Part shown: positions 1 through 64,000 of the stretch, one piece after another
Numbering within the stretch: the stretch's first letter is position 1
Layout: each line of letters begins with the position of its first letter
Sequence record: OV876900
Length of the DNA: 64,000 bases
Direction: 5' to 3' (one strand)
Origin: Escherichia phage UGKSEcP2
Made by a program: the position numbers and the translations under genes
Notes under the pieces: model-generated
Database searches by the model: none
What the model was told of the DNA's origin: nothing
What the model saw: the letters and a program-made list of their open reading frames with translations, nothing else

Positions 1-1
1 G

Positions 2-904
2 GACTTCTTTGCTGACCGCGAATCTGTTGACGTTCAGTTGTTTATTGCGGGTTCTTGTGCCGGTGAATCTTTAGAAACAGCATCTACTGTCCAAAAACAC
101 GTCGTTTCAATTGGAGATGCTCGCCAAGATTGCTTAGTATTGTGCTCACCACCGCGTGAAACTGTTGTTGGAATTCCTGTAACTCGTGCTGTTGATAACT
201 TAGTCAATTGGAGAACCGCATCAGGTTCATACACTGATAATAACTTTAATATCAGTTCAACCTACGCAGCAATTGATGGTAACTACAAGTATCAGTATGA
301 CAAATATAATGATGTAAATCGTTGGGTTCCATTAGCAGCTGACATTGCTGGTTTATGCGCGAGAACTGATAACGTTTCTCAGACTTGGATGTCTCCAGCT
401 GGTTATAATCGTGGCCAGATTCTTAACGTTATTAAACTTGCTATTGAAACTCGCCAAGCTCAGCGCGACCGTTTATATCAAGAAGCTATCAACCCAGTAA
501 CTGGTACAGGTGGTGATGGTTACGTATTATATGGTGATAAAACAGCTACTTCTGTTCCTTCTCCATTTGATCGTATTAACGTTCGTCGTCTGTTTAATAT
601 GTTGAAAACGAATATCGGACGTAGTTCAAAATATCGTTTGTTCGAATTAAACAACGCGTTTACTCGTTCATCGTTCCGCACAGAAACTGCCCAATACTTA
701 CAGGGAATTAAAGCTCTCGGTGGAATTTATGAATATCGTGTAGTTTGCGATACAACAAATAACACTCCGTCAGTAATTGATAGAAATGAGTTTGTTGCAA
801 CATTCTACATTCAACCGGCTAGAAGCATTAACTACATTACCTTAAACTTCGTAGCAACTGCTACTGGTGCAGATTTCGATGAGTTAACTGGTCTTGCAGG
901 TTAA
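2..904 (+). CDS. 18: tail sheath protein gp18, C-terminal part (gene starts upstream of window)
   Basis: Open frame from window edge with no stop; track ORF 38..904 begins at a TTG inside this frame; followed by gp19 as in T4. Confidence 0.85.
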   Translation, partial: DFFADRESVDVQLFIAGSCAGESLETASTVQKHVVSIGDARQDCLVLCSPPRETVVGIPVTRAVDNLVNWRTASGSYTDNNFNISSTYAAIDGNYKYQYDKYNDVNRWVPLAADIAGLCARTDNVSQTWMSPAGYNRGQILNVIKLAIETRQAQRDRLYQEAINPVTGTGGDGYVLYGDKTATSVPSPFDRINVRRLFNMLKTNIGRSSKYRLFELNNAFTRSSFRTETAQYLQGIKALGGIYEYRVVCDTTNNTPSVIDRNEFVATFYIQPARSINYITLNFVATATGADFDELTGLAG

Positions 905-920
905 TACGGTGCATTCTAAA

Positions 921-938
921 GGCCTGTTTCGGCAGGCC
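921..938 (+). terminator. stem-loop after gene 18 (GGCCTG-loop-CAGGCC)
   Basis: 6-bp GC-rich inverted repeat. Confidence 0.5.
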
Positions 939-939
939 A

Positions 940-947
940 TATAAATA
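940..947 (+). promoter_or_regulatory. late promoter TATAAATA (gene 19, distal)
   Basis: Exact TATAAATA just after a stem-loop. Confidence 0.6.
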
Positions 948-998
948 CACTATATCCTTAATTCTTTAATTCTATATGCCCTAGGTTAAACATAGGGA

Positions 999-1006
999 TA
1001 TAAATA
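999..1006 (+). promoter_or_regulatory. late promoter TATAAATA (gene 19, proximal)
   Basis: Exact TATAAATA 15 nt before the gene 19 ATG. Confidence 0.65.
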
Positions 1007-1020
1007 CTACAGAGGCTAAT

Positions 1021-1512
1021 ATGTTTGTAGATGATGTAACACGAGCGTTTGAATCTGGTGATTTTGCTCGACCTAACTTATTCCAAGTAGAAATTTCTTA
1101 TCTTGGACAAAATTTTACGTTTCAATGTAAAGCCACTGCTTTACCAGCTGGTATTGTAGAAAAAATTCCAGTCGGTTTTATGAACCGTAAAATTAACGTA
1201 GCAGGCGATCGTACATTCGATGACTGGACTGTTACAGTAATGAACGATGAGGCACATGATGCTCGCCAGAAGTTTGTTGATTGGCAAAGCATTGCTGCTG
1301 GGCAAGGGAACGAAATTACTGGTGGAAAACCAGCAGAGTATAAAAAGAGTGCTGTTGTTCGCCAATATGCTCGTGACGCTAAAACTGTAACAAAAGAAGT
1401 TGAAATTAAAGGCCTGTGGCCTACTAACGTGGGTGAACTTCAATTAGATTGGGATTCAAACAATGAAATCCAAACCTTTGAAGTAACTCTCGCTCTCGAT
1501 TATTGGGAATAA
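1021..1512 (+). CDS. 19: tail tube protein gp19
   Basis: 163-aa ORF, ATG with upstream AGAGG; size and position match T4 gp19. Confidence 0.9.
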   Translation: MFVDDVTRAFESGDFARPNLFQVEISYLGQNFTFQCKATALPAGIVEKIPVGFMNRKINVAGDRTFDDWTVTVMNDEAHDARQKFVDWQSIAAGQGNEITGGKPAEYKKSAVVRQYARDAKTVTKEVEIKGLWPTNVGELQLDWDSNNEIQTFEVTLALDYWE

Positions 1513-1519
1513 AATGAAT

Positions 1520-1533
1520 GGGGAGAAATCCCC
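1520..1533 (+). other. short stem-loop after gene 19 (GGGGA-GAAA-TCCCC)
   Basis: Inverted repeat with GNRA-type loop, no T-run. Confidence 0.35.
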
Positions 1534-1544
1534 ATCCTGCTTAA

Positions 1545-3169
<1,625 letters not shown>

Positions 3170-3170
<1 letters not shown>

Positions 3171-3409
3171 TGGAAGGTTTAATTGAAGCTATTAAATCAA
3201 ACGACCTCGTAGCCGCTCGTAAATTATTTGCTGAAGCCATGGCTGCAAGAACGATTGATTTAATTAAAGAAGAAAAAATCGCTATCGCTCGTAATTTCTT
3301 AATCGAAGGTGAAGAACCTGAAGATGAAGATGACGAAGATAGCGATGATAAAGACGACAAAAAAGACAAAGACTCTGATGAAGATGACGAAGACGAGGAT
3401 GATGAATAA
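3170..3409 (+). CDS. 67: prohead core protein gp67 (acidic C-terminal tail)
   Basis: 79-aa ORF, TAATG overlap with gene 20 stop; D/E-rich C-terminus. Confidence 0.85.
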
Positions 3410-3834
3410 TGCTTCTGATCCCTGAAACTCATGAATTAGTTCTCGAGAATGTCGAAGCACTTATTCCTGAAGCACAGGGTCGCTTTGACGAATTGTCTTC
3501 TGCTTTAAATAAAGACGATATAAATACAATTGTCGAGAATATGCTTGATGATGAAACTGATTTAGCGGTTGCATTAGCTTCTATTAATGAAGATATGCCG
3601 CTAAATGAATTCATCGTTAAACATGTTTCTGCTCGTGGTGAAATTACACGTACCAAAGACCGCAAAACGCGTGAACGTAATGCATTTCAAACCACCGGGC
3701 TGTCTAAAGCAAAACGTAGACAAATTGCTCGCAAAGCTACCAAAACGAAGATTGCCAATCCAGCAGGTCAATCTCGTGCTCAGCGTAAGCGTAAAAAAGC
3801 TCTTAAACGCCGTAAAGCATTAGGATTAAGCTAA
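3409..3834 (+). CDS. 68: prohead core protein gp68
   Basis: 141-aa ORF, start overlaps gene 67 stop; basic C-terminus. Confidence 0.8.
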
Positions 3835-4472
3835 TGAATGAACCCCAATTACTAATTGAAACTTGGGGTCAACCTGGCGAAATTATTGATGGCGTGCCAA
3901 TGCTTGAATCTCATGATGGAAAAGACCTAGGTTTAAAACCCGGTTTATACATCGAAGGAATATTCATGCAAGCGGAAGTCGTCAATAGAAATAAACGTCT
4001 TTATCCAAAACGCATATTAGAAAAAGCGGTAAAAGACTATATCAATGAGCAAGTTTTAACTAAACAAGCTCTCGGAGAATTAAATCATCCTCCACGCGCT
4101 AATGTTGACCCGATGCAAGCCGCTATCATTATAGAAGATATGTGGTGGAAAGGAAATGACGTATACGGACGAGCTCGTGTTATTGAAGGTGACCATGGTC
4201 CTGGAGATAAATTAGCAGCTAATATTCGTGCCGGATGGATTCCAGGAGTTTCTTCTCGTGGATTAGGTTCATTGACTGACACAAATAAAGGTTATCGTAT
4301 CGTAAACGAAGGATTCAAATTAACTGTAGGTGTTGATGCAGTATGGGGTCCAAGTGCTCCAGATGCATGGGTAACTCCTAAGGAAATTACCGAATCACAG
4401 ACGGCGGAAGCCGATACAAGTGCCGATGACGCCTATATGGCTCTCGCAGAGGCCATGAAAAAAGCGTTATAA
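3834..4472 (+). CDS. 21: prohead core scaffold protein and protease gp21
   Basis: 212-aa ORF, same length as T4 gp21; position between 68 and 22. Confidence 0.9.
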   Translation: MNEPQLLIETWGQPGEIIDGVPMLESHDGKDLGLKPGLYIEGIFMQAEVVNRNKRLYPKRILEKAVKDYINEQVLTKQALGELNHPPRANVDPMQAAIIIEDMWWKGNDVYGRARVIEGDHGPGDKLAANIRAGWIPGVSSRGLGSLTDTNKGYRIVNEGFKLTVGVDAVWGPSAPDAWVTPKEITESQTAEADTSADDAYMALAEAMKKAL

Positions 4473-4475
4473 ATA
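4468..4475 (+). promoter_or_regulatory. late promoter TATAAATA (gene 22)
   Basis: Exact motif overlapping the gene 21 stop codon. Confidence 0.65.
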
Positions 4476-4502
4476 TTATTATCTAAACAACAGGACTACA
4501 AA

Positions 4503-5312
4503 ATGCTTAAAGAACAACTGATTGCTGAAGCGCAAAAAATTGATGCTTCCGTTGCTCTTGATAGTATTTTCGAATCAGTTAATATTTCTCCGGAAGCAAA
4601 AGAAACTTTCGGCACTGTATTCGAAGCTACCGTCAAGCAGCACGCCGTTAAATTAGCTGAATCTCATATCGCTAAAATTGCTGAAAAAGCAGAAGAAGAA
4701 GTAGAAAAAAATAAAGAAGAAGCCGAAGAAAAAGCTGAGAAGAAAATCGCTGAGCAAGCTTCTAAATTCATCGACCATCTTGCGAAAGAATGGCTCGCTG
4801 AAAATAAATTAGCAGTTGATAAAGGCATCAAAGCCGAACTGTTTGAATCCATGCTTGGTGGATTAAAAGAGCTCTTTGTTGAACACAACGTTGTTGTTCC
4901 AGAAGAATCAGTTGATGTTGTAGCTGAAATGGAAGAAGAGCTGCAAGAACATAAAGAAGAATCAGCTCGTCTGTTCGAAGAACTCAATAAGCGTGACGCA
5001 TATATCAATTATGTGCAGCGTGAAGTGGCATTGAGCGAAAGTACTAAAGATCTGACTGAGTCTCAAAAAGAAAAAGTCTCTGCTCTGGTCGAAGGTATGG
5101 ATTATTCAGATGCATTCTCAAGTAAATTGAGTGCCATCGTAGAAATGGTGAAGAAGTCTAATAAAGATGAAAGCACTATTACTGAGGGTATAAATACTCC
5201 TGATACTGAAGCAGCCGGACTGAATTTCGTCACTGAAGCTGTAGAAGATAAAACTGCACCTGGTGCAGAAGATATTGTAAGTGTATATGCGAAAGTCGCA
5301 TCTCGTTTCTAA
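4503..5312 (+). CDS. 22: prohead scaffold protein gp22
   Basis: 269-aa ORF, E/K-rich coiled-coil composition; late promoter upstream. Confidence 0.9.
   Translation: MLKEQLIAEAQKIDASVALDSIFESVNISPEAKETFGTVFEATVKQHAVKLAESHIAKIAEKAEEEVEKNKEEAEEKAEKKIAEQASKFIDHLAKEWLAENKLAVDKGIKAELFESMLGGLKELFVEHNVVVPEESVDVVAEMEEELQEHKEESARLFEELNKRDAYINYVQREVALSESTKDLTESQKEKVSALVEGMDYSDAFSSKLSAIVEMVKKSNKDESTITEGINTPDTEAAGLNFVTEAVEDKTAPGAEDIVSVYAKVASRF
5189..5196 (+). promoter_or_regulatory. late promoter TATAAATA (gene 23), inside 3' end of gene 22
   Basis: Exact motif ~135 nt upstream of the gene 23 ATG. Confidence 0.7.
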
Positions 5313-5330
5313 TTTTAAAGGTTAACACAA

Positions 5331-6896
5331 ATGACTATCAAAACTAAAGCTGAACTTTTGAACAAATGGAAGCCATTACTGGAAGGTGAAGGTTTACCGG
5401 AAATTGCTAATAGCAAACAAGCGATTATCGCTAAAATCTTTGAAAACCAGGAAAAAGATTTCCAGACAGCTCCAGAATACAAAGACGAAAAAATCGCTCA
5501 GGCGTTCGGTTCTTTCTTAACAGAAGCTGAAATCGGTGGTGACCACGGTTACAACGCTACTAACATCGCTGCTGGTCAGACTTCTGGCGCAGTAACTCAG
5601 ATTGGCCCAGCTGTTATGGGTATGGTACGTCGTGCTATTCCTAACCTGATTGCTTTCGATATTTGCGGTGTTCAGCCGATGAATAGCCCGACTGGCCAGG
5701 TATTCGCACTGCGTGCAGTATATGGTAAAGACCCAATCGCTGCTGATGCTAAAGAAGCATTCCACCCAATGTATGGTCCAGATGCAATGTTCTCTGGTCA
5801 GGGTGCTGCTAAGAAATTCACTGCTTTAACTGCTGGCGCTACTACTGTCAAAGGTGACATCTATACTTATTTCTTCCAGGAAACTGGTACTGTATATCTG
5901 CAGGCTTCCTCTGTAGTAACAATTAGTTCAAGTGCTGATGATGCAGCTAAATTAGATGCTGAAATTAAGAAACAAATGGAAGCTGGTGTACTGGTAGAAA
6001 TCGCTGAAGGTATGGCTACTTCTATCGCTGAACTTCAGGAAGGTTTCAACGGTTCTACCGATAACCCATGGAATGAAATGGGCTTCCGTATCGATAAACA
6101 AGTTATCGAAGCTAAATCTCGTCAGCTGAAAGCTGCTTACTCTATCGAATTAGCACAAGACCTCCGCGCTGTTCACGGTATGGATGCTGATGCTGAACTG
6201 TCTGGTATTCTGGCTACCGAAATCATGCTGGAAATCAACCGCGAAGTTGTTGATTGGATTAACTACTCAGCTCAGGTTGGTAAATCTGGTATGACCCTGA
6301 CTCCGGGTTCTAAAGCTGGTGTATTTGACTTCCAGGATCCGATTGATATTCGTGGTGCTCGCTGGGCGGGTGAATCCTTTAAAGCTCTGTTGTTCCAGAT
6401 TGACAAAGAAGCAGTTGAAATTGCTCGTCAGACCGGTCGTGGTGAAGGTAACTTCATTATCGCTTCCCGTAACGTAGTTAACGTTCTGGCTTCAGTTGAT
6501 ACTGGCATTTCTTATGCTGCACAGGGTCTGGCTACCGGCTTTAACACTGATACTACCAAGTCAGTATTTGCTGGTGTTCTGGGTGGTAAATACCGTGTAT
6601 ATATCGACCAGTATGCTAAACAGGATTATTTCACTGTAGGTTATAAAGGTCCGAACGAAATGGATGCTGGTATTTACTACGCTCCATATGTAGCTCTGAC
6701 TCCGCTGCGTGGTTCCGATCCGAAGAACTTCCAACCGGTAATGGGATTCAAAACTCGTTACGGTATCGGTATCAACCCATTTGCAGAATCCGCTGCTCAG
6801 GCTCCGGCTTCTCGCATCCAGAGCGGTATGCCTTCTATTCTGAATAGCCTTGGTAAAAACGCTTACTTCCGCCGTGTATATGTTAAAGGTATCTAA
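5331..6896 (+). CDS. 23: major capsid protein gp23
   Basis: 521-aa ORF; sequence recognised as T4-type gp23; strong codon bias typical of highly expressed gene. Confidence 0.97.
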   Translation: MTIKTKAELLNKWKPLLEGEGLPEIANSKQAIIAKIFENQEKDFQTAPEYKDEKIAQAFGSFLTEAEIGGDHGYNATNIAAGQTSGAVTQIGPAVMGMVRRAIPNLIAFDICGVQPMNSPTGQVFALRAVYGKDPIAADAKEAFHPMYGPDAMFSGQGAAKKFTALTAGATTVKGDIYTYFFQETGTVYLQASSVVTISSSADDAAKLDAEIKKQMEAGVLVEIAEGMATSIAELQEGFNGSTDNPWNEMGFRIDKQVIEAKSRQLKAAYSIELAQDLRAVHGMDADAELSGILATEIMLEINREVVDWINYSAQVGKSGMTLTPGSKAGVFDFQDPIDIRGARWAGESFKALLFQIDKEAVEIARQTGRGEGNFIIASRNVVNVLASVDTGISYAAQGLATGFNTDTTKSVFAGVLGGKYRVYIDQYAKQDYFTVGYKGPNEMDAGIYYAPYVALTPLRGSDPKNFQPVMGFKTRYGIGINPFAESAAQAPASRIQSGMPSILNSLGKNAYFRRVYVKGI

Positions 6897-6911
6897 TCTT
6901 TGACGATTTAA

Positions 6912-6927
6912 GGGACCTTCGGGTCCC
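6912..6927 (+). terminator. terminator after gene 23 (GGGACC-TTCG-GGTCCC + T-run)
   Basis: Perfect hairpin with UUCG tetraloop followed by TTT..TTTTT. Confidence 0.75.
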
Positions 6928-6944
6928 TTTAGTTGTTTTTATGG

Positions 6945-6952
6945 TATAAATA
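6945..6952 (+). promoter_or_regulatory. late promoter TATAAATA (gene 24)
   Basis: Exact motif between the gene 23 terminator and gene 24. Confidence 0.7.
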
Positions 6953-6979
6953 AATCATATAAACCAAAAGGAAAGCGCA

Positions 6980-8263
6980 ATGGCTAAAATCAACGAACTT
7001 CTGCGCGAATCAACCACAACGAATAGCAACTCAATCGGTCGCCCAAATCTCGTTGCTTTGACTCGCGCTACCACTAAATTAATATATTCTGACATTGTAG
7101 CAACGCAAAGAACTAATCAACCTGTTGCTGCTTTTTATGGTATCAAATACCTTAACCCGGATAACGAATTTACATTTAAAACTGGTGCTACTTACGCCGG
7201 CGAAGCTGGGTATGTAGACCGAGAACAAATCACAGAATTAACAGAAGAGTCTAAATTAACTCTCAATAAAGGCGATTTATTCAAATATAATAATATCGTT
7301 TATAAAGTATTAGAAGATACACCATTTGCTGATATTGAAGAAAGCGATTTAGAATTAGCTCTTCAGATTGCAATTGTTCTTTTAAAAGTTCGTCTATTTT
7401 CTGATGCTGCAGTAACAAGCAAATTTGAAAGCTCTAATAGTGAAATTGCGGATGCTAGATTCCAGATTAATAAATGGCAAACCGCAGTTAAATCTCGTAA
7501 ACTTAAAACTGGCATCACAGTCGAATTAGCACAAGATTTAGAAGCAAATGGATTCGATGCTCCTAATTTCTTGGAAGATTTGCTTGCAACTGAAATGGCG
7601 GATGAAATCAATAAAGATATTCTACAGTCTTTGATTACAGTATCAAAACGCTATAAAGTTACAGGAATTACTGATACTGGATTCATTGATTTGAGTTATG
7701 CATCTGCACCTGAAGCTGGTCGTTCATTATACCGAATGGTGTGTGAAATGGTTTCACATATCCAAAAAGAATCAACTTATACAGCAACGTTCTGTGTTGC
7801 TTCAGCTCGTGCCGCTGCGATTCTTGCTGCATCAGGTTGGTTAAAACATAAACCAGAAGATGACAAATATCTTTCACAAAATGCCTACGGGTTCTTAGCT
7901 AATGGTTTACCGCTTTATTGCGATACCAACAGTCCATTAGATTATGTAATCGTTGGCGTAGTAGAAAATATTGGTGAAAAAGAAATTGTTGGATCAATTT
8001 TCTATGCTCCGTATACAGAAGGTCTTGACTTAGATGACCCTGAACATGTAGGTGCATTTAAAGTTGTAGTTGATCCAGAAAGTTTGCAGCCATCTATCGG
8101 TTTATTAGTTAGATATGCTTTATCTGCAAATCCTTACACTGTAGCAAAAGATGAAAAAGAAGCAAGAGTAATTGATGGTGGAGACATGGATAAAATGGCG
8201 GGTCGTTCAGATTTGTCTGTTTTATTAGGTGTTAAGTTACCAAAAATTATCATTGATGAATAA
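6980..8263 (+). CDS. 24: capsid vertex protein gp24
   Basis: 427-aa ORF, gp23 paralogue (shared ELAQDL motif), late promoter upstream. Confidence 0.93.
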   Translation: MAKINELLRESTTTNSNSIGRPNLVALTRATTKLIYSDIVATQRTNQPVAAFYGIKYLNPDNEFTFKTGATYAGEAGYVDREQITELTEESKLTLNKGDLFKYNNIVYKVLEDTPFADIEESDLELALQIAIVLLKVRLFSDAAVTSKFESSNSEIADARFQINKWQTAVKSRKLKTGITVELAQDLEANGFDAPNFLEDLLATEMADEINKDILQSLITVSKRYKVTGITDTGFIDLSYASAPEAGRSLYRMVCEMVSHIQKESTYTATFCVASARAAAILAASGWLKHKPEDDKYLSQNAYGFLANGLPLYCDTNSPLDYVIVGVVENIGEKEIVGSIFYAPYTEGLDLDDPEHVGAFKVVVDPESLQPSIGLLVRYALSANPYTVAKDEKEARVIDGGDMDKMAGRSDLSVLLGVKLPKIIIDE

Positions 8264-8269
8264 AACAAA

Positions 8270-8285
8270 GGGACCGAAAGGTCCC
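8270..8285. terminator. bidirectional terminator between gene 24 (+) and rnlB (-)
   Basis: GGGACC-GAAA-GGTCCC flanked by A-run and T-run. Confidence 0.75.
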
Positions 8286-8292
8286 TTTTTAT

Positions 8293-9297
8293 TTAACTTA
8301 CCAATTCAATCCAAGCCGGACGAAGTACATCTTGTACCATTTTAACTAATTCCTTCTTAATCAAAGAAGGATTATCCGCTTGAGTTAGAGTAATACCTTC
8401 ACGAGAAGTTTCTTCCAAAATATCTTGAACAGTTAGTCCCATCACCTTTCCAAAATCTTTTGGACCAATTTCACCAATTTTAGAAATAACGTTATTTACT
8501 CGGTTCAGTGTAACGTAACAAGCTAAAATTCCAACCAATTTGTTATCAGCTTCTGACAGTTCAACTTTAGCTTTAATAGGCTTATCAGACTTTTTCTTTT
8601 CACTAAATTTAGAGTTCTTGTATTTGATAGCTACGCGATTGCCATTAGGCATCCAAGAAGGATAACAAGGTTTCAATACATATCCTTCAGCGGTAAATAC
8701 TTCGCCTTTTGCTTCAGCATTCCAAACGCATTTATTTGCATCAACTAATCCAGCATGGTCTACCGTAAAATTATAATCCTGGACGACAGAATCTAAATCA
8801 TTTGGCAATTTAATAAGCTCTTCAAATTTACCGCGACCTAAAAGTGGAGCCATTTTAAATTTAAATGTATTGCAGAATGATTCCATCATATAATCATCGA
8901 CATAAGTCACATCACCACTTTCTGTAGTAACAATAATGTCAAATACATAAAAATCTTTATCGCCATAATCGACATTCTTCTGAATGCCAGGTCCGGCGAA
9001 TTCACCGAAGACTTGATAAGATACAACTGCTGAAGTTTCCATAATATCTTGTACTGCTTTAATGGAATCAGAGTAATTCTTCAAAATAATTTCATACCCA
9101 AAGAAATCTTCAGCAGGAAGAATAAGACCAGTGCGTTTAGCACAAGTTACTTTATCACGCTCAATAATTAATGAGAAATTTGTGCCATGAATCTTTTCAC
9201 GAGCTACCCATTCGCCGCCAGTCAATCCTAAACTGTAAAGTTTTTCAATGAATTTAGAATTGTAATGATTTTCAAGACTGCTATACTTTTTAAACAT
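8293..9297 (-). CDS. rnlB: RNA ligase 2
   Basis: 334-aa ORF; N-terminal ligase motif region (KIHGTNFS) recognised as T4 Rnl2. Confidence 0.9.
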
Positions 9298-9306
9298 AAT
9301 TAATCC

Positions 9307-9585
9307 TCAAAATGTAATTTCTAACCAATCACCATCACGCTGATCACTATTGACTTTAAAACTAAATCCTTCTTTTCTCAGCCAATCACCAATTTCTTCA
9401 GTAATCAATTTATCGCGAGCAGTACAATAATAACTAAAATATGTTTTACCTTGTTCAGCTGCTTTATTAGCAAGTTCCGAAAAATCTTTAATAAAACACT
9501 CTAGCTTAAACTGTTTACTTTTAAGTGCTTTTTCGCGTAATCGATTAGCAAAAGATTCATTTTCATAAAGATCATACTGTTCCAT
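9307..9585 (-). CDS. hypothetical protein (rnlB-hoc interval)
   Basis: 92-aa ORF, ATG start, tightly packed with neighbours. Confidence 0.6.
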   Translation of the reverse strand: MEQYDLYENESFANRLREKALKSKQFKLECFIKDFSELANKAAEQGKTYFSYYCTARDKLITEEIGDWLRKEGFSFKVNSDQRDGDWLEITF

Positions 9586-9588
9586 TTT

Positions 9589-9786
9589 TCACCTTTTATT
9601 AATATGTCTTTTTCTATAGACAACTTTTTCTCGAGTTTCAAATTTATTCTTAGCAGTCATAGCTCGAGCCCATAATACAGCCACTTCTTTCGCCTGTAAG
9701 TTTAATTCACGAGCAATTTCAATGAATGACTTTCCAGACTCATGAAGAGTAAACACCACAACCTCAGTTCTCATAATCAATCTCAT
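9589..9786 (-). CDS. hypothetical small basic protein (rnlB-hoc interval)
   Basis: 65-aa ORF, ATG start. Confidence 0.55.
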   Translation of the reverse strand: MRLIMRTEVVVFTLHESGKSFIEIARELNLQAKEVAVLWARAMTAKNKFETREKVVYRKRHINKR

Positions 9787-9854
9787 GTTATCGAGTTGAT
9801 GCCATTATATACATCATTTTCTGAGTATGTTTTGTGTGCTTTCAAAATGAAGAA

Positions 9855-9870
9855 AGGGGCCGAAGCCCCT
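9855..9870 (-). terminator. terminator after hoc
   Basis: GGGGC-TTCG-GCCCC on minus strand followed by U-rich tract. Confidence 0.65.
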
Positions 9871-9881
9871 TATGATTATGA

Positions 9882-11594
9882 TTATGGATAGGTATAGATG
9901 ATACCAGTTTCTAAAGCAGTTTTATGAATGATGTATCCATTACGTGATTCTTGAACATCAACTTCTGGATAGTCTTTCATCATCTTCTGAAGAGTGTAAC
10001 GATGCAGGTAGTATTTACTGTCTGGATCTTCAGTTTTCCAATCTTTACCTTCTTCGGTCATTTTTTGGATTTCATCCATAACCCACCAACCGCACCAGAT
10101 ATAAGCTGAAGTACGATGTGGAAGAGGATGAACATAAGGCAATTCACCTTCTGGTTCCGGAGCAACTTTATCAGTTACCTGAACTTGGCCTGTTGCTTTA
10201 ACTGTTTTACTATCATAGTCGGTTGCTGTAACGACAGCAGTAACTTCAATAGTTTGACTTCCAATAGATGAGGTGTCAACGGTGTATACGTTAGTTGACC
10301 CTTCTACAGGAGAAGAATCTTTCTTCCATGAATAAGTAATTTGTGCTGCTTCAGGTGCTCCAGTAACATTAGCCGTAAATGTAGCCGAAGCATCTTGCTG
10401 AACGTTAATAGAAGGAGGAGTCAATGTAACCTGTGGATTCATTGTCTTCTTATTAACTGTCAATGATACTTCATTAGAAGTAACTTCCTTTTCATTGTAA
10501 TTTTCAGCCGTTACTTGGGCTACACACTTAACTGTTTTAGCTCCAACTGTGGTAGGAGTATAGTTAAATGTAGTAGTAGTTTCTCCATCGACCAGAGAAC
10601 CGTCAACATACCACTGATACGTAGCAGACGCTCCTGGTGGCTGTGAAGCCAAGGCAGCAGTAAATTGAACTGGGGTTCCAATTACCCCGGCAGCAGGATT
10701 AGCAGGAGTTACGGCTAACGTAGTTGTCTGTGTTTTCTTATTAACTGTTAATGATACTTCATTAGAAGTAACTGTTTTTGCGTCATAATCTGTTGCTGTT
10801 ACTTGCGCTACGCATTTAATTCTTTTTACTCCACTTGCAGTTGGAGTATAGCTAAATGTAGCAGAAGTCGCTTCACCAATTTGAGAATCATCTACATACC
10901 ACTGATACGTAGCAGATGCCCCATCAGGTTGAGAAGCTAAGGCAGCAGTAAATTCAACGGCTGTTCCAATCACTCCAGCTGGAGGACTATCAGGAGTTAC
11001 TGCCAAGGTAGTCGTCTGCGTCTTTTTATTAACAGTCAATGATACTTCATTAGAAGTAACGCTTAGTGCATCATAATCTGCCGCAGTTACTTGAGCTACA
11101 CACTTGATTTTTTTAACTCCGCTTGTGTCAGGAGTGTAATTGAATGTAGCGTCAGTTGCTTCGTCTACAGGAGAACCGTCAACGTGCCATTGATACGTAG
11201 CGTTTGCACCTGATGGCTGTGAAGCTAAGGCAGCGGTAAATTCAATTGGAGTTCCAATCACGCCAGCATCAGGGCTACCAGGAGTTACAGCTAAAGTAGT
11301 TGTTTGTGTCTTATTTTGAACTGTGATAGTTGTCGTAGTTTCTGCTGTTTCAGGTTCAGCTTCAGATTCTGGAACTGTATTTGTTGCAACTACTTTAATA
11401 GTCTTTTGACCTGCAGGTCCTTTTAGTACATAGCTAAAAGTTGCTTCAGCTCCATCCTGTGGAACATTATCTACACTCCAAGCATAGGTAATAGTTCCAC
11501 CTTCAGTTTGACCACTGGGTGTAGCAGTAAACTGCTTGGTTTCATCAATAACTCCTGTTGGGGTTTTAGGAGTTATATCAACTGTAAAAGTCAT
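9882..11594 (-). CDS. hoc: Hoc, highly immunogenic outer capsid protein, enlarged allele with five Ig-like domains
   Basis: 570-aa ORF; three tandem ~97-aa Ig-like repeats plus conserved C-terminal capsid-binding segment YVHPLPHRTSAYIWCGWW. Confidence 0.9.
   Translation of the reverse strand: MTFTVDITPKTPTGVIDETKQFTATPSGQTEGGTITYAWSVDNVPQDGAEATFSYVLKGPAGQKTIKVVATNTVPESEAEPETAETTTTITVQNKTQTTTLAVTPGSPDAGVIGTPIEFTAALASQPSGANATYQWHVDGSPVDEATDATFNYTPDTSGVKKIKCVAQVTAADYDALSVTSNEVSLTVNKKTQTTTLAVTPDSPPAGVIGTAVEFTAALASQPDGASATYQWYVDDSQIGEATSATFSYTPTASGVKRIKCVAQVTATDYDAKTVTSNEVSLTVNKKTQTTTLAVTPANPAAGVIGTPVQFTAALASQPPGASATYQWYVDGSLVDGETTTTFNYTPTTVGAKTVKCVAQVTAENYNEKEVTSNEVSLTVNKKTMNPQVTLTPPSINVQQDASATFTANVTGAPEAAQITYSWKKDSSPVEGSTNVYTVDTSSIGSQTIEVTAVVTATDYDSKTVKATGQVQVTDKVAPEPEGELPYVHPLPHRTSAYIWCGWWVMDEIQKMTEEGKDWKTEDPDSKYYLHRYTLQKMMKDYPEVDVQESRNGYIIHKTALETGIIYTYP
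10440..11312 (-). repeat. three tandem ~291-bp coding repeats inside hoc (Ig-like domain modules)
   Basis: Recurring blocks such as TTAACTGTCAATGATACTTCATTAGAAGTAAC near 10447, 10737 and 11027; repeat peptides ~80% identical. Confidence 0.8.
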
Positions 11595-11603
11595 AAGTTA
11601 TCC

Positions 11604-12284
11604 TTATTTTAATGTTACGAAAGAAGAATTGCGTGTTTCACGAATTAGAACTGATCCGTCACGATTAATGTAGTAAATTAAGCTAAATAAAGTTTGATGC
11701 GCAGACGCATGTTCAAAACTGGTTGGGCGAGATTTCCAATCTGGAGTTTCAGCAATCCATTGGTAAATCCACCAAGGAACAGTGCAGAATCCTGGATTTT
11801 TTCCAATCAGCTGAAGATTTGGGCTAAAGTTTTCCGGAAGAGTAAATACAGACGGCTTTTCAGATTCAATAATCTCAGCTACAGCCTGCTCGAATTTTTC
11901 TTCAACAAAAGGAGTATCTTCAATCAAAACATCAGTATTTTCAGGAATTTTATCCATTTCTACTACTTCAATTTTAATGTCAGATTTAACCGGAGAATCA
12001 ATCAGAAGTGCTGCCTCTGGATTGACTTCTTCATCGTCATATTTTAATCCGTCTGCGGCATCAGCAGCATCGATTAAGTCTTTAATAGATAACCCATCAG
12101 TCTCTGGCATAGGTTCACTAGCGAGCTTCTGGAGGGCTTCTTCAATATCATTAACGATATTATCAAAAGATTTATTCTTTTTGACCTTTATACCAAACTG
12201 TTCAGCATATTCAGCTAATTTAGCTTTAGCTTCTTTATTATCATCAAGAGCCTTCAGCTCTGCAATATAATCTTTATCTATCAT
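11604..12284 (-). CDS. inh: Inh, inhibitor of prohead protease
   Basis: 226-aa ORF in the position of T4 inh, downstream of hoc on same strand. Confidence 0.7.
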   Translation of the reverse strand: MIDKDYIAELKALDDNKEAKAKLAEYAEQFGIKVKKNKSFDNIVNDIEEALQKLASEPMPETDGLSIKDLIDAADAADGLKYDDEEVNPEAALLIDSPVKSDIKIEVVEMDKIPENTDVLIEDTPFVEEKFEQAVAEIIESEKPSVFTLPENFSPNLQLIGKNPGFCTVPWWIYQWIAETPDWKSRPTSFEHASAHQTLFSLIYYINRDGSVLIRETRNSSFVTLK

Positions 12285-12297
12285 AATATTTCCTCAG

Positions 12298-12305
12298 TAT
12301 AAATA
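12298..12305 (+). promoter_or_regulatory. late promoter TATAAATA (uvsW)
   Basis: Exact motif 30 nt upstream of the uvsW ATG. Confidence 0.65.
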
Positions 12306-12334
12306 TAGATATATTTATTACATGGTATTTAGAC

Positions 12335-13846
12335 ATGACTGACATTAAAGTACATTTTTATGATTTTAGTCACGTGAGAATTGATTGTGAAGAAAGTACA
12401 TTTCATGAACTCCGTGATTTCTTTAGCTTTGAAGCTGATGGGTATCGTTTTAATCCGAAGTACAAATATGGTCACTGGGATGGACGAATTCGTCTTTTAG
12501 ATTATAATCGCCTTCTTCCATTCGGTTTAGTCGGGCAAATTAAAAAGTTCTGTGATAACTTTGGCTATAAAGTCTGGATTGACCCGCAAATTAACGAAAA
12601 AGAAGAATTATCAAGAAAAGATTTTGATGAATGGCTTTCTAAATTAGAAATCTATTCAGGAAATAAAAGAATTGAACCGCATTGGTATCAAAAAGATGCA
12701 GTGTTCGAAGGATTAGTTAATCGTCGTAGAATTCTTAATCTTCCAACATCCGCAGGTAAATCTTTAATTCAAGCTTTGCTTGCTCGGTATTATTTGGAAA
12801 ATTATGAAGGCAAAATTCTTATCATTGTTCCAACAACTGCTCTGACAACTCAAATGGCTGATGACTTTGTTGACTATCGTTTATTCAGTCATGCAATGAT
12901 AAAGAAAATCGGCGGTGGAGCATCAAAAGATGATAAATATAAAAATGATGCACCAGTCGTTGTTGGTACATGGCAAACTGTAGTAAAACAACCAAAAGAA
13001 TGGTTCTCACAGTTTGGAATGATGATGAATGATGAATGTCATCTTGCTACAGGAAAAAGTATTTCATCTATCATATCAGGTTTAAATAACTGTATGTTTA
13101 AATTTGGTTTGTCTGGTTCATTGCGCGATGGCAAAGCTAATATCATGCAGTATGTTGGAATGTTCGGTGAAATATTTAAGCCAGTAACGACCTCTAAATT
13201 AATGGAAGATGGACAAGTAACTGAGTTAAAAATTAATAGTATTTTTCTTCGCTATCCCGATGAGTTCACTACTAAATTAAAGGGAAAAACTTACCAAGAA
13301 GAAATAAAAATTATTACTGGGCTCAGTAAAAGAAATAAATGGATCGCTAAATTAGCTATTAAGCTTGCGCAAAAAGATGAAAATGCTTTTGTCATGTTTA
13401 AACACGTATCGCACGGTAAAGCTATTTTCGATTTAATTAAAAATGAATACGATAAAGTTTATTACGTATCAGGGGAAGTTGATACCGAAACCCGCAATGT
13501 AATGAAAACCTTAGCTGAAAACGGTAAAGGAATAATTATAGTAGCTAGTTATGGTGTATTTTCTACTGGTATTTCAGTTAAAAATCTGCATCACGTTGTT
13601 TTAGCACACGGTGTTAAATCTAAAATTATTGTATTGCAAACAATAGGTCGCGTATTACGTAAGCATGGTTCTAAAACAATCGCAACAGTCTGGGACCTCA
13701 TAGATGATTGCGGTGTTAAGCCAAAATCTGCTAATACGAAAAAGAAATACGTTCATTTGAACTATCTTTTAAAACACGGCATTGATCGTATTCAGCGCTA
13801 CGCAGATGAAAAATTTAATTACGTAATGAAAACAGTTAATTTATAA
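12335..13846 (+). CDS. uvsW: UvsW RNA-DNA and DNA-DNA helicase
   Basis: 503-aa ORF; helicase motifs (Walker A PTSAGKS, DECH box); late promoter upstream. Confidence 0.93.
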   Translation: MTDIKVHFYDFSHVRIDCEESTFHELRDFFSFEADGYRFNPKYKYGHWDGRIRLLDYNRLLPFGLVGQIKKFCDNFGYKVWIDPQINEKEELSRKDFDEWLSKLEIYSGNKRIEPHWYQKDAVFEGLVNRRRILNLPTSAGKSLIQALLARYYLENYEGKILIIVPTTALTTQMADDFVDYRLFSHAMIKKIGGGASKDDKYKNDAPVVVGTWQTVVKQPKEWFSQFGMMMNDECHLATGKSISSIISGLNNCMFKFGLSGSLRDGKANIMQYVGMFGEIFKPVTTSKLMEDGQVTELKINSIFLRYPDEFTTKLKGKTYQEEIKIITGLSKRNKWIAKLAIKLAQKDENAFVMFKHVSHGKAIFDLIKNEYDKVYYVSGEVDTETRNVMKTLAENGKGIIIVASYGVFSTGISVKNLHHVVLAHGVKSKIIVLQTIGRVLRKHGSKTIATVWDLIDDCGVKPKSANTKKKYVHLNYLLKHGIDRIQRYADEKFNYVMKTVNL

Positions 13847-13859
13847 GGGCTTCGGCCCT
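13846..13859 (+). other. stem-loop between uvsW and uvsW.1 (GGGC-TTCG-GCCC)
   Basis: Hairpin then TTT; immediately precedes the uvsW.1 RBS. Confidence 0.45.
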
Positions 13860-13871
13860 TTGGAGAAAAAG

Positions 13872-14102
13872 ATGTTACTAGAATTTAAACAATTTCTTTA
13901 TGAAGCTTCTATTGATGAATTTATGGGTAAAATTGCCTCTTGTCAAACAATAGAAGGTCTAGAAGAACTTGAAGCTTATTATAAGAAAAGAGTTAAAGAA
14001 ACTGAATTAAAAGATACTGATGACATCTCAGTCAGAGATGCTTTGGCAGGAAAAAGAGCTGAATTAGAAGATTCAGACGATGAAGTAGAAGAAAACTTTT
14101 AA
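13872..14102 (+). CDS. uvsW.1: UvsW.1 small acidic protein
   Basis: 76 aa from ATG at 13872 with GGAG upstream (track ORF begins at TTG 13860). Confidence 0.65.
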   Translation: MLLEFKQFLYEASIDEFMGKIASCQTIEGLEELEAYYKKRVKETELKDTDDISVRDALAGKRAELEDSDDEVEENF

Positions 14103-14157
14103 ATTAAAAAAGGCCCAACCAAAAAGGAAGGGCCAAAACTATAGACTAAAGGTCACA

Positions 14158-14325
14158 CTATAGCAAAAGTTGTGTTTCATTTAATTGTTCTTCCGAACTT
14201 TCTGAAACTGGTAGTTCTTTAATGTAATTATAACAAGGCCCAGGATGTACAGGACCTTTGTCTGTTTCAACAACCAATGCAGAATCGATTGGAGTTTTAC
14301 AGACAACACAAATCTTATCTGACAT
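14158..14325 (-). CDS. small Cys-rich protein (CxxC...HPGPC), positional equivalent of T4 uvsY.-2
   Basis: 55-aa ORF translated by hand (MSDKICVVCKTPIDS...); GGAGGA RBS; below the track size cut-off. Confidence 0.5.
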   Translation of the reverse strand: MSDKICVVCKTPIDSALVVETDKGPVHPGPCYNYIKELPVSESSEEQLNETQLLL

Positions 14326-14350
14326 GATTGTCTCCTCTAAATTATATATC

Positions 14351-14358
14351 TATTTATA
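14351..14358 (-). promoter_or_regulatory. late promoter TATAAATA for the small Cys-rich ORF
   Basis: TATTTATA on + strand. Confidence 0.5.
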
Positions 14359-14578
14359 TAACTCTCATATGCATATCAATGCCCATATCTTTGGAATAAA
14401 AATATTCATCAAGATATCCGGCAAATTTTCCTTTAACATAAAGTACATCTTCACCACATGGATGATCGGCCAGGATACGAATATCCTGACGCTTGAGATT
14501 ATACTTTTTCATTAAGAATTGAATTTCCGTTTCGAATTCTTCTTCATAATTAAAAGCATCATCAATGCTATATTTCAT
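14354..14578 (-). CDS. hypothetical protein downstream of uvsY
   Basis: 74-aa ORF; start overlaps uvsY stop. Confidence 0.6.
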   Translation of the reverse strand: MKYSIDDAFNYEEEFETEIQFLMKKYNLKRQDIRILADHPCGEDVLYVKGKFAGYLDEYFYSKDMGIDMHMRVI

Positions 14579-14991
14579 TATTTTCCAGCCTCAAATGCTC
14601 GCATGTCTTGAATATGCTTAATAGCAAATCCGCGTGATTTAATAGCATCAAGAGCTCCGCTACAGAAATCCAATAAAATTCCCCAATACTGCAATGAAGT
14701 ATCAACTTTTAAAACATCCTTATCAGCTGATAGAACTGTCTTCATTTCTGATTTCTCATAACGGTCCATACTAAATTCATCACCATCTCCTCGTCCCGAG
14801 TAGTAGTCTAATTTAGCTTTAAGAGCAACTTTTTTCTGTGCTTCAATTCTAAGCATTTCCTTTTTAATACTTGAATGCTTATTGAGCCATTTACTATATA
14901 ACATCACATTATTAGCTGCTTCATACTGTAATTTAGTCGAATCTATAAACACATCTTTCTTCAATTCTTCTTGAAGATCTTCTAATCTCAT
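14578..14991 (-). CDS. uvsY: UvsY recombination mediator
   Basis: 137-aa ORF, same length as T4 UvsY. Confidence 0.9.
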   Translation of the reverse strand: MRLEDLQEELKKDVFIDSTKLQYEAANNVMLYSKWLNKHSSIKKEMLRIEAQKKVALKAKLDYYSGRGDGDEFSMDRYEKSEMKTVLSADKDVLKVDTSLQYWGILLDFCSGALDAIKSRGFAIKHIQDMRAFEAGK

Positions 14992-15057
14992 ATTGTTCTC
15001 TATTCAATTGTTATTGGATGGACTTAGATTCATTATACCACGTTTATACGTGAAGCA

Positions 15058-15456
15058 TTATACTCTGTTACTGGAAGCCAGTTGTAGTTTTATCTGCTCA
15101 ATATCATCAGGGTTATCGATGACTGAAAAGCGTATTTCTACTATCAGAGTATAATCATCATAAACCGGTATTACATTAACTGCTAATTTATCAATACGTG
15201 GCTCGTAGTTTCTTACTGCGCTTTCAATGTTACGCTCAACAGTATCAGCAGTAAGAGGAGTCATATTCTCAAAAAGCTGATCAGATAAATCGCATCCAAA
15301 TTCTGGGTCAAATGGCCTTGACCCTTTCCTGGTTGTAATAATTCCTAAAAGGCTATTTTTAATTGACCTTAATCCAAGAGATCTTGAAACATCTTTGTCC
15401 CAATCCATTTTCATTTCTGGGTCAATGTCAGAATAAAGCTTATTAATATTTGCCAT
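15058..15456 (-). CDS. 25: baseplate wedge protein gp25
   Basis: 132-aa ORF, same length and position as T4 gp25. Confidence 0.9.
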   Translation of the reverse strand: MANINKLYSDIDPEMKMDWDKDVSRSLGLRSIKNSLLGIITTRKGSRPFDPEFGCDLSDQLFENMTPLTADTVERNIESAVRNYEPRIDKLAVNVIPVYDDYTLIVEIRFSVIDNPDDIEQIKLQLASSNRV

Positions 15457-16082
15457 TACAATAGCTCAAAGAATTCTTTGAGTCCTCTTATTACATGAGC
15501 GTGAGTTTTTCCACACTCTGGACACTTAATTGGAACAGCCAAATAAACAGTAGGCTTTAAAAGCATATCTTTTATAGCTACAATATCTGGCTCTGTGATG
15601 ATAGAATATAAATCTTCCAGTTCTTTTTCATTTAAGTCTTCAACTGGAATGCTTTCACCGTTAGCATGAATCGTTTCTATGCATGATACTATCATGTGGG
15701 CTATATTTTTATCATCAAAAATTTTAGGGTAATGGAACTTAATTTTAATGTCACCCAGTGTATACCAGAGGTCTTCTGGTGCATCTATTTGTGTATGTAA
15801 TAGATTTATATGGGTTGGTATTTCAGTTCCACAGGTGCACTTCCAGGAGTTTTCATGATTAACTTCTCCAAGAGAATGCGCCCATAAATGAATCAGCAGT
15901 AGTTCTGATTCTTGACGGTTTAAATCTTTTGCATTTGTGCATTCTTTGATTAGCTTTTTAACGATCTCTTCTACTGAACCGTTCTTTTTAGCAGTAATAA
16001 GCTCTAGATATTCTTTAAGAGTAAATGCGCGACAGTTGATTATTTTAGAACCAACTCTCACATCAAATTTGTATTCATACAT
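15456..16082 (-). CDS. 26: baseplate hub protein gp26
   Basis: 208-aa ORF; divergent from gene 51 with shared late-promoter region. Confidence 0.85.
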
Positions 16083-16103
16083 ATTTAGCTCCTTTATTTA
16101 TCA

Positions 16104-16115
16104 TATTTATAAATA
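16104..16115. promoter_or_regulatory. overlapping divergent late promoters (gene 26 on -, gene 51 on +)
   Basis: TATTTATAAATA contains TATAAATA on both strands. Confidence 0.6.
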
Positions 16116-16132
16116 GAATAAAAGGAGCATCT

Positions 16133-16885
16133 ATGGCAAACATTATTCGTTGTAAATTACCAGATGGTGTTCATCGTTTTAAACCATTTACGGTAGAAGA
16201 TTATCGAGATTTTTTGTTAGTTCGAAACGATATAGAACATCGGTCACCACAAGAACAAAAAGAAATAATTGCTGATTTAATTGCCGATTATTTTGGAGAC
16301 TATCCGAAGACTTGGCAACCATTTATATTTTTGCAGGTATTTGTAGGGTCAATAGGTAAAACTAAAGTACCGGTCACATTTGTATGTCCAAAATGCAAAA
16401 AAGAAAAGACAGTTCCATTTGAAATATATCAAAAAGAATTAAAGGAACCTATTTTTGACGTAGCTAATGTTAGAATTAAATTAAATTTTCCTTCTGAGTT
16501 TTATGAAAATAAAGCAAAGATGATTACTGAAAATATTCATTCTGTTCAAGTAGATGAAATATGGTATGATTGGAAGGAAATTAGTGAATCAAGTCAAATA
16601 GAACTTGTTGACGCCATTGAGATAGAAACATTAGAAAAAATTCTCGATGCAATGAATCCTATTAATTTAACACTGCATATGTCGTGTTGTAATAAGTATG
16701 TAAAAAAATACACTGATATAGTAGATGTGTTTAAGCTATTAGTTAATCCAGATGAGATATTTACTTTTTATCAAATTAATCACACACTTGTAAAAAGTAA
16801 TTATAGCTTAAATTCAATAATGAAAATGATTCCTGCTGAGCGCGGATTCGTATTAAAACTGATTGAGAAGGATAAACAACAATGA
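16133..16885 (+). CDS. 51: baseplate hub assembly protein gp51
   Basis: 250-aa ORF, late promoter upstream. Confidence 0.85.
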
Positions 16886-18057
16886 GTATGTTGCAACGCC
16901 CCGGATATCCAAATCTCAGCGTTAAATTATTTGAGAGTTATGACGCTTGGAGTAATAATAGATTTGTTGAATTAGCTGCTACTATTACCACATTAACTAT
17001 GCGGGATTCTCTTTATGGTCGAAATGAAGGAATGCTGCAGTTTTATGATTCTAAAAATATCCATACAAAAATGGATGGAAATGAAATAATTCAGATTTCT
17101 GTAGCTAATGCAAACGATATTAATAATGTTAAAACACGAATTTATGGATGTAAGCACTTTTCCGTATCGGTAGATTCAAAGGGTGATAACATCATTGCTA
17201 TTGAATTGGGAACTATTCATTCTATAGAAAATCTTAAATTTGGCAGACCGTTTTTCTCTGATGCAGGTGAATCTATAAAGGAAATGCTTGGTGTCATTTA
17301 TCAGGATCGCACGTTATTAACTCCAGCAATAAATGCTATAAATGCTTATGTTCCTGATATTCCATGGACTAGCACATTTGAAAACTATTTGTCGTATGTC
17401 AGAGAAGTTGCTCTAGCTGTAGGAAGTGACAAATTTGTATTTGTATGGCAAGACATCATGGGAGTTAACATGATGGACTATGATATGATGATAAATCAAG
17501 AACCGTATCCAATGATTGTCGGTGAGCCATCTTTAATAGGTCAATTTGTTCAAGAATTAAAATATCCATTAGCATATGATTTCGTTTGGTTGACTAAATC
17601 GAATCCTCATAAACGCGACCCAATGAAAAATGCTACTATCTATGCGCATTCATTTTTAGATTCTTCATTGCCAATGATTACTACAGGAAAGGGCGAAAAC
17701 TCTATTGTAGTGTCAAGGTCAGGTGCTTATTCTGAAATGACTTATAGGAATGGATATGAAGAAGCTATTCGTCTTCAAACTATGGCGCAATATGACGGCT
17801 ATGCTAAATGTTCTACTGTCGGTAATTTTAACTTGACTCCTGGCGTTAAAATTATTTTTAATGATAGTAAAAACCAATTTAAAACAGAATTTTACGTTGA
17901 TGAAGTTATCCATGAATTATCCAATAATAATTCAGTAACTCATCTATATATGTTCACTAATGCAACGAAACTGGAAACAATAGACCCAGTTAAGGTTAAA
18001 AATGAATTTAAATCTGATACTACCACTGAAGAAAGTAGTTCTTCCAATAAGCAATAA
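16882..18057 (+). CDS. 27: baseplate hub protein gp27
   Basis: 391-aa ORF, ATGA overlap with gene 51. Confidence 0.9.
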
Positions 18058-18535
18058 AGAAGTTTCTATTCCTAAAATGGGTCTTAAACATTATAACATT
18101 TTAAAAGATGTTAAAGGTCCTGATGAAAATTTAAAACTTCTTATTGATTCTATTTGTCCGAATTTATCACCAGCAGAAGTTGATTTCGTTTCCATTCATT
18201 TATTGGAATTTAATGGAAAGATTAAATCCCGTAAAGAAATAGATGGTTATACTTATGACATTAATGATGTTTATGTGTGCCAAAGATTAGAATTTCAATA
18301 CCAAGGAAATACATTTTATTTTAGACCTCCTGGAAAATTTGAGCAATTTTTGACAGTAAGCGATATGTTATCTAAATGCTTGCTTAAGGTCAATGATGAA
18401 GTTAAAGAAATTAATTTTCTTGAGATGCCAGCATTTGTATTAAAATGGGCAAATGATATTTCTACAACTTTAGCAATTCCTGGCCCTAATGGTCCAATAA
18501 CTGGAATTGGCAATATTATTGGATTATTTGAATGA
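18002..18535 (+). CDS. 28: baseplate hub distal protein gp28
   Basis: 177-aa ORF; overlaps 3' end of gene 27 by 56 nt in a different frame. Confidence 0.8.
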
Positions 18536-20304
18536 AAAAGCCACAAGAAATGCAAACGATGCGTAGAAAAGTTATTTCAGATAATAAACCAGTTCAGGAA
18601 GCGGCTAAATCCGCTTCTAACACTTTATCTGGGCTTAATGACATTTCTACAAAATTGGATGATGCTCAAGCTGCTTCTGAATTAATAGCTCAAACCGTTG
18701 AAGAAAAATCGAATGAAATAATTGGAGCAATTGACAATGTAGAAAGCGCAGTGAGTGATACTACTGCTGGTTCTGAGTTAATTGCTGAAACTGTAGAAAT
18801 TGGCAACAATATTAATAAAGAAATTGGCGAATCGCTCGGAAGTAAATTAGATAAATTAACGAGTTTACTAGAGCAAAAAATTCAAACAGCTGGAATTCAA
18901 CAGACAGGAACCAGCTTAGCTGTAGTCGAAAGTGCTATTCCCGTTAAAGTTGTTGAGGATGATACAGCTGAATTTGTTGGTCCATTATTACCAGCTCCTG
19001 AAGCAGTTAATAATGATCCTGACGCTGATTTTTTCCCTGCCCCTCAACCAGTTGAACCTAAGCGAGAGTCACCGGAAGAAAAACAGAAAAAAGAAGCATT
19101 TAATTTAAAATTATCTCAAGCTTTAGATAAATTAACAAAGACTGTTGATTTTGGATTTAAAAAATCCATTTCAATTACTGATAAAATATCAAGCATGCTA
19201 TTTAAGTATACTGTCAGTGCTGCTATTGAAGCTGCTAAAATGGTTGCATTAATAATGGCTGTTGTTATTGGAATAGACCTACTGATGGTTCATTTTAAAT
19301 ATTGGTCAGATAAATTTTCAAAAGCCTGGGATTTGTTTAGCACTGATTTTAAAACTTTTTCAAGCGAAACCGGAACTTGGGGTCCTTTATTACAGAGCAT
19401 CTTTGAATCTATTGATGAAATTAAAAAGTTCTGGGAAGCGGGAGATTGGGGCGGTTTGACGGTAGCTATTGTAGAAGGGCTTGGAAAGGTTCTTTATAAT
19501 TTAGGAGAACTTATTCAGCTTGGAATGGCTAAATTATCAGCAGCAATTCTTCGAGTTATTCCTGGTATGAAAGATACTGCTGACGAAGTAGAAGGAAGAG
19601 CACTGGAAAATTTCCAAAATTCTACTGGAGCATCTCTCAATAAAGAAGACCAGGAAAAAGTTGCGAATTATCAAGATAAACGAATGAATGGAGACCTTGG
19701 TCCGATAGCAGAAGGACTAGACAAAATTGCGAACTGGAAAACTCGTGCATCTAACTGGATTCGTGGTGTTGATAATAAAGAAGCATTGACAACTGATGAA
19801 GAACGCGCAGCAGAAGAAGAAAAATTAAAGCAGCTTTCACCAGAAGAAAGAAAAAATGCTTTAATGAAGGCTAATGAAGCCCGTGCCGCGATGATTCGTT
19901 TTGAAAAATATGCTGATTCAGCTGATATGAGTAAAGACTCAACGGTTAAATCAGTTGAAGCTGCCTATGAAGACCTTAAAAAACGGATGGATGACCCGGA
20001 TTTAAATAATTCACCGGCAGTTAAAAAAGAACTTGCTGCTAGATTTTCTAAAATTGATGCTACTTATCAAGAGCTCAAGAAAAATCAGCCTAATGCCAAA
20101 CCTGAAACTTCTGCTAAATCGCCAGAAGCAAAACAAGTCCAGGTAATAGAAAAGAACAAAGCACAGCAAGCTCCTGTTCAACAAGCATCTCCTTCAATCA
20201 ATAATACTAATAATGTTATTAAGAAAAATACTGTCGTTCATAATATGACACCCGTAACGAGCACAACTGCTCCTGGTGTATTTGGCGCGACTGGAGTTAA
20301 TTAA
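18532..20304 (+). CDS. 29: baseplate hub / tail length determinator gp29
   Basis: 590-aa ORF, ATGA overlap with gene 28. Confidence 0.85.
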   Translation: MKKPQEMQTMRRKVISDNKPVQEAAKSASNTLSGLNDISTKLDDAQAASELIAQTVEEKSNEIIGAIDNVESAVSDTTAGSELIAETVEIGNNINKEIGESLGSKLDKLTSLLEQKIQTAGIQQTGTSLAVVESAIPVKVVEDDTAEFVGPLLPAPEAVNNDPDADFFPAPQPVEPKRESPEEKQKKEAFNLKLSQALDKLTKTVDFGFKKSISITDKISSMLFKYTVSAAIEAAKMVALIMAVVIGIDLLMVHFKYWSDKFSKAWDLFSTDFKTFSSETGTWGPLLQSIFESIDEIKKFWEAGDWGGLTVAIVEGLGKVLYNLGELIQLGMAKLSAAILRVIPGMKDTADEVEGRALENFQNSTGASLNKEDQEKVANYQDKRMNGDLGPIAEGLDKIANWKTRASNWIRGVDNKEALTTDEERAAEEEKLKQLSPEERKNALMKANEARAAMIRFEKYADSADMSKDSTVKSVEAAYEDLKKRMDDPDLNNSPAVKKELAARFSKIDATYQELKKNQPNAKPETSAKSPEAKQVQVIEKNKAQQAPVQQASPSINNTNNVIKKNTVVHNMTPVTSTTAPGVFGATGVN

Positions 20305-20312
20305 GGAATAAT

Positions 20313-21407
20313 ATGGCAATTGTTAAAGAAATAACTGCTGATTTAATTAAAAAGTCCGGTGAGAAAATTTCAGCCGGACAGAGTACTAAATCAGAAGTAG
20401 GAACTAAAACATACACAGCCCAGTTTCCAACTGGGCGTGCTAGTGGGAATGACACTACAGGGGACTTCCAGGTAACAGATCTATATAAGAATGGATTATT
20501 ATTTACTGCATACAATATGTCATCTAGGGATTCTGGAAGTCTCAGAACGATGAGATCTAACTACTCTTCTTCATCTTCTAGTATTTTACGTACAGCCAGA
20601 AACACTATCAGTAATACAGTATCAAAACTATCAAATGGATTAATATCAGATAATAATTCAGGAACAATAAGTAAAGTTCCTGTTGCAAATATTCTTTTAC
20701 CGAGATCTAAATCCGATGTTGATACATCATCACATAGATTTAACGATGTTCAAGATAGTCTTATTACAAAAGGTGGAGGTACTGCTACTGGCGTGTTAAG
20801 CAATATGGCTTCAACTGCAGTATTTGGAGCACTGGAAAGTATAACACAAGGTATAATGGCTGATAATAATGAACAGATTTATACGACAGCCAGAAGTATG
20901 TATGGTGGTGCTGAGAATAGAACTAAAGTGTTCACTTGGGATTTGACTCCGCGTTCCACAGAAGATTTAATGGCTATTATTAATATCTATCAATATTTTA
21001 ACTATTTTTCTTACGGTGAAACGGGTAAATCTCAATATGCTGCTGAAATAAAAGGATATCTAGATGAGTGGTATCGCTCTACTTTTATTGAGCCATTAAC
21101 TCCAGAAGATGCAGTTAAAAATAAGACGTTATTTGAGAAAATGACATCGAGTTTAACTAACGTTCTTGTAGTTTCAAACCCGACAATTTGGATGGTTAAA
21201 AACTTTGGCGCAACTTCTAAATTTGACGGAAAAACAGAAGTGTTTGGACCGTGTCAAATTCAAAGTATTAGATTTGATAAAACTCCGAATGGTAATTTTA
21301 ACGGATTAGCTATTGCTCCAAACCTCCCTAGTACATTTACTCTTGAGATTACTATGAGAGAAATTATCACGTTAAATCGTGCTTCTTTATATGCGGGGAC
21401 TTTTTAA
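20313..21407 (+). CDS. 48: baseplate tail tube cap gp48
   Basis: 364-aa ORF in T4 gene order. Confidence 0.85.
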   Translation: MAIVKEITADLIKKSGEKISAGQSTKSEVGTKTYTAQFPTGRASGNDTTGDFQVTDLYKNGLLFTAYNMSSRDSGSLRTMRSNYSSSSSSILRTARNTISNTVSKLSNGLISDNNSGTISKVPVANILLPRSKSDVDTSSHRFNDVQDSLITKGGGTATGVLSNMASTAVFGALESITQGIMADNNEQIYTTARSMYGGAENRTKVFTWDLTPRSTEDLMAIINIYQYFNYFSYGETGKSQYAAEIKGYLDEWYRSTFIEPLTPEDAVKNKTLFEKMTSSLTNVLVVSNPTIWMVKNFGATSKFDGKTEVFGPCQIQSIRFDKTPNGNFNGLAIAPNLPSTFTLEITMREIITLNRASLYAGTF

Positions 21408-22372
21408 TGTATTCTTTAGAGGAATTTAATAATCAAGCAATAAACGCAGATTTCCAACGTAATAATATGTTTAGCTGCGTTTTTGCGACAACTCCATCAA
21501 CTAAAAGCTCTTCGTTGATAAGTTCAATTAGCAACTTTTCTTATAATAATTTGGGTCTAAATTCAGACTGGTTAGGATTGTCTCAAGGCGATATTAATCA
21601 GGGAATTACCACGCTAATTACTGCTGGCACACAAAAACTGATAAGAAAATCAGGGGTTAGTAAATATCTTATTGGTGCCATGAGTCAACGTACAGTTCAA
21701 AGTTTATTGGGCTCATTTACAGTTGGTACATATTTAATTGACTTCTTTAACATGGCATATAACTCATCTGGGTTGATGATATATTCTGTAAAAATGCCAG
21801 AGAATAGATTATCCTATGAAACTGACTGGAACTATAATTCTCCTAATATTCGTATAACTGGGAGAGAATTAGACCCTTTGGTTATTTCATTTAGAATGGA
21901 TTCAGAAGCTTGTAACTATCGTGCAATGCAAGACTGGGTTAACGCTGTTCAAGACCCAGTAACTGGACTGCGTGCTTTGCCACAAGATGTCGAGGCAGAT
22001 ATTCAGGTTAATCTTCATGCTCGTAATGGATTACCTCATACTGCGGTGATGTTCACCGGATGCATTCCAGTGTCAGTGAGCGCTCCTGAGTTATCATATG
22101 ATGGAGATAACCAAATAACTACATTTGATGTTACTTTTGCGTATAGAGTCATGCAGGCTGGAGCAGTTGATAGACAAGCTGCCCTTGAATGGCTTGAATC
22201 TGCTGCTATAAACGGTATTCAAAGCGTTCTCGGAAATAGTGGAGGCGTTACTGGATTATCTAATTCGCTTTCACGACTTAGTAGATTAGGGGGAACTGCT
22301 GGAAGCATTTCAAACATTAATACTATGACAGGAATTGTCAATTCGCAAAGTAAAATATTAGGAGCAATATAA
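21407..22372 (+). CDS. 54: baseplate tail tube initiator gp54
   Basis: 321-aa ORF, TAATG overlap with gene 48. Confidence 0.85.
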   Translation: MYSLEEFNNQAINADFQRNNMFSCVFATTPSTKSSSLISSISNFSYNNLGLNSDWLGLSQGDINQGITTLITAGTQKLIRKSGVSKYLIGAMSQRTVQSLLGSFTVGTYLIDFFNMAYNSSGLMIYSVKMPENRLSYETDWNYNSPNIRITGRELDPLVISFRMDSEACNYRAMQDWVNAVQDPVTGLRALPQDVEADIQVNLHARNGLPHTAVMFTGCIPVSVSAPELSYDGDNQITTFDVTFAYRVMQAGAVDRQAALEWLESAAINGIQSVLGNSGGVTGLSNSLSRLSRLGGTAGSISNINTMTGIVNSQSKILGAI

Positions 22373-22375
22373 CAA

Positions 22376-22393
22376 TGGGGACCGAAAGGTCCC
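22376..22393. terminator. bidirectional terminator between gene 54 (+) and minus-strand early ORF
   Basis: GGGGACC-GAAA-GGTCCCC with flanking T-run. Confidence 0.7.
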
Positions 22394-22400
22394 CATATTT

Positions 22401-22691
22401 TTATTTACGGAATGAAATAAAAGCAGCAACTGAAGCGACTAAACTGTCTTCAATATAAACTTCAATTTTTACCGGAGCTTCTGACTCAAATTTACCTGTT
22501 ACTACACCTTGGAAAATGCTTTCAGTCTGTTCTGGCTTTGAAAAATTTTCAGAAGGAAAAATTCCGAACTTTTTATCTGTTCCAAAAATTTTGATAAATT
22601 CATCATAAACTGCTTCATTAAAAGCGTTATCAGCAGGAATAACGCCTTCAACTACAAGTTCTTGACCTAAAAAGCGTAAAGAAGATTTCAT
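22401..22691 (-). CDS. hypothetical early protein between gene 54 and alt cluster
   Basis: 96-aa ORF; own early promoter and GAGGAA RBS. Confidence 0.6.
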   Translation of the reverse strand: MKSSLRFLGQELVVEGVIPADNAFNEAVYDEFIKIFGTDKKFGIFPSENFSKPEQTESIFQGVVTGKFESEAPVKIEVYIEDSLVASVAAFISFRK

Positions 22692-22722
22692 TTTGTGTTC
22701 CTCATGTTATGTCAGTAAGATT

Positions 22723-22752
22723 ATTATAACACAGCACGAGGGACTTGTAAAC
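22723..22752 (-). promoter_or_regulatory. early promoter GTTTAC-N18-TATAAT (ORF 22401..22691)
   Basis: -35 and -10 hexamers on minus strand, conserved leader with GAGGAA RBS. Confidence 0.65.
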
Positions 22753-24809
22753 TACATCTTGAACTTTTTAGACATTCCGTTGATGTTAACCAAAGAAGCC
22801 AAGATTTGAGAAACTTCGTTTTCCTCTTCTTTTGATTCTTCTACAAGGAATTGATTAAACCCAGCCATTGGACGAACTTCACCAGTTTCCATTAGATGAT
22901 CGCCATCATATACCGATTCTTCTAATTGTTCAGAAGGAGGAACGATTGTGCCTTCGATTAGATACTTGTTATAAGCAGTTTCTTTCATCATGTACGTGCT
23001 TACTTTATTAATCTTCAGCAAAATTCCACGCGGTAGAATAACTTCAGCTTCTGATGGAAATCCTGATAAATGACCTGGAACGATAACTTTGATTCGCTCA
23101 GCCCCTTTAATTACCATACCTACGCTAGTTTCAGCATCTTCATTCGCATAAGCAGAATGACTGCCCATATGCATTAAATCTTCAGCATCAACAGAACCTT
23201 CTCCTTCACCAGAAAATACTGCGCCGGAATCATCTAGAGCCATATAGTTTTTACCATGCTCACCGAAGATATTTGGTTTAAGCGATGTTGATACGAAGTT
23301 CTTGAAATAGAACATTTTATTTTCAATATTATGGCGTAAAGTTTTAAAAGTAACTTCTTGACCACGATAAAGCGTAGTTCCCGGAGGAAGAACTGATCCT
23401 TTGGCGAATGCAGAATCCATTGTCTCGATGTGTTTAATAGCTCGTTCCATGTATTCTTCACGGGTAGAATCCGGTTTACCTAAAAGGAACGAGTTCATTT
23501 CAACATATGAATCTGCACAATAATCTTCAATTACATCAGACTCAGCCTGAGTTAATCCTTTTGGAGTTACTTCGGTGCTTGCGTATTCATATGCCTGAGC
23601 AGCAGATTCATTAATCAATTTATAAATGCTATTCATGACAAATTGAATAATAGCTACTTTTTCGTCTGGCGTGGCTTTAGAACCTTTAACTAAATCATTG
23701 ATAATTTTCTTAATAACATCAAAGCTATTAGAAATATTAATGTCAGCGAGATCGCTCAAAATTTTATCGGTTTTATAATCAAAGAATTCTTTATTCTTTA
23801 AATATTCTTGAGAACCTTGATATGTTATATCGCTCTGCAGTCTGATAGACGGATCACGTAAACGTGCATGGGCCAATGCAATATGATTTCGGAAGCTTTC
23901 TAGTTCATAATCGTTAGATTTAAAACGAGAAGCACTTCTCATACCACCGATAGCTCCTTTGCTGAAGTTTGAACCAATCTGAATAACGCCAGAGTTCATT
24001 GGTCCTTCTGCTTTATATACTGGAACTTTAGATTCAAACTCTTGATATTTCTTAGCAGCGAAGCTATCGCCCTGGAGTGAAGCATCGACAGTAGAATATT
24101 GAGCTTGTGCTGCTAATCGACGACTAATTTTAGTTTTCTGAATAACAGCTTGATCCGTGCGCTTATCATTTTCTAAAGCAATAGAAGCAGCAACAGCAAC
24201 AGCTTTAGGAACAGCATTACCTGTTTTAACATCTACATAAACATCACCAACCTTTGATTCAACTTTTGTGAATAACTCAGTTGAAATAGGAGGTACACCT
24301 GGAATGTCTTCTAAATTGGCATTTTTACGGTAAACCATAATATATGCATACTTTTTATCATAATCCCAGATTTCCTTTAAAAGAACATATCGACCTGCTC
24401 CTTTAGTACGTACTAAACGGTCAGCAATAACTTGCATCTGACGAGCAGCGCCATTTGTTTTACTTTTTAGTACGCGGAATAGGCATGCGTCAATTTTATA
24501 CTGTTTCATTGTTTGAAGAGCAGTATCAAAAACCGCATTAATGACACCAATTGGATTTCCACCCAAGTTTTTAAGTTTAACTAATGATAGTTTCTCATTA
24601 ACACCTATCATTACGATATGCATCATTTTATCGCCTGGCTTAACGTTTTTATTTGTATCACCGCCAGAGGTGTATGTACAAAATCTAAATCCAGGAAGCA
24701 CGCTTTCTTCACCGGCTTGAATAGCAAAAATTTGAGGTATTTTATGCTTAGGATTTAAGTTAACAACCGGCGCCGAAGCGCCGTCAAATAATTCTGTAAT
24801 AAGTTCCAT
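22752..24809 (-). CDS. Alt-like ADP-ribosyltransferase paralogue
   Basis: 685-aa ORF; N-terminus MELITELFD as in Alt; C-terminal R-S-E motif triad (YRGQ, STS, EAEVILPRG). Confidence 0.8.
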   Translation of the reverse strand: MELITELFDGASAPVVNLNPKHKIPQIFAIQAGEESVLPGFRFCTYTSGGDTNKNVKPGDKMMHIVMIGVNEKLSLVKLKNLGGNPIGVINAVFDTALQTMKQYKIDACLFRVLKSKTNGAARQMQVIADRLVRTKGAGRYVLLKEIWDYDKKYAYIMVYRKNANLEDIPGVPPISTELFTKVESKVGDVYVDVKTGNAVPKAVAVAASIALENDKRTDQAVIQKTKISRRLAAQAQYSTVDASLQGDSFAAKKYQEFESKVPVYKAEGPMNSGVIQIGSNFSKGAIGGMRSASRFKSNDYELESFRNHIALAHARLRDPSIRLQSDITYQGSQEYLKNKEFFDYKTDKILSDLADINISNSFDVIKKIINDLVKGSKATPDEKVAIIQFVMNSIYKLINESAAQAYEYASTEVTPKGLTQAESDVIEDYCADSYVEMNSFLLGKPDSTREEYMERAIKHIETMDSAFAKGSVLPPGTTLYRGQEVTFKTLRHNIENKMFYFKNFVSTSLKPNIFGEHGKNYMALDDSGAVFSGEGEGSVDAEDLMHMGSHSAYANEDAETSVGMVIKGAERIKVIVPGHLSGFPSEAEVILPRGILLKINKVSTYMMKETAYNKYLIEGTIVPPSEQLEESVYDGDHLMETGEVRPMAGFNQFLVEESKEEENEVSQILASLVNINGMSKKFKM

Positions 24810-24812
24810 GAT

Positions 24813-26906
24813 TTATCCTTGAACGAACTTGTAAGGCATGTTTGCAATATCTATGCAAGATGCAATAATTCCAAGAGATGATTCTACTTTTTGTTTAACA
24901 TTTGATGAAACAAATGATGCAAAGTCAACTCTGTCTTCTATTTCAATATCATCTGTCATTGCAACTACTTCACCAGTTTCCATTAGACGGTCACCGTCAT
25001 AAATTACCGATTCGGTGAGTTCTTCCGTAGTCATAACTTCAGCTTGAATGAGTTTTGTATTATTAGATGTTGTTCCGTCATTATTAGAAGCATCAGTTAT
25101 TTTATTAACTTTGACCATCAATCCGCGTGGTAGAATAACTTCAGCTTCTGTTGCTATTCCGAGACTTCCTGGATATACAACATTAACTTTATGAGCTCCA
25201 TCAATTGCCCATCCTATTTGAACTTTAACGTATTCAGGATTTTCTTTATACGCTCTTATTTCATTTGGATTAATAGTTATTCCTTCTTCATTTTTATCAA
25301 CTGTTAATTCATTACGAGCTTCTGGTTCTAAAAGACCAATACCAGCATGCGTAATTCCAAAACGTCCAAAAATGATAGGAGTTAAAGAAGTAGATACAAA
25401 ATTTCTGAAATAGAACACTTTATTTTTAACTAGTGCTTCGTATATAGGAGCAGTCATGCTTTGAGCACGATAAACTGTAATGCCTTCTGGTATACGGTCA
25501 CCATTTTCAAAGGCTGAATCTAAATTATTTATCGCAGATTCAATTTCTTTTTCACTCATTACCTCATATCGTTCTGGATTGTAGCGACCTAAAAGAAGAT
25601 TATTGATGTCAGTATATCCTGAACCACAATACTCTCTAATGCCGCGCTTTTGTGATGGAGTATATTTAGAACCATCACGAGCAATAGTAATATCAATCAT
25701 TGGACCTGCACCAATTCCAGAAAAACTATAAATCATTCTTTTGAGGAATTTAGTTTTTGCTGCATTCCAGGAATTTTTAGTTATTTCTTCCCAGACTTCA
25801 TCTGTCTGTCCTTTACGAGTTTTATTATGTTTATCAAGCCAGTTATCTTTATATTCTTCAAATAATTGATTAACAACTGTTGCGTATTTCTCTAAACATT
25901 TTATTGAAGTAGTTGGTTCATTTTTAATCGCATTAAGAATTACATCTTTAATTTTTTCAGAAACTTCATTAACCTCACTTTTTGAAAAGAATTTATAGTC
26001 ATAATGAAGTTCATCTGCAGTTCCTTCAGCAATAATTTTTGCTGCCTTAGTTTTAGAAGCTAATGAATTAATTCCAAGCTTCATTTCTTCTGCTTCGGGA
26101 ATTAAAGGAGCTGTAGCAGGTTTATTGAAATTAGCTGCGGTAGATTCATACTTCTGGAATAATTCACTTTCAAATCTAGAAGATTCCAATGATTGACTTT
26201 GTGCAATTGCTCTACGGGAAATTTTAACTTTAACGATTACAGCTTGGTCAGAACGTTTATCATTTTCTTGTGCAATAGATGCTGCAATTGCCTCATTTTT
26301 AGTTACTTGAGCTCCAGTATCTTTATTGATATAAACATCACCGACTTTCGATTCAACTTTAGTAAAGAGCTCGGTACTAATTTCTGGAACTCCTGGAATG
26401 TCTTCTAATGATACATTTTTGCGATGTATAAGAATATATGCGTACTTTTTATCGTAATCCCAGAGTTCCTTAAGAAGGACGTATCTGCCACCTGAACGAC
26501 TGCGGATAAGTCTATCAGCAATAAGTTGAATTTGTCGAGCTTGACCAGCAGTTTTAGACTTAAGAATACGGAGCATACAGGCATCAATTTTATACTGACG
26601 CATCGTTTGCATTGCAACTGTAAAAACTGAATTGATATAATTAATTGGGCTTGGACCGAGACCTTTTAATTTAGCAATTGAACCTTTAGCAGTTAATGTA
26701 AAAGGAACAATATGCATCATTTTATCGCCCATCTTTAAATCGCGATTAGTATCACCTCCAGATGTATAGGTACATAAACGAAAGCCTGGTTGTTCAATTG
26801 CGTCATCAACATGAACTGAAAAAATTTGCGGTATTTTCTTCTTTGGATTTAAGTTTGTAATCGGAAGAGTAGTATCTTCGTCAAATAATTCTGTAATGAG
26901 TTCCAT
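24813..26906 (-). CDS. alt: Alt ADP-ribosyltransferase (virion-packaged)
   Basis: 697 aa from second ATG (track ORF has MM start); MELITELFDEDTTLPITNL N-terminus; R-S-E motifs; late promoter upstream. Confidence 0.85.
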   Translation of the reverse strand: MELITELFDEDTTLPITNLNPKKKIPQIFSVHVDDAIEQPGFRLCTYTSGGDTNRDLKMGDKMMHIVPFTLTAKGSIAKLKGLGPSPINYINSVFTVAMQTMRQYKIDACMLRILKSKTAGQARQIQLIADRLIRSRSGGRYVLLKELWDYDKKYAYILIHRKNVSLEDIPGVPEISTELFTKVESKVGDVYINKDTGAQVTKNEAIAASIAQENDKRSDQAVIVKVKISRRAIAQSQSLESSRFESELFQKYESTAANFNKPATAPLIPEAEEMKLGINSLASKTKAAKIIAEGTADELHYDYKFFSKSEVNEVSEKIKDVILNAIKNEPTTSIKCLEKYATVVNQLFEEYKDNWLDKHNKTRKGQTDEVWEEITKNSWNAAKTKFLKRMIYSFSGIGAGPMIDITIARDGSKYTPSQKRGIREYCGSGYTDINNLLLGRYNPERYEVMSEKEIESAINNLDSAFENGDRIPEGITVYRAQSMTAPIYEALVKNKVFYFRNFVSTSLTPIIFGRFGITHAGIGLLEPEARNELTVDKNEEGITINPNEIRAYKENPEYVKVQIGWAIDGAHKVNVVYPGSLGIATEAEVILPRGLMVKVNKITDASNNDGTTSNNTKLIQAEVMTTEELTESVIYDGDRLMETGEVVAMTDDIEIEDRVDFASFVSSNVKQKVESSLGIIASCIDIANMPYKFVQG

Positions 26907-26929
26907 CATATCCTCTCTAGTGTTTATTC

Positions 26930-26937
26930 TATTTATA
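26930..26937 (-). promoter_or_regulatory. late promoter TATAAATA (alt)
   Basis: TATTTATA on + strand ~25 nt upstream of alt start. Confidence 0.6.
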
Positions 26938-26945
26938 AAATTAAA

Positions 26946-26957
26946 GGCCCGAAGGCC
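26946..26957 (-). terminator. stem-loop upstream of alt late promoter
   Basis: GGCC-CGAA-GGCC flanked by A/T runs. Confidence 0.45.
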
Positions 26958-26958
26958 T

Positions 26959-27147
26959 TTAATAATCTATTGGTAAGAGAGTACGATATATTTCAAACTT
27001 TGGACCTTTTTCATAGGCATCAAATGTTTCTGTGAATTTATTATAAGCATATGCATCTATAAATTCAATCATAATTTGTGATACAGAAGTAGAAACATCT
27101 CCACCTTCTTTTTGAGCCACGACAATTGTTTCTAAGTAAGCTTTCAT
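26959..27147 (-). CDS. hypothetical protein
   Basis: 62-aa ORF, start overlaps ligase stop. Confidence 0.5.
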   Translation of the reverse strand: MKAYLETIVVAQKEGGDVSTSVSQIMIEFIDAYAYNKFTETFDAYEKGPKFEIYRTLLPIDY

Positions 27148-28604
27148 AGACCAGTTACCTCATGAAAATCACCAAATACATCCTCGAATGTATTAGCTTT
27201 AGTTTTATCTTCACGTAAACGAATCGCAATCGGAAGAAATAATTTAACGTAATCAGTGCGGCCATCAGATTTTAACCAACCGTTGCATTCGCACTCTAGA
27301 ATTTTTCCAATATAATAATTTTGGTTTTCCATAATGCGAGTACGGTCAAGTTCATGCGATTTTACACCGGCTTTATCTTTTAAGCCTGAACCAGCATTTA
27401 CTTTAATTTTTCCACACTCTGATTCAAGAATAAATCCACCTGCTTTAGTAGGGTCTTTACGGTGAGGATAAATTCCTACAATTTTTAAATCAACATCAAT
27501 TACTTCTTTAAATTTATAAAGATTTTTTGAACGAGCATTTTCCCACAATCCATCGGTATTTTTGAGAATAATACCTTCAAGACCTTGGTCAATATACTTT
27601 TTATAAATTACCTTAGCTTCATCTAGGTTATTTACTACCTGGTTTTCAATTAAAATTACTTTATCATATCCTGATGTCATTTGTTCTAGTTTAGAAAAAC
27701 GTACATCATATTTTAAACGAAACGCCGGAAGACCGTATATTTCTACCAACGGGACATAATCCCAGACCTGAAACTTCATGCATTGAGCTTCTTTTTCTGA
27801 AATAGTTCCCTTTAAAGATTTATTGGCGATTCCATTAGAAGCAGTACGCGATTCAGCTACTTCGGAAAACTCTTTAGCTTTACTGATTTCAGGAGCATCA
27901 AAAAGAAAATCTAGGCCTTCTGGCTCCTTTTCAACCTGCTCATGGTATACCAATTCGCCATCAATTAACACGCCTTCTGGATGAATCTGGCGAGCTTCAG
28001 CAGTCATTTTGATTAACTCTTCCTTAAGAAGATCTAATCCTAGATATTCATTACCAGCTCGTGATAAAAGACGAACATCATCTAATTCATCACCTCGGAC
28101 TTCAGCAAAACACCGAGCTCCATCTGCTTTTAACTGTGCAAAAGCTGGAAATTTGATATTCTTACTAATGCCTTTTTCATCATAAGAACTTGCCAGCATT
28201 TGAGGCTGTTCAGGAATTAAACCTGGCCAAACTTTATTTGCGATAGATACTGAAGCACCGCATTCAAGATCTCGCATCATAACTCGACGCAAAACTTCAA
28301 CATCATCCTTTTTACCATCAGTGATATATCCAGTTAATTCCTCAATTGCAGCATTTCCAGTCAATTTCCGAGTAGCTAACGTGAATTCAATGAAGTCAAG
28401 CATATCGGTAATAGTCAGCATTCCAAAACTCTGGGTAGCAATACCAGGTTTAGGCCATTTCTTGATATAATACTGTAACCCACGAGAATAAGTCAGACGA
28501 TATACTCGTTTAAGCAATTCATTATCTTTATTCTTTTCAAGAATTGCTTGCTTCTGCTTAGTTGATCCAATAGATGCTATTTCATTCAGAATTTTAAGAA
28601 TCAT
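27144..28604 (-). CDS. 30: ATP-dependent DNA ligase gp30
   Basis: 486-aa ORF; recognised as T4 DNA ligase. Confidence 0.93.
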   Translation of the reverse strand: MILKILNEIASIGSTKQKQAILEKNKDNELLKRVYRLTYSRGLQYYIKKWPKPGIATQSFGMLTITDMLDFIEFTLATRKLTGNAAIEELTGYITDGKKDDVEVLRRVMMRDLECGASVSIANKVWPGLIPEQPQMLASSYDEKGISKNIKFPAFAQLKADGARCFAEVRGDELDDVRLLSRAGNEYLGLDLLKEELIKMTAEARQIHPEGVLIDGELVYHEQVEKEPEGLDFLFDAPEISKAKEFSEVAESRTASNGIANKSLKGTISEKEAQCMKFQVWDYVPLVEIYGLPAFRLKYDVRFSKLEQMTSGYDKVILIENQVVNNLDEAKVIYKKYIDQGLEGIILKNTDGLWENARSKNLYKFKEVIDVDLKIVGIYPHRKDPTKAGGFILESECGKIKVNAGSGLKDKAGVKSHELDRTRIMENQNYYIGKILECECNGWLKSDGRTDYVKLFLPIAIRLREDKTKANTFEDVFGDFHEVTGL

Positions 28605-28870
28605 TGCTCATCCTTCAAGGTTTGGTTTACAGCTCTATTATAAATCAATTCATCATTAAGCTCAGGCAAAGACCTATGATATGTAGTTCTAACTTTATTT
28701 CCTTGCATCCAGTGCTTAACGTAAATGAAACCTTGCTCTACACATTTTTTAAAAATTCGTTCGTCTTTTTGAGCTCGGAATTCTGGATTACATCTAAAAA
28801 ATTGATTTACGTGACCGTAATCACGTGTAGTATTACCTTCATTTTCATAAATAGTGTGAACGACAAACAT
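28601..28870 (-). CDS. hypothetical protein
   Basis: 89-aa ORF, overlapping start/stop with neighbours. Confidence 0.6.
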   Translation of the reverse strand: MFVVHTIYENEGNTTRDYGHVNQFFRCNPEFRAQKDERIFKKCVEQGFIYVKHWMQGNKVRTTYHRSLPELNDELIYNRAVNQTLKDEQ

Positions 28871-29709
28871 TAGAATGCTCCTTGGAAAATATTATCACCG
28901 CTAGTAGGTCTATTATACAAATACTCTATGCCACCAGGTTTAATATAGTTCCATGTCTGAAATGGATGTGTCTGATATGGATGATATAGATGATTATAAG
29001 GATTAAATCCAGGCGTTCTCCAGGTAGTGTTCCAAGTAAAAGAATCGTTTTTAACCATCTTCTCAATTAAATCTTTTATAGCTTTTTCACTATCAAAACT
29101 TTCTTTATTTTCCTTCGGCGAAAAAAGCTTATTTTCTACATCATTCCATGTATAAACTCGCTGGGCAGTTTTTGGAATATTGTCACGCTCTCCTCGAGCC
29201 ATCCAATAAACTGGAACATTTAATATTTCACTCGCATGATCGCAGTGGTGAGCGAGATCGTCAATATAACAAATTACGTTATATTTCTCTTTTGCCTTTT
29301 TGAACAGCTCTTCTTTTGAAGAATCATGACCACACATCATTACTTCTGAGAAGGCACCAGGAAAAAGAGCATTCAAATTAAATTGACGATTCAGCAGAGC
29401 GTCAATAGAATCACCCAATGCTGTAACAGCTACAAAATTATAATCTTCTTTTAATTTATTAATTACACACAGGGCATCTTTATATGGAGACAAGTAACGA
29501 ATAAAATCTGATCGATTATATTTTTCAATTAGCTTGACACCGAGTTCTTCATCACAATTAAAGAGTTTACCTGGAGAAATAAATTTCTCATCTTGGATCA
29601 TTTTTAAAATATGTTCTAACGGAAGATTATATTTCTGAGCAAAATAAGGAAGACCTGATTGCCAGCTTAAACATACTCCATCAATATCAGTTAAAATAGT
29701 AGGCTTCAT
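28870..29709 (-). CDS. HAD-superfamily hydrolase-like protein
   Basis: 279-aa ORF; N-terminal ILTDIDGV resembles HAD motif I. Confidence 0.65.
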   Translation of the reverse strand: MKPTILTDIDGVCLSWQSGLPYFAQKYNLPLEHILKMIQDEKFISPGKLFNCDEELGVKLIEKYNRSDFIRYLSPYKDALCVINKLKEDYNFVAVTALGDSIDALLNRQFNLNALFPGAFSEVMMCGHDSSKEELFKKAKEKYNVICYIDDLAHHCDHASEILNVPVYWMARGERDNIPKTAQRVYTWNDVENKLFSPKENKESFDSEKAIKDLIEKMVKNDSFTWNTTWRTPGFNPYNHLYHPYQTHPFQTWNYIKPGGIEYLYNRPTSGDNIFQGAF

Positions 29710-30164
29710 AGAGAGTCTCTTAATAGGTTTAACACATCAATAAATTCAGCTTCGGTTAGTATTGTATCATCTTTTGTTAGACCACTAGCCATGCTGTGCT
29801 TCAAAACTTTTCCTTTCGAGGCTTGTAATGCATCACGAAAGCCCCTGTTTTGGAACGCTGCTTCAAAATATGCATTTGTGTATAATTCTTTCCACGCTGG
29901 AGAGTATCTTGAAAACGGAACTCCAAGCCAGAAGAGGGTCCCACGGTCCTGAGCTCTAGCATAAGCTCGTCCAGCTTGTTGGGCGGCAAGCCCGGATAAC
30001 CCAAATATACGATGTTGCTGTTCAACATTTTTCACCTTGCATCCTTGGAGGAATCCTTCGAGACCTCCAAATTGGATACCATCCATAACAAAAGGCCATT
30101 GGGCGAAATTACTTAATGCACATGATGGCCATCTAAAATTGCTTCTAATCTCTAACTCAGACAT
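29706..30164 (-). CDS. NADAR-like (YbiA-family) protein
   Basis: 152 aa from ATG (track ORF begins at TTG); LSNF...F..DG..F...E....K pattern reminiscent of NADAR domain. Confidence 0.6.
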   Translation of the reverse strand: MSELEIRSNFRWPSCALSNFAQWPFVMDGIQFGGLEGFLQGCKVKNVEQQHRIFGLSGLAAQQAGRAYARAQDRGTLFWLGVPFSRYSPAWKELYTNAYFEAAFQNRGFRDALQASKGKVLKHSMASGLTKDDTILTEAEFIDVLNLLRDSL

Positions 30165-30372
30165 TTTCAATACTTATAATTTCAACATCAGCCCAATGAC
30201 CGTAACTTGGTAAACGGTCTTCAATAGATAATCCGCCATCATATTTAAGCATTTTAATTGTCATAATATATGGCTCTAAATGGTCTTCAGTGAGCGGAGA
30301 GACATCAGTCACACGATAAGTAACTTCGACCATTTCCGTGCCCAGTAATTTCTTGATTAATTTCTTAAACAT
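30157..30372 (-). CDS. hypothetical protein
   Basis: 71-aa ORF. Confidence 0.5.
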   Translation of the reverse strand: MFKKLIKKLLGTEMVEVTYRVTDVSPLTEDHLEPYIMTIKMLKYDGGLSIEDRLPSYGHWADVEIISIENV

Positions 30373-30376
30373 TTTA

Positions 30377-30664
30377 TTAGAACCTCATCTGAAAACCGTG
30401 CGATTTAACACTACCGCCGCCAATATCAGAAATATTAATTTCACGCGCAATTGAAGGGTCAATGTCAATTTCACGATTGAGTTTAGTGATAGCTAAAGTA
30501 TCGCGGCCATTTACAGTACGGAACTCTAAAGGGCAGACTACATTAACATAGTTTTTAATCGATTCACTGGTAGGTTGCAAATGAGCAGGAAGGTCTTTAG
30601 GCGCCTTAGAGAAAACCACTTCACAGAAATTTTTGCGGGTGTCAAAATAAGTAGTCATAAACAT
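30377..30664 (-). CDS. hypothetical protein
   Basis: 95-aa ORF. Confidence 0.5.
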   Translation of the reverse strand: MFMTTYFDTRKNFCEVVFSKAPKDLPAHLQPTSESIKNYVNVVCPLEFRTVNGRDTLAITKLNREIDIDPSIAREINISDIGGGSVKSHGFQMRF

Positions 30665-30705
30665 AGTATTTTCCTCAGTAAGGGGCCGAAGCCCCTCATT
30701 TTATT

Positions 30706-31071
30706 TTAAATATCAAATTCGTTAAGAACTACATCAAAGATTGCTTCAAGATGCTCAGGTTTAGCTCTGTTACTCAGAATATGACGAATCCAAGTTTTAA
30801 CCAGAAGCTTGCGATTAACGCCATTCCAGCAAGGATGAGTCCCTAAATCGCGTTGACGAAAATCATCATCCAAAGCGATTTTGAAGTTGGAACCTTCCAT
30901 TGTGATTGAAACCGTGATGCCATTTTCAAATCGCATATAAACGTAGTTAGGAGTCATATACTGTTCAATTTCGCATACTGATCCATTTTGATGTTTCCAA
31001 AGGCAAATAGTATCAATAGAACCTGCAATACCGTTAGAAACATATTTACGTTCAAAGTTGATGTAGTTCAT
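30706..31071 (-). CDS. hypothetical protein
   Basis: 121-aa ORF with own early promoter and GGAG RBS. Confidence 0.55.
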   Translation of the reverse strand: MNYINFERKYVSNGIAGSIDTICLWKHQNGSVCEIEQYMTPNYVYMRFENGITVSITMEGSNFKIALDDDFRQRDLGTHPCWNGVNRKLLVKTWIRHILSNRAKPEHLEAIFDVVLNEFDI

Positions 31072-31108
31072 TTTTATTCTCCGAGATGTTTAATTGCGGT
31101 ACAGGTAT

Positions 31109-31137
31109 ATAATATCATATCCTGTACCAAAGTAAAC
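31109..31137 (-). promoter_or_regulatory. early promoter GTTTAC-N17-TATTAT with flanking 8-bp dyad (ORF 30706..31071)
   Basis: Hexamers on minus strand; GGTACAGG/CCTGTACC inverted repeat brackets the -10. Confidence 0.55.
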
Positions 31138-31139
31138 AA

Positions 31140-31472
31140 TTATTTTACTACTTTCCAGTGCTGCATGTCAAGTTTACCAACTTTTTTCATCTTCTCAATT
31201 AAGCGTTCGGCGCGTTGGCGAGCTGTAACATAATACCATTCACCCAATTCATTTTGTTCAATTTTTCCAACGATTACTGTATTCAATTCATAAATCCAAC
31301 CAGTAAAGAAATTATGAACTTGAATTGTAAAGGTGAAATCTGTTCCCATACCTTCTGTTGTTTCTACTTCAATAATATCACCTTCAACTGCCATTAAGAA
31401 CCACATAGTTTCATCATATTTACCGTTGAAGCATTTAGTTTTAACTGCAGCGTTCAGATTAATTGTTTTCAT
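31140..31472 (-). CDS. hypothetical protein
   Basis: 110-aa ORF with own early-type promoter. Confidence 0.55.
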   Translation of the reverse strand: MKTINLNAAVKTKCFNGKYDETMWFLMAVEGDIIEVETTEGMGTDFTFTIQVHNFFTGWIYELNTVIVGKIEQNELGEWYYVTARQRAERLIEKMKKVGKLDMQHWKVVK

Positions 31473-31499
31473 TTTATTCTCCTTTGTTTGTGTAAGATA

Positions 31500-31529
31500 A
31501 TACTATCACAAAGGAACTATACTGTAAAC
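31500..31529 (-). promoter_or_regulatory. early-type promoter GTTTAC-N18-TAGTAT (ORF 31140..31472)
   Basis: Hexamers on minus strand followed by GGAG RBS. Confidence 0.5.
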
Positions 31530-31558
31530 AACTTTGTGCAATCTTTGGAAAATAAAAA

Positions 31559-31578
31559 AGGACTCCCGAAGGAGTCCT
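31559..31578 (-). terminator. terminator after the small basic ORF
   Basis: AGGACTCC-TTCG-GGAGTCCT on minus strand followed by U-run. Confidence 0.65.
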
Positions 31579-31582
31579 CAAC

Positions 31583-31759
31583 TTATGCTTTCTGCTTACC
31601 AAAACGAGAAGCATCATCTCGAAGAACCGCACGTGCTCGGCGCATGATCTTCTCAACAGTTTGATTGATACGAGAGTTCGACCCACGCTTGTAACCAGCG
31701 CGTTTAGAATCACCAACTTTCTTTTCAACTGCTTTCTTTGCTTTAGCTTGTTTTGCCAT
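31583..31759 (-). CDS. small basic protein
   Basis: 58 aa from ATG at 31759 (track ORF extended upstream to an alternative start); K/R-rich. Confidence 0.5.
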   Translation of the reverse strand: MAKQAKAKKAVEKKVGDSKRAGYKRGSNSRINQTVEKIMRRARAVLRDDASRFGKQKA

Positions 31760-31879
31760 TATAAATTCTCTTTTAAATGAAAATGCAGGACTTATTGGCA
31801 TTGCCTGCGCAAGCCCTCAAGGGGAACATAGGTTTTTGAATATTTAACGACCAGGATAACCATAAACCCGTCATCATAC

Positions 31880-32128
31880 TTACTTCAGTGTTACCACAAA
31901 ATGACGAACTGCTTTTCGTGCAGCAGAAGCCAGTGGCTTAGCATATTTAAGTTCATCTTTTTCCTGAAGCTCAGCAGCTAATGCAGTTTGAGCAGGATTT
32001 AGATGTTTGAAATAACGCAGGATTTCAAGAGCTTCGGCTTCAACATCAATAGATGCGCCATAGTTTTCGTGACCATTATTCCATGCGTTTCGTTGCAGTT
32101 CAAGAGCGTGTTGTAATTGTTTAATCAT
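31880..32128 (-). CDS. rIII: rIII lysis inhibition accessory protein
   Basis: 82-aa ORF in T4 position between 31 and the gene 30 cluster. Confidence 0.8.
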   Translation of the reverse strand: MIKQLQHALELQRNAWNNGHENYGASIDVEAEALEILRYFKHLNPAQTALAAELQEKDELKYAKPLASAARKAVRHFVVTLK

Positions 32129-32267
32129 TTAAAAATTCTCGTTAGAGATTAAAACTCGGTAGTCACGTTCTTCTGAATTTCATCTTCTTTCGACAGATCT
32201 CTCAGTTGTAGACTACCACATAGAATTGTTCGGTTAACTTATTATTCCGACACCCAATTCATATTAT

Positions 32268-32275
32268 TATTTATA
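32268..32275 (-). promoter_or_regulatory. late promoter-like TATAAATA downstream of gene 31 (candidate for rIII)
   Basis: TATTTATA on + strand abutting the gene 31 stop. Confidence 0.4.
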
Positions 32276-32611
32276 TCACTTATAAAGACACGGAATAGCT
32301 TTATAGTGACAGGTAACGAATTTTTGTTTAATTTCTTTTGGCTGCTTAAGACCCAGAGCTACAAAAGGATGCGGAACGTTTCGAATTTGACCAACTGGAA
32401 GAGAAGTCAAATCACCAACTTCGCAGAAACCTTCAGGAACATCAGGACCAACGGAGTGAACTACACACAGTTCAGGAACTTCACCTTGAACACGTTTACC
32501 GATAATAAGTCCTGATTCTGTAACTTCTTCATCACCGGCTTGTGCAGGTTCAGAAACTAAAATAACATATTCACCGACAGCACGAATTGGTAGCTGTTGT
32601 ACTTCAGACAT
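32276..32611 (-). CDS. 31: gp31 co-chaperonin (GroES analogue)
   Basis: 111-aa ORF recognised as T4 gp31. Confidence 0.9.
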
Positions 32612-32667
32612 CGTTTTTCCTTTTTGTTAACAGATGAATTAATAATAACAAATAATTCTTAAAGCAT

Positions 32668-32976
32668 TTATTTACCAATAAATTGAAGCAAATGCTCAGC
32701 TTTCATACCATTAACGGAAATCAATTTGTCAATAGAAAAACCTCGCCATGCACCAAGCTCAACATCAAATACTGGAATCATATCAGTAGATTCTTTCCGA
32801 GCAGATTCAGTCAATTTACCAGTTTGCATGGTTGGCATAAAGTCCGCATCACGAGTGCCTTTCATAGTACGAATAGTACCATCAGACTTTTCAAAAACTA
32901 CGTTTGAAATCCCCATGGACAATTTAGTTTTCAAAATTTCACGAATTGCTACTTTTTGTTCAGTCGTTAGTTTCAT
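32668..32976 (-). CDS. hypothetical protein
   Basis: 102-aa ORF. Confidence 0.55.
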   Translation of the reverse strand: MKLTTEQKVAIREILKTKLSMGISNVVFEKSDGTIRTMKGTRDADFMPTMQTGKLTESARKESTDMIPVFDVELGAWRGFSIDKLISVNGMKAEHLLQFIGK

Positions 32977-33213
32977 TTATTTACCTATTACAGTTTTAAT
33001 ATGGGTTGTTCCACGTTCTTTAAGAGTGGAAAGCAATTTTTGGCATTTTTCTAAATCAGATTTCCAACTATACGGCCTATCAATACTAGTCCAATCAGTT
33101 TTATAATACTGTTTCCATTTAGAGAAAAAATACTTCTTATACTCTACAGCAAATGAAATGTTCTCATTAGAATAAGAACTAATTGCTGTGAGCTGTACCA
33201 AACGAAATTTCAT
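32977..33213 (-). CDS. hypothetical protein
   Basis: 78-aa ORF. Confidence 0.5.
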   Translation of the reverse strand: MKFRLVQLTAISSYSNENISFAVEYKKYFFSKWKQYYKTDWTSIDRPYSWKSDLEKCQKLLSTLKERGTTHIKTVIGK

Positions 33214-33794
33214 TATTCACCACAGAATTCGTTGATGTTTTCCCAGTTTAACTTATTCAAGTTTTTCTTAGGAACATTAAACACTTCAATACCTGCATTT
33301 CGCAGAATATCATCCCAGCCAGGTTTATTTTTATCGTATGTTTCGCAATAAACCAGCTTTTTAATACCAGATTGAGCTATCGCTTTTGCACAATCTGGGC
33401 AAGGAGAAAGTGTTACATACATAGTAGCACCTTCAATTGAAGAACCGTTTCGTGCAGCAAACAAAATCGCATTTAGTTCAGCATGAATTTCATTTTTAGA
33501 CGACCATTCAGAGTGCGCGCTACGGTGTTCTTTCGCCAAGACAAAACGATCAGTTGAACCAAATGATACGCATTCAGGCTTATGACCTTGAATGATAGTA
33601 TGTTTAGGCTTATTCAGCAACCAACCTTGCTCAGCAGCATAATCACAGCAATTCACACCACCTGCAGGTGAACCATTATATCCGGTAGAAATAATACGTC
33701 CATTCTTTTCAATTACTGCTCCTACCTTCCAGGAGCAACATTTTGATTCTTGCGATACTAAATATGCAATTTGAAGTACTGTACTCGCTTTCAT
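33213..33794 (-). CDS. cd: dCMP deaminase
   Basis: 193-aa ORF; zinc-binding deaminase motifs HAE and PCxxC. Confidence 0.9.
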   Translation of the reverse strand: MKASTVLQIAYLVSQESKCCSWKVGAVIEKNGRIISTGYNGSPAGGVNCCDYAAEQGWLLNKPKHTIIQGHKPECVSFGSTDRFVLAKEHRSAHSEWSSKNEIHAELNAILFAARNGSSIEGATMYVTLSPCPDCAKAIAQSGIKKLVYCETYDKNKPGWDDILRNAGIEVFNVPKKNLNKLNWENINEFCGE

Positions 33795-34129
33795 TTCATA
33801 ATCACCAAATAAGCAGATTTAGCAGTTTCAACACGATAAATTTCGTGACGAAGTTTAGTTATACTTTTAATAACAGAACTAATTATATTCTGCCCATCTT
33901 TAAAGCGGTTTTTCTTATCAATAAAAATTGCGCCAACCATCTTTTTGTGAAGCTCAACTGGATACTTCGTCACAATAATAGCATCATACACAGAAGGATG
34001 AATACTATTCACTAGAGTGTCATTCATTAAAGTTATTCTAATAAACTGTGCTGTTTCAGAGTCAAGCGCTCTATGATCGCCAGTATCATTTTCAAGACAA
34101 TTATCAATTATATCAGTTAAATTCATCAT
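33791..34129 (-). CDS. hypothetical protein
   Basis: 112-aa ORF. Confidence 0.5.
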   Translation of the reverse strand: MMNLTDIIDNCLENDTGDHRALDSETAQFIRITLMNDTLVNSIHPSVYDAIIVTKYPVELHKKMVGAIFIDKKNRFKDGQNIISSVIKSITKLRHEIYRVETAKSAYLVIMK

Positions 34130-34362
34130 AGTACGCCATACACCCTTTGTGCTTCAACTAATCCATCAAAATCCAATTTGAGATGTGTTATTTGGTCACC
34201 ATCACCTGGATTCACAATTACTAATACTGAACGAGGAGTTTCGGTAATAACGCGAACCGATGTTTCTGGAAATCGTTCAGAAACCTTATTTACCAATTCC
34301 TGAGCAAATAGTTTAACTTTTTCTTGGAATTCTTTAACAGTAATTGGTTTTTCACTTAGCAT
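34126..34362 (-). CDS. hypothetical protein
   Basis: 78-aa ORF. Confidence 0.5.
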   Translation of the reverse strand: MLSEKPITVKEFQEKVKLFAQELVNKVSERFPETSVRVITETPRSVLVIVNPGDGDQITHLKLDFDGLVEAQRVYGVL

Positions 34363-34886
34363 GTTGATCCCAGCTCCTTACTTTCAACGTTTTTAACTAA
34401 TTTAACAGAAACTAATTCAGCATCTTGTGTAATCATTACCGGGCCTTCTTCATACTCTTCAAGATATTCTAGAGCTTTCTTTTTAGCTTCTTCCTTCGTA
34501 TCAGTTTGAGCATAGATATAAAACATGCAACCACCAGTAATACCTACTACTTTCCACTTAATTTCTTTATCAGTTTTAATTTCAAATTTACTGACAGAAT
34601 CATCTTTTTGAACTTCTTCGAAAAAAGAATATTCTAACATATAAGCAATTGAAAATAACGGGCTAACTTTATAAGATTCGCCCATTACATCAACAGCTTT
34701 ATACCAGCGGTCATCAATTTCGCGTTTAATGCTAATAACATTTTTCGCAGGATCTATTTTTACTTTAAATGAATTTTCCCCAATAAACTGGGCAATTCGT
34801 TTATTAGCACCACAGGTTTCATTAAAAATATCTTTATATCCAGCTTTAAAGCGATAAACCTTATCTTCTTCAAACCATTCGCTCAT
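34356..34886 (-). CDS. hypothetical protein
   Basis: 176-aa ORF with early promoter upstream. Confidence 0.55.
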   Translation of the reverse strand: MSEWFEEDKVYRFKAGYKDIFNETCGANKRIAQFIGENSFKVKIDPAKNVISIKREIDDRWYKAVDVMGESYKVSPLFSIAYMLEYSFFEEVQKDDSVSKFEIKTDKEIKWKVVGITGGCMFYIYAQTDTKEEAKKKALEYLEEYEEGPVMITQDAELVSVKLVKNVESKELGSTC

Positions 34887-34916
34887 TTCAATTTCCTCAT
34901 TTGTTTTGGTAGAGCT

Positions 34917-34946
34917 ATAATATCACAACTCTACCGTAAAGTAAAC
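34917..34946 (-). promoter_or_regulatory. early promoter GTTTAC-N18-TATTAT (ORF 34356..34886)
   Basis: Hexamers on minus strand followed by GAGGAA RBS. Confidence 0.55.
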
Positions 34947-34948
34947 TA

Positions 34949-35224
34949 TTAAAATGCTTTGAATTCTGATGTCTGCGATTCAAAGCAAATATCGCCTTTG
35001 ATGACTAGCTCAGCATCAAGACCAAATACGACAATGATATGCGCAGAACCTGGATACAACGTAATGGCAATAGAATCCACCTGGTCTGGAAGCAAAGTGT
35101 TCAATACATGAGTCACTTGAGCATGAATTCGAAGCTCGGCAGCGTTATCAAGCTTTTCAAACATATTATTAGCAATAATTTGGCTAAACACTACTTCTAC
35201 GATTTTAGAATAAGTCGGAAACAT
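34949..35224 (-). CDS. hypothetical protein
   Basis: 91-aa ORF. Confidence 0.5.
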   Translation of the reverse strand: MFPTYSKIVEVVFSQIIANNMFEKLDNAAELRIHAQVTHVLNTLLPDQVDSIAITLYPGSAHIIVVFGLDAELVIKGDICFESQTSEFKAF

Positions 35225-35226
35225 AT

Positions 35227-35427
35227 TTACCTCACATAATTTTCTTCAAGCCAATCAATAACATCCAACGCATTATCAAAAGTTGAACCATCTACTTTGT
35301 CTTCTGTTTCATAATCAAGAACATCTAAGCCTACTCTTCCATCAACAATAGGCCATAAACAAAATAGATATTTCTTTTCTTTTTCAATTTTATCACAAAG
35401 CCGATAAATCTTTTCTATGTTATTCAT
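35227..35427 (-). CDS. hypothetical protein
   Basis: 66-aa ORF. Confidence 0.5.
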   Translation of the reverse strand: MNNIEKIYRLCDKIEKEKKYLFCLWPIVDGRVGLDVLDYETEDKVDGSTFDNALDVIDWLEENYVR

Positions 35428-35613
35428 AAGTTTTCCATGGTAAAGGCAGTTTAGTTTTCTTTACTGTTAGTTCAACATCAGGATTCTTTTCTCTTAATTT
35501 AAGGCATTCCTCCCAAGCTCTGATTTCACTAGTGAATACACAAAATTGCCCATTACTAGTACCAACTAAACCGCTATTTACAATAATAGCCCAAGTTTCA
35601 TGATGCCACGCCA

Positions 35614-35614
<1 letters not shown>
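35420..35614 (-). CDS. hypothetical protein
   Basis: 64 aa from internal ATG abutting pseT stop (track ORF extends 30 nt into pseT). Confidence 0.45.
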
Positions 35615-36839
<1,225 letters not shown>

Positions 36840-36842
36840 TTA

Positions 36843-37067
36843 TTATTTCTCAACCAATGATTGAATATAATCATGTAAGTCTTTAGATGCTTTACCCCAC
36901 TTATTTTGGTATTCATTTTTAAGATTAGCACGAGATTGAGCTAATAAAACATCATTAGTTGGAGGTAAAGATTCTAACCGCTGAATCTGGCGTCCGTAAA
37001 TCATTGCAGCCATCTCGGATTCATAAATCAATCCTTTGAGATGTTCAAATTGATGCCATGAAATCAT
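36843..37067 (-). CDS. hypothetical protein
   Basis: 74-aa ORF. Confidence 0.5.
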   Translation of the reverse strand: MISWHQFEHLKGLIYESEMAAMIYGRQIQRLESLPPTNDVLLAQSRANLKNEYQNKWGKASKDLHDYIQSLVEK

Positions 37068-37363
37068 TTACATTTATCCTCTTTTAACTCTTGACGATAA
37101 TAACATATCATAGTTTTCTGATCATGTACATATCGTTTTACATCATTAAGCCAAATACGAAATTCCTGGGAATCTTCGAATGGCATACCGACCCAAGCTT
37201 TACCATCAATAACTTTAACTTGCCAAGATAGTTTAGCTTCATCGTATGACTTTATTTGTACAGGCCAATTAGGATGAACTGTTTCTTTCTTTACTTCTAG
37301 AGGCTTTGTCGAACAACCAACTAGAATACCAATAGATAATATTACTGCTGATAGTTTAATCAT
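37064..37363 (-). CDS. pseT.2: outer-membrane spanin (o-spanin) lipoprotein
   Basis: 99-aa ORF; signal peptide with lipobox LVGC; start overlaps upstream i-spanin stop. Confidence 0.65.
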   Translation of the reverse strand: MIKLSAVILSIGILVGCSTKPLEVKKETVHPNWPVQIKSYDEAKLSWQVKVIDGKAWVGMPFEDSQEFRIWLNDVKRYVHDQKTMICYYRQELKEDKCK

Positions 37364-37713
37364 TTAGAAAGGTCCTGGATGTCTTCTGCGAACTTGTTGA
37401 AGGAGTTGTTGATTTGTTTTTCAACCAATCCTGGCTTATGAGCCACCACATCCGCCTTCTTTGCGTCTTTGCGCAGTTTTTCATTTTCACGCTCAATAGC
37501 AGCAATTGCCTCACGATTTTTATTATTCATCGCATCAATATAATTATACTGAATTCGCAAATTATTTAATGCTAAAGCGTTTTCATTGGCCGTTTTTGTA
37601 ATTTCTATAACAGACGTTTCTAATCTTTCAATTTTATTTTTTAAAATTAAAGAAGTTCCGCCCAATGCAATTACAATTAATAACAAGCCTGTTGTCGTAT
37701 TACTTAATTGCAT
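37360..37713 (-). CDS. pseT.3: inner-membrane spanin (i-spanin)
   Basis: 117-aa ORF; N-terminal hydrophobic helix then charged coiled-coil-like region. Confidence 0.65.
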   Translation of the reverse strand: MQLSNTTTGLLLIVIALGGTSLILKNKIERLETSVIEITKTANENALALNNLRIQYNYIDAMNNKNREAIAAIERENEKLRKDAKKADVVAHKPGLVEKQINNSFNKFAEDIQDLSK

Positions 37714-38207
37714 AAAGTTTTAATAACCTCTATAATATCGTCTTGAGAAAGACCGTTAATTAAAATATGATGTTCAGCCGGAGATTTAGAAATTTTAAAG
37801 CATGCCTCAACATCTTCTGCCATATCTGATGCGCTACGATTTGGATTACTAATTCCAAGACGATGTTTTCCCGTTAAAGGATTAACGATGATATAGCATT
37901 TACAGTTGTTAATATGAACATTAGGTTGAGTCTGATTAATGAACACATCACAATCATATTTCGCAAGCTGATTTTCTAAAAAGACTTTCATCTCCTCAAC
38001 CGCATCAGGAAGCATATCACGGGCTTGCTCAAGACGACGATTTCGATATTCTTTAATGGTCGTTTTCCGCTTGACTTGCTTAGCTAAATCTTTCTTAAGA
38101 TCGGTGATATATCCAACTCGACGATTTCCTTTAAATACAGAAATCCCATCTGTAGTATCACCGTATGCTTCAACGACCATCTCAGTAGTAATAAGCTGCA
38201 AATCCAT
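37704..38207 (-). CDS. alc: Alc, inhibitor of host transcription on cytosine-containing DNA
   Basis: 167-aa ORF recognised as T4 Alc; early promoter upstream. Confidence 0.85.
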   Translation of the reverse strand: MDLQLITTEMVVEAYGDTTDGISVFKGNRRVGYITDLKKDLAKQVKRKTTIKEYRNRRLEQARDMLPDAVEEMKVFLENQLAKYDCDVFINQTQPNVHINNCKCYIIVNPLTGKHRLGISNPNRSASDMAEDVEACFKISKSPAEHHILINGLSQDDIIEVIKTLCN

Positions 38208-38239
38208 TATAAAGTCCTCATGTTATGTCAGTAAGATTA

Positions 38240-38268
38240 CTATAACACAGCACGAGGGACTTGTAAAC
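38240..38268 (-). promoter_or_regulatory. early promoter GTTTAC-N18-TATAGT (alc)
   Basis: Near-identical to the cassette at 22692..22752. Confidence 0.65.
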
Positions 38269-38271
38269 AGC

Positions 38272-39859
<1,588 letters not shown>

Positions 39860-39867
39860 AATAAAAT

Positions 39868-39881
39868 GGGCCTTGCGGCCC
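39868..39881 (-). terminator. stem-loop between nrdB and denA
   Basis: GGGCC-loop-GGCCC followed by U-rich tract on minus strand. Confidence 0.5.
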
Positions 39882-39886
39882 ACTCC

Positions 39887-41065
39887 TTAAAAATATTTTT
39901 TAAAACTCATCATAACTTTATCATCAACATCATTATCAATCTGTGCTACAAGATAAGATGACAGTTCTACTTCTTGTGGCGCGGATTGAACATTATCAGA
40001 ATTAAGATATTCACGAATCCAAGGATACGGATGTTTAACCGGAGCATCGGTAATTGGGCATGGAAGACCACACTGTTTCATACGAGATACAGTTAAGTAA
40101 TCAATAAAGTTCCACATGCTATTTGTATTTAATCCAGGAACATCGCCATCTTTAAATAAATGAACTGCCCAGTCTTTTTCTTGACGGTTAACTTCCATGA
40201 AAATATCAACTGCTTCTTGTTCACACTCTTGGGCGATTTTAACCCATTCATCACCATCAGTGCCAAGTTGAAGTTGACGAATAATATATTGGGTGCCTTT
40301 AAGGTGAAGCTGCTCATCACGTGCAATGAACTTCATAATCTTGGCATTACCTTCCATGATTTCCATGTTCTTATGGAAGTTAAAGGTACATGCGAAAGAT
40401 ACATAAAAACGAATAGCTTCCAATGCGTTGATTACATGCAGACAAAGGTAAAGAGAACGCATTAGTTCGTATTTGCATTCTTCTACATGCATAAGGCTAT
40501 TTGAATATGCGTCCAAATCATATTCATTCTCTGAAAAACACCTAAAAATTTCTTTTGCGTTTTCCCATTCACGAGTTTTCTCAATAACATCATCATAATA
40601 ACGACCAATAGATTCAGCACGTTTCATGATAGCTTTATCTAATACAATCTCATCAAATACCTTTGACGGATCAGTATAAAGATTTCGCATGATATGAGTA
40701 TATGAACGACTGTGAATAGTTTCGCTAAAAGTCCATGTAGCAACCCATGTATCAAGGCTTGGATCTGAAATTAATGACATAAGTACAGCAGACGGTGCAC
40801 GACCCTGAATGCTATCCAAAAGTGATTGATACTTCAGGTTATTAGTAAAAATATCTTGCTGATACTGGGGAAGCTTGTTAAATTGTGCAGCATCCATCAT
40901 CAAGTTTACTTCTTCAGGACGCCAGAAAAATGACAACTGCTTTTCGGTTAAATCTTCAAAAACTTTATGACGTTGAATATCATAACGCGCAATACCAAGA
41001 CCTGAACCGAAGAACATAGGTTCTTTTAAAACATCAACTGGATTTGTATTAAAAACTGTGCTCAT
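39887..41065 (-). CDS. nrdB: ribonucleotide reductase small subunit, uninterrupted
   Basis: 392-aa continuous ORF. Confidence 0.93.
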   Translation of the reverse strand: MSTVFNTNPVDVLKEPMFFGSGLGIARYDIQRHKVFEDLTEKQLSFFWRPEEVNLMMDAAQFNKLPQYQQDIFTNNLKYQSLLDSIQGRAPSAVLMSLISDPSLDTWVATWTFSETIHSRSYTHIMRNLYTDPSKVFDEIVLDKAIMKRAESIGRYYDDVIEKTREWENAKEIFRCFSENEYDLDAYSNSLMHVEECKYELMRSLYLCLHVINALEAIRFYVSFACTFNFHKNMEIMEGNAKIMKFIARDEQLHLKGTQYIIRQLQLGTDGDEWVKIAQECEQEAVDIFMEVNRQEKDWAVHLFKDGDVPGLNTNSMWNFIDYLTVSRMKQCGLPCPITDAPVKHPYPWIREYLNSDNVQSAPQEVELSSYLVAQIDNDVDDKVMMSFKKYF

Positions 41066-41116
41066 AAATTTTCCGCTTAGTTAATAGATAGTGACTCGTC
41101 CGTGAGTCAAATTATA

Positions 41117-43381
41117 TCATAATTTACAGGATGAACAATCTTCAGCTTTTGGAGTTTCTATTTCATAATCATCAGTACCAGAACCGTCACGGGTATTATG
41201 ATAATAGAAATTTTTTCCGCCAAAATACCAAAAATACAAAAGGTCATCAATCATTATTGACATTGGAACCTTTCCTTTTGGAAAAATCTGCGGGTCATAA
41301 TATGTATTCGCTGAAGCTGATTGACACACCCATTTCAGCATAATAGCTACTTGCGTAAGATAAGGTTTATTGCCTTTCTTAGCTAATTTCCATGTATAAT
41401 CATAGAGGTCTATGTTGTGCTCAATATTGGGCACGACTTGATTAAAGGAGCCCTCTTTTGATTCTTTAACAGAGACTGGTCCACGTGGAGGCTCGATACC
41501 GTTTGTACTGTTAGAAACTTGGGAAGATGACTCACATGGCATAAGTGCTGATAATGTGCTATTACGGATGCCAAAGAGCTTAAGGTCTTCCCGCAGCGAC
41601 GACCAGTCACAAACGTATTTTGGAGCTGCGATTTGGTCAATCTTTTTATTGTACCAGTCGATAGGTAATTCGCCTCGAGACCAACGAGTGTCTGAATAAT
41701 ATTCGCAAGGTCCTTTTTCTTTGGCGAGCTTAATGGATGCTTTAATGAGTCCATACTGTAGTCTCTCAAATAGTTCATGTGTTAAATCGTTAGCATCTTC
41801 ATAAGAAGCAAAATTACTTGCCAGCCAAGCTGCATAGTTAGTAACACCTACGCCAAGGTTTCGACGTTTTTTAGCTTTTTCTGCTTCAGGAACTGGATAT
41901 CCTTGGTAATCCAAAAGATTATCAAGAGCACGAACTTGGACTTCTGCCAATTCATTAATTTTATCTTGGTCTTGCCAATCGAAGTTATCTAACACAAATG
42001 CAGATAACGTACACAATCCAATTTCAGCATCAGGACTATTCACATCATTTGTTGGAATAGCAATTTCACAACACAAGTTGCTCTGACGAATAGGTGCCTT
42101 TTCACGAATAAACGGAGTATAGTTATTCGTATTATCAATGAACTGTACATAAATCCTTGCTGTTCCTGAGCGTTCAGTCATGAGCAATTCAAACAGTTCA
42201 CGGGCTTTAATACGCTTTTTACGAATATTAGGGTCTTTTTCTGCAGCTTCGTATAATTCACGGAAACGGTCTTGGTCTTTAAAATAAGAATAGTAAAGTT
42301 CGCCACCCATTTCATGCGGACTGAACAAAGTAATGTAATCATTCTTTCCAAATCGTTCCATCATCAAATCATTCAGCTGGACGCCATAATCCATATGACG
42401 GATACGGTTTTCTTCTACACCTTTGTTATTTTTCAAAACGAGAAGATTTTCAACTTCCAAATGCCAAATAGGATAATAAGCAGTAGCAGCGCCGCCACGA
42501 ATTCCACCCTGTGAGCATGATTTAACAGCAGTTTGAAAATGTTTCCAAAAAGGAATAACACCAGTATGACGTACTTCACCTGTGCCAATCTTAGAACCTT
42601 CGGCACGAATCATACCAACGTTAATACCAATTCCAGCGCGTTTGGAGATATATTCAACAATTGAAGCGGAAGCCTTATTGATAGACTTTAATGAATCACC
42701 TGCCTCAATAACAACGCATGAACTAAACTGCCGAGTTGGAGTACGGCAACCGGCCATAATAGGAGTTGGCAGTGAAATCTGTCGAGTAGATACTGCTTCA
42801 TAAAAACGAATAACATGTTTTAATCTATCAACAGGTTCATCTTGATGCAATGCCATTCCAATAGTCATAAATGCAAACTGTGGAGTTTCATAAATTTGAC
42901 CAGTGGTTTTATCTTTAACTAGATATTTTTCTTTTAATTGCATCGCCCCGGAATAAGTAAATTCCATATCCCGTTCGTGCTTAATTTTTGATTCTAAAAA
43001 TGTAATTTCTTCTGCTGAATATTTTGACAACAATTCAGGGTCGTATTTACCTTCATTTACACAGTAAGAAATATGGTCAATAAATGAACGTGGTTCATAC
43101 TGCCCGTAAACATGCTTACGAAGAGCGAACATTAAGCAGCGTGCAGCTACATATTGATAATCAGGCTCTTCAACTGAAATAGAATTCGCAGCAGCCTTAA
43201 TTACAATGGTTTGAATGTCATCAGTTGTCATTCCATCACGGAGATATGATTTAATATTTTCATATAATTCATAAGGATCTACAGATGTTCCTTCAGCTGC
43301 CCAAGATAAAACTTTAATAATTTTTTGTGGGTCAAAGCTCTGAGAAACACCACTACTTTTGATAACATTAATTAATTGCAT
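41117..43381 (-). CDS. nrdA: ribonucleotide reductase large subunit
   Basis: 754-aa ORF. Confidence 0.95.
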   Translation of the reverse strand: MQLINVIKSSGVSQSFDPQKIIKVLSWAAEGTSVDPYELYENIKSYLRDGMTTDDIQTIVIKAAANSISVEEPDYQYVAARCLMFALRKHVYGQYEPRSFIDHISYCVNEGKYDPELLSKYSAEEITFLESKIKHERDMEFTYSGAMQLKEKYLVKDKTTGQIYETPQFAFMTIGMALHQDEPVDRLKHVIRFYEAVSTRQISLPTPIMAGCRTPTRQFSSCVVIEAGDSLKSINKASASIVEYISKRAGIGINVGMIRAEGSKIGTGEVRHTGVIPFWKHFQTAVKSCSQGGIRGGAATAYYPIWHLEVENLLVLKNNKGVEENRIRHMDYGVQLNDLMMERFGKNDYITLFSPHEMGGELYYSYFKDQDRFRELYEAAEKDPNIRKKRIKARELFELLMTERSGTARIYVQFIDNTNNYTPFIREKAPIRQSNLCCEIAIPTNDVNSPDAEIGLCTLSAFVLDNFDWQDQDKINELAEVQVRALDNLLDYQGYPVPEAEKAKKRRNLGVGVTNYAAWLASNFASYEDANDLTHELFERLQYGLIKASIKLAKEKGPCEYYSDTRWSRGELPIDWYNKKIDQIAAPKYVCDWSSLREDLKLFGIRNSTLSALMPCESSSQVSNSTNGIEPPRGPVSVKESKEGSFNQVVPNIEHNIDLYDYTWKLAKKGNKPYLTQVAIMLKWVCQSASANTYYDPQIFPKGKVPMSIMIDDLLYFWYFGGKNFYYHNTRDGSGTDDYEIETPKAEDCSSCKL

Positions 43382-43698
43382 AAGTCCTCAACTTGAAAAT
43401 CGTCTTTAAACAATCGGTTAACTATATGAGCTATTATATCACCATGACACGGCTTTGGTTTACATGTGCATCCTAGCCTCATTCCACGTAAAGGCTCTAA
43501 ATGTGCTTTAGTTATTTCTCCGGATTTAATTCGACGTATAAAATCTTTTTTGAATAATTCAATGGCAGCCTCCCGGCTGCCAGCATCTTTACCGACGTAA
43601 TTTCCCCAAAATGTACCACGGTGAATATTAACATCAAAGTCGGATTTATATTTATTCACTACCTGGCATAGACGGCCCGCGCGGTGATAATTCGTCAT
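43372..43698 (-). CDS. DUF4326-like protein
   Basis: 108-aa ORF; conserved C-terminal GxxLxCxC...CHGD pattern. Confidence 0.55.
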
Positions 43699-43915
43699 AT
43701 TGTTTTTCCGTTAAAACAGTAATATCATAATAACAGTCAGAAGAAGTTTTAACTGTGGAAATTTTATTATCAAAATACTCACGAGTCATTTTATGAGTAT
43801 AATATTTTTTGCCATAAATGATAATAGGCTGATTTGGTCCTGGAACTTCTAACTCGCTTGGATTAGGAAGTGTAAAAAGAACTACACCAGAAGTATCCTT
43901 AAATCGTAAAATCAT
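43652..43915 (-). CDS. hypothetical protein
   Basis: 87 aa from first ATG (track ORF begins at TTG); 3' end overlaps next gene by 47 nt. Confidence 0.45.
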
Positions 43916-43938
43916 ATATCCTCTCAATTAAATTAAAA

Positions 43939-44798
43939 TTACACCGCCATCTTTCCTTTAATTGGCGGGTGAGATACATAGTTGTTAAGAACAAAATTAT
44001 GCGGCTTTGCGAATTGACTCAACCAAAATACCTGCGATTCTGTGTCCCATTCATCAAATTCATCTGGAAATTTTAATTGTAATTCGCATAAATCCATAGG
44101 TTCACGACGCAAAATTTCTTTACATTGTTCTACGTGATTCATATAGATATGAGTATTACCACCAGAAAATATCAAATCTCCAGGAATAAGTTTACACATC
44201 TTAGCTACAATATGAACTAACGTAGCATATGATGCAATATTAAATGGAAGACCGAGGAAAACATCTACCGAACGTTGATACCACTGCAAATCCAAATAGC
44301 CATTACGCACATTAAATTGATAGAACATATGACAAGGTGGTAATGCCATTTGCTTGAGTTCAGCTGGATTCCATGCTGAAACAATTTGACGTCTATCATT
44401 TGGCAGTTTTTTAATACGATCAACAACTTCTATAATTTGGTCTACACCACCAAAATCACGCCACTGTTTTCCATAAATTGGACCAAGTTCACCACTATGG
44501 TATCCTAAATCTTTTGCTTGATTTTCGTAATTTTCATCCCAGACTGTTTTGCCTTGAATTAATGAATCATGTTGAATTAATCGCAAATCATTGACATTTG
44601 TGCTTCCCGATAAAAACCATATTAGCTCAGCAATGCAAGCTTTCCAGGCAAGCTTCTTAGTCGTTACTGCAGGAAAACCTTTAGTTAAATCCCAGCGTAA
44701 TTTAGTACCGAACAAAGCAATTGTTCCTGTGCCTGTTCGGTCATCGGTTTCATAACCGTTTTCCAGGATATCTTTAATTAAAAATTGGTATTGTTTCA

Positions 44799-44799
<1 letters not shown>
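43939..44799 (-). CDS. td: thymidylate synthase, uninterrupted (no intron)
   Basis: 286 aa from ATG (MKQYQ...); continuous reading frame. Confidence 0.93.
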
Positions 44800-45828
<1,029 letters not shown>

Positions 45829-45836
45829 ATTATCTC

Positions 45837-46172
45837 CTAATATAAAGGATCGGGAACATATCCACTGGCTTTAATCATTTTGATTAACGTTAGCAGTCCT
45901 TTATTAACTGCTTGTGAGATTTCATTAAAAACTTCATCACTAAAAAGTTCTAACACTCCCTTCTGAACTTTTAATTTACAACCAACAATTTCATCATCGC
46001 CTATAGTAAATTCGTTTCCGCCAATTCCACCGAAAAACTTAATTACACCAGTTAACTGTGTTCCACGAGAATATGGGTCGTGTGATAAAGTAATATGAGT
46101 CACCCCAGGTACAGTTTTAAATTGGCAGCGAATGTTTACTTGGGAAATTCCAGTTACATGAATGTCAGACAT
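45837..46172 (-). CDS. hypothetical protein
   Basis: 111-aa ORF. Confidence 0.5.
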   Translation of the reverse strand: MSDIHVTGISQVNIRCQFKTVPGVTHITLSHDPYSRGTQLTGVIKFFGGIGGNEFTIGDDEIVGCKLKVQKGVLELFSDEVFNEISQAVNKGLLTLIKMIKASGYVPDPLY

Positions 46173-46182
46173 AATATTTTCC

Positions 46183-46425
46183 TCAAACAGACTTTTTCAC
46201 AATTTTCCAATCAGCTTTAAACTGATCAACGTCAGAATGGTAAATCCAGAATCCTGCGCTTTCTCCATCCTCATAAAGAGGGCATCCATCGCATTCATCT
46301 TCCCATCCCATATCACGCAAAAGATGTTCAGCTTTTTCAACAAGTTCAGAATCTTTACCGATGATATTAAAATACCATTTACCTCTAACTTCTGAATCTT
46401 TAATGCTCTGACGTTGTAATCTCAT
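46183..46425 (-). CDS. hypothetical protein
   Basis: 80-aa ORF, AGGAGAA RBS. Confidence 0.5.
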   Translation of the reverse strand: MRLQRQSIKDSEVRGKWYFNIIGKDSELVEKAEHLLRDMGWEDECDGCPLYEDGESAGFWIYHSDVDQFKADWKIVKKSV

Positions 46426-46435
46426 TTTATTCTCC

Positions 46436-46504
46436 TTAGCAAGCTTTAATCAAAAGGTATAAGCAAACTAACATAACTGCTGCCATAATATAAGGTGCGA
46501 ACAT
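46436..46504 (-). CDS. putative 22-aa hydrophobic peptide (MFAPYIMAAVMLVCLYLLIKAC)
   Basis: Hand-translated; GGAGAAAAG RBS 6-7 nt upstream; early promoter upstream; could be leader only. Confidence 0.3.
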   Translation of the reverse strand: MFAPYIMAAVMLVCLYLLIKAC

Positions 46505-46534
46505 TTTCTTTTCTCCATTAGTTTTGATAGGGTA

Positions 46535-46564
46535 ATAGTATCACACTACTACCCTTCTGTAAAC
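46535..46564 (-). promoter_or_regulatory. early promoter GTTTAC-N18-TACTAT
   Basis: Hexamers on minus strand upstream of the 22-aa ORF and ORF 46183..46425. Confidence 0.5.
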
Positions 46565-46950
46565 TACTTTTTGAAAGTTTTTCGCAAAAGTTCAATGATT
46601 TCATCTACATTGTTTTCGTCAACAATGCAGTGAATTTTTGTCACGCCAGAAACTATACCTTCATTAGCGGATTGAGGCTTTTCTAAAGTTACCTCAGTAA
46701 AGTATTTGAATTCTTCAGAGTAAATCTCAAAATACGTCTCAAGTGGGCCACCTGCCATGTATTCAGTGCCATCTTCCATAGTTACACGTACCACACATTC
46801 ACCAGCGTAATCATCACTTTCCATTTCATCTACAACAAAACTAGGCCCGTGCTTCTCTATTAAATTTAGCATCATTACATTGCAACAGCACTCGTTAGCA
46901 AAGTCATTTTTAAATAAAGGGTTAATGATATAAGTTTTTCCAACTTCCAT
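46564..46950 (-). CDS. hypothetical protein
   Basis: 128-aa ORF. Confidence 0.55.
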   Translation of the reverse strand: MEVGKTYIINPLFKNDFANECCCNVMMLNLIEKHGPSFVVDEMESDDYAGECVVRVTMEDGTEYMAGGPLETYFEIYSEEFKYFTEVTLEKPQSANEGIVSGVTKIHCIVDENNVDEIIELLRKTFKK

Positions 46951-46996
46951 TTTGATTTCCTCATTTTAACGGGGCTGTAATAGCCCCCTTTGATAA

Positions 46997-47224
46997 TTAT
47001 TGTTCAATCAGTCCCATGTAAAATTCTACGTCTTCAGAATCCATACCGTCACAATACTCATTAGCCATAAAGCGGGTAAGGTCTTCAAGAGGACCTTCAA
47101 TAACGATTTGAATACTCCAAAACTTAGAATCTTGCACACTTGTGATACTAAGTTCAGGATAACGATTACGAACAATTTCTTCAATGTATTCAAAATCAAC
47201 GATGTCAATATCAACTTTAGCCAT
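46997..47224 (-). CDS. hypothetical protein
   Basis: 75-aa ORF with early promoter and GAGGAA RBS. Confidence 0.5.
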
Positions 47225-47267
47225 ATCATTTTCCTCTTTAATTATCAGTAGTATTGCCGATAGTTGT

Positions 47268-47297
47268 ATAGTACCACAGAAGAACAGGGGTGTAAAC
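47268..47297 (-). promoter_or_regulatory. early promoter GTTTAC-N18-TACTAT (ORF 46997..47224)
   Basis: Hexamers on minus strand; A/T-rich upstream block; part of repeated cassette. Confidence 0.6.
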
Positions 47298-47328
47298 AGT
47301 TTTGTGAAAAAATTTTTAAAATAAAAAA

Positions 47329-47347
47329 GGGGACCTCTAGGGTCCCC
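47329..47347 (-). terminator. terminator after gene 32
   Basis: GGGGACC-loop-GGTCCCC followed by U-run on minus strand. Confidence 0.65.
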
Positions 47348-47369
47348 AATTAATTAGTAATATAATCTA

Positions 47370-48278
47370 TTAAAGGTCATTCAAAAGGTCATCCAGGTCC
47401 GTGTCATCAGCACTAGATGAACTGCCAGAGCTTGAGCTCATAAAATCATCTTCAGTTTTTGTATTGAAGTCATCAACATTGAATGCATCCAAATCATCAG
47501 CAACTTTATCAGCTTTCTTAGCGGCAGTCGCTGCGGCACCACCCATAGCAGCAGTTCCCATAACTTGACTGAACTTAGTGCTCAGTTCTTCAAACGATTT
47601 GAATTTATCTTTAGAAGTCATTTCAGAAAGGTCAACCATTTGTTCAAACAGTTCTTTCTGGAAAGATTCATCATCGATGTTTGGAATCGCAGATTGATTC
47701 AGGAATTTAGATTCGTCGTAGTTACTAAAACCAGAAACTTGTTTAACTTTCAGTACAAAGTTAGCACCTTCCCACGGACAAGTTACATCAACCGGAGTTT
47801 CACCCATTTCAACATCAACTGCAATCATTGCATTGATTTTATCCCAGATTTTCTTACCGAAACGGTATTTAAATACTTTACCTTCATTTTCTGGAGCAGC
47901 TGGGTCTTTTACTACAAGAATGTTAGCCCAGTAAGAAGTTTTACGTTTAACAAGACCATATTCTTTATTGTCAGTGTTGTACAAATCATTTTTACTGATG
48001 TACTGACATACTGGACAGGAATCGTAATCACCGTGGGTAGATGAACAGTTTTCAATATACCATTTACCATTTTTCTTGAAACCGTGATTTACAAGAATTG
48101 CAAATGGCGCTTGTTCATCATTTTTAGACGGAAGAAAACGAATTACTGCTTGACCGTTACCCGCATTATCGAGTTTCAGTTTCCACTCGCCTTTATCTTC
48201 AGAAGAAAAACCACCTTTATTTCCAGCCAGTTTAGCCATTTGCGCAGCGAGTTCAGCAGTAGATTTACGTTTAAACAT
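47370..48278 (-). CDS. 32: single-stranded DNA-binding protein gp32
   Basis: 301-aa ORF; acidic S/D-rich C-terminal tail; conserved autoregulatory leader upstream. Confidence 0.95.
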
Positions 48279-48350
48279 TTTTATTTCCTTTTTAATTTAA
48301 TTAACAGTTGGTGCTATGACGATGTATGACCTCATAGCTGGTCAGTGAGA
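48279..48350 (-). promoter_or_regulatory. gene 32 mRNA leader: A/U-rich unstructured stretch and upstream structured element (autoregulatory translational operator)
   Basis: Minus-strand leader GTTAATTAAATTAAAAAGGAAATAAAAATG preceded by self-complementary GAGGUCAUACAUCGUCAUAGC region. Confidence 0.6.
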
Positions 48351-48361
48351 TAATTATAATC

Positions 48362-48369
48362 TATTTATA
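48362..48369 (-). promoter_or_regulatory. late promoter TATAAATA (gene 32)
   Basis: TATTTATA on + strand upstream of the gene 32 leader. Confidence 0.55.
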
Positions 48370-48377
48370 ATAAGCAA

Positions 48378-49031
48378 TTAATACTTGCAAGATTTCACAG
48401 TTTCAATAAAAACACTTTTAGCTTTCTGTGAATCAATATTTAAAATTTTTCTATAAGCCTTTAACTTTATAGAATAATTATTCCAGACTAAATTATCAGT
48501 CTGTTCATCATGTTTATCGATTATATTTAAAAACGAATCAAGCAAGATAAACGTTTCAAACGAAATTATATTCGATTGAAGTAGTTTAAAAATATAACTT
48601 GATTGGACTTTTGGATTATACTCAAAGATTTCTTTAAAAGCAGAAACTTCAACTTTTTTACTAAAATAATAAATGTTGCGAATATCTTCTTCAAACTTAA
48701 ATTTAATTTGCTTTAAGCGTCCGATATATTCACGATAAAACACAAGTGCATCAGCGTCAGAGATGTCACCAATCCAAGCATCTTGGTTAGCAACAAGATT
48801 GCTTATAAAGATTAAAGCAAGTTCCTTTAATTTATATTTTTCTGATAACTTCTGGAAAAAATACTTATCCCTTCGCTTTTGATAAGCGGCATCAGACACC
48901 CGCATGCACCAATTATACTTAATTACATCATACTTTCCATTCATATGTTGTTTTATCATTAAGTATAATTTATAAACTGATTTACCATCAATGTATCTTT
49001 CACCACCAGCAGGCATGCGGAGTTTAATCAT
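48378..49031 (-). CDS. 59: gp59 helicase loader
   Basis: 217-aa ORF in T4 position. Confidence 0.9.
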   Translation of the reverse strand: MIKLRMPAGGERYIDGKSVYKLYLMIKQHMNGKYDVIKYNWCMRVSDAAYQKRRDKYFFQKLSEKYKLKELALIFISNLVANQDAWIGDISDADALVFYREYIGRLKQIKFKFEEDIRNIYYFSKKVEVSAFKEIFEYNPKVQSSYIFKLLQSNIISFETFILLDSFLNIIDKHDEQTDNLVWNNYSIKLKAYRKILNIDSQKAKSVFIETVKSCKY

Positions 49032-49366
49032 AGTAGAAAATCTAATGTATTAGTTTTTTCACAACGAACAACAGAAGGACGTAAAAGATTTTCGTCAATA
49101 GCTTCTGACTGAATTTTTTCAATTATACCCGAAGGAATAAATTTAGCAAATTGAGTTTCAGGAATAGAATTTTCTTCTAAGAATGCTGTTGTAGCTTCAA
49201 GATAACTCATTCCAAACTCTTCTACCATTTTTTCAATAATAAATCCATTTTCTTGACGATCAAGAAGCTTTGCAATTTCATCTTTTTCTTTCTTAATTGA
49301 AAGTTCTTTTTCTGAAAGACCGGTCTCATCGACCGGACGAATATCATTTAGAGAAAACTGTGTCAT
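49028..49366 (-). CDS. 33: gp33 late transcription co-activator
   Basis: 112 aa from ATG (MTQFSLNDIR...), track ORF begins at TTG. Confidence 0.85.
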   Translation of the reverse strand: MTQFSLNDIRPVDETGLSEKELSIKKEKDEIAKLLDRQENGFIIEKMVEEFGMSYLEATTAFLEENSIPETQFAKFIPSGIIEKIQSEAIDENLLRPSVVRCEKTNTLDFLL

Positions 49367-49613
49367 AAAGTTCAACTACCTCTTCAGTTTCAGCTTCAAA
49401 CACATCACGGTTATCTTTATGATACAAAGCTAACAGACGATTAAACATCTTGCCATCAACGCCAAGTTCATCTTTGGCACGAATTCGAATATCTTTAATC
49501 AATTCATTATAACCAGAAATTTTCAGTTTATGATCAGATGCTTCTTTAATAAATTTAGCCAAATCTTCGCCATGGATAGCTTCATCAAATTCAACCATTT
49601 CTTTTTTAGCCAT
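49344..49613 (-). CDS. dsbA: DsbA double-stranded DNA-binding protein
   Basis: 89-aa ORF, overlaps gene 33 start. Confidence 0.8.
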   Translation of the reverse strand: MAKKEMVEFDEAIHGEDLAKFIKEASDHKLKISGYNELIKDIRIRAKDELGVDGKMFNRLLALYHKDNRDVFEAETEEVVELYDTVFSK

Positions 49614-49621
49614 TATTCACC

Positions 49622-50539
49622 TCAAAATTCATTAATGCTATTAGTTAATTTAGAAAGACCCGCTTTTACAAAATATGAATAAATTTTGCCACGCGGTGGT
49701 AATTTATATGAATTATAGTAATTCACAATGTTTGAAGCAATATTATCAGGAATATAATCAAAATCAATTAGAACTAAATTTTCTTTATATCGATTATATT
49801 CAGATTCGGTAAGAAGCACCTTAGCTTGCTCACGGTCATTAGCAATAGCTTCAACAATAGAGGTTTTCATTGAAGGAGTTCGTTCACCTTCAACTCTAGT
49901 AAACCAAAAGTCAGATCGTACTTTAACTGAAGCAACGTTATCCTTTTTGTCGCCTTTAAGGATTTTAGTCATACAGTCAATTTCAGCAGAACCGCTTTTA
50001 ATTTTAACCCATTTCTTGTGCATCGGTGACCATTGCTTAACATTTGGGTATTTGTGAAGTTGAGTAAAGTCACCATCCGACGAAATGATTAAAATCTTGT
50101 GTCCTTCTAAAGAGAACTTTTTAACAAGAACAGCGATATGATCATCTGCTTCATACTTATCAATATCCATAACGATGTATGGCATATAAGCTTTCAATTC
50201 ATCTATAACTTTATGACTGGATTCAAAATAACCTTCCCAGTCCCAAGTAGATTCTTCTCGTGCTTTTCCGCGGTTTTTCTTATAATAATAAGCGAAATCA
50301 CGACGCCAGTATCCAGATTTCGCGTTATCAATACACAATACAATTTTAGTGTATCCAAGAGTTTTTGCTTTTTTAACATTGAACTTAATTGAGTTCAATA
50401 TCAAATGACGAACCATTGATAAATTAATTTTTTCTTTATCTGGGAAGTTTACCAGAGCAGTTGAAAGCGCAATCTGACTAAAGTCAATTAAGCAAATTCC
50501 TTCTTTGTAATCTTCATCCAGCATCATTTCTAAATCCAT
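49622..50539 (-). CDS. rnh: RNase H (5'-3' exonuclease, FEN family)
   Basis: 305 aa from ATG (MDLEMMLDEDYK...); track ORF begins 5 codons upstream. Confidence 0.9.
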   Translation of the reverse strand: MDLEMMLDEDYKEGICLIDFSQIALSTALVNFPDKEKINLSMVRHLILNSIKFNVKKAKTLGYTKIVLCIDNAKSGYWRRDFAYYYKKNRGKAREESTWDWEGYFESSHKVIDELKAYMPYIVMDIDKYEADDHIAVLVKKFSLEGHKILIISSDGDFTQLHKYPNVKQWSPMHKKWVKIKSGSAEIDCMTKILKGDKKDNVASVKVRSDFWFTRVEGERTPSMKTSIVEAIANDREQAKVLLTESEYNRYKENLVLIDFDYIPDNIASNIVNYYNSYKLPPRGKIYSYFVKAGLSKLTNSINEF

Positions 50540-50601
50540 ATGAACCTCGTTCAATTAGTGAGATTTCTATTATATACTATCTAAATCTTAAAGTAAACAA
50601 G

Positions 50602-50609
50602 TATAAATA
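50602..50609 (+). promoter_or_regulatory. late promoter TATAAATA (gene 34)
   Basis: Exact motif ~35 nt upstream of ATG. Confidence 0.7.
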
Positions 50610-50643
50610 CTTATTATTGAAAACACAATAGGAGCCCGGGAGA

Positions 50644-53600
50644 ATGGCCGAGATTAAAAGAAAGTTCAGAGCAGAAGATGGTCTGGACGCAGGTGGCGAT
50701 AAAATAATCAACGTAGCTTTAGCTGATCGTACCGTAGGAACTGACGGTGTTAACGTTGATTACTTAATTCAAGAAAACACAGTTCAACAATATGATCCAA
50801 CTCGTGGATATTTAAAAGATTTTGTAATCATTTATAATAATCGTTTTTGGGCAGCAACGGATAATATTCCAAAACCTGCTGGAAGTTTTAATAGAATTCG
50901 TTGGAAAGCATTACGTACTGATGCTGTATATACAACCGTATCATCTGGACCGTATCAATTAAAATCCGGAGAAGCAATTTCAGTAGATACATCAGTTGGT
51001 AATGACATTGAGTTTACTTTACCACCTTCTCCGCTCGATGGAGAAACAGTAATAATTCAAGATATCGGTGGAAAACCTGGTATAAATCAGGTTAAAATAA
51101 GTTCTTCAAATCAGAGCATTGTTAATTTTAGAGGTGAACAAGTACGTTCAGTTTTAATGACTCATCCAAAGTCACAGATGATATTCATTTTTAATAATCG
51201 TTTGTGGCAAATGTATGTTGCTGATTATAGCAGAGAAGCTGCAATTGTTACTCCATCGACTGCATATCAAGCACAATCTAATGATTTTATCGTGCGTAGA
51301 TTTACTTCCGCAGCGCCGATTAATATTAAACTTCCGAGATTTGCTAATCATGGCGATATTATTAATTTCGTTGATTTAGATAAATTAAATCCACTTTATC
51401 ATACAATTGTCACGACATATGATGAAACAACTTCAGTACAAGAAGTTGGAACTCATTCCATTGAAGGCCGTACATCGATTGACGGTTTCTTGATGTTTGA
51501 TGATAGTGAAAAATTATGGAGATTGTTTGACGGGGATAGTAAAGCACGTTTACGCATTATAACGACTAATTCAAACATTCGTCCAAATGAAGAAGTTATG
51601 GTATTTGGTGCGAATAATGGAACAACTCAAACAATTGAGCTTCAGCTTCCAACTAATATTTCTGTTGGTGATACTGTTAAAATTTCCATGAATTACATGA
51701 GAAAAGGACAAACAGTTAAAATCAAAGCTGCCGGTGAAGATAAAATTGCTTCTTCAGTTCAATTGCTGCAATTCCCAAAACGCTCAGAATATCCACCTGA
51801 AGCTGAATGGGTGACTGTTCAAGAATTAGTTTTTAACGGTGAAACTAATTATGTTCCAGTTTTACAGCTTGCTTATATTGAAGATTCTGACGGAAAATAC
51901 TGGGTTGTACAGCAAAACGTTCCAACTGTTGAAAGAGTCGATTCTTTAAATAATTCTACTAGAGCAAGATTAGGCGTAATTGCTTTAGCTACACAAGCCC
52001 AAGCTAACGTCGATTTAGAAAATTCTCCACAAAAAGAATTAGCAATTACTCCAGAAACATTAGCTAACCGTACTGCTACAGAAACTCGTAGAGGTATCGC
52101 AAGAATAGCAACTACTGCTCAAGTAAATCAGAACACTACATTCTCTTTTGCTGATGACCTTATCATCACTCCTAAAAAGCTGAATGAAAGAACTGCTACA
52201 GAAACTCGCAGAGGTGTTGCTGAAATTGCTACGCAACAGGAAACTAATGCAGGTACTGATGATACTACAATCATCACTCCTAAAAAGCTTCAAGCTCGAC
52301 AAGGTTCTGAATCATTATCTGGTATTGTAACCTTTGTATCTACCGCAGGAGCTACTCCAGCTTCTAGTCGTGAATTAAATGGTACAAATGTTTATAATAA
52401 AAATACTAATAATTTAGTTGTTTCGCCTAAAGCACTGGATCAGTATAAAGCTACTCCAACGCAACAAGGTGCAGTAATTTTAGCAGTTGAAAGTGAAGTA
52501 ATTGCTGGACAAAGCCAAGAAGGATGGGCAAATGCGGTTGTAACACCAGAAACGTTACATAAAAAGACATCAACTGATGGAAGAATTGGTTTAATTGAAA
52601 TTGCTACGCAAAGCGAAGTTAATACAGGAACTGATTATACTCGCGCAGTCACTCCTAAAACTTTAAATGACCGTAGAGCAACTGAAAGTTTAAGTGGTAT
52701 AGCTGAAATTGCTACGCAAGTTGAATTCGACGCAGGCGTCGACGATACTCGTATCTCTACACCATTAAAAATTAAAACTAGATTTAATAGTACTGATCGT
52801 ACTTCTGTTGTTGCTCTATCTGGATTAGTTGAATCAGGAACTCTCTGGGACCATTATACCCTTAATATTCTTGAAGCAAATGAGACACAACGTGGTACAC
52901 TTCGTGTAGCTACACAAGTTGAAGCTGCTGCAGGAAAATTAGATAATGTTTTAATAACTCCTAAAAAGCTTTTAGGTACTAAATCTACCGAATCGCAAGA
53001 AGGTGTTATTAAAGTTGCAACTCAGTCTGAAACCGTGACTGGAACGTCAGCAAATACTGCTGTATCTCCAAAAAATTTAAAATGGATTGTGCAGAGTGAA
53101 CCTACTTGGGCAGCCACTCCAGCCATAAGAGGATTTGTTAAAACTTCATCCGGTTCAATTACATTCGTTGGTAATGATACAGCTGGTTCTACGCAGGACT
53201 TAGAGCTATACGAGAAAAATAGTTATGCAGTATCACCATATGAATTAAACCGTGTATTAGCAAATTATTTGCCGTTAAAAGCAAAAGCTGCTGACGCAAA
53301 TTTATTAGATGGTCTAGATTCATCTCAGTTCATTCGTAGGGATATTGCCCAGACAGTTAATGGTTCACTAACCTTAACCAAACAAACGAACCTGAGTGCC
53401 CCTCTTGTATCATCTAGTACTGCTACGTTTGGTGGATCAGTTTCAGCAAATAGTACACTAACTATTTCTAATACTGGAACGGCAACTCAATTAATTTTTG
53501 AGAAAGGACCTCAAACTGGAACAAACCCGACTCAAACAATGACTGTAAAAGTGTGGGGAAATCAATTTAGTGGGGGGTCAGACACAACACGTTCTACTGT

Positions 53601-54513
53601 ATTTGAAGTTAGTGATGAAACTTCTAGTCATTTTTATTCTCAGCGTAATAAAGCTGGTAATATAACATTTAATATCAACGGTACAGTAACACCGATAAAT
53701 GTGAATGCTTCAGGAACATTGAATGCGAATGGCGTTGCAACATTTGGTAATTCAGTCACTGCAACTGGTGAAATTATTTCTCGAAGCGCAAATGCTTTCC
53801 GTGCTATTAATGGAAATTACGGTTTCATTATTCGTAATGACGGGTCAGTAACGAATTTTATGCTTACTGCATCAGGCAATCAAACTGGTGGATTTAATGG
53901 ATTGCGTCCATTGTCCATTAATAATCAATCTGGGCAGGTCACAATTGGTGAAAGCTTGATCATTGCTAAAGGTGCTACTATAAATTCAGGTGGTTTAACT
54001 GTTAACTCGAGAATTCGTTCTCAAGGTGTTAAAACATCTGATTTATATACCCGCGCGCCGACATCTGATACCGTAGGATTCTGGTCAATCGATATTAATG
54101 ATTCAGCCACTTATAACCAGTTCCCGGGTTATTTTAAAATGGTTGAAAAAACTAATGAAGTTACTGGACTTCCATACTTAGAACGTGGCGAAGAAGTTAA
54201 ATCTCCTGGTACATTGACTCAGTTTGGTAACACACTTGATTCACTTTACCAAGATTGGATTACTTATCCAACGACTCCAGAAGCACGTACCACTCGCTGG
54301 ACACGTACATGGCAAAAAACTAAAAACTCTTGGTCAAGTTTTGTTCAGGTATTTGATGGAGGTAACCCTCCTCAACCTTCGGATATAGGAGCAATTCCAT
54401 CTGATAATGGAATAATAGGTAATCTTACTATTCGTGATTTCTTACGAATTGGTAATGTTCGCATTATTCCTGACCCAGTGAATAAAACTGTTAAATTTGA
54501 GTGGATTGAATAA
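50644..54513 (+). CDS. 34: long tail fibre proximal subunit gp34
   Basis: 1289-aa ORF; late promoter upstream. Confidence 0.93.
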   Translation: MAEIKRKFRAEDGLDAGGDKIINVALADRTVGTDGVNVDYLIQENTVQQYDPTRGYLKDFVIIYNNRFWAATDNIPKPAGSFNRIRWKALRTDAVYTTVSSGPYQLKSGEAISVDTSVGNDIEFTLPPSPLDGETVIIQDIGGKPGINQVKISSSNQSIVNFRGEQVRSVLMTHPKSQMIFIFNNRLWQMYVADYSREAAIVTPSTAYQAQSNDFIVRRFTSAAPINIKLPRFANHGDIINFVDLDKLNPLYHTIVTTYDETTSVQEVGTHSIEGRTSIDGFLMFDDSEKLWRLFDGDSKARLRIITTNSNIRPNEEVMVFGANNGTTQTIELQLPTNISVGDTVKISMNYMRKGQTVKIKAAGEDKIASSVQLLQFPKRSEYPPEAEWVTVQELVFNGETNYVPVLQLAYIEDSDGKYWVVQQNVPTVERVDSLNNSTRARLGVIALATQAQANVDLENSPQKELAITPETLANRTATETRRGIARIATTAQVNQNTTFSFADDLIITPKKLNERTATETRRGVAEIATQQETNAGTDDTTIITPKKLQARQGSESLSGIVTFVSTAGATPASSRELNGTNVYNKNTNNLVVSPKALDQYKATPTQQGAVILAVESEVIAGQSQEGWANAVVTPETLHKKTSTDGRIGLIEIATQSEVNTGTDYTRAVTPKTLNDRRATESLSGIAEIATQVEFDAGVDDTRISTPLKIKTRFNSTDRTSVVALSGLVESGTLWDHYTLNILEANETQRGTLRVATQVEAAAGKLDNVLITPKKLLGTKSTESQEGVIKVATQSETVTGTSANTAVSPKNLKWIVQSEPTWAATPAIRGFVKTSSGSITFVGNDTAGSTQDLELYEKNSYAVSPYELNRVLANYLPLKAKAADANLLDGLDSSQFIRRDIAQTVNGSLTLTKQTNLSAPLVSSSTATFGGSVSANSTLTISNTGTATQLIFEKGPQTGTNPTQTMTVKVWGNQFSGGSDTTRSTVFEVSDETSSHFYSQRNKAGNITFNINGTVTPINVNASGTLNANGVATFGNSVTATGEIISRSANAFRAINGNYGFIIRNDGSVTNFMLTASGNQTGGFNGLRPLSINNQSGQVTIGESLIIAKGATINSGGLTVNSRIRSQGVKTSDLYTRAPTSDTVGFWSIDINDSATYNQFPGYFKMVEKTNEVTGLPYLERGEEVKSPGTLTQFGNTLDSLYQDWITYPTTPEARTTRWTRTWQKTKNSWSSFVQVFDGGNPPQPSDIGAIPSDNGIIGNLTIRDFLRIGNVRIIPDPVNKTVKFEWIE

Positions 54514-54521
54514 GAGGTATT

Positions 54522-55637
54522 ATGGAAAAATTTATGGCAGAGTTTGGACAAGGATATGTCCAAACGCCATTTTTATCGGAAAGCAATTCAGTAAGATATA
54601 AAATAAGCATAGCGGGCTCTTGCCCGCTTTCTACTGCAGGGCCATATGTTAAATTTCAGGATAATCCCGTTGGAAATCAAACATTTAGTGCAGGTCTTCA
54701 TTTAAGAGTTTTTGACCCTTCTACGGGAGCATTAGTTGATAGTAAGTCATATGCTTTTTCTGCTTCAAACAATACAACATCTGCCGCTTTTGTCAGTTTT
54801 ATGAATTCTTTGTCAAACAATAGACTTGTTGCTATATTAACTAGCGGAAAGGTTAATTTTCCTCCTGAAGTGGTATCTTGGTTAAGGGGAGCAGGAACTT
54901 CAGTTTTTCCATCAGATTCAGTATTGTCAAGATTTGACGTATCATATGCTGCTTTTTACACTTCTTCTAAAAGAGCTATTGCATTAGAGCATGTTAAACT
55001 AAGTAATAGAAAAAGCACAGATGATTATCAAACTATTTTAGATGTTGTATTTGATAGTTTAGAAGACGTCGGAGCTACGGGATTTCCTAAAAGAACATAT
55101 GAAAGTGTCGAGCAATTTATGTCAGCGGTTGGTGGAACTAACAACGAAATTGCGCGATTGCCAACTTCAGCTGCTATAAGTAAACTATCTGATTATAATT
55201 TAATTCCTGGTGATGTTCTTTATCTTAAAGCACAGTTATATGCTGATGCTGATTTACTTGATCTTGGAACTACAAATATATCTATCCGTTTTTATAATGC
55301 ATCAAATGGATATATTTCTTCAACACAGGCTGAGTTTACTGGGCAAGCTGGGTCATGGGAATTAAAGGAAGATTATGTAGTTGTTCCTGAAAATGCAGTC
55401 GGATTTACTATATATGCGCAGAGAACTGCTCAAGCTGGTCAAGGCGGACTGAGGAATTTAAGCTTTTCTGAAGTATCAAGAAATGGCGGCATTTCAAAAC
55501 CTGCCGAATTTGGCGTCAACGGTATTCGCGTTAATTATGTCTGTGAATCGGCTTCACCTCCAGATATAATGGTACTTCCTACACAAGCCTCTTCTAAAAC
55601 TGGCAAAGTGTTTGGGCAAGAATTTAGAGAAGTTTAA
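54522..55637 (+). CDS. 35: long tail fibre hinge protein gp35
   Basis: 371-aa ORF. Confidence 0.85.
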   Translation: MEKFMAEFGQGYVQTPFLSESNSVRYKISIAGSCPLSTAGPYVKFQDNPVGNQTFSAGLHLRVFDPSTGALVDSKSYAFSASNNTTSAAFVSFMNSLSNNRLVAILTSGKVNFPPEVVSWLRGAGTSVFPSDSVLSRFDVSYAAFYTSSKRAIALEHVKLSNRKSTDDYQTILDVVFDSLEDVGATGFPKRTYESVEQFMSAVGGTNNEIARLPTSAAISKLSDYNLIPGDVLYLKAQLYADADLLDLGTTNISIRFYNASNGYISSTQAEFTGQAGSWELKEDYVVVPENAVGFTIYAQRTAQAGQGGLRNLSFSEVSRNGGISKPAEFGVNGIRVNYVCESASPPDIMVLPTQASSKTGKVFGQEFREV

Positions 55638-55642
55638 ACTGA

Positions 55643-55660
55643 GGGAGCCTTCGGGTTCCC
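55643..55660 (+). terminator. terminator after gene 35
   Basis: GGGAGCC-TTCG-GGTTCCC (one G-U pair) followed by TTTTT. Confidence 0.65.
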
Positions 55661-55668
55661 TTTTTCTT

Positions 55669-55676
55669 TATAAATA
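55669..55676 (+). promoter_or_regulatory. late promoter TATAAATA (gene 36)
   Basis: Exact motif immediately after terminator hairpin. Confidence 0.7.
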
Positions 55677-55699
55677 ATATTAAAATAAAGGGGCATATA

Positions 55700-56350
55700 A
55701 TGGCTGATTTAAAAGTAGGTTCAACTGTGGGTGGATCTGTCATTTGGCATCAAGGAAATTTTCCATTGAATTCAGCCGGTGACGATGTACTCTACAAATC
55801 ATTTAAAATATATTCAGAATATAATAAACCACAGGCAGCTGATAACGATTTCGTTTCTAAAGCTAATGGTGGTACTTATACCGGTCCAATTACTATTAAT
55901 TACGGGGTAAATAGTTATCTTCAATTAAGTAATAATGAAACCCCCATTCGAATTCGTTCTGGTGGCGGTACCGGCAATACTCTTGTAGTTGGCGGCTCTT
56001 CTGGCGGTATTAGTTTTAGACCTGCAGGTAGTGAAATCACTATTGGACAAATTACTATTACGCCAGAAGGTTTGACAACATTTACCAGGGCTGTAACGGC
56101 TCCATCTGTAACTGTTACATCTACTCCTTCAGCAGCATCTGATGTTACTCGTAAAGATTATGTCGATGGAGCAATAAATACTGTTACGGCAAATGCGAAT
56201 TCTAGAGTTTTGCGTAAAGGTGACACCATGACAGGTAATTTAACAGCGCCAAACTTTTTCTCGCAGAATCCTGCATCTCAACCCTCGCATGTTCCACGAT
56301 TTGACCAAATCGTGATTAAGGATTCTGTTCAAGATTTCGGCTATTATTAA
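55700..56350 (+). CDS. 36: long tail fibre distal connector gp36
   Basis: 216-aa ORF; terminator and late promoter upstream. Confidence 0.85.
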
Positions 56351-56358
56351 GAGGACTT

Positions 56359-59307
56359 ATGGCTACTTTAAAACAAATACAATTTAAAAGAAGCAAAACT
56401 GCAGGTCAACGTCCTGCTGCTTCAGCATTAGCCGAAGGTGAATTGGCTATTAATTTAAAAGATAAAACAATTTTCACAAAAGATGACTCAGGCAGTGTTA
56501 TAGAATTAGGTTTAAAATATGGAGGAACAATTGATGGTTCTTTAACTGTTAATGGAAATATAATTGGAAATTTAACAGGTAACGCTGCAACTGCAACGAA
56601 ATTGCAAACACCTAGGAAAATTAACGGTATATCTTTTGATGGGTCAAAGGACATTACCTTAACTCCATCTGACATAAATGTCAATAGCACAACATTTATA
56701 AAAAATAACGGCGAATTACCTGTTGACGCTAATTTAGATGAGTATGGACCCACTGAAGAGTATCTTGGTGTTTGGTCGAAATCTACTTCAACAAATGCGC
56801 AACCTGCAAATAAATTCCCAGAAGAAAATGCCGTAGGTGTATTAGAAGTATTTGTGGCCGGTCAATTTGCTGGTACTCAGAGATATACTGTAAGATCTGG
56901 TAACGTTTATATTCGTTCCTTATCTGCTAAATGGAATGGTGTAGATGGTCCGTGGGGTGTGTGGCGTAATGTTCAAGCGTCAACTCGTCCACTTTCACAA
57001 ACGATTGACCTTGATAGCTTGGGAGAATTAGAACATTGTGGCTTATGGCGAAACAGTTCAAGCGCAATCGCATCATTTGATCGCCATTATCCAGAAGAAG
57101 GATCAGCCGCACAAGGATTTTTAGAAATATTTGAAGGTGGTTTATACACGAGAACGCAGCGTTATACTACCCGCATGGGTATGGTTTATACTCGTTGTCT
57201 CGCTGCTGCATGGGATGCTAGTGCACCTAAGTGGGAGGAATGGAAGCAGGTTGGTCATGGCACACCAGCGACTTTCTATGACGGAGACCTGAATGATTTT
57301 AAAACTCCTGGGTTATATAATATTTTAGGTACTGATGCCGTTATTAACTGTCCTACAGGTGAAGGTTTACCAGCCGTTATTGTTGGTTTGCTGGAAGTTA
57401 AACAGCGTGCTTCTGGTGGTGCTATTTTCCAACGTTTCACTACCGCAGGAACGGGTGCAACTACTCGCGATCGTATTTTTGAGCGTGCATATACTGGTAG
57501 TGCGTGGGGTGCATGGAACGAAGTATATACATCTTATTCTCTGCCAATTACTTTGGGTATGGGTGGCATTAAAGCTCAATTAGCGGAGTTAGATTGGCAA
57601 ACCTTTGATTTTGTCCCTGGTAGTATGTTTAGCGTTCCTTTGAATAAAATAAAGAACATGCCAGCAAATATGAATTGGGGGACGATTGATGGAAACTTGG
57701 TTATGTTTTCTGTCGGTCCTAGCGAACATACTAGCACAGGGCGTACTGTTCAGGTTTGGCGTGGTACTGTATCCCAGACAAACTACCGCTATTTTGTCGT
57801 TCGTGTATTCGGTAATTCAGGAAATAGAACTTGCACAGTTCGTCGTGTTGTTCTTGAAGACGGATCACATACTTGGACTGCTCAACAAAACTTTAGAGGA
57901 TTGCTGAATATCACTGCTGCTGTTAATCTTGGCGCTAATCAGAAAATTTCACTTGCTCCAGGAGCATATATTCAAGCTCCTGCTAGCGGTTCTGGTTCTA
58001 ATACTTACGCAAATCAGAATACTACCATTGCGCCATTATATCAGGCCATTGACGATTCAAATAAAAACCAGTTTGCGCCAATTGTTAAACAGAAAAACAC
58101 TGTAACAAATATTACTATGGCTTCTGGTATGGATATTGCTAGTTCAGAATATCGTATCGTTGCTCAGGGTGATTTATCCGCTACTGGAACTACAGCCGCT
58201 GAATTAGCTACATGGCGTTTCTTGCCGTCGGGCCGATTCATGTCACAAAGTCGAGTTTATGCTGGAGCAGCATTCCTTAATACCGATGGTAATATTGCTG
58301 GTTCTATCTGGAAGAAATATAATAATGCAACCAATTTAGACGCTGCTTTGAATACTCGCGTGGGTAAAGGCGGTGATATTATGACCGGACGCTTGACAAT
58401 TCAAAGCCCAGGTGATTCTATTGTATTATCAGCACCTGCTAGTAATTCTTTGCGTATTCGTGGTGACGTAGACGGGACTGGTAACTGGTATATTGGTAAG
58501 GGTGGTGATGATAATGGATTAGCGTTCTATAGTTATGCTACTAATGCTGGTGTATACATTACAAATGCAGGGGATATCGCGCTAAGTCCAAAAGGCGTCG
58601 AAATGGCTCATGTTAATAACATTCGATTATATGTTCATGGTGAACGTTGGACCGCTAGTCAACCAGGTGATTGGGGCAACCAATGGCGAGTAGAAGCGCC
58701 AATATTCGTCGATCATGGTTATGTTGGACCAGATAGCTATTATCCAATTATTAAAGGAAGAAGTGTAGTCACCAATCAAGGGTTTGTAACTTCCGTCGAT
58801 CTTGGTATTCGTCGTATCCCTAATAATTGGGGACAAGCAATTATTCGTGTTGGATCTGCGGAGGCTTCTCCTGATGCTGGTCATCCTAACGCGATATTCG
58901 AGTTCCACTATGATGGGTTCTTTTATGCACCAGGAAATGGAAGTTTTAATGATGTGTATATTCGTTCCGATGGTCGTCTTAAGATTAATAAAAAAGAGCT
59001 AGAAAACGGAGCGGTTGAAAAAGTTTGCCGACTGAAAGTTTATACTTACGATAAAGTTAAGTCTATTAAAGACCGTAGTGTTATTAAACATGAAGTTGGT
59101 ATTATTGCGCAGGATCTTGAAAAGGAATTGCCGGAAGCTGTATCTAAAGTTGAAGTTGATGGATCTGATGTTCTGACAATTTCTAACTCTGCTGTGAATG
59201 CTCTTTTAATTAAGGCCATTCAGGAAATGAGCGAAGAAATTAAAGAATTGAAAACACCTTTCTTCACTAAAATTGCTCGCAAAATTAGTAATTATTTTAA
59301 ATTCTAA
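56359..59307 (+). CDS. 37: long tail fibre distal subunit gp37 with C-terminal intramolecular-chaperone-like domain
   Basis: 982-aa ORF; N-terminus shares motifs with gp36; C-terminal ~113 aa begin [13 protein letters not shown]. Confidence 0.9.
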
Positions 59308-59311
59308 CAGC

Positions 59312-59331
59312 AGGGGGCTTTGCCCCCTTTT
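59312..59331 (+). terminator. stem-loop between genes 37 and 38
   Basis: GGGGGC-TTT-GCCCCC followed by TTTT, immediately before the gene 38 RBS. Confidence 0.55.
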
Positions 59332-59341
59332 GGAGAAAATT

Positions 59342-60124
59342 ATGGCAGTAGTTGGTGTTCCTGGTTGGATTGGAAGTTCATCCGTAAATGAAACAGGACA
59401 ACGATGGATGAGTCAAGCGGCTGGTCAATTAAGATTGGGTGTTCCTTGCTGGATGAGTCAATTTGCAGGTCGCTCAAGAGAAATTATTCACACGCTTGGA
59501 GCAGACCATAACTTCAATGGTCAATGGTTCCGAGATAGATGTTTTGAGGCAGGTAGTGCACCTATAGTGTTTAATATCACTGGAGATTTAGTATCATATT
59601 CTAAAGATGTTCCTTTATTCTTCATGTACGGAGATACACCGAATGAATATGTTCAGTTGAACATACATGGTGTAACGATGTATGGCCGTGGCGGGAATGG
59701 CGGTAGCAATAGTCCTGGCTCAGCTGGGGGTCATTGTATTCAAAATGATATTGGTGGGAGACTAAGAATTAATAATGGCGGAGCTATTGCTGGCGGCGGT
59801 GGCGGCGGTGGCGGCGGGTATTATTCTCCTTTTTCACAAATGAGATTGACCTTTGGCGGTGGCGGCGGTCGTCCGTTTGGCGCACCGGGCGGATCTATTG
59901 ATATGCAATCAGGAGCAACTGCTGGTACTATTTCTGCGCCAGGCGCAGGGTCTGTGAACGGTATCTACAACGGCGGGTCTGGTGGTGAAGTTGGCTCCGC
60001 AGGAGGTAGATGTAATATTCGTGGTCAAGGATATGAATACGATGGCGGAGCTGCTGGTTATGCCGTCATAGGGTCTACACCGACATGGCAAAACGTTGGA
60101 GCAATATATGGTCCAAGAGTATAA
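59342..60124 (+). CDS. 38: gp38 receptor-binding adhesin with glycine-rich motifs (T2 type)
   Basis: 260 aa from ATG at 59342 (track ORF starts at upstream TTG); poly-Gly runs [11 protein letters not shown] and [10 protein letters not shown]. Confidence 0.8.
59792..59879 (+). repeat. GGY codon repeats encoding poly-glycine runs in gene 38
   Basis: GGCGGCGGTGGCGGCGGTGGCGGCGGG and a second GGCGGTGGCGGCGGT block. Confidence 0.8.
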
Positions 60125-60154
60125 TTTGAATAAATATCCTTAAAAGGAGGGTCT

Positions 60155-60811
60155 ATGGCAGCACCTAGAATATCACTTTCGCCCTCTGGTATTCTGTTTG
60201 GTGTTCTAGATCGCTTGTTCAAAGATAACGCTACCGGGAAAGTTCTTGCTTCCCGGGTAGCTGTCGTAATTCTTTTGTTTATAATGGCGATTGTTTGGTA
60301 TAGGGGAGATAGTTTCTTTGAGTACTATAAGCAATCAAAGTATGAAACATACAGTGAAATTATTGAAAAGGAAAGAAATGCACGCTTTGAATCTGTCGCC
60401 CTGGAACAACTCCAGATAGTTCATATATCATCTGAGGCAGACTTTAGTGCGGTGTATTCTTTCCGCCCTAAAAACTTAAACTATTTTGTTGATATTATAG
60501 CATATGAAGGAAAATTACCTTCAACAATAAGTGAAAAATCACTTGGAGGATATCCTGTTGATAAAACTATGGATGAATATGCAGTTCATTTAAATGGACG
60601 TCATTATTATTCAAACTCAAAATTTGCTTTTTTACCAACTAAAAAGCCTACTCCCGAAATAAATTACATGTACAGTTGTCCATATTTTAATTTGGATAAT
60701 ATCTATGCTGGAACAATAACCATGTACTGGTATAGAAATGATCATATAAGTAATGACCGCCTTGAATCAATATGTGCTCAGGCGGCCAGAATATTAGGAA
60801 GGGCTAAATAA
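60155..60811 (+). CDS. t: holin T
   Basis: 218-aa ORF, single N-terminal TM segment; GGAGG RBS. Confidence 0.93.
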   Translation: MAAPRISLSPSGILFGVLDRLFKDNATGKVLASRVAVVILLFIMAIVWYRGDSFFEYYKQSKYETYSEIIEKERNARFESVALEQLQIVHISSEADFSAVYSFRPKNLNYFVDIIAYEGKLPSTISEKSLGGYPVDKTMDEYAVHLNGRHYYSNSKFAFLPTKKPTPEINYMYSCPYFNLDNIYAGTITMYWYRNDHISNDRLESICAQAARILGRAK

Positions 60812-61084
60812 TTATTTGTTCGTATACATCTCTAGATATCGATATACACCCTCAAAACCCTCGTTGAATTCGTCGATGAGGGTTTTCTTATCTTCTTGAG
60901 TTAATTCAGAAACAATTTTACGGAATGAATTCTGATTTAACTTTCTACCTTCATGCGTTACTCCAATCTCATTCAGAAATGCAATAAAATTAGCGCGATT
61001 CTCAACAATATCTTCTCTGGAAAATTTAATCAAAATAGACGCAACAGTAATAATTTCACGAACTGTATCAATATTTTTATTCAT
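60812..61084 (-). CDS. asiA: AsiA anti-sigma-70 factor
   Basis: 90-aa ORF recognised as T4 AsiA. Confidence 0.93.
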   Translation of the reverse strand: MNKNIDTVREIITVASILIKFSREDIVENRANFIAFLNEIGVTHEGRKLNQNSFRKIVSELTQEDKKTLIDEFNEGFEGVYRYLEMYTNK

Positions 61085-61245
61085 TAACTATACCACTCAA
61101 TTAGTTGACTTTGTTATAATATCATCAGACGCTTGATTTGTAAACTGGTCTGTGGTATTTTCTTCAAAAATTTTTTCTACGAATTCCTTGAACGACTTAC
61201 GTTCCTGAGCTACATTATGCTCGATTACTTTTTCAAGATTATGAC

Positions 61246-61524
61246 TCATTCGAAATAATCTTCAATTTCATAATCAAGGACATAAATCATTATAGTTTTT
61301 AATACATCATCAATACTTTTTCCTGGAGCTGGAATTACGTAAAAATATCCCGCCTTTGAGTTATCTTTATAAGTTCCAATCAAGAAATCATTATTCCCAA
61401 GATGTAGTTCTTCAACTAATTCATTAACAATTGAGTGGTATAAATTTGGTAGAAACTTGTATAGCTTTTCTAGAATATCAATTTTGATTGTGTATTGAAC
61501 CACAGACTGAGAATCAATAATCAT
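61246..61524 (-). CDS. arn: Arn-like protein (putative inhibitor of modification-dependent restriction)
   Basis: 92-aa acidic ORF at the T4 arn position. Confidence 0.65.
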   Translation of the reverse strand: MIIDSQSVVQYTIKIDILEKLYKFLPNLYHSIVNELVEELHLGNNDFLIGTYKDNSKAGYFYVIPAPGKSIDDVLKTIMIYVLDYEIEDYFE

Positions 61525-61601
61525 AGACCTTCCCCTTATGTTTCTGTTTGCGATTAGATTCTTTAAACGCTTTCTTCTTATCCTTATGGACAGAAGCTTT
61601 A

Positions 61602-61826
61602 TTAAAATTGTGTTTTGCGACTAAATTGTTCATAGTGCTGAATTACCTCTCTCAAACACTTGCATGTGAATGAAAACTTTTTAGCTACACCACATTCAAA
61701 TATATGTTCTCTTAAATCACGTGTGTCAGTATATCCCATCTCAACAATAAAATGTCTTATTAGATTTTTATCTTTATCATTGAGAGAATTAAAATAATCG
61801 GATTTTGAATTAATTTCCCTGGCCAA
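61602..61826 (-). CDS. hypothetical protein
   Basis: 74-aa ORF. Confidence 0.5.
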   Translation of the reverse strand: MAREINSKSDYFNSLNDKDKNLIRHFIVEMGYTDTRDLREHIFECGVAKKFSFTCKCLREVIQHYEQFSRKTQF

Positions 61827-62106
61827 ATTGAATCACCTTCAGTTGACGTTTTAGTTCTTTTATCATTTCTTCGTTCATCGCAATATAAAGATCGCGTAAA
61901 GCAGGTTTTAACATTCCATTTACTGGAGAACTAAATGGACATACATAATCTTTTCCTACGAGCTTTTTGGTGAATTCCATATCACAGAACTGAAATGCCG
62001 GTTCATTGGCATAAATTCCCCAATTAGTTGACATCATTTTATTGGCATATTCCAACGCCTGGATTTGATTCTTAATTCCATCAATTTGAAACTTTTTAAT
62101 ATTCAT
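61810..62106 (-). CDS. hypothetical protein
   Basis: 98-aa ORF. Confidence 0.5.
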   Translation of the reverse strand: MNIKKFQIDGIKNQIQALEYANKMMSTNWGIYANEPAFQFCDMEFTKKLVGKDYVCPFSSPVNGMLKPALRDLYIAMNEEMIKELKRQLKVIQFGQGN

Positions 62107-62567
62107 TAGTAAAGGTCCTCAGAGTAAAGTTCTTTTTCACTACCACCGCGTTCAATACGTACTTGTCCGGCGTAAGTTGCAATAATCATTGCTTCTTCAC
62201 GTGTCCAGTAATTGCTATACTGATCAATAAACCCTTGGTCATCATCACAAACTTGCTGAGTAACTAATTGGGGTTTAACTACATCTAAAACTTCTGCCAT
62301 ATCTTTAGAATAATGACGAGCACCTGGAATAACAAGAGTTCGTCCATCTTTTAATTTAAAACGGTTGGCGGCACAAACAATTCGTCGTTGATACTTTTGG
62401 TTTTCATCCCAGTATGCGGTCTGCCAACAGATTTCAGGAACTTCTTTCAGAATATCTTCTTCTGTGCATTTATAACCATGTGCTTTAAATTTTTCAACAA
62501 GACTTTCTGGAGTTTCACGAGATAAAGGAACATTCAGCATTTTTAAACGATTAATAAATGGGTTCAT
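62106..62567 (-). CDS. hypothetical protein
   Basis: 153-aa ORF. Confidence 0.55.
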
Positions 62568-62908
62568 TTAAACCATCCTTTAATACGCTGCCACAGAGTT
62601 TTCTGTTGAGCTTTGTTAACACCAATTGAGCGAATAACTGGTTGAGATTCCTGGAATTCTTTATAATCAGCAAGGTAAATTTCGTAAGCCGATTGAACAA
62701 AGGTACTAATCGCTGCCATGAAGTTTTTACGTACACCGCCAGGAGCTACTCCGTTAGGTAATTCAGAATTTTCACGAATAATTAAATATAGCCCAGTTCT
62801 AACTTTAACAATAGTTCCAAGATAAGCTCCATGATACCAGATATCCCACCCCTCTTGAGTGGGTTCTGCACAACGACGAAGTTCATTAACAATTTCTAAC
62901 TTGTTCAT
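62564..62908 (-). CDS. hypothetical protein
   Basis: 114-aa ORF. Confidence 0.55.
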
Positions 62909-62918
62909 TATTTATTCC

Positions 62919-63554
62919 TCACAGTTCAGATGCTACGGTGATTACTGCTTCAATGTTTTCTGCCGAGCGTTTAATGTCAAGATACACATTGCCGTTTTTA
63001 GCGATTTTACATGACATTCCAATATCAGTAAATTTCTGAATATGGTGTTCCATCATTTTGTATCCAAAAATTCGCATATTTCCATTGTTATTAATTTCAA
63101 AATTACGAATTCCGTGAGTGCGTTTTTCTAAAATAGCAAGATAGTTACTGCGGTAAGTTTCAACCTTTTTAAGAACAAATCCATTTTCATCTAAAAGTTT
63201 TAGCATAAGGTCTTTATCTTCTTCCATATCGGAAGTAATCTCACGAGCTTTACGAGTTGCTCGTTTTTTCAGTAGTTCAGGAGCATTTTCCTGTGCATAT
63301 AAAGTTGCCGCATTTGAAATAATATCCTGAGCTTCACCAGTAATGATTAATCCATCACCAGATTTCTCCACCAGGCCTTTTTTAATCAATACCCCAATAT
63401 TACTATTAACTACTGCGTTACCTAAATCTGGATGCACCTCACGAACTTCTGCGGCTGTAATGAAATCTTTCTTAGCAATGGTAATTAAAATCGCAGCAGT
63501 TTTTTCATTCAGAACATCGTTAGAAGCTTTGATGATGTAAGTTACTTTAGACAT
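62919..63554 (-). CDS. motA: MotA middle-transcription activator
   Basis: 211-aa ORF recognised as T4 MotA; early promoter upstream. Confidence 0.93.
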   Translation of the reverse strand: MSKVTYIIKASNDVLNEKTAAILITIAKKDFITAAEVREVHPDLGNAVVNSNIGVLIKKGLVEKSGDGLIITGEAQDIISNAATLYAQENAPELLKKRATRKAREITSDMEEDKDLMLKLLDENGFVLKKVETYRSNYLAILEKRTHGIRNFEINNNGNMRIFGYKMMEHHIQKFTDIGMSCKIAKNGNVYLDIKRSAENIEAVITVASEL

Positions 63555-63591
63555 TTTAATCTCCGTTTCAGTTCATTTATTTGATAGGTCT

Positions 63592-63620
63592 ATAGTATCA
63601 TGTTTAAAGCAGAAGTAAAC
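63592..63620 (-). promoter_or_regulatory. early promoter GTTTAC-N17-TACTAT (motA)
   Basis: Hexamers on minus strand; conserved leader shared with 63907..63943. Confidence 0.6.
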
Positions 63621-63659
63621 ACTTTTTTGCACTCTTTTTCAAGAGCTCTAATAAAGTAC

Positions 63660-63887
63660 TTACTTAATGTTCAGATTACGAACTTCGATTTCGTCTTCAT
63701 GGGCAAAATCAAACTGTTTGAATTCTGTGTCACCTTTAAATTTAAAAATCATTGTGAAGAAAGTCAGAACACCAGGTTTTTCTTCACGAACTCCACAAAT
63801 ATCATATTCAATACCATCTACAACCAGTTTGTTAGCAGTCAGAGCATTTTTAGCTTTAACGATTTCGTTTTCGATTTTAAATTTCAT
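63660..63887 (-). CDS. hypothetical early protein
   Basis: 75-aa ORF with GGAG RBS and early promoter cassette upstream. Confidence 0.55.
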   Translation of the reverse strand: MKFKIENEIVKAKNALTANKLVVDGIEYDICGVREEKPGVLTFFTMIFKFKGDTEFKQFDFAHEDEIEVRNLNIK

Positions 63888-63935
63888 TTTTGTATCTCCG
63901 GGTTGTTTGTTTCAGTTCATTTATTTGATAGTTGT

Positions 63936-63965
63936 ATAGTACCACAGTATGCTTTGGTTGTAAAC
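63936..63965 (-). promoter_or_regulatory. early promoter GTTTAC-N18-TACTAT (ORF 63660..63887)
   Basis: Same cassette as 47268..47297. Confidence 0.6.
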
Positions 63966-64000
63966 CGTTTTGTGAAAAAATTTTGAAATAAAAAAGGGAG

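Follow-up and report, generated by a model that had tools for sequence, protein, structure and literature searches.

What makes the Hoc protein of Escherichia phage UGKSEcP2 570 aa long, when Hoc of phage T4 has 376 aa, and how the additional length arose are the questions raised by the hoc locus of this phage. T4 Hoc is the textbook case of phage mucus adherence and also serves as a platform for display in vaccines and engineered vectors. The locus was analysed within a stretch of 64,000 nucleotides of the genome of UGKSEcP2, a T4-like phage of the genus Tequatrovirus (sequence record OV876900); this stretch is referred to below as the window. The gene occupies the position typical of hoc in T4, being flanked by inh (11604..12284) and by homologues of 24.3, 24.2 and rnlB, near capsid genes 23 and 24. 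Just upstream of the locus lie two ORFs that presumably encode gp23 and gp24, as their products of 521 aa and 427 aa have the sizes of these proteins; gene 24 is located just upstream of rnlB in the T4 annotation. The gene order rnlB-24.2-24.3-hoc-inh-uvsW is the same in T4 (NC_000866) and in Escherichia phage UGKSEcP1, and the 4-kb stretch around hoc is 99.7% identical to the latter phage. The source of both UGKSEcP1 and UGKSEcP2 was hospital effluent in Uganda; the paper describing them, checked for comment on Hoc, does not mention this protein (PMC11317518). A protein identical to the UGKSEcP2 product residue for residue is deposited as CAH1615504.1 under the name of ‘Hoc-like head decoration’ protein. 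The signals adjoining the gene are listed in Table 1 together with its domains; no minus-strand copy of the T4 late-promoter sequence TATAAATA was found directly upstream of hoc or inside inh, the nearest one being located at 14351.

Table 1. Features of the hoc locus of phage UGKSEcP2 and nearest relatives of the segments of the gene. Positions refer to the window, except where gene nucleotides (nt) are indicated.
Feature	Position	Strand	Details or basis
hoc CDS, 570 aa + stop	9882..11594	(-)	ORF list, homology
Ribosome-binding site AAGGA	11601..11605	(-)	6 nt upstream of hoc ATG, overlaps inh stop codon; sequence read directly
Domain 1, N-terminal Ig-like, aa 1-94	11313..11594	(-)	Acidic tail PESEAEPETAE
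Domain-2 unit R1, aa 95-190	11025..11312	(-)	Cassette type A
Domain-2 unit R2, aa 191-286	10737..11024	(-)	Cassette type D (B')
Domain-2 unit R3, aa 287-382	10449..10736	(-)	Cassette type C
Domain 3, divergent Ig-like, aa 383-476	10167..10448	(-)	Pfam Ig_3 / I-set; orthologue of T4 domain 3
C-terminal capsid-binding domain, aa 477-570	9882..10166	(-)	Nearly identical to T4 Hoc 283-376
Terminator-like hairpin AGGGGC-TTCG-GCCCCT, then T-rich run	9845..9870	(-)	12 nt past hoc stop; sequence read directly
Domain 1 + start of R1	gene nt 1-315		Nearest LF73P3 (one unit), 0 mismatches
R1 + R2	gene nt 261-859		Nearest ESh33 (two units, A-D), 2 mismatches
End of R2 + R3	gene nt 789-1159		Nearest Killian (A-C), one unit out of register, 2 mismatches
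Domain 3 + C-terminus, 567 nt			Nearest LF73P3, 2 mismatches
Putative left crossover zone, domain 1 / R1 junction	11279..11333	(-)	LF73P3 to nt 315, ESh33 from nt 261
Putative right crossover zone, last ~70 nt of R2	10735..10805	(-)	Matches ends of ESh33 unit 2 and Killian unit 1

A sequence-only reading of the window had proposed that the protein carries two extra tandem Ig-like domains in comparison with T4 Hoc. Three lines of analysis agree on this point. Tandem Repeats Finder reported a single array at 10443-11324 with a period of 288, 3.1 copies, 77% matches and a score of 985. A phmmer search against the PDB aligned residues 1-190 of T4 Hoc (PDB 5vf3 chain Z, 376 aa) to residues 1-192 of the query, and residues 96-376 to residues 290-570 (538 bits); accordingly, T4 Hoc contains exactly one domain-2 unit, as the earlier reading had stated. 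The T4 gene has a length of 1131 bp in NC_000866. A profile of the unit detected five Ig-like domains in the 570-aa Hoc, as against four and three in homologues of 472 aa and 376 aa, respectively. It is thus confirmed that the UGKSEcP2 ORF is a hoc gene encoding two more Ig-like domains than T4 hoc. The repeat had been described as about 97 aa (about 291 bp) long with copies roughly 80% identical; these figures need slight correction, to 96 aa (288 bp) and to measured pairwise identities of 74-80% for the protein and 76-78% for the DNA.

The conserved capsid-binding C-terminus noted at the first inspection is present as well. The C-terminal ~95 residues show two to three differences from the corresponding part of T4 Hoc (~281-376), and the motif YVHPLPHRTSAYIWCGWW matches T4 Hoc 293-310 with one substitution, S301T. 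The remainder of the protein is a string of Ig-like domains with Pfam matches to PKD, Ig_2, Ig_3 and I-set. An AlphaFold2 model of the 570-aa protein, built on 38 homologues (mean pLDDT 83), contains five all-β domains in residues 1-476 with a pLDDT of ~85-94, followed by a C-terminal domain modelled with low confidence; the count of Ig folds by structure prediction agrees with the domain number derived from the repeats. Foldseek matches of the model are also strings of Ig domains, including CEA, five-domain ICAM-1, neurofascin and Dscam, with low TM-scores (0.13-0.19), as the flexible six-domain rod gives no global superposition and the matches support only an Ig-type fold. The N-terminal domains of RB49 Hoc correspond to structure 3SHS.

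The origin of the additional units can be approached through their relatives. Cassette typing was conducted with 169 domain-2 units cut from the best 120 homologues, in which the units group by type and not by phage. Nearly all two- and three-copy Hocs of this set have type A as their first unit, and six one-copy proteins have it as their sole unit. The T4-like type B stands alone in 71 proteins and takes second place in 22 two-copy proteins. The array ends with type C in five three-copy and five two-copy proteins, and two further proteins have this type alone; type D is R2 of UGKSEcP2 Hoc. The arrangements seen comprise B, A-B, A, A-C, A-B-C, A-D, A-D-C (UGKSEcP2), A-B-D, C, B-C and others. 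Within the genus, one, two, three and four units correspond to Hoc lengths of 376, 472, 568-570 and 664 aa. The short one-unit allele is present in T4, T2, T6, RB32 and other classical strains. Two units (472 aa) were found in phages HP3, Killian, ESh33, KarlGJung and pSs-1, and three (568 aa) in UGKSEcP1, YUEEL01, EC101, ESh16/26/36 and T4_ev151. Phages slur03/slur14, vB_EcoM_FJ1 and Sfk20 have four units, that is six Ig-like domains (664 aa), in proteins of the same 90% cluster as UGKSEcP2 Hoc.

To assess the frequency of these alleles, 60 of 680 phage records matching hoc were sampled at even spacing: 33 genes had the one-unit length, 20 the two-unit length and one the three-unit length, the other six being partial or belonging to other genera. 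Among the top tblastn matches, three- or four-unit hoc genes occur in about 20 records. Consequently, a Hoc with five Ig-like domains is an ordinary architecture; about a third of T4-like coliphages possess extra copies of domain 2. The cassettes are old paralogues that circulate among T4-like coliphages in alleles of one to four copies. Domain number is labile even among close relatives, as had been supposed from the sequence of the gene: phage LF73P3 has flanking domains near-identical to those of UGKSEcP2, yet a single copy of the unit.

Comparison of the UGKSEcP2 allele with these relatives, segment by segment, revealed a change of nearest relative where domain 1 meets R1 and within the final ~70 nt of R2. 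The DNA of domain 1 is 100% identical to that of LF73P3, and a 6-nt indel separates it from that of UGKSEcP1; domain 3 with the C-terminus is 99.6% identical to LF73P3. R1 rounds to 100% DNA identity with unit 1 of ESh33, YUEEL01 and UGKSEcP1, with a single mismatch each against ESh33 and YUEEL01. R2 has one mismatch to unit 2 of ESh33, again rounding to 100%, and shares 90% DNA identity with the single unit of T4. R3 is 99% identical in DNA to unit 2 of Killian, and its protein sequence is 99% identical to the sole domain 2 of the one-copy Hocs of P0115 and P0114 (vB_Eco_Geo). The right-hand zone of change includes GTTACTTCTAATGAAGTATCATT, a run of 23-26 nt encoding VTSNEVSL, which is the longest run identical in all three units. 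Judging by these comparisons, UGKSEcP2 hoc is a recombinant mosaic of LF73P3-like, ESh33-like and Killian-like segments.

The A-D-C block is common to UGKSEcP2, YUEEL01 and UGKSEcP1 nearly base for base. In YUEEL01, it shows five mismatches over 815 nt and is combined with a different domain 1 and a different domain 3; therefore, the block was not created in UGKSEcP2, and it moves as a module. The mapped breakpoints suggest that phages infecting the same cell would alter the order and copy number of their cassettes through homologous recombination, to which out-of-register crossovers within the conserved ends of the units (288 bp) may contribute. A parent with the A-D arrangement and another with A-C, both modelled on present-day relatives, could have produced A-D-C through one out-of-register crossover. 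As a whole, it is quite likely that UGKSEcP2 carries a long hoc allele in which recombination-shuffled A-D-C cassettes were placed between domain 1 and domain 3 with a T4-type anchor; the result would be a longer fibre.

Recombination also takes place below the level of whole cassettes. It was assessed with 35 distinct units from 21 hoc genes; GenBank loci (n=17) were used for the DNA sample in preference to those of an IMG/VR scan, which gave 21 loci, mostly from other genera. In the 35 units, the four-gamete test was failed by 72% of informative site pairs, and a PHI-like statistic was 0.762 against 0.927 ± 0.016, a value as low being reached in none of 1000 site permutations. The four loop segments of these units are found in 26 different combinations, and the loop segments thus reassort. 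Variation is concentrated mainly in predicted loops, the mean entropy being 0.62 bits outside strands and 0.31 bits in strands. The last 12 codons of the unit have a synonymous diversity of 0.22 versus 0.35 in the interior, a weak difference (p = 0.057, Mann–Whitney), and the first 11 codons showed no difference in synonymous diversity from the interior.

These patterns can be taken further, with the domain-2 cassettes regarded as a recombination-driven system of combinatorial variation, where crossovers occur at the in-phase ends of the units and the variation is under selection. This is a tentative idea that we consider rather unlikely. Its components are four or more cassette types, one to four copies, and loop segments that move among alleles and paralogous positions. 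If it were true, selection could favour evasion of anti-Hoc antibodies or a switch to different mucin glycans in animal guts, and the variation in repeat number and cassettes would resemble that of bacterial surface adhesins.

The preferred explanation, a long allele shuffled by recombination, would have consequences for the virion surface. UGKSEcP2 Hoc has a predicted mass of 60.7 kDa, a pI of 4.6 and a net charge of about −26; the values for T4 Hoc are 40.4 kDa and about −14. In T4, every gp23 hexamer of the mature capsid has one Hoc monomer at its centre, with 155 per head. The C-terminal domain of T4 Hoc can be seen in its capsid-bound state in PDB 5vf3, and because the C-terminal domain of UGKSEcP2 Hoc is almost identical to it, the same attachment and number of copies per capsid can be expected. 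Through this domain, single UGKSEcP2 Hoc monomers would then occupy the centres of gp23 hexamers, and a string of five Ig-like domains would project from the capsid, versus three in T4. [quoted passage not shown] By extrapolation from T4's 180 Å, the fibre would be extended from ~18 nm to roughly 26-27 nm.

The additional units might also participate in adhesion. In Hoc of phage PNJ-9, residues SLT 183-185 of domain 2 are needed for binding of MUC2 (Fu et al., PMC11853027). An SLT motif is found in UGKSEcP2 Hoc at 185-187, 281-283 and 377-379, corresponding to unit positions 91-93 in all three units. For PNJ-6 Hoc, binding of MUC2 was reported for domain 1 and was absent with isolated domain 2 (PMC11150434). 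By analogy with these proteins, the extra units may add binding sites, or they may merely act as spacers that push domain 1 outward. A longer and more acidic fibre with a tripled SLT motif could alter adherence to glycans, mucus or cells, as well as dispersion and antigenicity. Adherence to mucin or glycans has been proposed for multi-Ig Hocs (PMC10385173, PMC13435897, PMC11853027), and an adaptive, glycan-binding role of domain number, which had been suggested at the outset, is plausible and fits these published views.

In the opposite case, the extra domains would be a near-neutral by-product of the high recombination of T4-like phages and at most inert spacers. The behaviour of isolated PNJ-6 domain 2 agrees with that, as does the coexistence of one- to four-copy alleles in close relatives from sewage, faeces and hospital effluent, and Hoc is dispensable in the laboratory (PMC9958956). 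However, every domain-2 copy is under purifying selection: dN/dS between the copies of UGKSEcP2 is 0.11-0.24 (Nei–Gojobori), and orthologous cassette types have similar values. In addition, all copies are predicted to be folded (pLDDT ~90), and substitutions are distributed unevenly along the domain, being concentrated in the loops. Furthermore, useless direct repeats should vanish by recombination, but about a third of the records are multi-copy. Taken together, these data make a near-neutral role improbable.

The sequence-only reading had attributed the similarity of the copies to recent in-frame duplication, and this part of it did not hold. Synonymous divergence (dS) between R1, R2 and R3, estimated by the Nei–Gojobori method, is 0.66-1.2. 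For comparison, dS between UGKSEcP2 and T4, ESh33, YUEEL01 and Killian is 0.01-0.16 in inh; between UGKSEcP2 and T4 it is 0.26 in rnlB and 0.36 in hoc domain 3 with the C-terminus. Because dS between the copies is several times that of flanking orthologues (0.01-0.26), the copies must be old or imported: they predate the divergence of the sampled genus, or came from outside it. A T4-type domain 2 duplicated twice in tandem in the recent history of the UGKSEcP2 lineage, followed by slight drift, would have left units that are clearly homologous and exactly in phase at 288 bp, as these are. It would also have left copies closest to each other with low dS, a pattern that was not found: the between-copy dS is several times the genus-wide orthologue dS, the identity among the copies is as low as 76-78% in DNA, and each copy has counterparts with 99-100% identity in other phages at other copy numbers, even as the sole domain 2. 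The occurrence of the same A-D-C block in YUEEL01 between a different domain 1 and domain 3 points in the same direction, and recent duplication is highly improbable.

Finally, an artefactual repeat count is almost certainly not the explanation: short-read assemblers can miscount tandem repeats, and frameshifts interrupt a number of hoc genes in the databases (e.g. in vB_Eco_EL, UPWr_E2 and UFV05), but the copies discussed here differ at ~23% of positions with a longest in-register exact run of 26 nt, so that short reads and ordinary k-mers resolve them, the reading frame is intact across all units, and the 568-570-aa architecture recurs in assemblies from ENA, JGI and Logan as well as in ~20 GenBank genomes of independent origin.

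In practical terms, laboratory T4 represents the shortest common allele, and about a third of its natural relatives have two units and a few per cent have three or four. The natural series of one to four units constitutes a ready set of alleles for relating fibre length and valency to mucus binding and immunogenicity. Copy number is also relevant to the choice and engineering of therapeutic T4-like phages, as regards gut retention, immunogenicity and display reach.

Surface-exposed Ig-like and PKD-like domains are thought to bind carbohydrate weakly. Ig-like accessory domains on phage virions were reportedly treated by Fraser et al. in 2006 (J Mol Biol 359:496), and the model of bacteriophage adherence to mucus is said to go back to Barr et al. 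in 2013. The variability of Hoc domain number is already known from published work. A set of 650 Hoc homologues was described as ‘strings of Ig-like domains’, the number reaching 10 in Serratia phage Muldoon (PMC10385173); Klebsiella phage PMBT63 has a four-Ig Hoc (PMC13435897), and PNJ-9 Hoc is a three-domain protein without domain 3 (PMC11853027). The UGKSEcP2 protein, too, was already deposited and annotated. The search yielded general remarks on varying domain number but no paper on the series of one to four cassettes or on its recombinational origin in Tequatrovirus, with thin coverage of subscription journals, where an earlier description is possible. The cassette series and its recombinational origin are a refinement of known Hoc variability and not a new type of system.

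Among the closest known counterparts of UGKSEcP2 Hoc are the deposited long Hocs of Tequatrovirus, which have the same cassette family and junctions. They differ in the flanks, domain 1 and domain 3 with the C-terminus of UGKSEcP2 being LF73P3-like, and the 568-aa proteins lack two codons that are present in the tail of UGKSEcP2 domain 1. T4 Hoc (NP_049793, 5vf3 chain Z) is encoded at the same gene position, and each UGKSEcP2 unit is homologous to its domain 2; T4 Hoc, however, has one such unit, whereas UGKSEcP2 Hoc has three. The Hocs of Muldoon, PMBT63 and PNJ-9 share with it the general plan of a variable Ig string on a conserved C-terminal anchor, but they are distant in sequence, and the variation in Tequatrovirus consists of reassorted, closely related domain-2 cassettes within one genus.

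The hoc gene of the window, encoding a capsid fibre protein with five Ig-like domains, differs from that of the T4-like phage UGKSEcP1 solely by a two-codon indel in the acidic tail of the N-terminal Ig-like domain (domain 1), which accounts for the lengths of the two proteins, 570 and 568 aa, respectively. The indel site is an acidic low-complexity stretch, …PESEAEPETAE…. The longer version of the domain 1 tail seen in the window is also present in phage LF73P3, where Hoc has 378 aa compared with 376 aa in T4.

The hoc regions of phages HP3 (NC_041919) and mobillu (MN850622) are 87–90% identical to the Tequatrovirus hoc of the window and contain the same cassettes, the 96-aa copies of T4 Hoc domain 2. 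Record taxonomy places these phages in Rosemountvirus and Mosigvirus, respectively; both genus names are likely to be outdated or erroneous. A 28-nt 'repeat_region' is annotated within hoc in the mobillu record. Two phages named as T4 derivatives possess unlike hoc alleles, with three units and 568 aa in T4_ev151 (LR597660.1) and one unit in T4_ev240 (LR597657.1). These may be recombinant or evolved phages rather than T4 itself; the sole paper found in a literature search for the T4_ev name was a study of a Shigella phage cocktail.

In a noticeable number of T4-like GenBank genomes, the hoc annotation is split into two or three CDS fragments (see table). The spans of the fragmented genes deviate by 1–20 nt from an in-frame length, and such annotations could represent either frameshift pseudogenes of a dispensable gene or sequencing errors. 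For T2, hoc has three fragments; this would be consistent with an old report in which T2 capsids were said to lack Hoc.

Features of the hoc neighbourhood and records with fragmented hoc
Feature	Position	Strand	Description
Indel relative to UGKSEcP1 hoc	window 11354-11359; gene nt 236-241		6 nt (2 codons), domain 1 tail
Gene 24.3 homologue	window 9589-9786	-	65 aa, called from ATG
inh–uvsW intergenic gap	window 12285-12334		only 50 nt, where T4 has segE
Fragmented hoc, vB_Eco_EL	878-2615 of the vB_Eco_EL locus		
Fragmented hoc, other records			T2 (PV648363), OE5505, IME537, FriedrichMiescher, SfPhi01, NHEP10, UPWr_E2, UFV05, a20

The true start of the 24.3 homologue is uncertain; annotated lengths are 56 aa in T4, 61 aa in UGKSEcP1 and 71 aa in the T4-like phage ESh33, and an overlap with 24.2 is seen in some relatives. 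Across the whole window, 17 copies of the T4 late-promoter core TATAAATA are present against 8.1 ± 2.6 expected copies, and none of 100 shuffles contained at least 17. The majority of copies are located immediately upstream of plus-strand structural genes at 900-7000; a motif search of the whole window found none directly upstream of hoc on the hoc strand.

Some relatives (ESh16, ESh36 and ZCEC15) have a homing endonuclease in the inh–uvsW region. In T4, this interval is occupied by the GIY-YIG homing endonuclease gene segE (3558-4175 of the T4 locus), which is missing at this position in the window.

Follow-up and report, generated by a model that had tools for sequence, protein, structure and literature searches.

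What does it mean that a T4-like phage carries the same early promoter and leader, almost letter for letter, in front of two genes that lie far apart on its genome? The question is raised by a 64,000-nucleotide stretch of Escherichia phage UGKSEcP2 (sequence record OV876900), referred to here as the window. An earlier note, made from the letters of the window alone, had pointed to a near-identical block of ~55 bp at two sites, which it read as an early promoter with its leader and a GAGGA ribosome-binding site (RBS) on the minus strand, driving a 96-aa open reading frame and alc, respectively. The note also proposed that the block is a mobile regulatory cassette of the promoter-early stem-loop (PeSL) type, by which genes could be shuffled between loci.

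Results

A 54-nucleotide promoter and leader cassette is present twice

The window belongs to a Tequatrovirus (T4-like) genome, and the 1-kb surroundings of both copies match ~500 records at 95-99.9%. A repeat search of the window returned a direct repeat of exactly 54 nt on the minus strand, at 22699-22752 (copy A) and 38215-38268 (copy B), with 53 of the 54 positions identical (98%) and a spacing of 15.5 kb. In a pairwise alignment that included 60 nt of flank on each side, identity began with the first base of GTTTAC and ended with the last base of GAGGA, and the flanking sequences were unrelated. The sole mismatch lies in the -10 hexamer, which is TATAAT in copy A and TATAGT in copy B. Each cassette occupies the space between two genes almost exactly: a TAG stop codon overlaps its first base in copy A, where the G of GTTTAC (22752) doubles as the last base of the stop of an alt paralog, a TAA lies 3 nt upstream of copy B, and in both cases GAGGA is followed after 7 nt by an ATG. 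The genes behind the cassettes, alt.-3 and alc, are those that had been named as their targets (Table 1).

This likeness is not what would be expected of any two early promoters of the phage. A search with the 54-mer, allowing up to three mismatches, returned two sites in the window, with 0 expected from 100 shuffles. The other 54 pairs that can be formed among the 11 T4-type early promoters of the window share 24.3±5.7 of 54 positions, with a maximum of 39, and cassettes of different loci or genera share 60-80% after alignment. Spacer, start region, leader and RBS are all shared by copies A and B, and the likeness of the two copies therefore goes far beyond a promoter consensus. A similarity limited to the two hexamers, which the earlier note had set beforehand as the result that would speak against its proposal, is the opposite of what the alignment of the copies shows. 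An Rfam search detected no family at either cassette, and its one sub-threshold match (Atu_C8, 31544-31627) was at chance level.

A promoter scan agreed with the alignment on a minus-strand cassette of promoter, leader and RBS. It called TTTACA-17-TATAAT at copy A (11/12 match) and TTTACA-17-TATAGT at copy B (10/12 match), each with a TGn motif. Both copies carry the sequence hallmarks of the T4 early promoter (Pe) class (Hinton 2010, PMC2988021), namely a GTTTAC(A) -35 element, a 17-nt spacer, TGn and a near-consensus -10 element (TAnnnT) directly before early genes, although ordinary Pe pairs have only this consensus in common (24±6/54), whereas the alc and alt.-3 pair also shares its spacer, start region and leader. 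Judged by these motifs, both cassettes are strong sigma70-type T4 immediate-early promoters. An A/T-rich UP element is not clearly recognizable immediately before the promoter, as the -35 element abuts the preceding coding sequence; A/T runs begin only beyond ~-45 in copy B, and copy A has a short AAAAA. A literature search found no start-site map, structure-probing or translation results for the alc and alt.-3 cassettes.

Table 1. Features of the two cassettes and of their surroundings, in window coordinates
Feature	Position	Strand	Remark
Cassette copy A, 54 nt, GTTTAC...GAGGA	22699..22752	-	Follows the stop of the second alt paralog; precedes alt.-3
Copy A -35 hexamer TTTACA	22746..22751	-	Promoter scan
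Copy A extended -10, TGT-TATAAT	22723..22731	-	Promoter scan
Copy A predicted transcription start, A	22716	-	7 nt past the -10; inferred from -10 position
Copy A predicted hairpin 5' arm, cassette positions 12-26	22727..22741	-	Spacer and start of the -10; with anti-SD CCUC
Copy A predicted hairpin 3' arm, cassette positions 39-53	22700..22714	-	Includes SD GAGG(A), 22699-22703
alt.-3, 96 aa	22401..22691	-	ORF; gene behind copy A
Second alt paralog, full-length	22752..24809	-	Directly upstream of copy A; candidate source of read-through RNA
alt	24813..26909	-	ORF
T4 late-promoter motif TATAAATA	26930..26937	-	21 nt upstream of the alt ATG
Bidirectional intrinsic terminator	22375..22396		Lies between alt.-3 and gene 54; closes the copy A transcription unit
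Cassette copy B, 54 nt	38215..38268	-	Follows the TAA stop of rnlA by 3 nt; precedes alc
Copy B -35 hexamer TTTACA	38262..38267	-	Promoter scan
Copy B extended -10, TGT-TATAGT	38239..38247	-	Promoter scan
Copy B predicted transcription start, A	38232	-	7 nt past the -10
Copy B predicted hairpin 5' arm, cassette positions 7-26	38243..38262	-	AAGU at positions 7-10 is paired with ACUU of the copy-specific flank
Copy B predicted hairpin 3' arm, cassette positions 39-57	38212..38230	-	Includes SD GAGGA, 38215-38219
alc, 167 aa	37704..38207	-	ORF; inhibitor of host transcription; gene behind copy B
rnlA (gene 63)	38272..39396	-	ORF; Upstream of copy B; RNA ligase 1 / tail-fibre attachment

The cassette is predicted to fold into a hairpin over the Shine-Dalgarno sequence

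With the G of GTTTAC as position 1, cassette positions 12-26 (CCUCGUG(C/U)UGUGUUA) reach from the spacer into the -10 hexamer, of which they include two bases. They pair with positions 39-53 (UGACAUAACAUGAGG), which comprise leader sequence and the GAGG of the Shine-Dalgarno sequence (SD). The predicted minimum free energy is -17.1 kcal/mol for copy A of the window (z -2.75) and -22.6 kcal/mol for copy B (z -4.24), while the T4 and T2 versions reach -23 to -24.4 kcal/mol (z -4.6 to -5.9), also with the SD paired. GAGG is paired with CCUC in the predicted folds of both copies and of T4 and T2. The C19 of the window forms a C·A mismatch in both stems, where most relatives have U19 and a continuous 15-bp stem. 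Beyond the cassette, the helix is extended by each copy's own flank, by 4 bp at alc (AAGU/ACUU) and by 2 bp at alt.-3 (GU/AC). The cassette is thus predicted to be a hairpin with a stem of 15-18 bp that buries the SD.

The promoter sits inside this hairpin. The -10 hexamer lies partly at the upper end of the 5' arm and partly in the loop, and the predicted transcription start, A37, falls in the loop. RNA made from the cassette's own promoter would therefore lack the 5' arm, and the stem could form only in RNA that arrives from upstream; the 32-nt leader counted from the predicted start has a predicted folding energy of 0 kcal/mol and is unstructured. A mini-ORF of 4-5 codons that begins at an AUG in the 3' arm was set aside; it has no SD of its own. 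Of the window's 11 early promoters, six have stem-loops. Those at 46564, 34946 and 31137 cross the -10 hexamer and end well short of the SD, and the hairpin at the promoter before gp30.8 (31529) also covers the SD. Hairpins across the -10 element of early promoters may have some more general role.

Pairing upstream of alc is conserved in many Tevenvirinae lineages

The regions upstream of alc were collected from other genera in a set of phage genomes and, by means of an Alc protein alignment, from IMG/VR lineages. The same promoter-in-hairpin layout was present in the rnlA-alc spacer of Gelderlandvirus, Karamvirus, Jiaodavirus, LQ5 and many IMG/VR lineages. In most of them, GTTTACA is followed by an arm, TAnnnT, a loop that contains CTTAC, a complementary arm ending in GGAGA or GAGGA, and then, after ~7 nt, the ATG. 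The arms themselves vary by lineage (UCUCCAUUUGGUU, UCCUCAUCAG, CCUCUCAUUUU, CCUCGUUUGUU and AUCCCAUUUUGUU, among others), while in most lineages the 5' arm opens with an anti-SD (CCUC/UCUCC) and the 3' arm ends at the SD.

Two kinds of test bear on whether this pairing is maintained. In an alignment-free comparison of 20 lineages, defined as clusters at 80% identity, duplexes between each spacer and its cognate leader averaged -14.9 kcal/mol, versus -8.4 kcal/mol for non-cognate combinations. None of 20000 permutations was as extreme (p≤5e-5), and the cognate leader was the best partner in its row for 13 of the 20 lineages. A covariance model trained on seven Gelderlandvirus and Karamvirus sequences only was able to recover the alc cassettes of many other lineages, along with both window copies (E≈0.01) and their T4 and T2 counterparts. 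In the resulting alignment, which is fitted to the structure and whose 64 rows include antisense matches and other early promoters, 92.6% of cells pair, versus 67.7±1.1% after shuffling and 36-47% after sliding, and all 13 pairs show compensatory change on both sides. A subset of 30 distinct sense-strand rows from the alc locus, taken alone, has 93.5% of cells paired. On the duplex and covariance tests together, these sequences indicate that the hairpin at alc is selected and is kept by covariation.

RNAalifold returned no structure for a MAFFT alignment of 37 alc-upstream sequences, because loop lengths shift the register of the helix by 1-3 nt between lineages. The helix between spacer and leader is absent at alc in the Mosigvirus-like lineages L019/L049 and in L047, L062, L063 and L064, and the 3' arm ends 2-3 nt short of the SD in L044, L061 and L051.

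The alt.-3 copy probably derives from alc

In five genomes from four other genera (Gaprivervirus, Mosigvirus, Marfavirus and two of Karamvirus), alt.-3 is preceded by a different cassette, in which GTTTACA is followed by a small stem-loop within the spacer (GCAC-AAGGAA-GTGC type) and the SD is free. Its surroundings are orthologous to those in Tequatrovirus: the TAG of alt overlaps GTTTAC, and the AAACAAAATGAAATC that follows GAGGA matches the ACACAAAATGAAATC of Tequatrovirus. Across genera, the replacement at alt.-3 is confined to the interior of the cassette. The older alt.-3 cassette and the alc cassette have GTTTACAAG in common at one end and ACATGAGGA at the other. We take the alc copy to be ancestral because the same design, with other arms, is found there across the Tevenvirinae, and we read the alt.-3 copy as specific to Tequatrovirus because the five genomes of other genera have a different promoter cassette at this locus. 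The simplest reading of these sequences is that the alt.-3 copy is a Tequatrovirus-specific copy of the alc cassette. In an ancestor of Tequatrovirus, the alc cassette would have overwritten the interior of the alt.-3 promoter by exchange within GTTTACAAG and ACATGAGGA.

The longer flank pairing at alc fits copying in the direction from alc to alt.-3. As regards a reverse swap in Mosigvirus, its alc cassette resembles alt.-3-type cassettes (75-82%) only somewhat more than alc-type ones (60-75%), so that such a swap is at most a lead.

Within Tequatrovirus, the two copies have stayed similar. In 11 genomes, copies A and B of the same genome differ at 0-5 of 54 positions (91-100% identity), and positions 1-10 and 41-54 are invariant in both copies. 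Of seven stem variants, five preserve or strengthen pairing (C to U opposite G, G to A opposite U), and the pair-breaking variants, C12→A and the C19 of the window, are in the 5' arm. General concerted evolution of the copies was rejected, as in these 11 genomes the A-B distance within a genome (2.9) equals that between genomes (3.1), and any conversion is therefore at most sporadic. A few rare variants are nonetheless shared between the copies of one genome. C19 is present in both window copies, and elsewhere in the database was found in 3 of 499 instances of copy A and 0 of 499 instances of copy B; two of the three phages with C19 in copy A have T19 in copy B, and T19 is also what relatives of these phages have there. 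Similarly, TATAAT occurs in copy B only in PP01 and G28, where the genome's own copy A is identical at 54/54 positions. These rare shared variants suggest sporadic ectopic gene conversion between the copies.

The cassettes are fixed at two loci

A blastn search with the cassette detected 997 places in 499 records, approximately two per genome, with T4 and T2 included, and in these ~499 Tequatrovirus records the loci are rnlA→alc and alt-paralog→alt.-3. The T4 copies, at ~123,040-123,093 and ~136,283-136,336, differ by one base. Among the matches listed, each record has two places, except G28 (three) and the partial genome Maryam (one). A search of metagenomes with the 21-nt 3' arm identified eight stretches, all in the two known contexts. 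The third copy in G28 belongs to a 351-bp tandem duplication that comprises the 3' end of rnlA, the cassette and 148 nt of alc, and its junction lies inside alc and rnlA, away from the cassette. No new genomic context and no rearrangement breakpoint at the cassette was found in the ~499 genomes and 8 metagenome contigs. A crossover that joined these direct copies would remove the intervening 15.5 kb, including gene 30 (DNA ligase) and gene 31, a loss that should be lethal going by established T4 genetics. Present-day mobility of the cassette pair is not supported by these comparisons. For this pair, neither the mobility proposed in the earlier note nor its suggestion of gene shuffling thus finds support: the two loci are constant, no breakpoint was found to coincide with the cassette, and the only additional copy detected was joined elsewhere.

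Discussion

Comparison with promoter-early stem-loops

PeSL cassettes of T4-type phages have been described for RB49/phi1, PST/T4 and nt-1/KVP40 (Arbiol et al. 2010, PMC2839356; Comeau et al. 2014, PMC4122927), and the former paper cites Repoila et al. 1994 for analogous early-promoter/stem-loop elements at T-even internal-protein loci. The alc and alt.-3 cassettes could accordingly be classical PeSLs, in which the stem-loop terminates or attenuates transcription from upstream and the cassette serves as a portable recombination linker between loci and phages; we regard this as unlikely. The layout itself matches well: an intergenic unit bounded by the stop codon of one gene and the SD and start codon of the next, with a strong sigma70-type early promoter and a stem-loop that overlaps its -10 element. 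This is the part of the earlier PeSL assignment that stands, although the stem-loop itself had gone undetected in the note. The repeated copies also provide short patches of homology, and both the single inter-locus copying event, with its end points in shared -35 and SD motifs, and the exchange between copies indicated by rare shared variants would fit a recombination linker, as would the presence of such stem-loops at six of the window's 11 early promoters.

The resemblance is weaker where termination and mobility are concerned. In reporter assays, the stem-loops of RB49/phi1 PeSLs acted as transcription terminators (PMC2839356), but an intrinsic terminator scan called none at either cassette, and none between rnlA and alc or between the alt genes and alt.-3. 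The stem lacks the G-run/C-run composition and the terminator tail, being followed by AACACAAAAUG or ACUUUAUAAUG instead of a U tract, and A-rich sequence follows it in other genera; as far as sequence can tell, the terminator signature is missing, and the stem covers the SD instead. In the T4/PST class the stem-loop is located just upstream of the promoter, with the form AGNA-loop-TCNT (PMC4122927), whereas identity between the copies here starts at the -35 element. Finally, there are only two copies, at fixed loci in ~500 genomes and outside the hyperplastic regions of variable ORFans in which PeSLs lie at the end points of insertions, deletions and replacements, the G28 duplication did not use the cassette as its junction, and crossing-over between the copies would remove genes 30 and 31. 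The hairpin is better explained by its covering the SD than by a role in recombination or termination.

An RNA helix or a DNA site

The arms flank the -10 element and the start site, and this inverted repeat could in principle act in DNA, either by forming a cruciform or as the operator of a dimeric protein from phage or host, and so tune or shut off both promoters together; identical copies would then regulate alc and alt.-3 identically. In 31 sequences with the hairpin, the sense strand folds no better than the antisense strand (-19.8 vs -19.9 kcal/mol), and only 23 of 535 pairs are G·U, which would suit such a site. We nevertheless consider it quite improbable. The arms vary freely between genera while their pairing is kept, which is typical of RNA helices and unusual for an operator, and a 5' arm that opens with an anti-SD combined with a 3' arm that ends at the SD is sensible only in RNA. 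In Tequatrovirus, three G·U pairs also give the sense RNA an advantage of 5-9 kcal/mol in stability over the antisense. Least credible of all is the view that the hairpin is incidental and the pair is just a strong promoter that was duplicated fairly recently and whose copies have diverged little so far, since, even though Tequatrovirus genomes are only 1-5% diverged overall and the A-B differences (0-5/54) are of the same order as those between orthologous copies, a helix with compensatory changes is kept at alc in lineages whose Alc proteins are 45-60% identical, most 5'-arm variation in Tequatrovirus keeps the pairs (C12→A and the window's C19 excepted) and both ends of the cassette are invariant.

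A promoter inside a proposed SD-sequestering hairpin

SD occlusion by an RNA helix has close parallels in T4, where hairpins with an internal promoter sequester the RBS of e (lysozyme), soc, 49 and I-TevI (PMC3014915). There, as is predicted here, the SD is paired in a helix on RNA from upstream, the promoter lies inside the helix, RNA from that internal promoter lacks the 5' arm and is translatable, and no protein factor is involved. The T4 internal promoters are late (or middle) and delay translation, whereas those of alc and alt.-3 are immediate-early by their motifs and would confine translation to the first minutes of infection. By this analogy, the cassettes functionally most resemble the e/soc/49/I-TevI hairpins, but with an early promoter inside. 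They are a new example of known phage control devices and no new kind of element. No description of a hairpin at alc or of the alc/alt.-3 duplication was found in a literature search that covered the older T4 literature in part, and a prior mention is possible.

Our preferred reading, which we consider reasonably probable, is that these early promoter-hairpin cassettes shield the translation of alc and alt.-3 from read-through RNA, and that the device was copied from alc to alt.-3. Given that no terminator was called at the cassettes and that the late-promoter motif TATAAATA precedes alt, late alt transcripts and prereplicative rnlA transcripts should cross them. This late promoter would yield alt-alt'-alt.-3 read-through transcripts late in infection that end at the terminator behind alt.-3. 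RNA that enters alc from rnlA, or alt.-3 from the late alt genes, would carry both arms and fold into the ~15-18 bp stem that buries GAGG, such that the downstream gene would be poorly translated. RNA from the cassette's own promoter would begin in the loop and keep its SD free. Translation of alc and alt.-3 would in this way be tied to the short period in which early promoters fire.

That the SD is the target of the hairpin is argued from the anti-SD (CCUC/UCUCC) with which the 5' arm opens in most lineages. A stem of -17 to -24 kcal/mol that covers an SD should greatly lower initiation. At T4 e, the hairpin reduces lysozyme synthesis ~100-fold (PMC3014915). The upstream stop codons are 11-16 nt from the stem and, going by the usual ribosome footprint, a terminating ribosome should be too far away to open it. 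The start site, read-through, translational block, direction of copying and conversion are all things that we infer from these predictions and comparisons. A more extended account, which we put forward with somewhat less confidence than the shielding itself, is that alc, together with alt.-3 of Tequatrovirus and probably gp30.8, is 'promoter-locked' by an old covarying hairpin present in at least 13 Tevenvirinae lineages, in a mirror image of the late e/soc switch, that the whole unit moved by conversion ending in -35 and SD motifs, and that the copies are still exchanging sequence over 15.5 kb.

Alc is the factor that shuts off transcription of cytosine-containing DNA. If the preferred reading is correct, Alc and Alt.-3 would be made only while early promoters fire, despite continued transcription of their coding sequences from upstream, and late mRNA coverage of alc or alt.-3 need not imply protein synthesis, which is relevant to annotation. 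The pair itself would represent a clean, datable case in which a complete promoter-leader unit was copied between loci, with sporadic ectopic conversion thereafter, in a phage that is highly recombinogenic. The classic T4 translational switch would thereby be extended to immediate-early genes, and the strict early timing of these two genes would be explained simply, without a protein factor.

Hairpins at other early promoters

At a third early promoter in the window (31472-31529, minus strand), the Shine-Dalgarno (SD) sequence is covered by the 3' arm of a hairpin (UUCCUUUGU / ACAAAGGAG), and the gp30.8 promoter hairpin in T4 was also matched by the covariance model built from Gelderlandvirus and Karamvirus alc-upstream sequences. 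Strong stem-loops across the -10 element (z -3.8 to -4.8) were found at the early promoters with GTTTAC at 46564, 34946 and 31137 on the minus strand, and these stop short of the SD. T4-type early promoters commonly carry stem-loops that straddle the -10 element. In Rfam, the Rhizobiales sRNA Atu_C8 matched 31544-31627 on the minus strand below threshold (31.4 bits against a gathering score of 50; E=0.006), most likely by chance.

Shared regulatory sequence and other repeats

The repeated blocks listed in the table comprise promoters, upstream regions and leaders of further early promoters with 74-92% identity to one another, and together constitute a second shared family of regulatory sequence.

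Additional features in the window
Feature	Coordinates	Strand	Description
110-aa ORF gp30.8	31140..31472	-	Driven by the third SD-covering hairpin promoter
Repeated block pair	47259-47330; 63927-63998		Early-promoter regulatory sequence
Repeated block pair	63565-63600; 63909-63944		Early-promoter regulatory sequence
Repeated block, three places	31523-31561; 47291-47329; 63959-63997		Early-promoter regulatory sequence
Bidirectional terminator with GGGACCGAAAGGTCCC stem	22375-22396		Between gene 54 and alt.-3

The GGGACCGAAAGGTCCC stem of the terminator also occurs at 8270-8285. Three tandem copies of a 288-nt repeat (10444-11319, ~78% identical) may encode Ig-like domains repeated in a head decoration gene (hoc). 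Upstream of copy A of the cassette, which precedes alt.-3, lies a tandem pair of full-length alt paralogs on the minus strand (22752-26909; 24813..26909 and 22752..24809), the second of which is reduced in T4 to the remnants alt.-1 and alt.-2.

Start-codon context

In copies A and B (22689-22705 and 38205-38221, minus strand), a mini-ORF of 4-5 codons begins at an AUG within the hairpin 3' arm (CAUGAGGA) and its stop codon overlaps the main start codon (AAAAUGA; UUAUAAUGG). This mini-ORF, probably incidental, lacks its own SD. At 38205-38214 (minus strand), TTTATAATGG replaces the TTTATGATGG of all database relatives, and the window therefore lacks the extra in-frame ATG that precedes the alc start by one codon in T4.

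Rearrangements at alc in related phages

In phage G28 (NC_054916, 137,897-138,248), a 351-bp tandem duplication runs from the 3' end of rnlA across the cassette and 148 nt into alc, leaving the genome with a third copy of the cassette and with one truncated alc. A partial alc copy is also present upstream of alc in the Gaprivervirus phage PSD2001. The Mosigvirus-like alc cassette (L019/L049) features a spacer-internal stem-loop, ACACC-AAGGAA-GGTGT, and the leader TATCAACAACA, both of which are typical of the alt.-3 cassettes of other genera (L068-L072). Its identity is 75-82% to these alt.-3 cassettes, compared with 60-75% to alc-type cassettes. A cassette swap in the reverse direction is a tentative possibility in Mosigvirus-like phages.

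Follow-up and report, generated by a model that had tools for sequence, protein, structure and literature searches.

A two-gene alt locus encoding two Alt-type ADP-ribosyltransferases in Escherichia phage UGKSEcP2

The locus described here raises the question of whether a T-even phage may deliver two different Alt enzymes into its host, and whether the reference phage T4 shares this arrangement. Alt is the textbook case of a phage enzyme injected together with the DNA for host reprogramming; T4 Alt (gpAlt, NP_049811) is an NAD+:arginine ADP-ribosyltransferase that is present in about 40 copies per head and enters the cell with the DNA. To our knowledge, what is known about Alt derives entirely from T4. 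The analyzed stretch of Escherichia phage UGKSEcP2 DNA (record OV876900, 64,000 nucleotides, hereafter the window) probably carries the alt locus of T-even phages (Tequatrovirus) in its ancestral form, with both genes intact. Judging from their sequences, the two products are most likely both packaged and injected arginine ADP-ribosyltransferases (ARTs) with different targets.

The ORF listing of the window contains two adjacent minus-strand ORFs, 24813..26909 and 22752..24809, and all features given below lie on this strand. The upstream ORF encodes 698 aa when counted from its first ATG; translation from the second ATG, at 26906, gives 697 aa and the same MELITE start as in T4 Alt. The locus is composed of alt (24813..26906), a 'window/T2 type' allele whose product is an Alt ADP-ribosyltransferase of 697 aa, and a second copy, alt.-2 (22752..24809), encoding a 685-aa Alt-like ADP-ribosyltransferase; both ranges include the stop codon. 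Identification of the flanking genes places the pair between gene 30/alt.1 and alt.-3/gene 54, and the second copy carries the name alt.-2 in the RB14 and ime09 records. The phrog_802 'Alt-like' profile matches alt with an E-value of 3.6e-271 and both proteins at 1e-255 or better, covering the second copy end to end, and the window alt product is 100% identical to UGKSEcP1 Alt. The tandem of Alt-type genes proposed in the original prediction was confirmed by the ORF listing, BLASTP, Pfam and alignment. The two-gene locus is an ordinary, previously annotated feature: hundreds of Tequatrovirus records, that of phage T2 among them, list the same proteins as a pair of Alt-like ADP-ribosyltransferases.

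The upstream copy had been credited with its own late promoter, and an exact T4-type late promoter box, TATAAATA, is located at 26930..26937, 20 nt upstream of the ATGATG and directly behind a terminator-like hairpin with a UUCG loop downstream of alt.1 (26940..26963; fold -13.5 kcal/mol, z -3.6), whose U-tract continues into the promoter. This is the single exact minus-strand occurrence of TATAAATA within 22300-27200, and neither a further late box nor a terminator was found on the minus strand of the locus before the alt.-3 terminator. The gap between the alt stop and the alt.-2 start is 3 nt, and the ribosome-binding site of alt.-2, AAGGA, sits inside the 3' end of alt. A late promoter is thus present for the upstream gene only; given the spacing and the separate AAGGA site, alt.-2 is most likely co-transcribed, and a single transcript beginning beyond the alt.1 terminator would span alt and then alt.-2.

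Reference T4 does not share this arrangement, which the original prediction had left as a question; besides alt, it retains only what a deletion has left of the second gene. The T4 ORFs alt.-1 and alt.-2 (NP_049810, NP_049809) are annotated as 'an old duplication of the first part of gene alt'. They occupy the same locus as the window second gene, with about 97% DNA identity in the initial stretch of roughly 370 nt and an identical downstream flank, and correspond to this gene with its frame shifted by 1 nt and with 1699 bp lost between two 9-bp repeats. The frameshift is a 1-nt deletion within an A-run, which leaves two separate ORFs, and comparison with T4 places the end points of the 1699-bp deletion at the repeat CTAAAAAGT, with its upstream copy at 24462..24470 and its downstream copy at 22763..22771. 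The frame split and the loss of 1699 bp between the CTAAAAAGT repeats identify the T4 ORFs as remnants of a full-length gene, and their interpretation as a partial duplication was rejected. The second ORF is not a T4 gene with a characterised non-ART role. The T4-type deletion junction was found in 91 of the 498 matching records (about 18%); since these phages and T4 lack an intact copy, alt.-2 is dispensable, at least in laboratory conditions.

Both proteins exceed the gathering score (23.4 bits) of the Pfam family PF03496 (ADPrib_exo_Tox), with 128.8 bits (2.1e-37) for alt and 73.0 bits (2.6e-20) for alt.-2. The ART catalytic domain comprises aa 416-627 in alt (25026..25661; Pfam) and aa 416-622 in alt.-2 (22944..23564; Pfam, VIP2 alignment and Foldseek). 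The predicted R-S-E triad is present in both ORFs and was verified in the sequence: alt contains R480 in YRAQ (25467-25469), S505-T-S (S505, 25392-25394) and E587-A-E589 (25146-25148 and 25140-25142), and alt.-2 contains R482 in YRGQ (23364-23366), S507-T-S (S507, 23289-23291) and E587-A-E589 (23049-23051 and 23043-23045). No catalytic residue is lost on careful alignment; the R, S-T-S and E-x-E residues of both proteins are invariant in the 37- and 39-sequence family alignments, with R482, S507, E587 and E589 of alt.-2 conserved across all 39 family members, and the arginine and E-x-E align with YRW and SEKEI of VIP2. These data support the assignment of both genes to the Alt family of ADP-ribosyltransferases, with the R / S-T-S / E-x-E site intact in each, and the E-x-E motif, together with the example of T4 Alt, suggests arginine specificity for both enzymes. 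In the AF2 model of alt.-2 (pLDDT 76.8, mostly 74-95 outside the loop insert), the ART domain matches Vis, Certhrax, C3bot, CDTa and VIP2 in Foldseek with E-values of 1e-7 to 1e-4. When this predicted model was searched against the PDB, Vis, C3bot, CDTa and VIP2 were each matched at a probability of 1.00, and for single-domain targets the target-normalised TM-score was about 0.6; the second copy is predicted to have the ART fold.

In BLASTP, alt and alt.-2 align from end to end and are 41% identical (E 5e-157), a sequence similarity far above chance level, and alignment of the pair with each other and with T4 Alt upholds both the homology and the catalytic residues. Identity reaches 68% over aa 1-235, in agreement with the predicted common Alt N-terminus, against about 35% for the ART domain and about 37% for the C-terminal tail. 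The N-terminal alpha/beta domain (aa 7-235), delimited from alignments and AF2 models, is located at 26202..26888 in alt, where it follows the phage genus, and at 24105..24791 in alt.-2, where it is 68% identical to the alt N-domain and 45% identical to the Dhakavirus copies. Among 1.84 billion representative proteins, this domain occurs almost exclusively in front of Alt-like ARTs, and it may serve as a capsid-core targeting module.

The following domain (aa 236-415) is modeled as all-helical in both proteins, hypervariable in alt (25662..26201; AF2 pLDDT 84-93) and supported by AF2 and alignments in alt.-2 (23565..24104). The middle domain of alt is 33% identical to that of T4 Alt and 65% identical to that of Dhakavirus MX01 copy a, and the middle domain of alt.-2 is 45% identical to that of MX01 copy c / JS10 Alt. 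The strong divergence of the central regions noted in the original prediction holds, with about 13% identity and no homology detectable by profile comparison (E 0.12); however, the idea that these are different domains does not, as the same helical fold is predicted for both. Both models superpose almost whole-length on a third-party model of SP18 Alt (658 and 684 columns; query-normalised TM-scores 0.72 and 0.67), and the two middles are predicted to represent one helical fold whose sequences have diverged beyond recognition. Two further regions differ: the 40-50-aa inserts after S-T-S cannot be aligned between alt and alt.-2, and in the ARTT loop, turn 1 is GFPSEAE for Alt.-2, with an aromatic residue as in GFASEKE of VIP2, but GIATEAE for alt.

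T4 Alt is processed by gp21 at ITE-6 and LTE-619 (PMC5694885). In the window, the N-terminal propeptide MELITE, ending in the gp21 motif I-T-E6, is encoded at 26889..26906 in alt, where it is identical to that of T4 Alt, and at 24792..24809 in alt.-2, as determined from the family alignment and the T4 site; the cleavage site reads MELITE↓LF in both. The C-terminal propeptide of alt (aa 633-697; 24816..25010) lies behind L-T-E632↓S, matching LTE-619 of T4 Alt, and that of alt.-2 (aa 632-685; 22755..22916) lies behind the gp21-type motif L-E-E631↓S, aligned with the T4 site. The surrounding sequences are TTEELTE↓SVIYDGD in alt, as in T4 Alt, and LEE↓SVYDGD in alt.-2. The P1 glutamates E6 and E631/E632 are invariant across the family, as are E631, D635 and G636 of alt.-2, and model confidence is low near both cleavage sites (pLDDT < 50 at residues 1-11 and 630-662). 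N-domain homology, domain order, gp21 motifs and locus position together assign the second copy to the T4 Alt family.

We hypothesize that each product starts with a six-residue propeptide carrying the I-T-E gp21 motif, continues with the roughly 230-aa alpha/beta domain, the roughly 180-aa helical domain and the C3/VIP2-type ART domain, and ends with a propeptide behind the L-x-E↓S motif. If they behave as T4 Alt does, the two proteins would enter the prohead scaffolding core, be trimmed at both ends by gp21, the prohead protease, remain in the filled head, and, after injection with the DNA, transfer ADP-ribose from NAD+ onto arginines of host proteins. The helical domain, the post-S-T-S insert and ARTT turn 1 are the expected sites of substrate choice, and a substrate-selecting role of the helical domain would be a guess resting on its variability. 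Because alt and alt.-2 differ at these sites, they probably modify different sets of host proteins; injection of both proteins and distinct host targets, as originally suggested, are plausible readings of the sequences, to which the gp21 motifs, the dissimilar ARTT loops and the strong purifying selection described below lend indirect support.

The second copy is at least 95% identical in 396 phage records, with protein identities of 100% in UGKSEcP1, 99.4% in ime09 and 98.2% in T2. Comparison of the window, T2, AR1 and PYPS2T gave an alt.-2 dN/dS of 0.03-0.05, and at most 0.08 in each domain, at a dS of 0.12-0.25; this low ratio and the retention of both gp21 motifs suggest that the second copy is functional. 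The presence of alt.-2 is not tied to one alt allele, and both the T4 type and the window type combine with it freely. The N-terminal 235 aa cluster by phage genus and the remainder by effector type across genera, and variants were found in which the N-terminal domain is 70-74% identical and the rest 98% identical. We tentatively raise the possibility, which we hold to be less probable than not, that the alt locus is a polymorphic-effector system inside the phage head, in which a lineage-specific 'loading' module is joined to a swapped and stacked 'warhead'. The 'warhead' would consist of the helical domain, the ART domain and the C-propeptide, in arrays of one to three genes. Alt.-2 would then be a dedicated effector lost from the T4 lineage through the 1.7-kb deletion, possibly acting in counter-defence against a host factor absent from the E. 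coli B/K-12 laboratory strains. Since nearly all of the N-terminal domains are joined to an ART, these 'warheads' would be variants of one enzyme and not separate toxins.

It is rather doubtful that Alt.-2, packaged and injected, acts on the same targets as Alt (e.g., Arg265 of RNA polymerase alpha) and merely adds dose or insures against alt loss. The equal architecture, catalytic residues and cleavage motifs of alt and alt.-2, the viability of T4 without an intact second copy, and the reported promiscuity of T4 Alt, which modifies RNA polymerase and probably further host proteins (PMC5512222), would fit such a role. However, drift or homogenisation would be expected of a spare, whereas the effector parts are only about 13-37% identical, with orthologue dN/dS at 0.03-0.05; in addition, the same effector type is kept as a separate copy in Dhakavirus (MX01 copy c), and the ARTT turn and post-S-T-S insert are unlike between the two proteins.

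Delivery of Alt.-2 into the host could also be questioned, as packaging has been demonstrated solely for T4 Alt, and a literature search found no proteomic (including virion proteomics), biochemical or genetic data on Alt.-2. The protein might thus be a late product active in the producing cell, for instance with late host or phage proteins as its substrates, or be packaged mainly for head assembly. We regard this as unlikely: conservation of both gp21 motifs, of the C-terminal propeptide and of a lineage-specific N-domain is hard to square with a protein that does not enter the prohead, and this N-domain is nearly confined to the front of Alt-like ARTs among the 1.84 billion representative proteins. 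Although deleted remnants occur in T4 and about 18% of matching records, it is highly improbable that alt.-2 is a decaying or catalytically dead duplicate heading for the T4 state, given the intact 685-codon frame, the retention of every catalytic residue, full-length copies at least 95% identical in 396 records, and a dN/dS of 0.03-0.05 at substantial synonymous divergence, which contradicts decay.

T4 thus represents a deleted form of a locus that commonly has two genes, and a second, strongly conserved Alt-like enzyme is found in roughly four fifths of matching T-even records, T2 included. As laboratory T4 retains only the deleted remnant, the function of the second gene has been absent from studies. 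If Alt.-2 has its own targets, more host proteins would be modified in the first seconds of a typical T-even infection than the T4-based set contains, and the enzyme could partly account for the ways in which T2 and T4 differ in host takeover or defence evasion.

Among known systems, T4 Alt is the orthologue of the window alt product, occupying the same position between alt.1 and alt.-3. The two share the gp21 sites ITE-6 and LTE↓S and are 99% identical in aa 1-235 and about 85-95% identical in the C-terminal tail. The window gene is nevertheless a separate allele, with 33% identity to T4 Alt in the middle (11-40% across the middle portion in regional alignment) and 65% in the ART domain; its ART-coding DNA resembles the Dhakavirus gene (90-97% identity to MX01 copy a over nt 1390-1840) instead of T4 alt. 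The second copy shares 41% identity overall with T4-type Alt proteins and has an unrecognisable middle sequence, whereas domain order, catalytic residues and both cleavage motifs are the same as in T4 Alt. In other Tevenvirinae (RB14, ime09, T2, AR1, PYPS2T, Dhakavirus MX01 and JS10), Alt-like genes are annotated in the same tandem layout with one to three copies, three of them in MX01; the Alt.-2-type effector part recurs in MX01 copy c and JS10 Alt, with identities of 45% in the middle, 59% in the ART domain and 66% in the tail. Bacterial toxins of the C3/VIP2/iota type (R-S-E clade, PF03496) resemble the Alt-type proteins in the catalytic fold and in the R, S-T-S and E-x-E motifs. In contrast to these toxins, which are secreted or delivered through a binary-toxin pore, the Alt-type proteins of the window would, like T4 Alt, be delivered via the phage capsid, and they possess an additional N-terminal domain and helical domain, a 40-50-aa insert behind S-T-S, and propeptides with gp21 motifs at both ends.

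The window was identified as a genome segment of a T-even (Tequatrovirus) phage. The 4.9 kb around the alt locus share 99.7% identity with Escherichia phage UGKSEcP1 and 97–98.6% with the other best-matching records, 543 records being matched in total. On the minus strand, the gene 30 ligase (27144-28604) and alt.1 (26959-27147) are followed by alt (24813-26906/26909, an ORF of 697/698 aa), by a second copy of 685 aa (22752-24809, here Alt.-2) and, directly downstream of it, by alt.-3 (22401-22691, 96 aa, DUF5498); genes 54, 48 and 29 lie on the plus strand, convergent toward the alt genes. Also on the minus strand, a 75-aa ORF (29801-30028) lies in another frame within the gene 30.3 homologue (29706-30170), matching the position of the internal ORF 30.3' annotated in T4. 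The products of alt and of the second copy share 41% identity over their full length (E 5e-157), pass the threshold of Pfam ADPrib_exo_Tox and both match end to end the PHROG family ‘Alt-like RNA polymerase ADP-ribosyltransferase’, which confirms the original prediction of two tandem genes for Alt-type ADP-ribosyltransferases (ARTs). No NCBIfam model matched either protein. The R-S-E motifs named in that prediction are present in both ORFs, as R480 in YRAQ, S505-T-S and E587-A-E589 in alt, and as R482 in YRGQ, S507-T-S and E587-A-E589 in the second copy. Since their VIP2 counterparts align with the Arg and E-x-E, and the Arg, Ser and both Glu show no variation in alignments of 37–39 family members, this observation also holds.

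Whether T4 has the same arrangement had been left open, and the alignment reveals that it does not. In the T4 reference, two small ORFs, alt.-1 and alt.-2 (4066-4451 of the T4 sequence L001), come after alt (682 aa); the T4 record attributes them to an old duplication of alt's first part. Their DNA is ~97% identical to the first ~370 nt of the second gene of the window, with a 1-nt deletion in an A-run splitting the frame into two ORFs, and then jumps to the last few codons of that gene. The junction falls in the 9-bp repeat CTAAAAAGT, of which the window has two copies (24462-24470 and 22763-22771, minus strand) and T4 one; thus, the 1699 bp between the repeats have been lost in T4. The T4 ORFs are therefore what a microhomology deletion left of a full-length gene, and not a duplicated first part of alt, as the alignment corresponds to the full gene minus 1699 bp plus a frameshift. 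In 91 of the 498 phage records that it matched, a 130-nt probe spanning the T4 junction aligned without a break, its two halves matching separately in most of the others, and the 685-aa protein was found at no less than 95% identity in 396 records. Two full genes are present in T2, AR1, RB14, RB10, ime09 and PYPS2T, where the usual annotation is a pair of Alt-like ADP-ribosyltransferases; RB14 and ime09 label the second one ‘alt.-2’, and alt duplications in T4-like genomes were noted earlier (Nolan et al. 2006, PMC1524935). The two-gene arrangement is therefore already known and is the majority state; the finding is correct, and hundreds of deposited genomes already have these very proteins annotated. 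The present analysis adds that the T4 ORFs are a deletion product, that the two-gene state is the norm, that Alt.-2 is constrained and that cassettes appear to be exchanged. Literature searches covering alt.-2, two-copy Alt and the virion proteomics of two-copy phages returned nothing specific, and no study of Alt.-2 by proteomics or biochemistry was found; the gene escaped attention because T4, the model phage, has no intact copy.

The alt.1 unit is terminated by a UUCG-loop hairpin (26940-26963, minus strand; -13.5 kcal/mol, z -3.6), which was missed by a generic terminator scan and confirmed by direct folding. Its U-tract extends into a T4 late-promoter box, TATAAATA (26930-26937, minus strand), located 20 nt upstream of ATGATG. 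A GAGG motif lies 2 nt ahead of the first ATG of alt and 5 nt ahead of the second, and the second (26906) is the likelier start because it yields the T4 Alt start MELITE. The second gene begins 3 nt past the alt stop, with AAGGA within the alt 3' end, and no further late box or terminator was detected on the minus strand from the alt promoter down to the hairpin after alt.-3. The late promoter ascribed to the upstream copy is thus its own, with none of its own for the second copy, which is most simply read as co-transcribed with alt. The alt.-3 gene has a near-consensus sigma-70 promoter of its own (22723-22751, minus strand; TTTACA, a 17-nt spacer and TATAAT with a preceding TG; 11/12), which begins immediately after the Alt.-2 stop codon and whose -10 element reads TATAGT in T4; its bidirectional terminator (22375-22396) is common to alt.-3 and gene 54. 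Mutants with a C-terminal extension of alt.-3 allow T4 to escape the mRNA-ADP-ribosylating defence CmdTAC (PMC11618068).

AlphaFold modeling (pLDDT 76.8 for Alt.-2 and 77.6 for alt) predicted the same architecture for both proteins. An N-terminal alpha/beta domain extends to about residue 235 and is followed at about 250-415 by an all-helical domain, whose pLDDT lies between the high 80s and the 90s; the ART domain has, after S-T-S, an insert of 40–50 residues that is poorly predicted, and the C-terminal tail is of low confidence. In precomputed tables the N-terminal domain belongs to PF26846, and the predicted ART domain matches Vis, Certhrax, C3bot, CDTa and VIP2. The whole Alt.-2 sequence had no match up to E 1 in the PDB copy searched, in which no solved Alt structure is present; its C-terminal 282 aa gave only weak VIP2 and CDTa matches (E 0.017 and above), of use solely for aligning motifs. 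The original prediction of different middle domains stands as regards sequence, as no similarity was detected between profiles of the alt-type and Alt.-2-type middles (hhalign E 0.12); a weak collinearity links the Alt.-2 type to the types of Acinetobacter phages (E ~3e-4). It does not stand as regards distinct, unrelated domains: the middle region measures 164–204 aa throughout the family, the helix patterns of the two middles are collinear, both being predicted helical bundles, and both full models superpose on one and the same independent model of Shigella phage SP18 Alt (query-normalised TM-score 0.72 over 658 columns for Alt.-2, 0.67 over 684 for alt). These features point indirectly to one predicted fold that has diverged past sequence recognition.

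Regional identities revealed that N-terminal domains group by phage genus (68% between Tequatrovirus Alt and Alt.-2, 67–88% among the three copies of Dhakavirus MX01, 42–46% between genera), with the remainder grouping by effector type across genera. Window alt and MX01 copy a share 65% in the middle, 96% in the ART domain and 59% in the tail; the respective values for window Alt.-2 and MX01 copy c or JS10 Alt are 45%, 59% and 66%. Escherichia phage MX01 (NC_031934; 4995-11255 of the sequence L003) carries three tandem Alt-like genes of 694, 681 and 707 aa, with 3-nt gaps, between its alt.1 and alt.-3 homologues; copy b has WRGQ in place of YRxQ, and copy c S-A-S in place of S-T-S. ART-coding DNA of the window (25067-25517, alt nt 1390-1840) is 90–97% identical to MX01 copy a (4995-7079 of L003), whereas the 5' 700 nt of alt reach only 40–60%, which indicates a recent cassette exchange between phage genera within the gene. 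Against T4 alt, DNA identity is 96–99% over nt 1-700, 98% over the last 120 nt and 36–87% between. Tequatrovirus alt has two main alleles, with 292 records at or above 95% identity to the window type and 212 at 60–80%, where T4-type Alts fall (~70%), and these combine freely with the presence of alt.-2. Metagenomic variants carry an Alt.-2 effector part that is 98% identical behind an N-terminal domain only 70–74% identical. On this sequence evidence, effector cassettes at the alt locus appear to be exchanged in evolution, while the N-terminal module in front of them stays bound to the phage lineage. Redundancy of Alt.-2 with Alt is a minority reading that we consider unlikely, since a very different effector part has been conserved long-term and its type persists as a separate lineage in another genus.

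Carriers of the N-terminal domain number 69 among 1.84 billion representative proteins, and nearly all are Alt-like ARTs of 600–712 aa; the strong form of the idea that it is a general loader for other kinds of effectors is thus largely rejected. Two rare distant relatives, P0216 (541 aa), with no recognisable ART motifs after that domain, and P0215 (485 aa), with a short ART-like part that has Lys in place of the Arg (LYK) and has lost the first of the two Glu in E-x-E, may carry on this loading domain a cargo that is inactive or not an ART. In several T4-like phages, namely Acinetobacter phages ZZ1 and Henu6, Aeromonas phage 50AhydR13PP and Citrobacter phage CF1, Alt is annotated as ‘split’ (BFVD matches), with separate ORFs for the N-terminal domain (~270–320 aa) and for the middle plus ART (~390–470 aa).

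In T4 Alt, the prohead protease gp21 cuts after two motifs, ITE-6 and LTE-619 (PMC5694885). Both window proteins start MELITE|LF, and the C-terminal site reads TTEELTE|SVIYDGD in alt and SEQLEE|SVYDGD in the second copy, with the P1 glutamates E6 and E631/E632 unchanged across the family. Conservation of these motifs is the main argument, an indirect one, that Alt.-2 would also enter the prohead and be processed; that it is not injected seems rather improbable, as both the processing motifs and the N-terminal domain are conserved. Compared across the window phage, T2, AR1 and PYPS2T, the second copy has a dN/dS of 0.03-0.05 overall and at most 0.08 per domain, at dS 0.12-0.25; strong constraint thus acts on Alt.-2, in which both gp21 motifs are retained. 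A pseudogene or dead enzyme is hardly credible, as these ratios rule out a decaying duplicate and the catalytic residues are intact.

We hypothesize that the products of alt and Alt.-2 are made late and loaded into the capsid core, with the N-terminal domain, which tracks phage lineage, as the loading module; gp21 would trim both proteins, and both would then be injected and act as arginine mono-ADP-ribosyltransferases, with substrate choice residing in the differing parts, i.e., the helical domain, the insert after S-T-S and ARTT turn 1. Taken as a whole, this chain is reasonably probable; ART activity of both proteins is more certain, and distinct targets for the two are less so. In C3-like toxins, an aromatic residue located in ARTT turn 1 helps to recognise the target. 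This turn reads GFPSEAE in Alt.-2, with an aromatic residue like that in GFASEKE of VIP2, whereas the alt and T4 Alt sequences are GIATEAE and APSNEME, respectively.

Follow-up and report, generated by a model that had tools for sequence, protein, structure and literature searches.

Organization of the locus

The window analysed here is a stretch of 64,000 nucleotides from Escherichia phage UGKSEcP2 (OV876900), a Tequatrovirus (T4-like) phage. The two ORFs of interest, of 152 and 279 aa, correspond to T4 genes 30.3 (adfN) and 30.2, and both occur on the minus strand, a detail absent from a preliminary description of this DNA. The order of the genes is that of T4, namely alt, alt.1, 30, 30.1, 30.2, 30.3 and 30.4 (Table 1). 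The preliminary description had also placed the ORFs next to ADP-ribosyltransferase genes, and the plural was apt, as a second full-length alt-like ORF is found near alt.

Table 1. Genes, ORFs and key codons at the adfN–30.2 locus (window positions)
Feature	Position	Strand	Remark
Second alt-like ORF	22752..24809		Full length
alt	24813..26909		2.8 kb from the ORF pair
Gene 30	27144..28604	-	ATP-dependent DNA ligase
Gene 30.1	28601..28870	-	DUF3045, 89 aa; between 30.2 and the ligase gene
Gene 30.2	28870..29709	-	279 aa; predicted HAD-superfamily phosphatase with NT5C-like C1 cap
gp30.2 motif I, D8	29688..29686	-
gp30.2 motif I, D10	29682..29680	-
gp30.2 motif II, T96	29424..29422	-
gp30.2 motif III, K132	29316..29314	-
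gp30.2 motif IV, D150-D151	29262..29257	-
adfN (T4 gene 30.3)	29706..30164	-	152 aa; minimal phage-type NADAR
AdfN E36	30059..30057	-	Catalytic
AdfN K43	30038..30036	-	Catalytic
AdfN H123	29798..29796	-	Catalytic, phage-type
ORF inside adfN	29801..30028	-	75 aa, out of frame; equivalent of annotated T4 gene 30.3'
Gene 30.4	30157..30372	-	71 aa; no assigned function

Several lines of evidence show that these are established phage genes. The 152-aa protein matches the Pfam family Phage_30_3 (E = 1.7e-68) and PHROG 652 (E = 5.7e-51), the 279-aa protein matches PHROG 420 (E = 1.6e-92), and each is 97% identical to its T4 counterpart. Moreover, DNA of the locus is present in 689 GenBank phage records. 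Judged by sequence, then, both ORFs are genuine genes and not chance ORFs. The adfN and 30.2 reading frames overlap by 4 bp (ATGA), and no terminator-like hairpin was seen on the minus strand from approximately 31.5 kb to the ligase gene. A scan for promoter-like sequences returned 22 matches, which is not above the 19.6 expected from shuffled sequence. Gene 30.2, adfN and the ligase gene probably share a transcript.

AdfN as a phage NADAR protein

The preliminary description had likened the 152-aa ORF to NADAR/YbiA-family domains on the basis of a pattern (PSCALSNFAQWPFVMDGIQFGGLEGFLQGCK) that maps to residues 13–43. Single-sequence searches with gp30.3 produced no NADAR match: Pfam returned only Phage_30_3 and not PF08719 (NADAR) even at E ≤ 1, and nothing of the kind was found in NCBIfam, PADLOC (where no DarG model was matched) or a phmmer search of the PDB. 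In fact, the family relationship emerges one step removed, with 25 of 61 gp30.3 family members matching PF08719 (best E = 1.5e-7) and the family profile matching E. coli YbiA (2b3w; E = 0.0076) as its sole sequence-profile match in the PDB. By sequence, membership of gp30.3 in the NADAR family is thus transitive only, and since the direct searches gave no NADAR match, the assignment draws on these transitive links, on structure and on the literature. The profile search that had been proposed as a check was therefore split in its outcome, for direct Pfam searches matched neither NADAR nor HAD with the respective query, and remote-homology methods linked the proteins to both families. Clearly, a direct Pfam search would have been misleading as a refutation, and remote-homology methods are needed.

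Structure prediction and fold comparison, also proposed earlier, bore out both assignments, with models that match NADAR and HAD structures, respectively. The AF2 model of gp30.3 (pLDDT 93, pTM 0.88) has short strand pairs (3–5, 25–27, 30–32, 76–79, 82–85 and 120–122) around helices. When compared with the PDB by Foldseek, its top three matches were the NADARs YbiA (2b3w), that of G. lovleyi (8bat) and PnNADAR (8bau) at probabilities of 0.98–1.00, and all non-NADAR matches had probabilities of 0.03 or less. YbiA was the best structural match (E = 1.6e-4, TM 0.68), and the two proteins have the SNFA...E..FQ..K motif in common. YbiA nevertheless differs in having a Glu in the last strand and in being a host gene of a LexA-controlled operon; it has been linked to riboflavin-intermediate N-glycosidase activity and swarming.

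The catalytic residues complete the picture. Roles for E36, K43 and H123 come from work on T4 (PMC11825919, PMC11125620), and loss of such residues had been named as a finding that would speak against the assignment. All three are intact in the copy of this phage, and an alignment of 61 family sequences shows no variation at E36 or H123 and at least 90% conservation at K43. The protein is clearly an orthologue of T4 AdfN (PMC11825919, PMC11125620), with 97% identity over 152 residues, the same genomic position and the same C-terminal helix (residues 138–151). Its five substitutions relative to T4 (H51R, A67S, F104I, R107K and M125I) avoid every known catalytic position, and residues 126 to the end (...LNLLRDSL) are identical to T4, unlike the RB69-type frameshifted allele; the RB69 gene is annotated as 414 nt, or 137 aa. 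Considering the transitive profile links, the fold and the catalytic residues, which all agree, the 152-aa protein is a NADAR, as first suspected.

The function of this gene in T4 has been determined experimentally. Gene 30.3, or adfN, encodes a guanine-specific DNA ADP-ribosylglycohydrolase through which T-even phages escape the DarTG1 system (PMC11825919, PMC11125620, HIDEN-SEQ 2025). Deletion of adfN renders T4 sensitive to DarTG1, while RB69 is rescued by adfN supplied ectopically, and chimera mapping traced resistance to a single segment, the 3′ part of 30.3 (PMC11825919). The purified protein strips ADP-ribose from DarT1-modified DNA without binding DarT1, and its activity is impaired by E36A, K43A and C-terminal truncation (PMC11825919). 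Its specificity is narrow, with cleavage of guanosine-ADPr and not of thymidine- or cytidine-ADPr (PMC11125620). Transposon insertions in 30.3 were strongly depleted under DarTG1 (log2FC -7.25), and the gene was dispensable on K-12, where 27 of 28 sites were hit, being essential only with DarTG1 (HIDEN-SEQ 2025). The earlier idea that a phage NADAR undoes the DNA ADP-ribosylation of a DarT-type toxin is thus correct, having been demonstrated and published in 2024–2025 for the T4 orthologue.

Carried over to the present phage, the mechanism would begin with host DarT1 (of DarTG1) ADP-ribosylating guanine in the phage DNA after infection and blocking its replication. AdfN would then cleave the N-glycosidic bond between guanine and ADP-ribose by means of E36, K43 and the phage-specific H123, thereby freeing ADP-ribose and restoring the DNA. 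The steps of this scheme have been shown by experiment for T4 AdfN, and orthology, at 97% identity, would extend them to the copy described here.

In such a role AdfN acts as an orphan DarG1-like antitoxin that does not bind the toxin. The NADAR antitoxin DarG1 (Geobacter lovleyi 8bat; E. coli C7) has the fold and the removal of guanine-linked ADP-ribose from DNA in common with AdfN, but the two are only about 15% identical. AdfN is a bare core without the extra N-terminal helix and sheets of DarG1, has a His where DarG1 has an Asp in the last strand, and is not encoded beside DarT. Nor can it substitute for DarG1 in uninfected cells. Rescue of DarT toxicity by the 152-aa ORF had been put forward as a check, and the published answer for AdfN-T4 is negative, as it does not relieve the toxicity of DarT1 when cells are uninfected and is of hardly any help to phages T5 or Bas25 (PMC11825919, PMC11125620). 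These results indicate that plain hydrolysis of guanine-ADPr on DNA is an incomplete description of its action.

Considering the two alt-like genes 2.8 kb away, and the ability of NADARs to remove guanine-ADPr from RNA as well, the protein might instead regulate or reverse the phage's own marks, those placed by Alt, ModA or ModB on protein or RNA, rather than counter a host defense. We regard this as highly unlikely. In assays that covered guanosine-, thymidine- and cytidine-ADPr, the T4 NADAR acts on the first and not on the other two, and the DarTG1-restricted requirement for adfN on K-12 points away from an intrinsic role. The functional tie to alt implied by the preliminary description also failed to appear in HIDEN-SEQ, where insertions in alt, modA and modB had no DarTG1 phenotype. 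Furthermore, the ligase neighborhood, a proxy for the ligase/alt region, is kept in just 22 of 80 NADAR-centered loci.

gp30.2 as a probable HAD-superfamily phosphatase

The 279-aa ORF had been described as HAD-like from its ILTDIDGV motif, which occupies residues 5–12, and it can now be seen to have the complete signature. Among 39 sequences D8, D10, G11 and K132 never vary, and conservation reaches at least 90% at T96, D150 and D151, with the motif I Asp pair and the motif III Lys also invariant in 59 distant relatives. R108 and N111 are conserved residues specific to the family. The model (pLDDT above 90 over residues 1–190) places these residues as would be expected of the fold, with strands 4–7, 91–96 and 145–150 ending at D8, T96 and D150, and strand 120–125 ending just before K132. 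It had 120 matches in the PDB at E ≤ 1e-3, and the 50 listed were all HAD-superfamily proteins. The complete set of four motifs and the fold together make gp30.2 a HAD-superfamily hydrolase. By analogy with the HAD mechanism it would be a Mg2+-dependent phosphatase, with D8 as nucleophile, D10 as acid/base, T96 and K132 binding phosphate and D150-D151 binding the metal.

The nearest relatives of gp30.2 appear to be the cytosolic and mitochondrial NT5C 5'(3')-deoxyribonucleotidases (PF06941; 2jao, 2i7d and 1mh9). The cytosolic enzyme 2jao was the top structural match (2.2e-8), and both groups combine the HAD core with a helical C1 cap, which in gp30.2 comprises about 55 residues (helices 16–72) between motifs I and II. 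Sequence likeness is faint by comparison. The gp30.2 query had no match in Pfam, PF06941 included, or in NCBIfam, and nothing meaningful in a phmmer search of the PDB. PF06941 was matched by 7 of 39 close homologues (best 1.2e-4) and was the commonest Pfam match among the distant relatives (16 of 59, best 4.2e-10), while the family profile matched 2jao weakly (E = 0.017), aligning DGVLvkWqSGL with DGVLADFESGL. A DxDGV motif I, an aromatic residue six positions past the second Asp and a following SGL are thus found in both. That aromatic is W16 in gp30.2, where it is invariant, and its counterpart in cdN is the Phe of DGVLADF, which has a base-stacking role in cdN/mdN structures.

Identity between gp30.2 and NT5C is only about 16%, and R108, N111 and a phage-specific, disordered tail of about 80 residues set gp30.2 apart. 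Core and cap together span residues 1 to approximately 200, and the remainder, about 200 to 279, is the tail, which is low in confidence, variable and rich in W, Y and P. Among longer proteins of the family, Pfam found the HAD domain alone in one (P0247) and zero families in six others (P0301, P0199, P0237, P0214, P0232 and P0179). A full-text literature search for "gp30.2" found no functional study or assay of any member. On balance gp30.2 is probably a nucleotide phosphatase, nearest to NT5C by analogy of fold and motifs, and its most likely substrate, as a guess, would be a (d)NMP or a similar small phosphomonoester.

Of course, another HAD phosphatase of T4, that of Pnk/3'-phosphatase (pseT), invites a different comparison. 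It shares the superfamily and the DxDGT/V motif, and it too is a phage enzyme alongside a ligase, so that gp30.2 could be imagined as a 3'-phosphatase healing nucleic-acid ends for the ligase encoded next to it. Linkage to the ligase gene is indeed striking, with a ligase gene no more than 6 kb from 30.2 in 61 of 61 IMG/VR loci, on the same strand and at most about 750 bp downstream. The two genes also adjoin, in reversed order, in the contig of a divergent homologue of 40% identity, for a total of 62 of 62. Since all of the loci are T4-like, this adjacency may be no more than inherited synteny. Phage Pnk models do occur among the structural neighbors of gp30.2, and a PHROG "polynucleotide kinase" family gives a weak match (E = 0.0021), but NT5C remains the best match by both structure and profile. 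When gp30.2 was aligned by hhalign with this phage's own Pnk, motif I alone aligned, at a probability of 14%, and as a Pnk-like end-healing enzyme gp30.2 was rejected on that result. The cap is a further point against it, as C1 caps in HAD enzymes are typical of those with small-molecule substrates, and the Pnk phosphatase, which acts on nucleic-acid ends, is capless by HAD classification. An end-healing role is therefore unlikely, and a phosphatase of the NT5C type is preferred.

Relations among adfN, 30.2 and 30.4

By setting the two ORFs side by side, the preliminary description implied a functional tie between them, and adfN and 30.2 could in principle form a two-enzyme module in which gp30.2 serves as a T-even helper of AdfN or processes its product. 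The overlapping start and stop, with no terminator-like hairpin seen between, would suit such an arrangement. Tequatrovirus/Mosigvirus-type loci have the genes side by side on one strand, and in several other lineages no more than 1 kb lies between them. Both occur in T2, T4 and RB69, where AdfN is effective, and the two families have similar genus counts across GenBank phages. Association breaks down on a broader view, with some 55 kb separating them in many T4-like genomes, a gp30.3-type NADAR in just 28 of 61 loci centered on 30.2, and a 30.2 homologue in just 23 of 80 NADAR-centered loci. In addition, free ADP-ribose has no phosphomonoester that a HAD phosphatase could attack. Chimera mapping, as noted above, points to 30.3 alone (PMC11825919), and insertions in 30.2 were neutral under DarTG1 (log2FC -0.12, p 0.61, adjusted p 1.0, 71 sites), as against -7.25 for adfN (HIDEN-SEQ). 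Given the DarTG1 data and the non-conserved adjacency, gp30.2 was rejected as a partner of AdfN; the two-enzyme module is largely refuted and has only a very slim chance of being correct. gp30.2 would instead act independently.

On the other side of adfN, the stop codon of gene 30.4 overlaps the adfN start (ATGTCTGA), and no obvious Shine-Dalgarno was found in the sequence upstream of adfN. On these two features of the sequence, 30.4 and adfN are probably translationally coupled. Insertions in 30.4 were depleted under DarTG1 (log2FC -1.79, adjusted p 0.014; HIDEN-SEQ 2025). The gene is confined to T-even-type phages, with 721 GenBank records and RB69 among them, and immediately precedes adfN in all 14 of 14 close loci. 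Its T-even-only distribution and the depletion of insertions both speak for 30.4 as the T-even-specific factor on which full activity of AdfN-T4 depends, which we consider quite improbable all the same. The simpler explanation of the phenotype is lost translational coupling, since adfN has no Shine-Dalgarno of its own. Gene 30.5 of T4 is missing from the locus. Moreover, gp30.4 is only about 53% identical to its T4 counterpart beside an AdfN at 97%, which argues against a specific partnership.

Taken together, it is very likely that AdfN undoes the guanine marks of DarT1 and that gp30.2 is a separate HAD phosphatase, probably for a small phosphomonoester. The locus as a whole is ordinary and already explained, and AdfN depends on a T-even infection for its effect. 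Two minor leads are the mild phenotype of gene 30.4 under DarTG1 and the tight linkage of 30.2 to the ligase gene in T4-like phages. The phage HAD phosphatase family that includes gp30.2 is large, with 1440 cluster representatives, and the AdfN of this phage is another allele of a known and biologically important anti-DarTG1 enzyme.

The adfN locus in the window

The window is part of a T4-like phage genome, in which alt, 30 (ligase), 30.1, 30.2, 30.3, 30.4, 30.6-30.8, rIII, 31 and cd follow the T4 order on the minus strand. The 1.9-kb stretch around adfN (gene 30.3) and 30.2 matches 689 GenBank phage records, with Escherichia phage Killian at 99.3% identity. Both ORFs were found at the coordinates given in the preliminary description, on the minus strand and with both motifs quoted there; they share a 4-bp overlap (ATGA), and their products are each 97% identical to the T4 counterparts. 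The out-of-frame ORF inside adfN, which T4 annotation describes as 'internal translation in a different reading frame', is intact. The alt-like ORFs are both full length and in tandem, whereas reference T4 has a single alt, with degenerate fragments alt.-1 and alt.-2 in place of the second copy.

Features of the adfN region and its surroundings
Feature	Position	Strand	Size	Remark
alt-like ORF	22752..24809	-	685 aa	tandem
alt-like ORF	24813..26909	-	698 aa	tandem
30.2-ligase pair	27144..29709	-		adjacent genes
30.2	28870..29709	-	279 aa	
gp30.2 tail	28870..29110	-		residues ~200-279
adfN (30.3)	29706..30164	-	152 aa	
30.3' equivalent	29801..30028	-	75 aa	inside adfN; annotated in T4
30.4	30157..30372	-	71 aa	overlaps adfN start
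Site of missing gene 30.5	30372..30377			between 30.4 and 30.6 in T4
Best sigma-70-like site on the strand	31171..31142	-		
Terminator-like hairpin	31558..31579	-		upstream of 30.8

No minus-strand terminator-like hairpin occurs between ~31.56 kb and the ligase gene, so genes 30.7 through 30 probably form a single transcription unit, as judged from consensus scans. The strong hairpin upstream of 30.8 (GAGGACTCC-TTCG-GGAGTCCTT, then a T-run) and the sigma-70-like site may together bound a unit running through adfN, 30.2 and ligase; in the consensus scan, promoter-like sites were no more frequent than in shuffled sequence.

A NADAR protein and the action of its T4 orthologue against DarT

In Pfam, gp30.3 falls into a family of its own (Phage_30_3, E 1.7e-68), and direct searches of Pfam for NADAR, and of NCBIfam, PADLOC and the PDB with the single sequence, returned nothing. 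The preliminary description, which had proposed a NADAR-like protein, would have given up the idea on such an outcome, and that test would have rejected a true relationship. PF08719 (NADAR) is matched by 25 members of a diverse family set of 61 (reaching ~35% identity at the low end; best E 1.5e-7), and the family profile matches E. coli YbiA (2b3w, E 0.0076) across the SNFA...EGFLQ..K segment. Moreover, the only high-probability matches of the AlphaFold model (pLDDT 93) in the whole PDB are three NADAR structures, namely YbiA (E 1.6e-4, TM 0.68), G. lovleyi 8bat and Phytophthora 8bau. Family-profile links and predicted fold thus identify the 152-aa protein as a NADAR.

Work with T4 has already established what its gene 30.3 does, and has renamed it adfN, 'anti-DarT factor NADAR' (PMC11825919). 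Chimeras of RB69 with T2 or T4 placed resistance to the DarTG1 defence in the 3' portion of 30.3; a frameshift costs the RB69 allele 15 residues, and ectopic adfN-T4 rescued RB69 on DarTG1 hosts (PMC11825919). The RB69 annotation of 137 aa confirms the shortened allele. E36A, K43A and truncated forms of AdfN were impaired, while the purified protein stripped ADP-ribose from DarT1-modified DNA and showed no binding to DarT1 (PMC11825919). The T4 NADAR hydrolyses guanosine-ADPr and not thymidine-ADPr in vitro, and in phage NADARs the last-strand catalytic position is His (PMC11125620); the T4 enzyme, a bare NADAR core, does not remove cytidine-ADPr (PMC12945103). Independently, the HIDEN-SEQ preprint reported that DarTG1 selects against 30.3 insertions.

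The window copy has E36, K43, H123 and the full C-terminal helix, and its five differences from T4 (H51R, A67S, F104I, R107K, M125I) all fall elsewhere. The earlier suggestion that the protein counters DarT-type toxins is therefore right, though not new; overall, the observation is confirmed and its interpretation supported.

The HAD-like product of 30.2 and its ligase neighbor

Direct Pfam and NCBIfam searches of gp30.2 gave no match. The HAD assignment made from its N-terminal motif is upheld by an alignment of 39 homologues, where all four HAD motifs are recognizable (D8, D10, G11 and K132 invariant; T96 and D150-D151 nearly so), and by the model (residues 1-190 at pLDDT above 90), which places every motif at the end of its canonical strand in the core and builds a C1 cap from helices 16-72. 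Foldseek returned 120 PDB matches at E <= 1e-3, the best 50 of these 120 all belonging to the HAD superfamily, with mouse cytosolic 5'(3')-deoxyribonucleotidase ranked first (2jao, 2.2e-8). The family profile also matches 2jao (E 0.017), aligning DGVLvkWqSGL with DGVLADFESGL. An exhaustive profile search collected 1440 cluster representatives, mostly stand-alone proteins of 190-220 aa; among 59 more distant ones the commonest Pfam match is NT5C (16/59, best 4.2e-10), with generic HAD models fewer. Viral structural neighbors are uncharacterised T4-like proteins, followed by phage proteins annotated "5' nucleotidase". Motifs and model together make gp30.2 a predicted capped HAD phosphatase, whose substrate is most likely a nucleotide-like small molecule. 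No functional study was found, and "gp30.2" is absent from the literature text searched; the protein, although uncharacterised, belongs to a known superfamily and is unremarkable within it. Two family members, P0247 (591 aa) and P0301 (660 aa), carry the HAD fused to a long N-terminal extension with no Pfam match.

The W/Y/P-rich tail of gp30.2, modeled with low confidence, is highly variable. In enterobacterial T4-like phages it carries a short recurring motif, G-IEYL-x-x-(Q/R)-PT. Homologues of 200-220 aa from Acinetobacter, Serratia and other phages lack the tail, which may be a docking peptide.

The ligase gene lies immediately downstream of 30.2 on the same strand in all 61 IMG/VR loci centered on 30.2 (L081-L141), and in L143, a T4-like contig with a 40%-identity homologue, the two are two genes apart in reversed order; in all, a 30.2-type gene stands beside ligase in 62/62 loci examined. 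The adjacency may be inherited synteny, or it may mark a real functional link. One such link would be an end-healing phosphatase working with ligase, an idea made less likely by the cap domain and by the negative outcome of an hhalign comparison with the phage's own Pnk.

Candidate partners of AdfN

AdfN-T4 is fully effective only when the infecting phage is T-even, and a further T-even protein "may" be required (PMC11825919), which made 30.2, as the overlapping neighbor, an obvious candidate. In HIDEN-SEQ, the DarTG1 competition is in Extended Data Table 6, on the sheet after RnlAB, taken as Control_vs_DarTG1 because 30.3 stands there at log2FC -7.25 (adjusted p 0). Insertions in 30.2 were neutral (log2FC -0.12, p 0.61, adjusted p 1.0, 71 sites), as were those in alt, modA, modB and 61.2, and 30.2 is non-essential on K-12 (insertions at 72/72 sites). 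Proximity is also not conserved: of the loci centered on 30.2, only 28/61 include a gp30.3-type NADAR nearby, and of those centered on NADAR only 23/80 include a 30.2 homologue nearby; on contigs in both lists the genes can be ~55 kb apart. Both results oppose 30.2 as the partner.

Gene 30.4 has the traits to be looked for in the missing factor, since its insertions are significantly depleted under DarTG1 in the same published data (log2FC -1.79, adjusted p 0.014), gp30.4 occurs in T-even-type phages alone (721 records), the gene is directly upstream of adfN in 14/14 close loci, and RB69 has it; gp30.4 is accordingly a candidate. The simpler explanation is disrupted translational coupling to adfN, which has no evident Shine-Dalgarno sequence and begins with an ATG that overlaps the stop codon of 30.4 (ATGTCTGA). 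The window gp30.4 is only ~53% identical to that of T4 as against 97% for AdfN, which is unlike a co-evolving partnership. Gene 30.5 is absent from the window, as it is from RB69, and the step in identity between 30.4 and adfN points to a recombination boundary immediately before the adfN start.

Follow-up and report, generated by a model that had tools for sequence, protein, structure and literature searches.

The gp37–gp38 segment of Escherichia phage UGKSEcP2 is the distal tip module of a Tequatrovirus long tail fibre, essentially that of Escherichia phage UGKSEcP1. Our results support a reading, to which we assign a probability of about 0.93, in which a self-cleaving gp37 with a C-terminal Peptidase_S74-type chaperone is followed by a gp38 adhesin bearing T6/RB5-type loops, with Tsx as its likely receptor. 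The module lies in a window of 64,000 nucleotides (sequence record OV876900), the whole stretch of DNA analysed, and its features are collected in Table 1. In the mechanism that we propose, gp37 would be made as a 982-aa precursor whose last 113 residues drive trimerisation and folding of the fibre. Within the trimer, S870, activated by K875, would attack the R869–S870 bond and release the chaperone, exposing a flat trimeric tip that ends in DVYIR. Using Trp 9, 22 and 37 of its N-terminal attachment domain, one copy of gp38 would dock onto this tip, giving a predicted 3:1 stoichiometry. Its variable loops would be displayed towards the cell by the polyglycine-II sandwich, and a T6/RB5-type loop set would most likely engage the nucleoside channel Tsx as primary receptor. 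Nothing that we found in the sequence contradicts the pairing of a gp37 chaperone with a gp38 adhesin. Earlier publications already cover the module, how it is processed and built, and the logic of its receptor choice, and the analysis adds no new biology. Its value is practical: the tip segment decides which bacteria are adsorbed, and can be read for host-range prediction or swapped to re-target a therapeutic T-even phage, and a Tsx call made from sequence is useful for cocktail design.

Table 1. Features of the fibre tip module and its surroundings (window coordinates)
Feature	Position (nt)	Strand	Basis
T4-type late promoter motif TATAAATA, 5' of gene 36	55669..55676	+	motif
Gene 37, long tail fibre distal subunit, 982-aa precursor	56359..59307	+	ORF, Pfam, so annotated in UGKSEcP1
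DVYIR, aa 865-869, predicted last residues of mature gp37	58951..58965	+	VYIR conservation; role from PMC7917993 and 6F45
Predicted autocleavage site R869^S870	58963..58968	+	aligned with S16 site S^SDRRIKK
Intramolecular chaperone/autoprotease domain, aa 870-982, 113 aa	58966..59304	+	Pfam PF13884, S16 gp37, profile matches, Foldseek
Intercistronic hairpin A-GGGGGC-TTT-GCCCCC-T, then T-run	59312..59328	+	-17.9 kcal/mol, z -2.8
Gene 38 ribosome-binding site GGAG	59332..59335	+	read from sequence
Gene 38, tail fibre tip adhesin, 260 aa	59342..60124	+	Pfam GP38 and Gp38_N, PDB 9v85 and 6f45_D, UGKSEcP1 identity
gp38 N-terminal attachment domain, aa 1-42, Trp 9/22/37	59342..59467	+	Gp38_N alignment; Trp match S16
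gp38 receptor-binding region, aa 115-239, alternating GRM/HVS	59684..60058	+	alignment to published scheme
gp38 glycine-rich motifs: GRM1 aa 115-121, GRM2 151-159, GRM3 172-180, GRM4 211-218, GRM5 235-239			
gp38 variable segments: HVS1 aa 122-150, HVS2 160-171, HVS3 181-210, HVS4 219-234			
Gene t (holin), downstream neighbour, synteny context	60155..60811	+	Pfam Phage_holin_T 1.8e-116

UGKSEcP1 (OV877085.1), a Tequatrovirus, differs from UGKSEcP2 by a few nucleotides only and is for practical purposes the same phage. Across positions 58500-60200 the two share 99.8% nucleotide identity; gene 37 is 99.4% identical and the gp38 proteins are 100% identical. The matching genes are UGKSECP1_00222 and UGKSECP1_00221, and the order 34-35-36-37-38-t-asiA is common to both phages. 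Gene 38 sits immediately 3' of a gp37 gene ending in the chaperone domain, 34 nt beyond its stop codon, and is followed by the holin gene. The 36-37-38 late transcript likely starts at the T4-type late promoter motif that precedes gene 36, and no second motif of this type was found between there and gp38. Upstream of about nucleotide 58648, the gp37 shaft is mosaic and diverged from many relatives.

By its profile matches, the 260-aa protein is a full-length member of the T2-type Gp38 adhesin family, the identity that a sequence-only reading of this DNA had proposed for an open reading frame ending, as it does, at 60124. Pfam GP38 (PF05268) aligns over its entire length (profile positions 1-218 of 218) with 240 bits and an E value of 3e-71, against a cut-off of 25 bits, and Gp38_N (PF21721) does likewise (1-40 of 40; 70 bits, E 1.3e-19). 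Among solved structures, the PP01 gp38 RBD (PDB 9v85) is matched at E 3.7e-80 and S16 gp38 (6f45_D) at E 2.5e-49 over residues 5-257. The homologous S16 and PP01 proteins are built from three domains, namely a three-Trp attachment domain, a beta-helix and a polyglycine-II sandwich (PMC7917993), but they bind OmpC and their loops differ from those of UGKSEcP2. W9, W22 and W37 all align to Trp residues of S16 gp38; within the alignment of relatives W9 and W22 are invariant, and W37 is replaced only in CM8, by Leu. The role of the attachment domain as N-terminal "prongs" is given in PMC7917993, which cites Dunne 2018 for it. That gp38 sits at the fibre tip of the virion and binds the receptor has been demonstrated for relatives in published work, and is predicted for UGKSEcP2.

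The glycine pattern is equally typical. Residues 114-260 are 33% glycine, against 11.5% for residues 1-113 and 8.4% for the fibre and holin proteins nearby, and gp38 contains 12 runs of at least two glycines, including G9 (151-159) and G5 (172-176). Poly-Gly motifs split by variable segments had been noticed from the letters; alignment with related adhesins resolves them into five glycine-rich motifs (GRMs) and four variable segments (HVSs) in the C-terminal half, with approximate limits set here by alignment to the scheme of PMC3157838 and PMC12032242. Between-phage variation is concentrated between the GRMs.

The variable segments also bear on the choice of receptor. Identity of gp38 is 98.8% to RB5, 97% to CM8, 94% to FL15, 93% to T6 and 53% to T2, so that of 260 residues 3 are changed relative to RB5, 8 relative to CM8 and 18 relative to T6. 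HVS1 and HVS2 are identical to those of RB5, CM8 and fPS-65, and HVS3 is one residue off RB5. The alignment thus places the loop set in the T6/RB5 type, not the T2 type, and T6, RB5 and CM8 share with UGKSEcP2 the whole architecture, the DVYIR^SD.RLK junction and essentially the same four HVSs. RB5, CM8, FL15 and T6 are Tsx phages (PMC3157838, PMC12032242, bioRxiv 10.64898/2026.04.02.716166). Because the variable segments resemble those of the Tsx binders RB5, CM8 and T6, with T2 at only 53%, Tsx is most likely the primary receptor of UGKSEcP2. We rejected a T2-like receptor (FadL/OmpF), since T2 gp38 is 53% identical and its HVSs are unrelated. The label "T2-type" given to the module in the sequence-only reading therefore holds for the architecture and fails for the variable loops, which are of the T6 (Tsx) type as opposed to those of T2 itself (FadL/OmpF). 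The further proposal that this segment is the host-range determinant agrees with experiments in close relatives, both the RB5/RB32 chimeras (PMC3157838) and a CM8 gp38 swap (bioRxiv 10.64898/2026.04.02.716166).

It is unlikely, in our judgement, that the same architecture serves a receptor other than Tsx, such as OmpA, the LPS core or another porin, through private HVS substitutions. The idea draws on N210, S213 and Y231, three residues by which the variable region of gp38 departs from RB5. Of the seven T6-like adhesins compared, only this one has Y231, in HVS4, the residue being Ser in RB5, T6, CM8, fPS-65, FL15 and PST. Small changes can matter in this family: PST gains OmpA and Yersinia recognition through few changes in HVS2/3 (PMC3157838), and the single HVS substitution Q206L switches RB68 from OmpF to OmpW (bioRxiv 10.64898/2026.04.02.716166). 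In addition, for fPS-65, whose gp38 is 97.3% identical to that of UGKSEcP2, a requirement for LPS inner-core heptose was reported in Yersinia, a host without Tsx (PMC7917993, PMC3157838). However, the heptose dependence of relatives has been ascribed to gp12, the short tail fibre, with CM8 scored as Tsx/HepI (bioRxiv 10.64898/2026.04.02.716166), receptor use is predicted by adhesin phylogeny (PMC12032242), and the near-identity of HVS1 to HVS3 to those of RB5 likewise favours Tsx. There is a slim chance that N210, S213 and above all Y231 shift or broaden the Tsx loop variants, or a second receptor, that gp38 recognises; if so, UGKSEcP2 and the few phages nearly identical to it would have a host range unlike that of canonical T6-like phages.

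With Tsx as the most likely receptor, the other half of the proposed tip is the gp37 tail, in which a domain of about 113 residues, its beginning resembling that of auto-cleaving chaperones, had been suspected. Residue 870 is encoded from nucleotide 58966, exactly the start proposed in the sequence-only reading, and 113 residues run from it to the stop codon, placing the domain (aa 870-982) at the extreme C-terminus of the 982-aa protein. Aligned with domains of this type, the tail is, on sequence grounds, a Peptidase_S74-type intramolecular chaperone. Pfam PF13884 matches residues 870-928 over profile positions 1-57 of 58 with 41.8 bits (E 1.4e-10; cut-off 22 bits), and both this similarity and that of gp38 to the GP38 profile are, by their scores, far beyond chance. 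The chaperone of S16 gp37 (6f45_A) is matched at E 1.4e-5 with the single sequence and 2.6e-7 with a profile, which also matches the 8jov tail fibre and the MyRF ICA domain 7dc3. A homologue search with the 135-aa gp37 tail returned 19 proteins, most of them fragments and none a full-length gp37, and the family was not widened by it.

The catalytic signature is intact. In S870-D-G-R-L-K875, the Ser stands first in the domain as the predicted nucleophile (codon 58966-58968) and the Lys, the predicted general base (codon 58981-58983), lies at +5. This dyad has precedent, since its spacing equals that of the proven Ser/Lys dyads S911/K916 of endoNF and S587/K592 of MyRF (PMC8326128). Both residues are invariant in T2, T6, CM8, FL15, fPS-65 and every database homologue covering those positions, and VYIR is invariant in the same phages and in the database homologues covering that stretch. 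The domain of T6, CM8 and FL15 is 94-96% identical to that of UGKSEcP2. T2 gp37, at 1341 aa compared with 982 aa here, also ends in a Peptidase_S74 domain (E 3.3e-15) followed by a Gp38 adhesin, and keeps VYIRSD.RLK, although its chaperone is 46% identical and is without the last 13 residues. S16 (6F45) has a homologous chaperone, likewise of 113 aa, which PMC7917993 describes as the autocleaved last 113 aa of gp37; in the S16 model, the residues equivalent to DVYIR form the flat trimeric tip where gp38 docks (PMC7917993, structure 6F45), which suggests a similar docking geometry here. Upstream of its last five residues, S16 gp37 is unrelated to that of UGKSEcP2. DVYIR^SDGRLKI was predicted as the cleavage site in fPS phages in 2021 (PMC7917993), and processing of T2 and T6 gp37 has been known since 1986 (Drexler 1986, as cited in PMC3157838). 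By homology, gp37 of UGKSEcP2 would cleave itself in the same way.

More distant members of the family are the endoNF/K1F endosialidase (3GW6), GA-1 (3GUD), T5 pb1 (4UW8) and the MyRF ICA domain (7DC3), all under MEROPS S74. They share the Pfam family, the Ser-Lys dyad at +5, placement at the C-terminus, behind a trimeric fibre, and, as far as a low-confidence model can be read, the order of secondary-structure elements, but the four structures are only 10-19% identical in fold alignments, and the UGKSEcP2 domain is preceded by a T-even fibre tip, not by a tailspike or a transcription factor. That model, an AF2 monomer of the last 135 aa of gp37 built from a 16-sequence alignment, reached a pLDDT of only 49.5, a low value that is probably due to an obligate intertwined trimer and to the shallow alignment; its elements run H-E-E-H-E-E-long H, where the fold of the family has small beta elements ahead of a long C-terminal helix that makes a trimeric coiled coil. 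Searched with this model (pLDDT 49.5), Foldseek returned chaperone domains at all of ranks 1-12 (7dc3, 3gw6, 3gud, 4uw8), with 7dc3 at E 2e-5 but TM scores of only 0.3-0.4, and the fold evidence for the chaperone domain is weak taken alone.

The low confidence of the model would leave room for the view that the last 113 residues are a degenerate relic left uncleaved, or are cut off by a protease of the host or the phage and not by themselves, which we consider very improbable. Even in diverged homologues, T2 at 46% identity among them, neither the dyad nor the VYIRSD.RLK junction varies, which argues for selection on catalysis. Moreover, if it stayed uncleaved, the domain would sit over the face on which gp38 docks in S16 (PMC7917993), and processing of T2 gp37 is an established fact (PMC3157838).

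A self-cleaving gp37 capped by an adhesin differs from the arrangement in T4, as had been anticipated: the Pfam S74 domain is present in T2 and T6 gp37 and absent from T4 gp37. The T4 genes occupy the same genomic position and likewise make the distal half-fibre, but T4 gp38, a chaperone of 183 aa, is unrelated and does not form part of the virion, and T4 gp37 binds the receptor itself (PMC12032242, PMC12892980). We rejected as extremely unlikely a T4-like role for the 260-aa protein, as a non-structural assembly chaperone serving a gp37 whose tip binds the receptor, which its slot between genes 37 and t, the label "distal long tail fiber assembly catalyst" that some records still give T6 gp38, and the statement that T2-type gp38 also acts as a chaperone before staying attached (PMC7917993) might suggest, but against which stand the lack of sequence similarity with T4 gp38 (the best BLASTP match spans 12 residues at E = 2), the failure of T4 gp38 to match Pfam GP38, the full-length adhesin-family match with two solved adhesin structures, the change of receptor upon gp38 swaps in near-identical phages (PMC3157838, bioRxiv 10.64898/2026.04.02.716166), and a gp37 that has neither collar nor needle tip of the T4 type and bears a removable S74 domain at its end.

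Finally, the boundary between the two genes contains features of its own. The open reading frame listing opens the gp38 frame at an in-frame TTG at 59273, upstream of the ATG and overlapping gp37. We take the ATG at 59342 as the real start, because GGAG precedes it by 6 nt and the whole Gp38_N profile aligns to residues 1-42 counted from that Met. In the intergenic space, a terminator scan did not call the hairpin, which is followed by only four T, and for this reason we do not claim it as a terminator. T2, T6, CM8 and FL15 retain the hairpin in different letters, and its role is probably mRNA-stabilising or attenuating.

The last 113 residues of gp37, the distal subunit of the long tail fiber, begin with the 13-residue stretch at residue 870 (nt 58966) exactly where the sequence-only reading had placed it, and the approximate length of 113 residues that it gave is likewise exact. 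Its view that this tail is chaperone-like was borne out when the comparison was run, with a Pfam match to Peptidase_S74 ("chaperone of endosialidase") over residues 870-928 (E 1.4e-10; 41.8 bits, with the cut-off at 22). The gp37 proteins of T2 and T6 carry the same domain, whereas that of T4 lacks it. A PDB comparison pairs the tail with the chaperone portion of S16 gp37 in its solved construct (6f45_A, E 1.4e-5), and a small profile built from five sequences (the window, CM8, T6, FL15 and T2) additionally retrieves the 8jov tail fiber and the MyRF ICA domain 7dc3 (E 7e-4). An AlphaFold monomer model of the tail is of low confidence (pLDDT 49.5), and the 12 best Foldseek matches to this model in the PDB are all intramolecular chaperone domains, including MyRF 7dc3 (E 2e-5), endoNF 3gw6, GA-1 3gud and T5 4uw8, a ranking that weakly favors a chaperone fold.

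The catalytic dyad of the Peptidase_S74 family pairs a Ser with the Lys at +5, as in S911/K916 of endoNF and S587/K592 of MyRF, in which each alanine mutant loses cleavage (PMC8326128). The counterpart in the window is S870/K875, which is invariant in T2, T6, CM8, FL15, fPS-65 and the database homologues that cover these positions. After the coiled-coil helix, T6-like domains including the window's have an extra basic, aromatic tail of 13 residues (59266-59304, gp37 aa 970-982), which is absent from T2 and several database homologues.

Genes of the long tail fiber region
Feature	Position	Strand	Remark
gp34	50644-54513	+	T-even long tail fiber operon, end of window
gp35	54522-55637	+	long tail fiber operon
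gp36	55700-56350	+	long tail fiber operon
gp37, 982 aa	56359-59307	+	long tail fiber operon
260-aa protein (gp38), long tail fiber operon	ATG 59342, stop codon ends 60124	+
holin t	60155-60811	+	long tail fiber operon, after the 260-aa protein gene

The 260-aa protein that follows gp37 had been read as a glycine-rich adhesin, with coordinates and a description that proved exact. Residues 114-260 are 33% Gly, compared with 8.4% in neighboring proteins, and the protein has 12 runs of at least two Gly, G9 and G5 among them. In Pfam, it hits the complete GP38 profile (E 3e-71) and also Gp38_N (E 1.3e-19); among solved adhesins, it matches the PP01 gp38 RBD (9v85, E 3.7e-80) and, over residues 5-257, S16 gp38 (6f45_D, E 2.5e-49). 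W9, W22 and W37 align with the three N-terminal tryptophans by which S16 gp38 docks into the tip of gp37 (PMC7917993). The alternative named beforehand, a non-structural chaperone only, is rejected, since these matches are to adhesins and similarity to the T4 gp38 chaperone is undetectable (best E = 2). An upstream start at TTG 59273, from the ORF listing, is an artefact: the ATG has a GGAG 6 nt upstream, and alignment to the Gp38_N profile starts at the Met that it encodes.

Drawing on the sequence and on established work on T2, T6, S16 and PP01, we infer that gp37 would trimerize with the aid of its own C-terminal domain, after which S870/K875 would cut R869^S870 and the 113-aa domain would depart. 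The exposed fiber tip would then end in DVYIR, on which a single gp38 would dock, its polyglycine-II sandwich presenting the variable loops. By homology, this sequence is likely in this phage, and the residues needed for all four steps are present.

All of these elements are already published: gp37 processing followed by gp38 capping in T2/T6 (Drexler 1986, as cited in PMC3157838), the glycine-rich motifs and hypervariable segments (HVSs) of gp38 adhesins (PMC3157838; PMC12032242), the S16 structure, whose gp37 autocleaves its last 113 residues (PMC7917993), and an identical DVYIR^SDGRLKI site, explicitly predicted for fPS phages (PMC7917993). Thus, the sequence-only reading was correct and well read, and the module is a known one in an already sequenced phage. 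Over 58500-60200, the window shares 99.8% identity with Escherichia phage UGKSEcP1 (OV877085.1, Tequatrovirus), in which the gp37 and gp38 counterparts are labeled "long tail fiber protein distal subunit" and "tail fiber protein; host specificity", the latter protein being 100% identical.

The module had also been called T2-type, which holds for its architecture but not for its specificity, which is T6-type: gp38 is only 53% identical to that of T2 and differs from that of RB5 at 3 of 260 positions (N210, S213, Y231), with 7 differences from fPS-65, 8 from CM8, 16 from FL15 and 18 from T6. Tsx is the receptor of RB5, RB14 and T6 (PMC3157838) and of FL15 (PMC12032242); RB-TnSeq gave Tsx/HepI for CM8, whose gp38, when swapped, switches the receptor (bioRxiv 10.64898/2026.04.02.716166). 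Given this near-identity to the gp38 of Tsx-using RB5, T6, CM8 and FL15, Tsx is the best prediction from sequence comparison, with the caveats that one HVS change can switch receptor (RB68 Q206L; bioRxiv 10.64898/2026.04.02.716166), that Y231 is private to the window's small clade among the compared sequences and that fPS-65 was classed as dependent on LPS heptose in Yersinia, a host without Tsx (PMC7917993; PMC3157838).

The mosaic gp37 has a joint close to nt 58648; most megablast matches to 58500-60200 begin at query position 149-155. Around 58948-58965, protein homologues of the tail part completely directly upstream of FNDVYIR. From these match starts and this divergence, the chaperone domain and gp38 appear to move together as one cassette whose joints are very tight. 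Elsewhere, aa 58-112 of the hinge protein gp35 match Pfam ILEI (Interleukin-like EMT inducer, PF15711; E 8e-8, above cut-off), a domain common to animal FAM3-type proteins. Downstream of t come asiA, arn and motA on the opposite strand, and the arn-to-arn.2 interval (61602-61826) is a small variable spot adjoining the anti-restriction gene, with ORFs of 74 aa in the window and UGKSEcP1, about 40 aa in CM8 and fPS-65, and 104 aa in T6.

Exact T4 late-promoter motifs (TATAAATA; 17 matches in the window against 8.1 expected) lie at 50602-50609, about 35 nt ahead of the gp34 start codon, and at 55669-55676, about 24 nt ahead of that of gp36; none precedes gp37, gp38 or t. Because only 34 and 36 are so preceded, this suggests that 36-37-38, and perhaps also t, are co-transcribed. 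In the 34-nt gap between 37 and 38, a stable GC-rich hairpin (A-GGGGGC-TTT-GCCCCC-T; RNA fold energy -17.9 kcal/mol, z -2.8) and a short T-run after it occupy 59312-59331. Hairpins with other stem and loop letters occupy this place in CM8, fPS-65, T6, FL15 and T2 (TTCG loop in T2), and in the fPS-65 record a "terminator" is marked at this position, on the opposite strand; possible roles of the hairpin are mRNA stabilization or attenuation of transcription between the two genes. Immediately beyond t, at 60854-60886 and within the convergently transcribed asiA, the + strand carries a 14-bp stem-loop and then a T-rich run; fPS-65 has a terminator annotated at the equivalent place.
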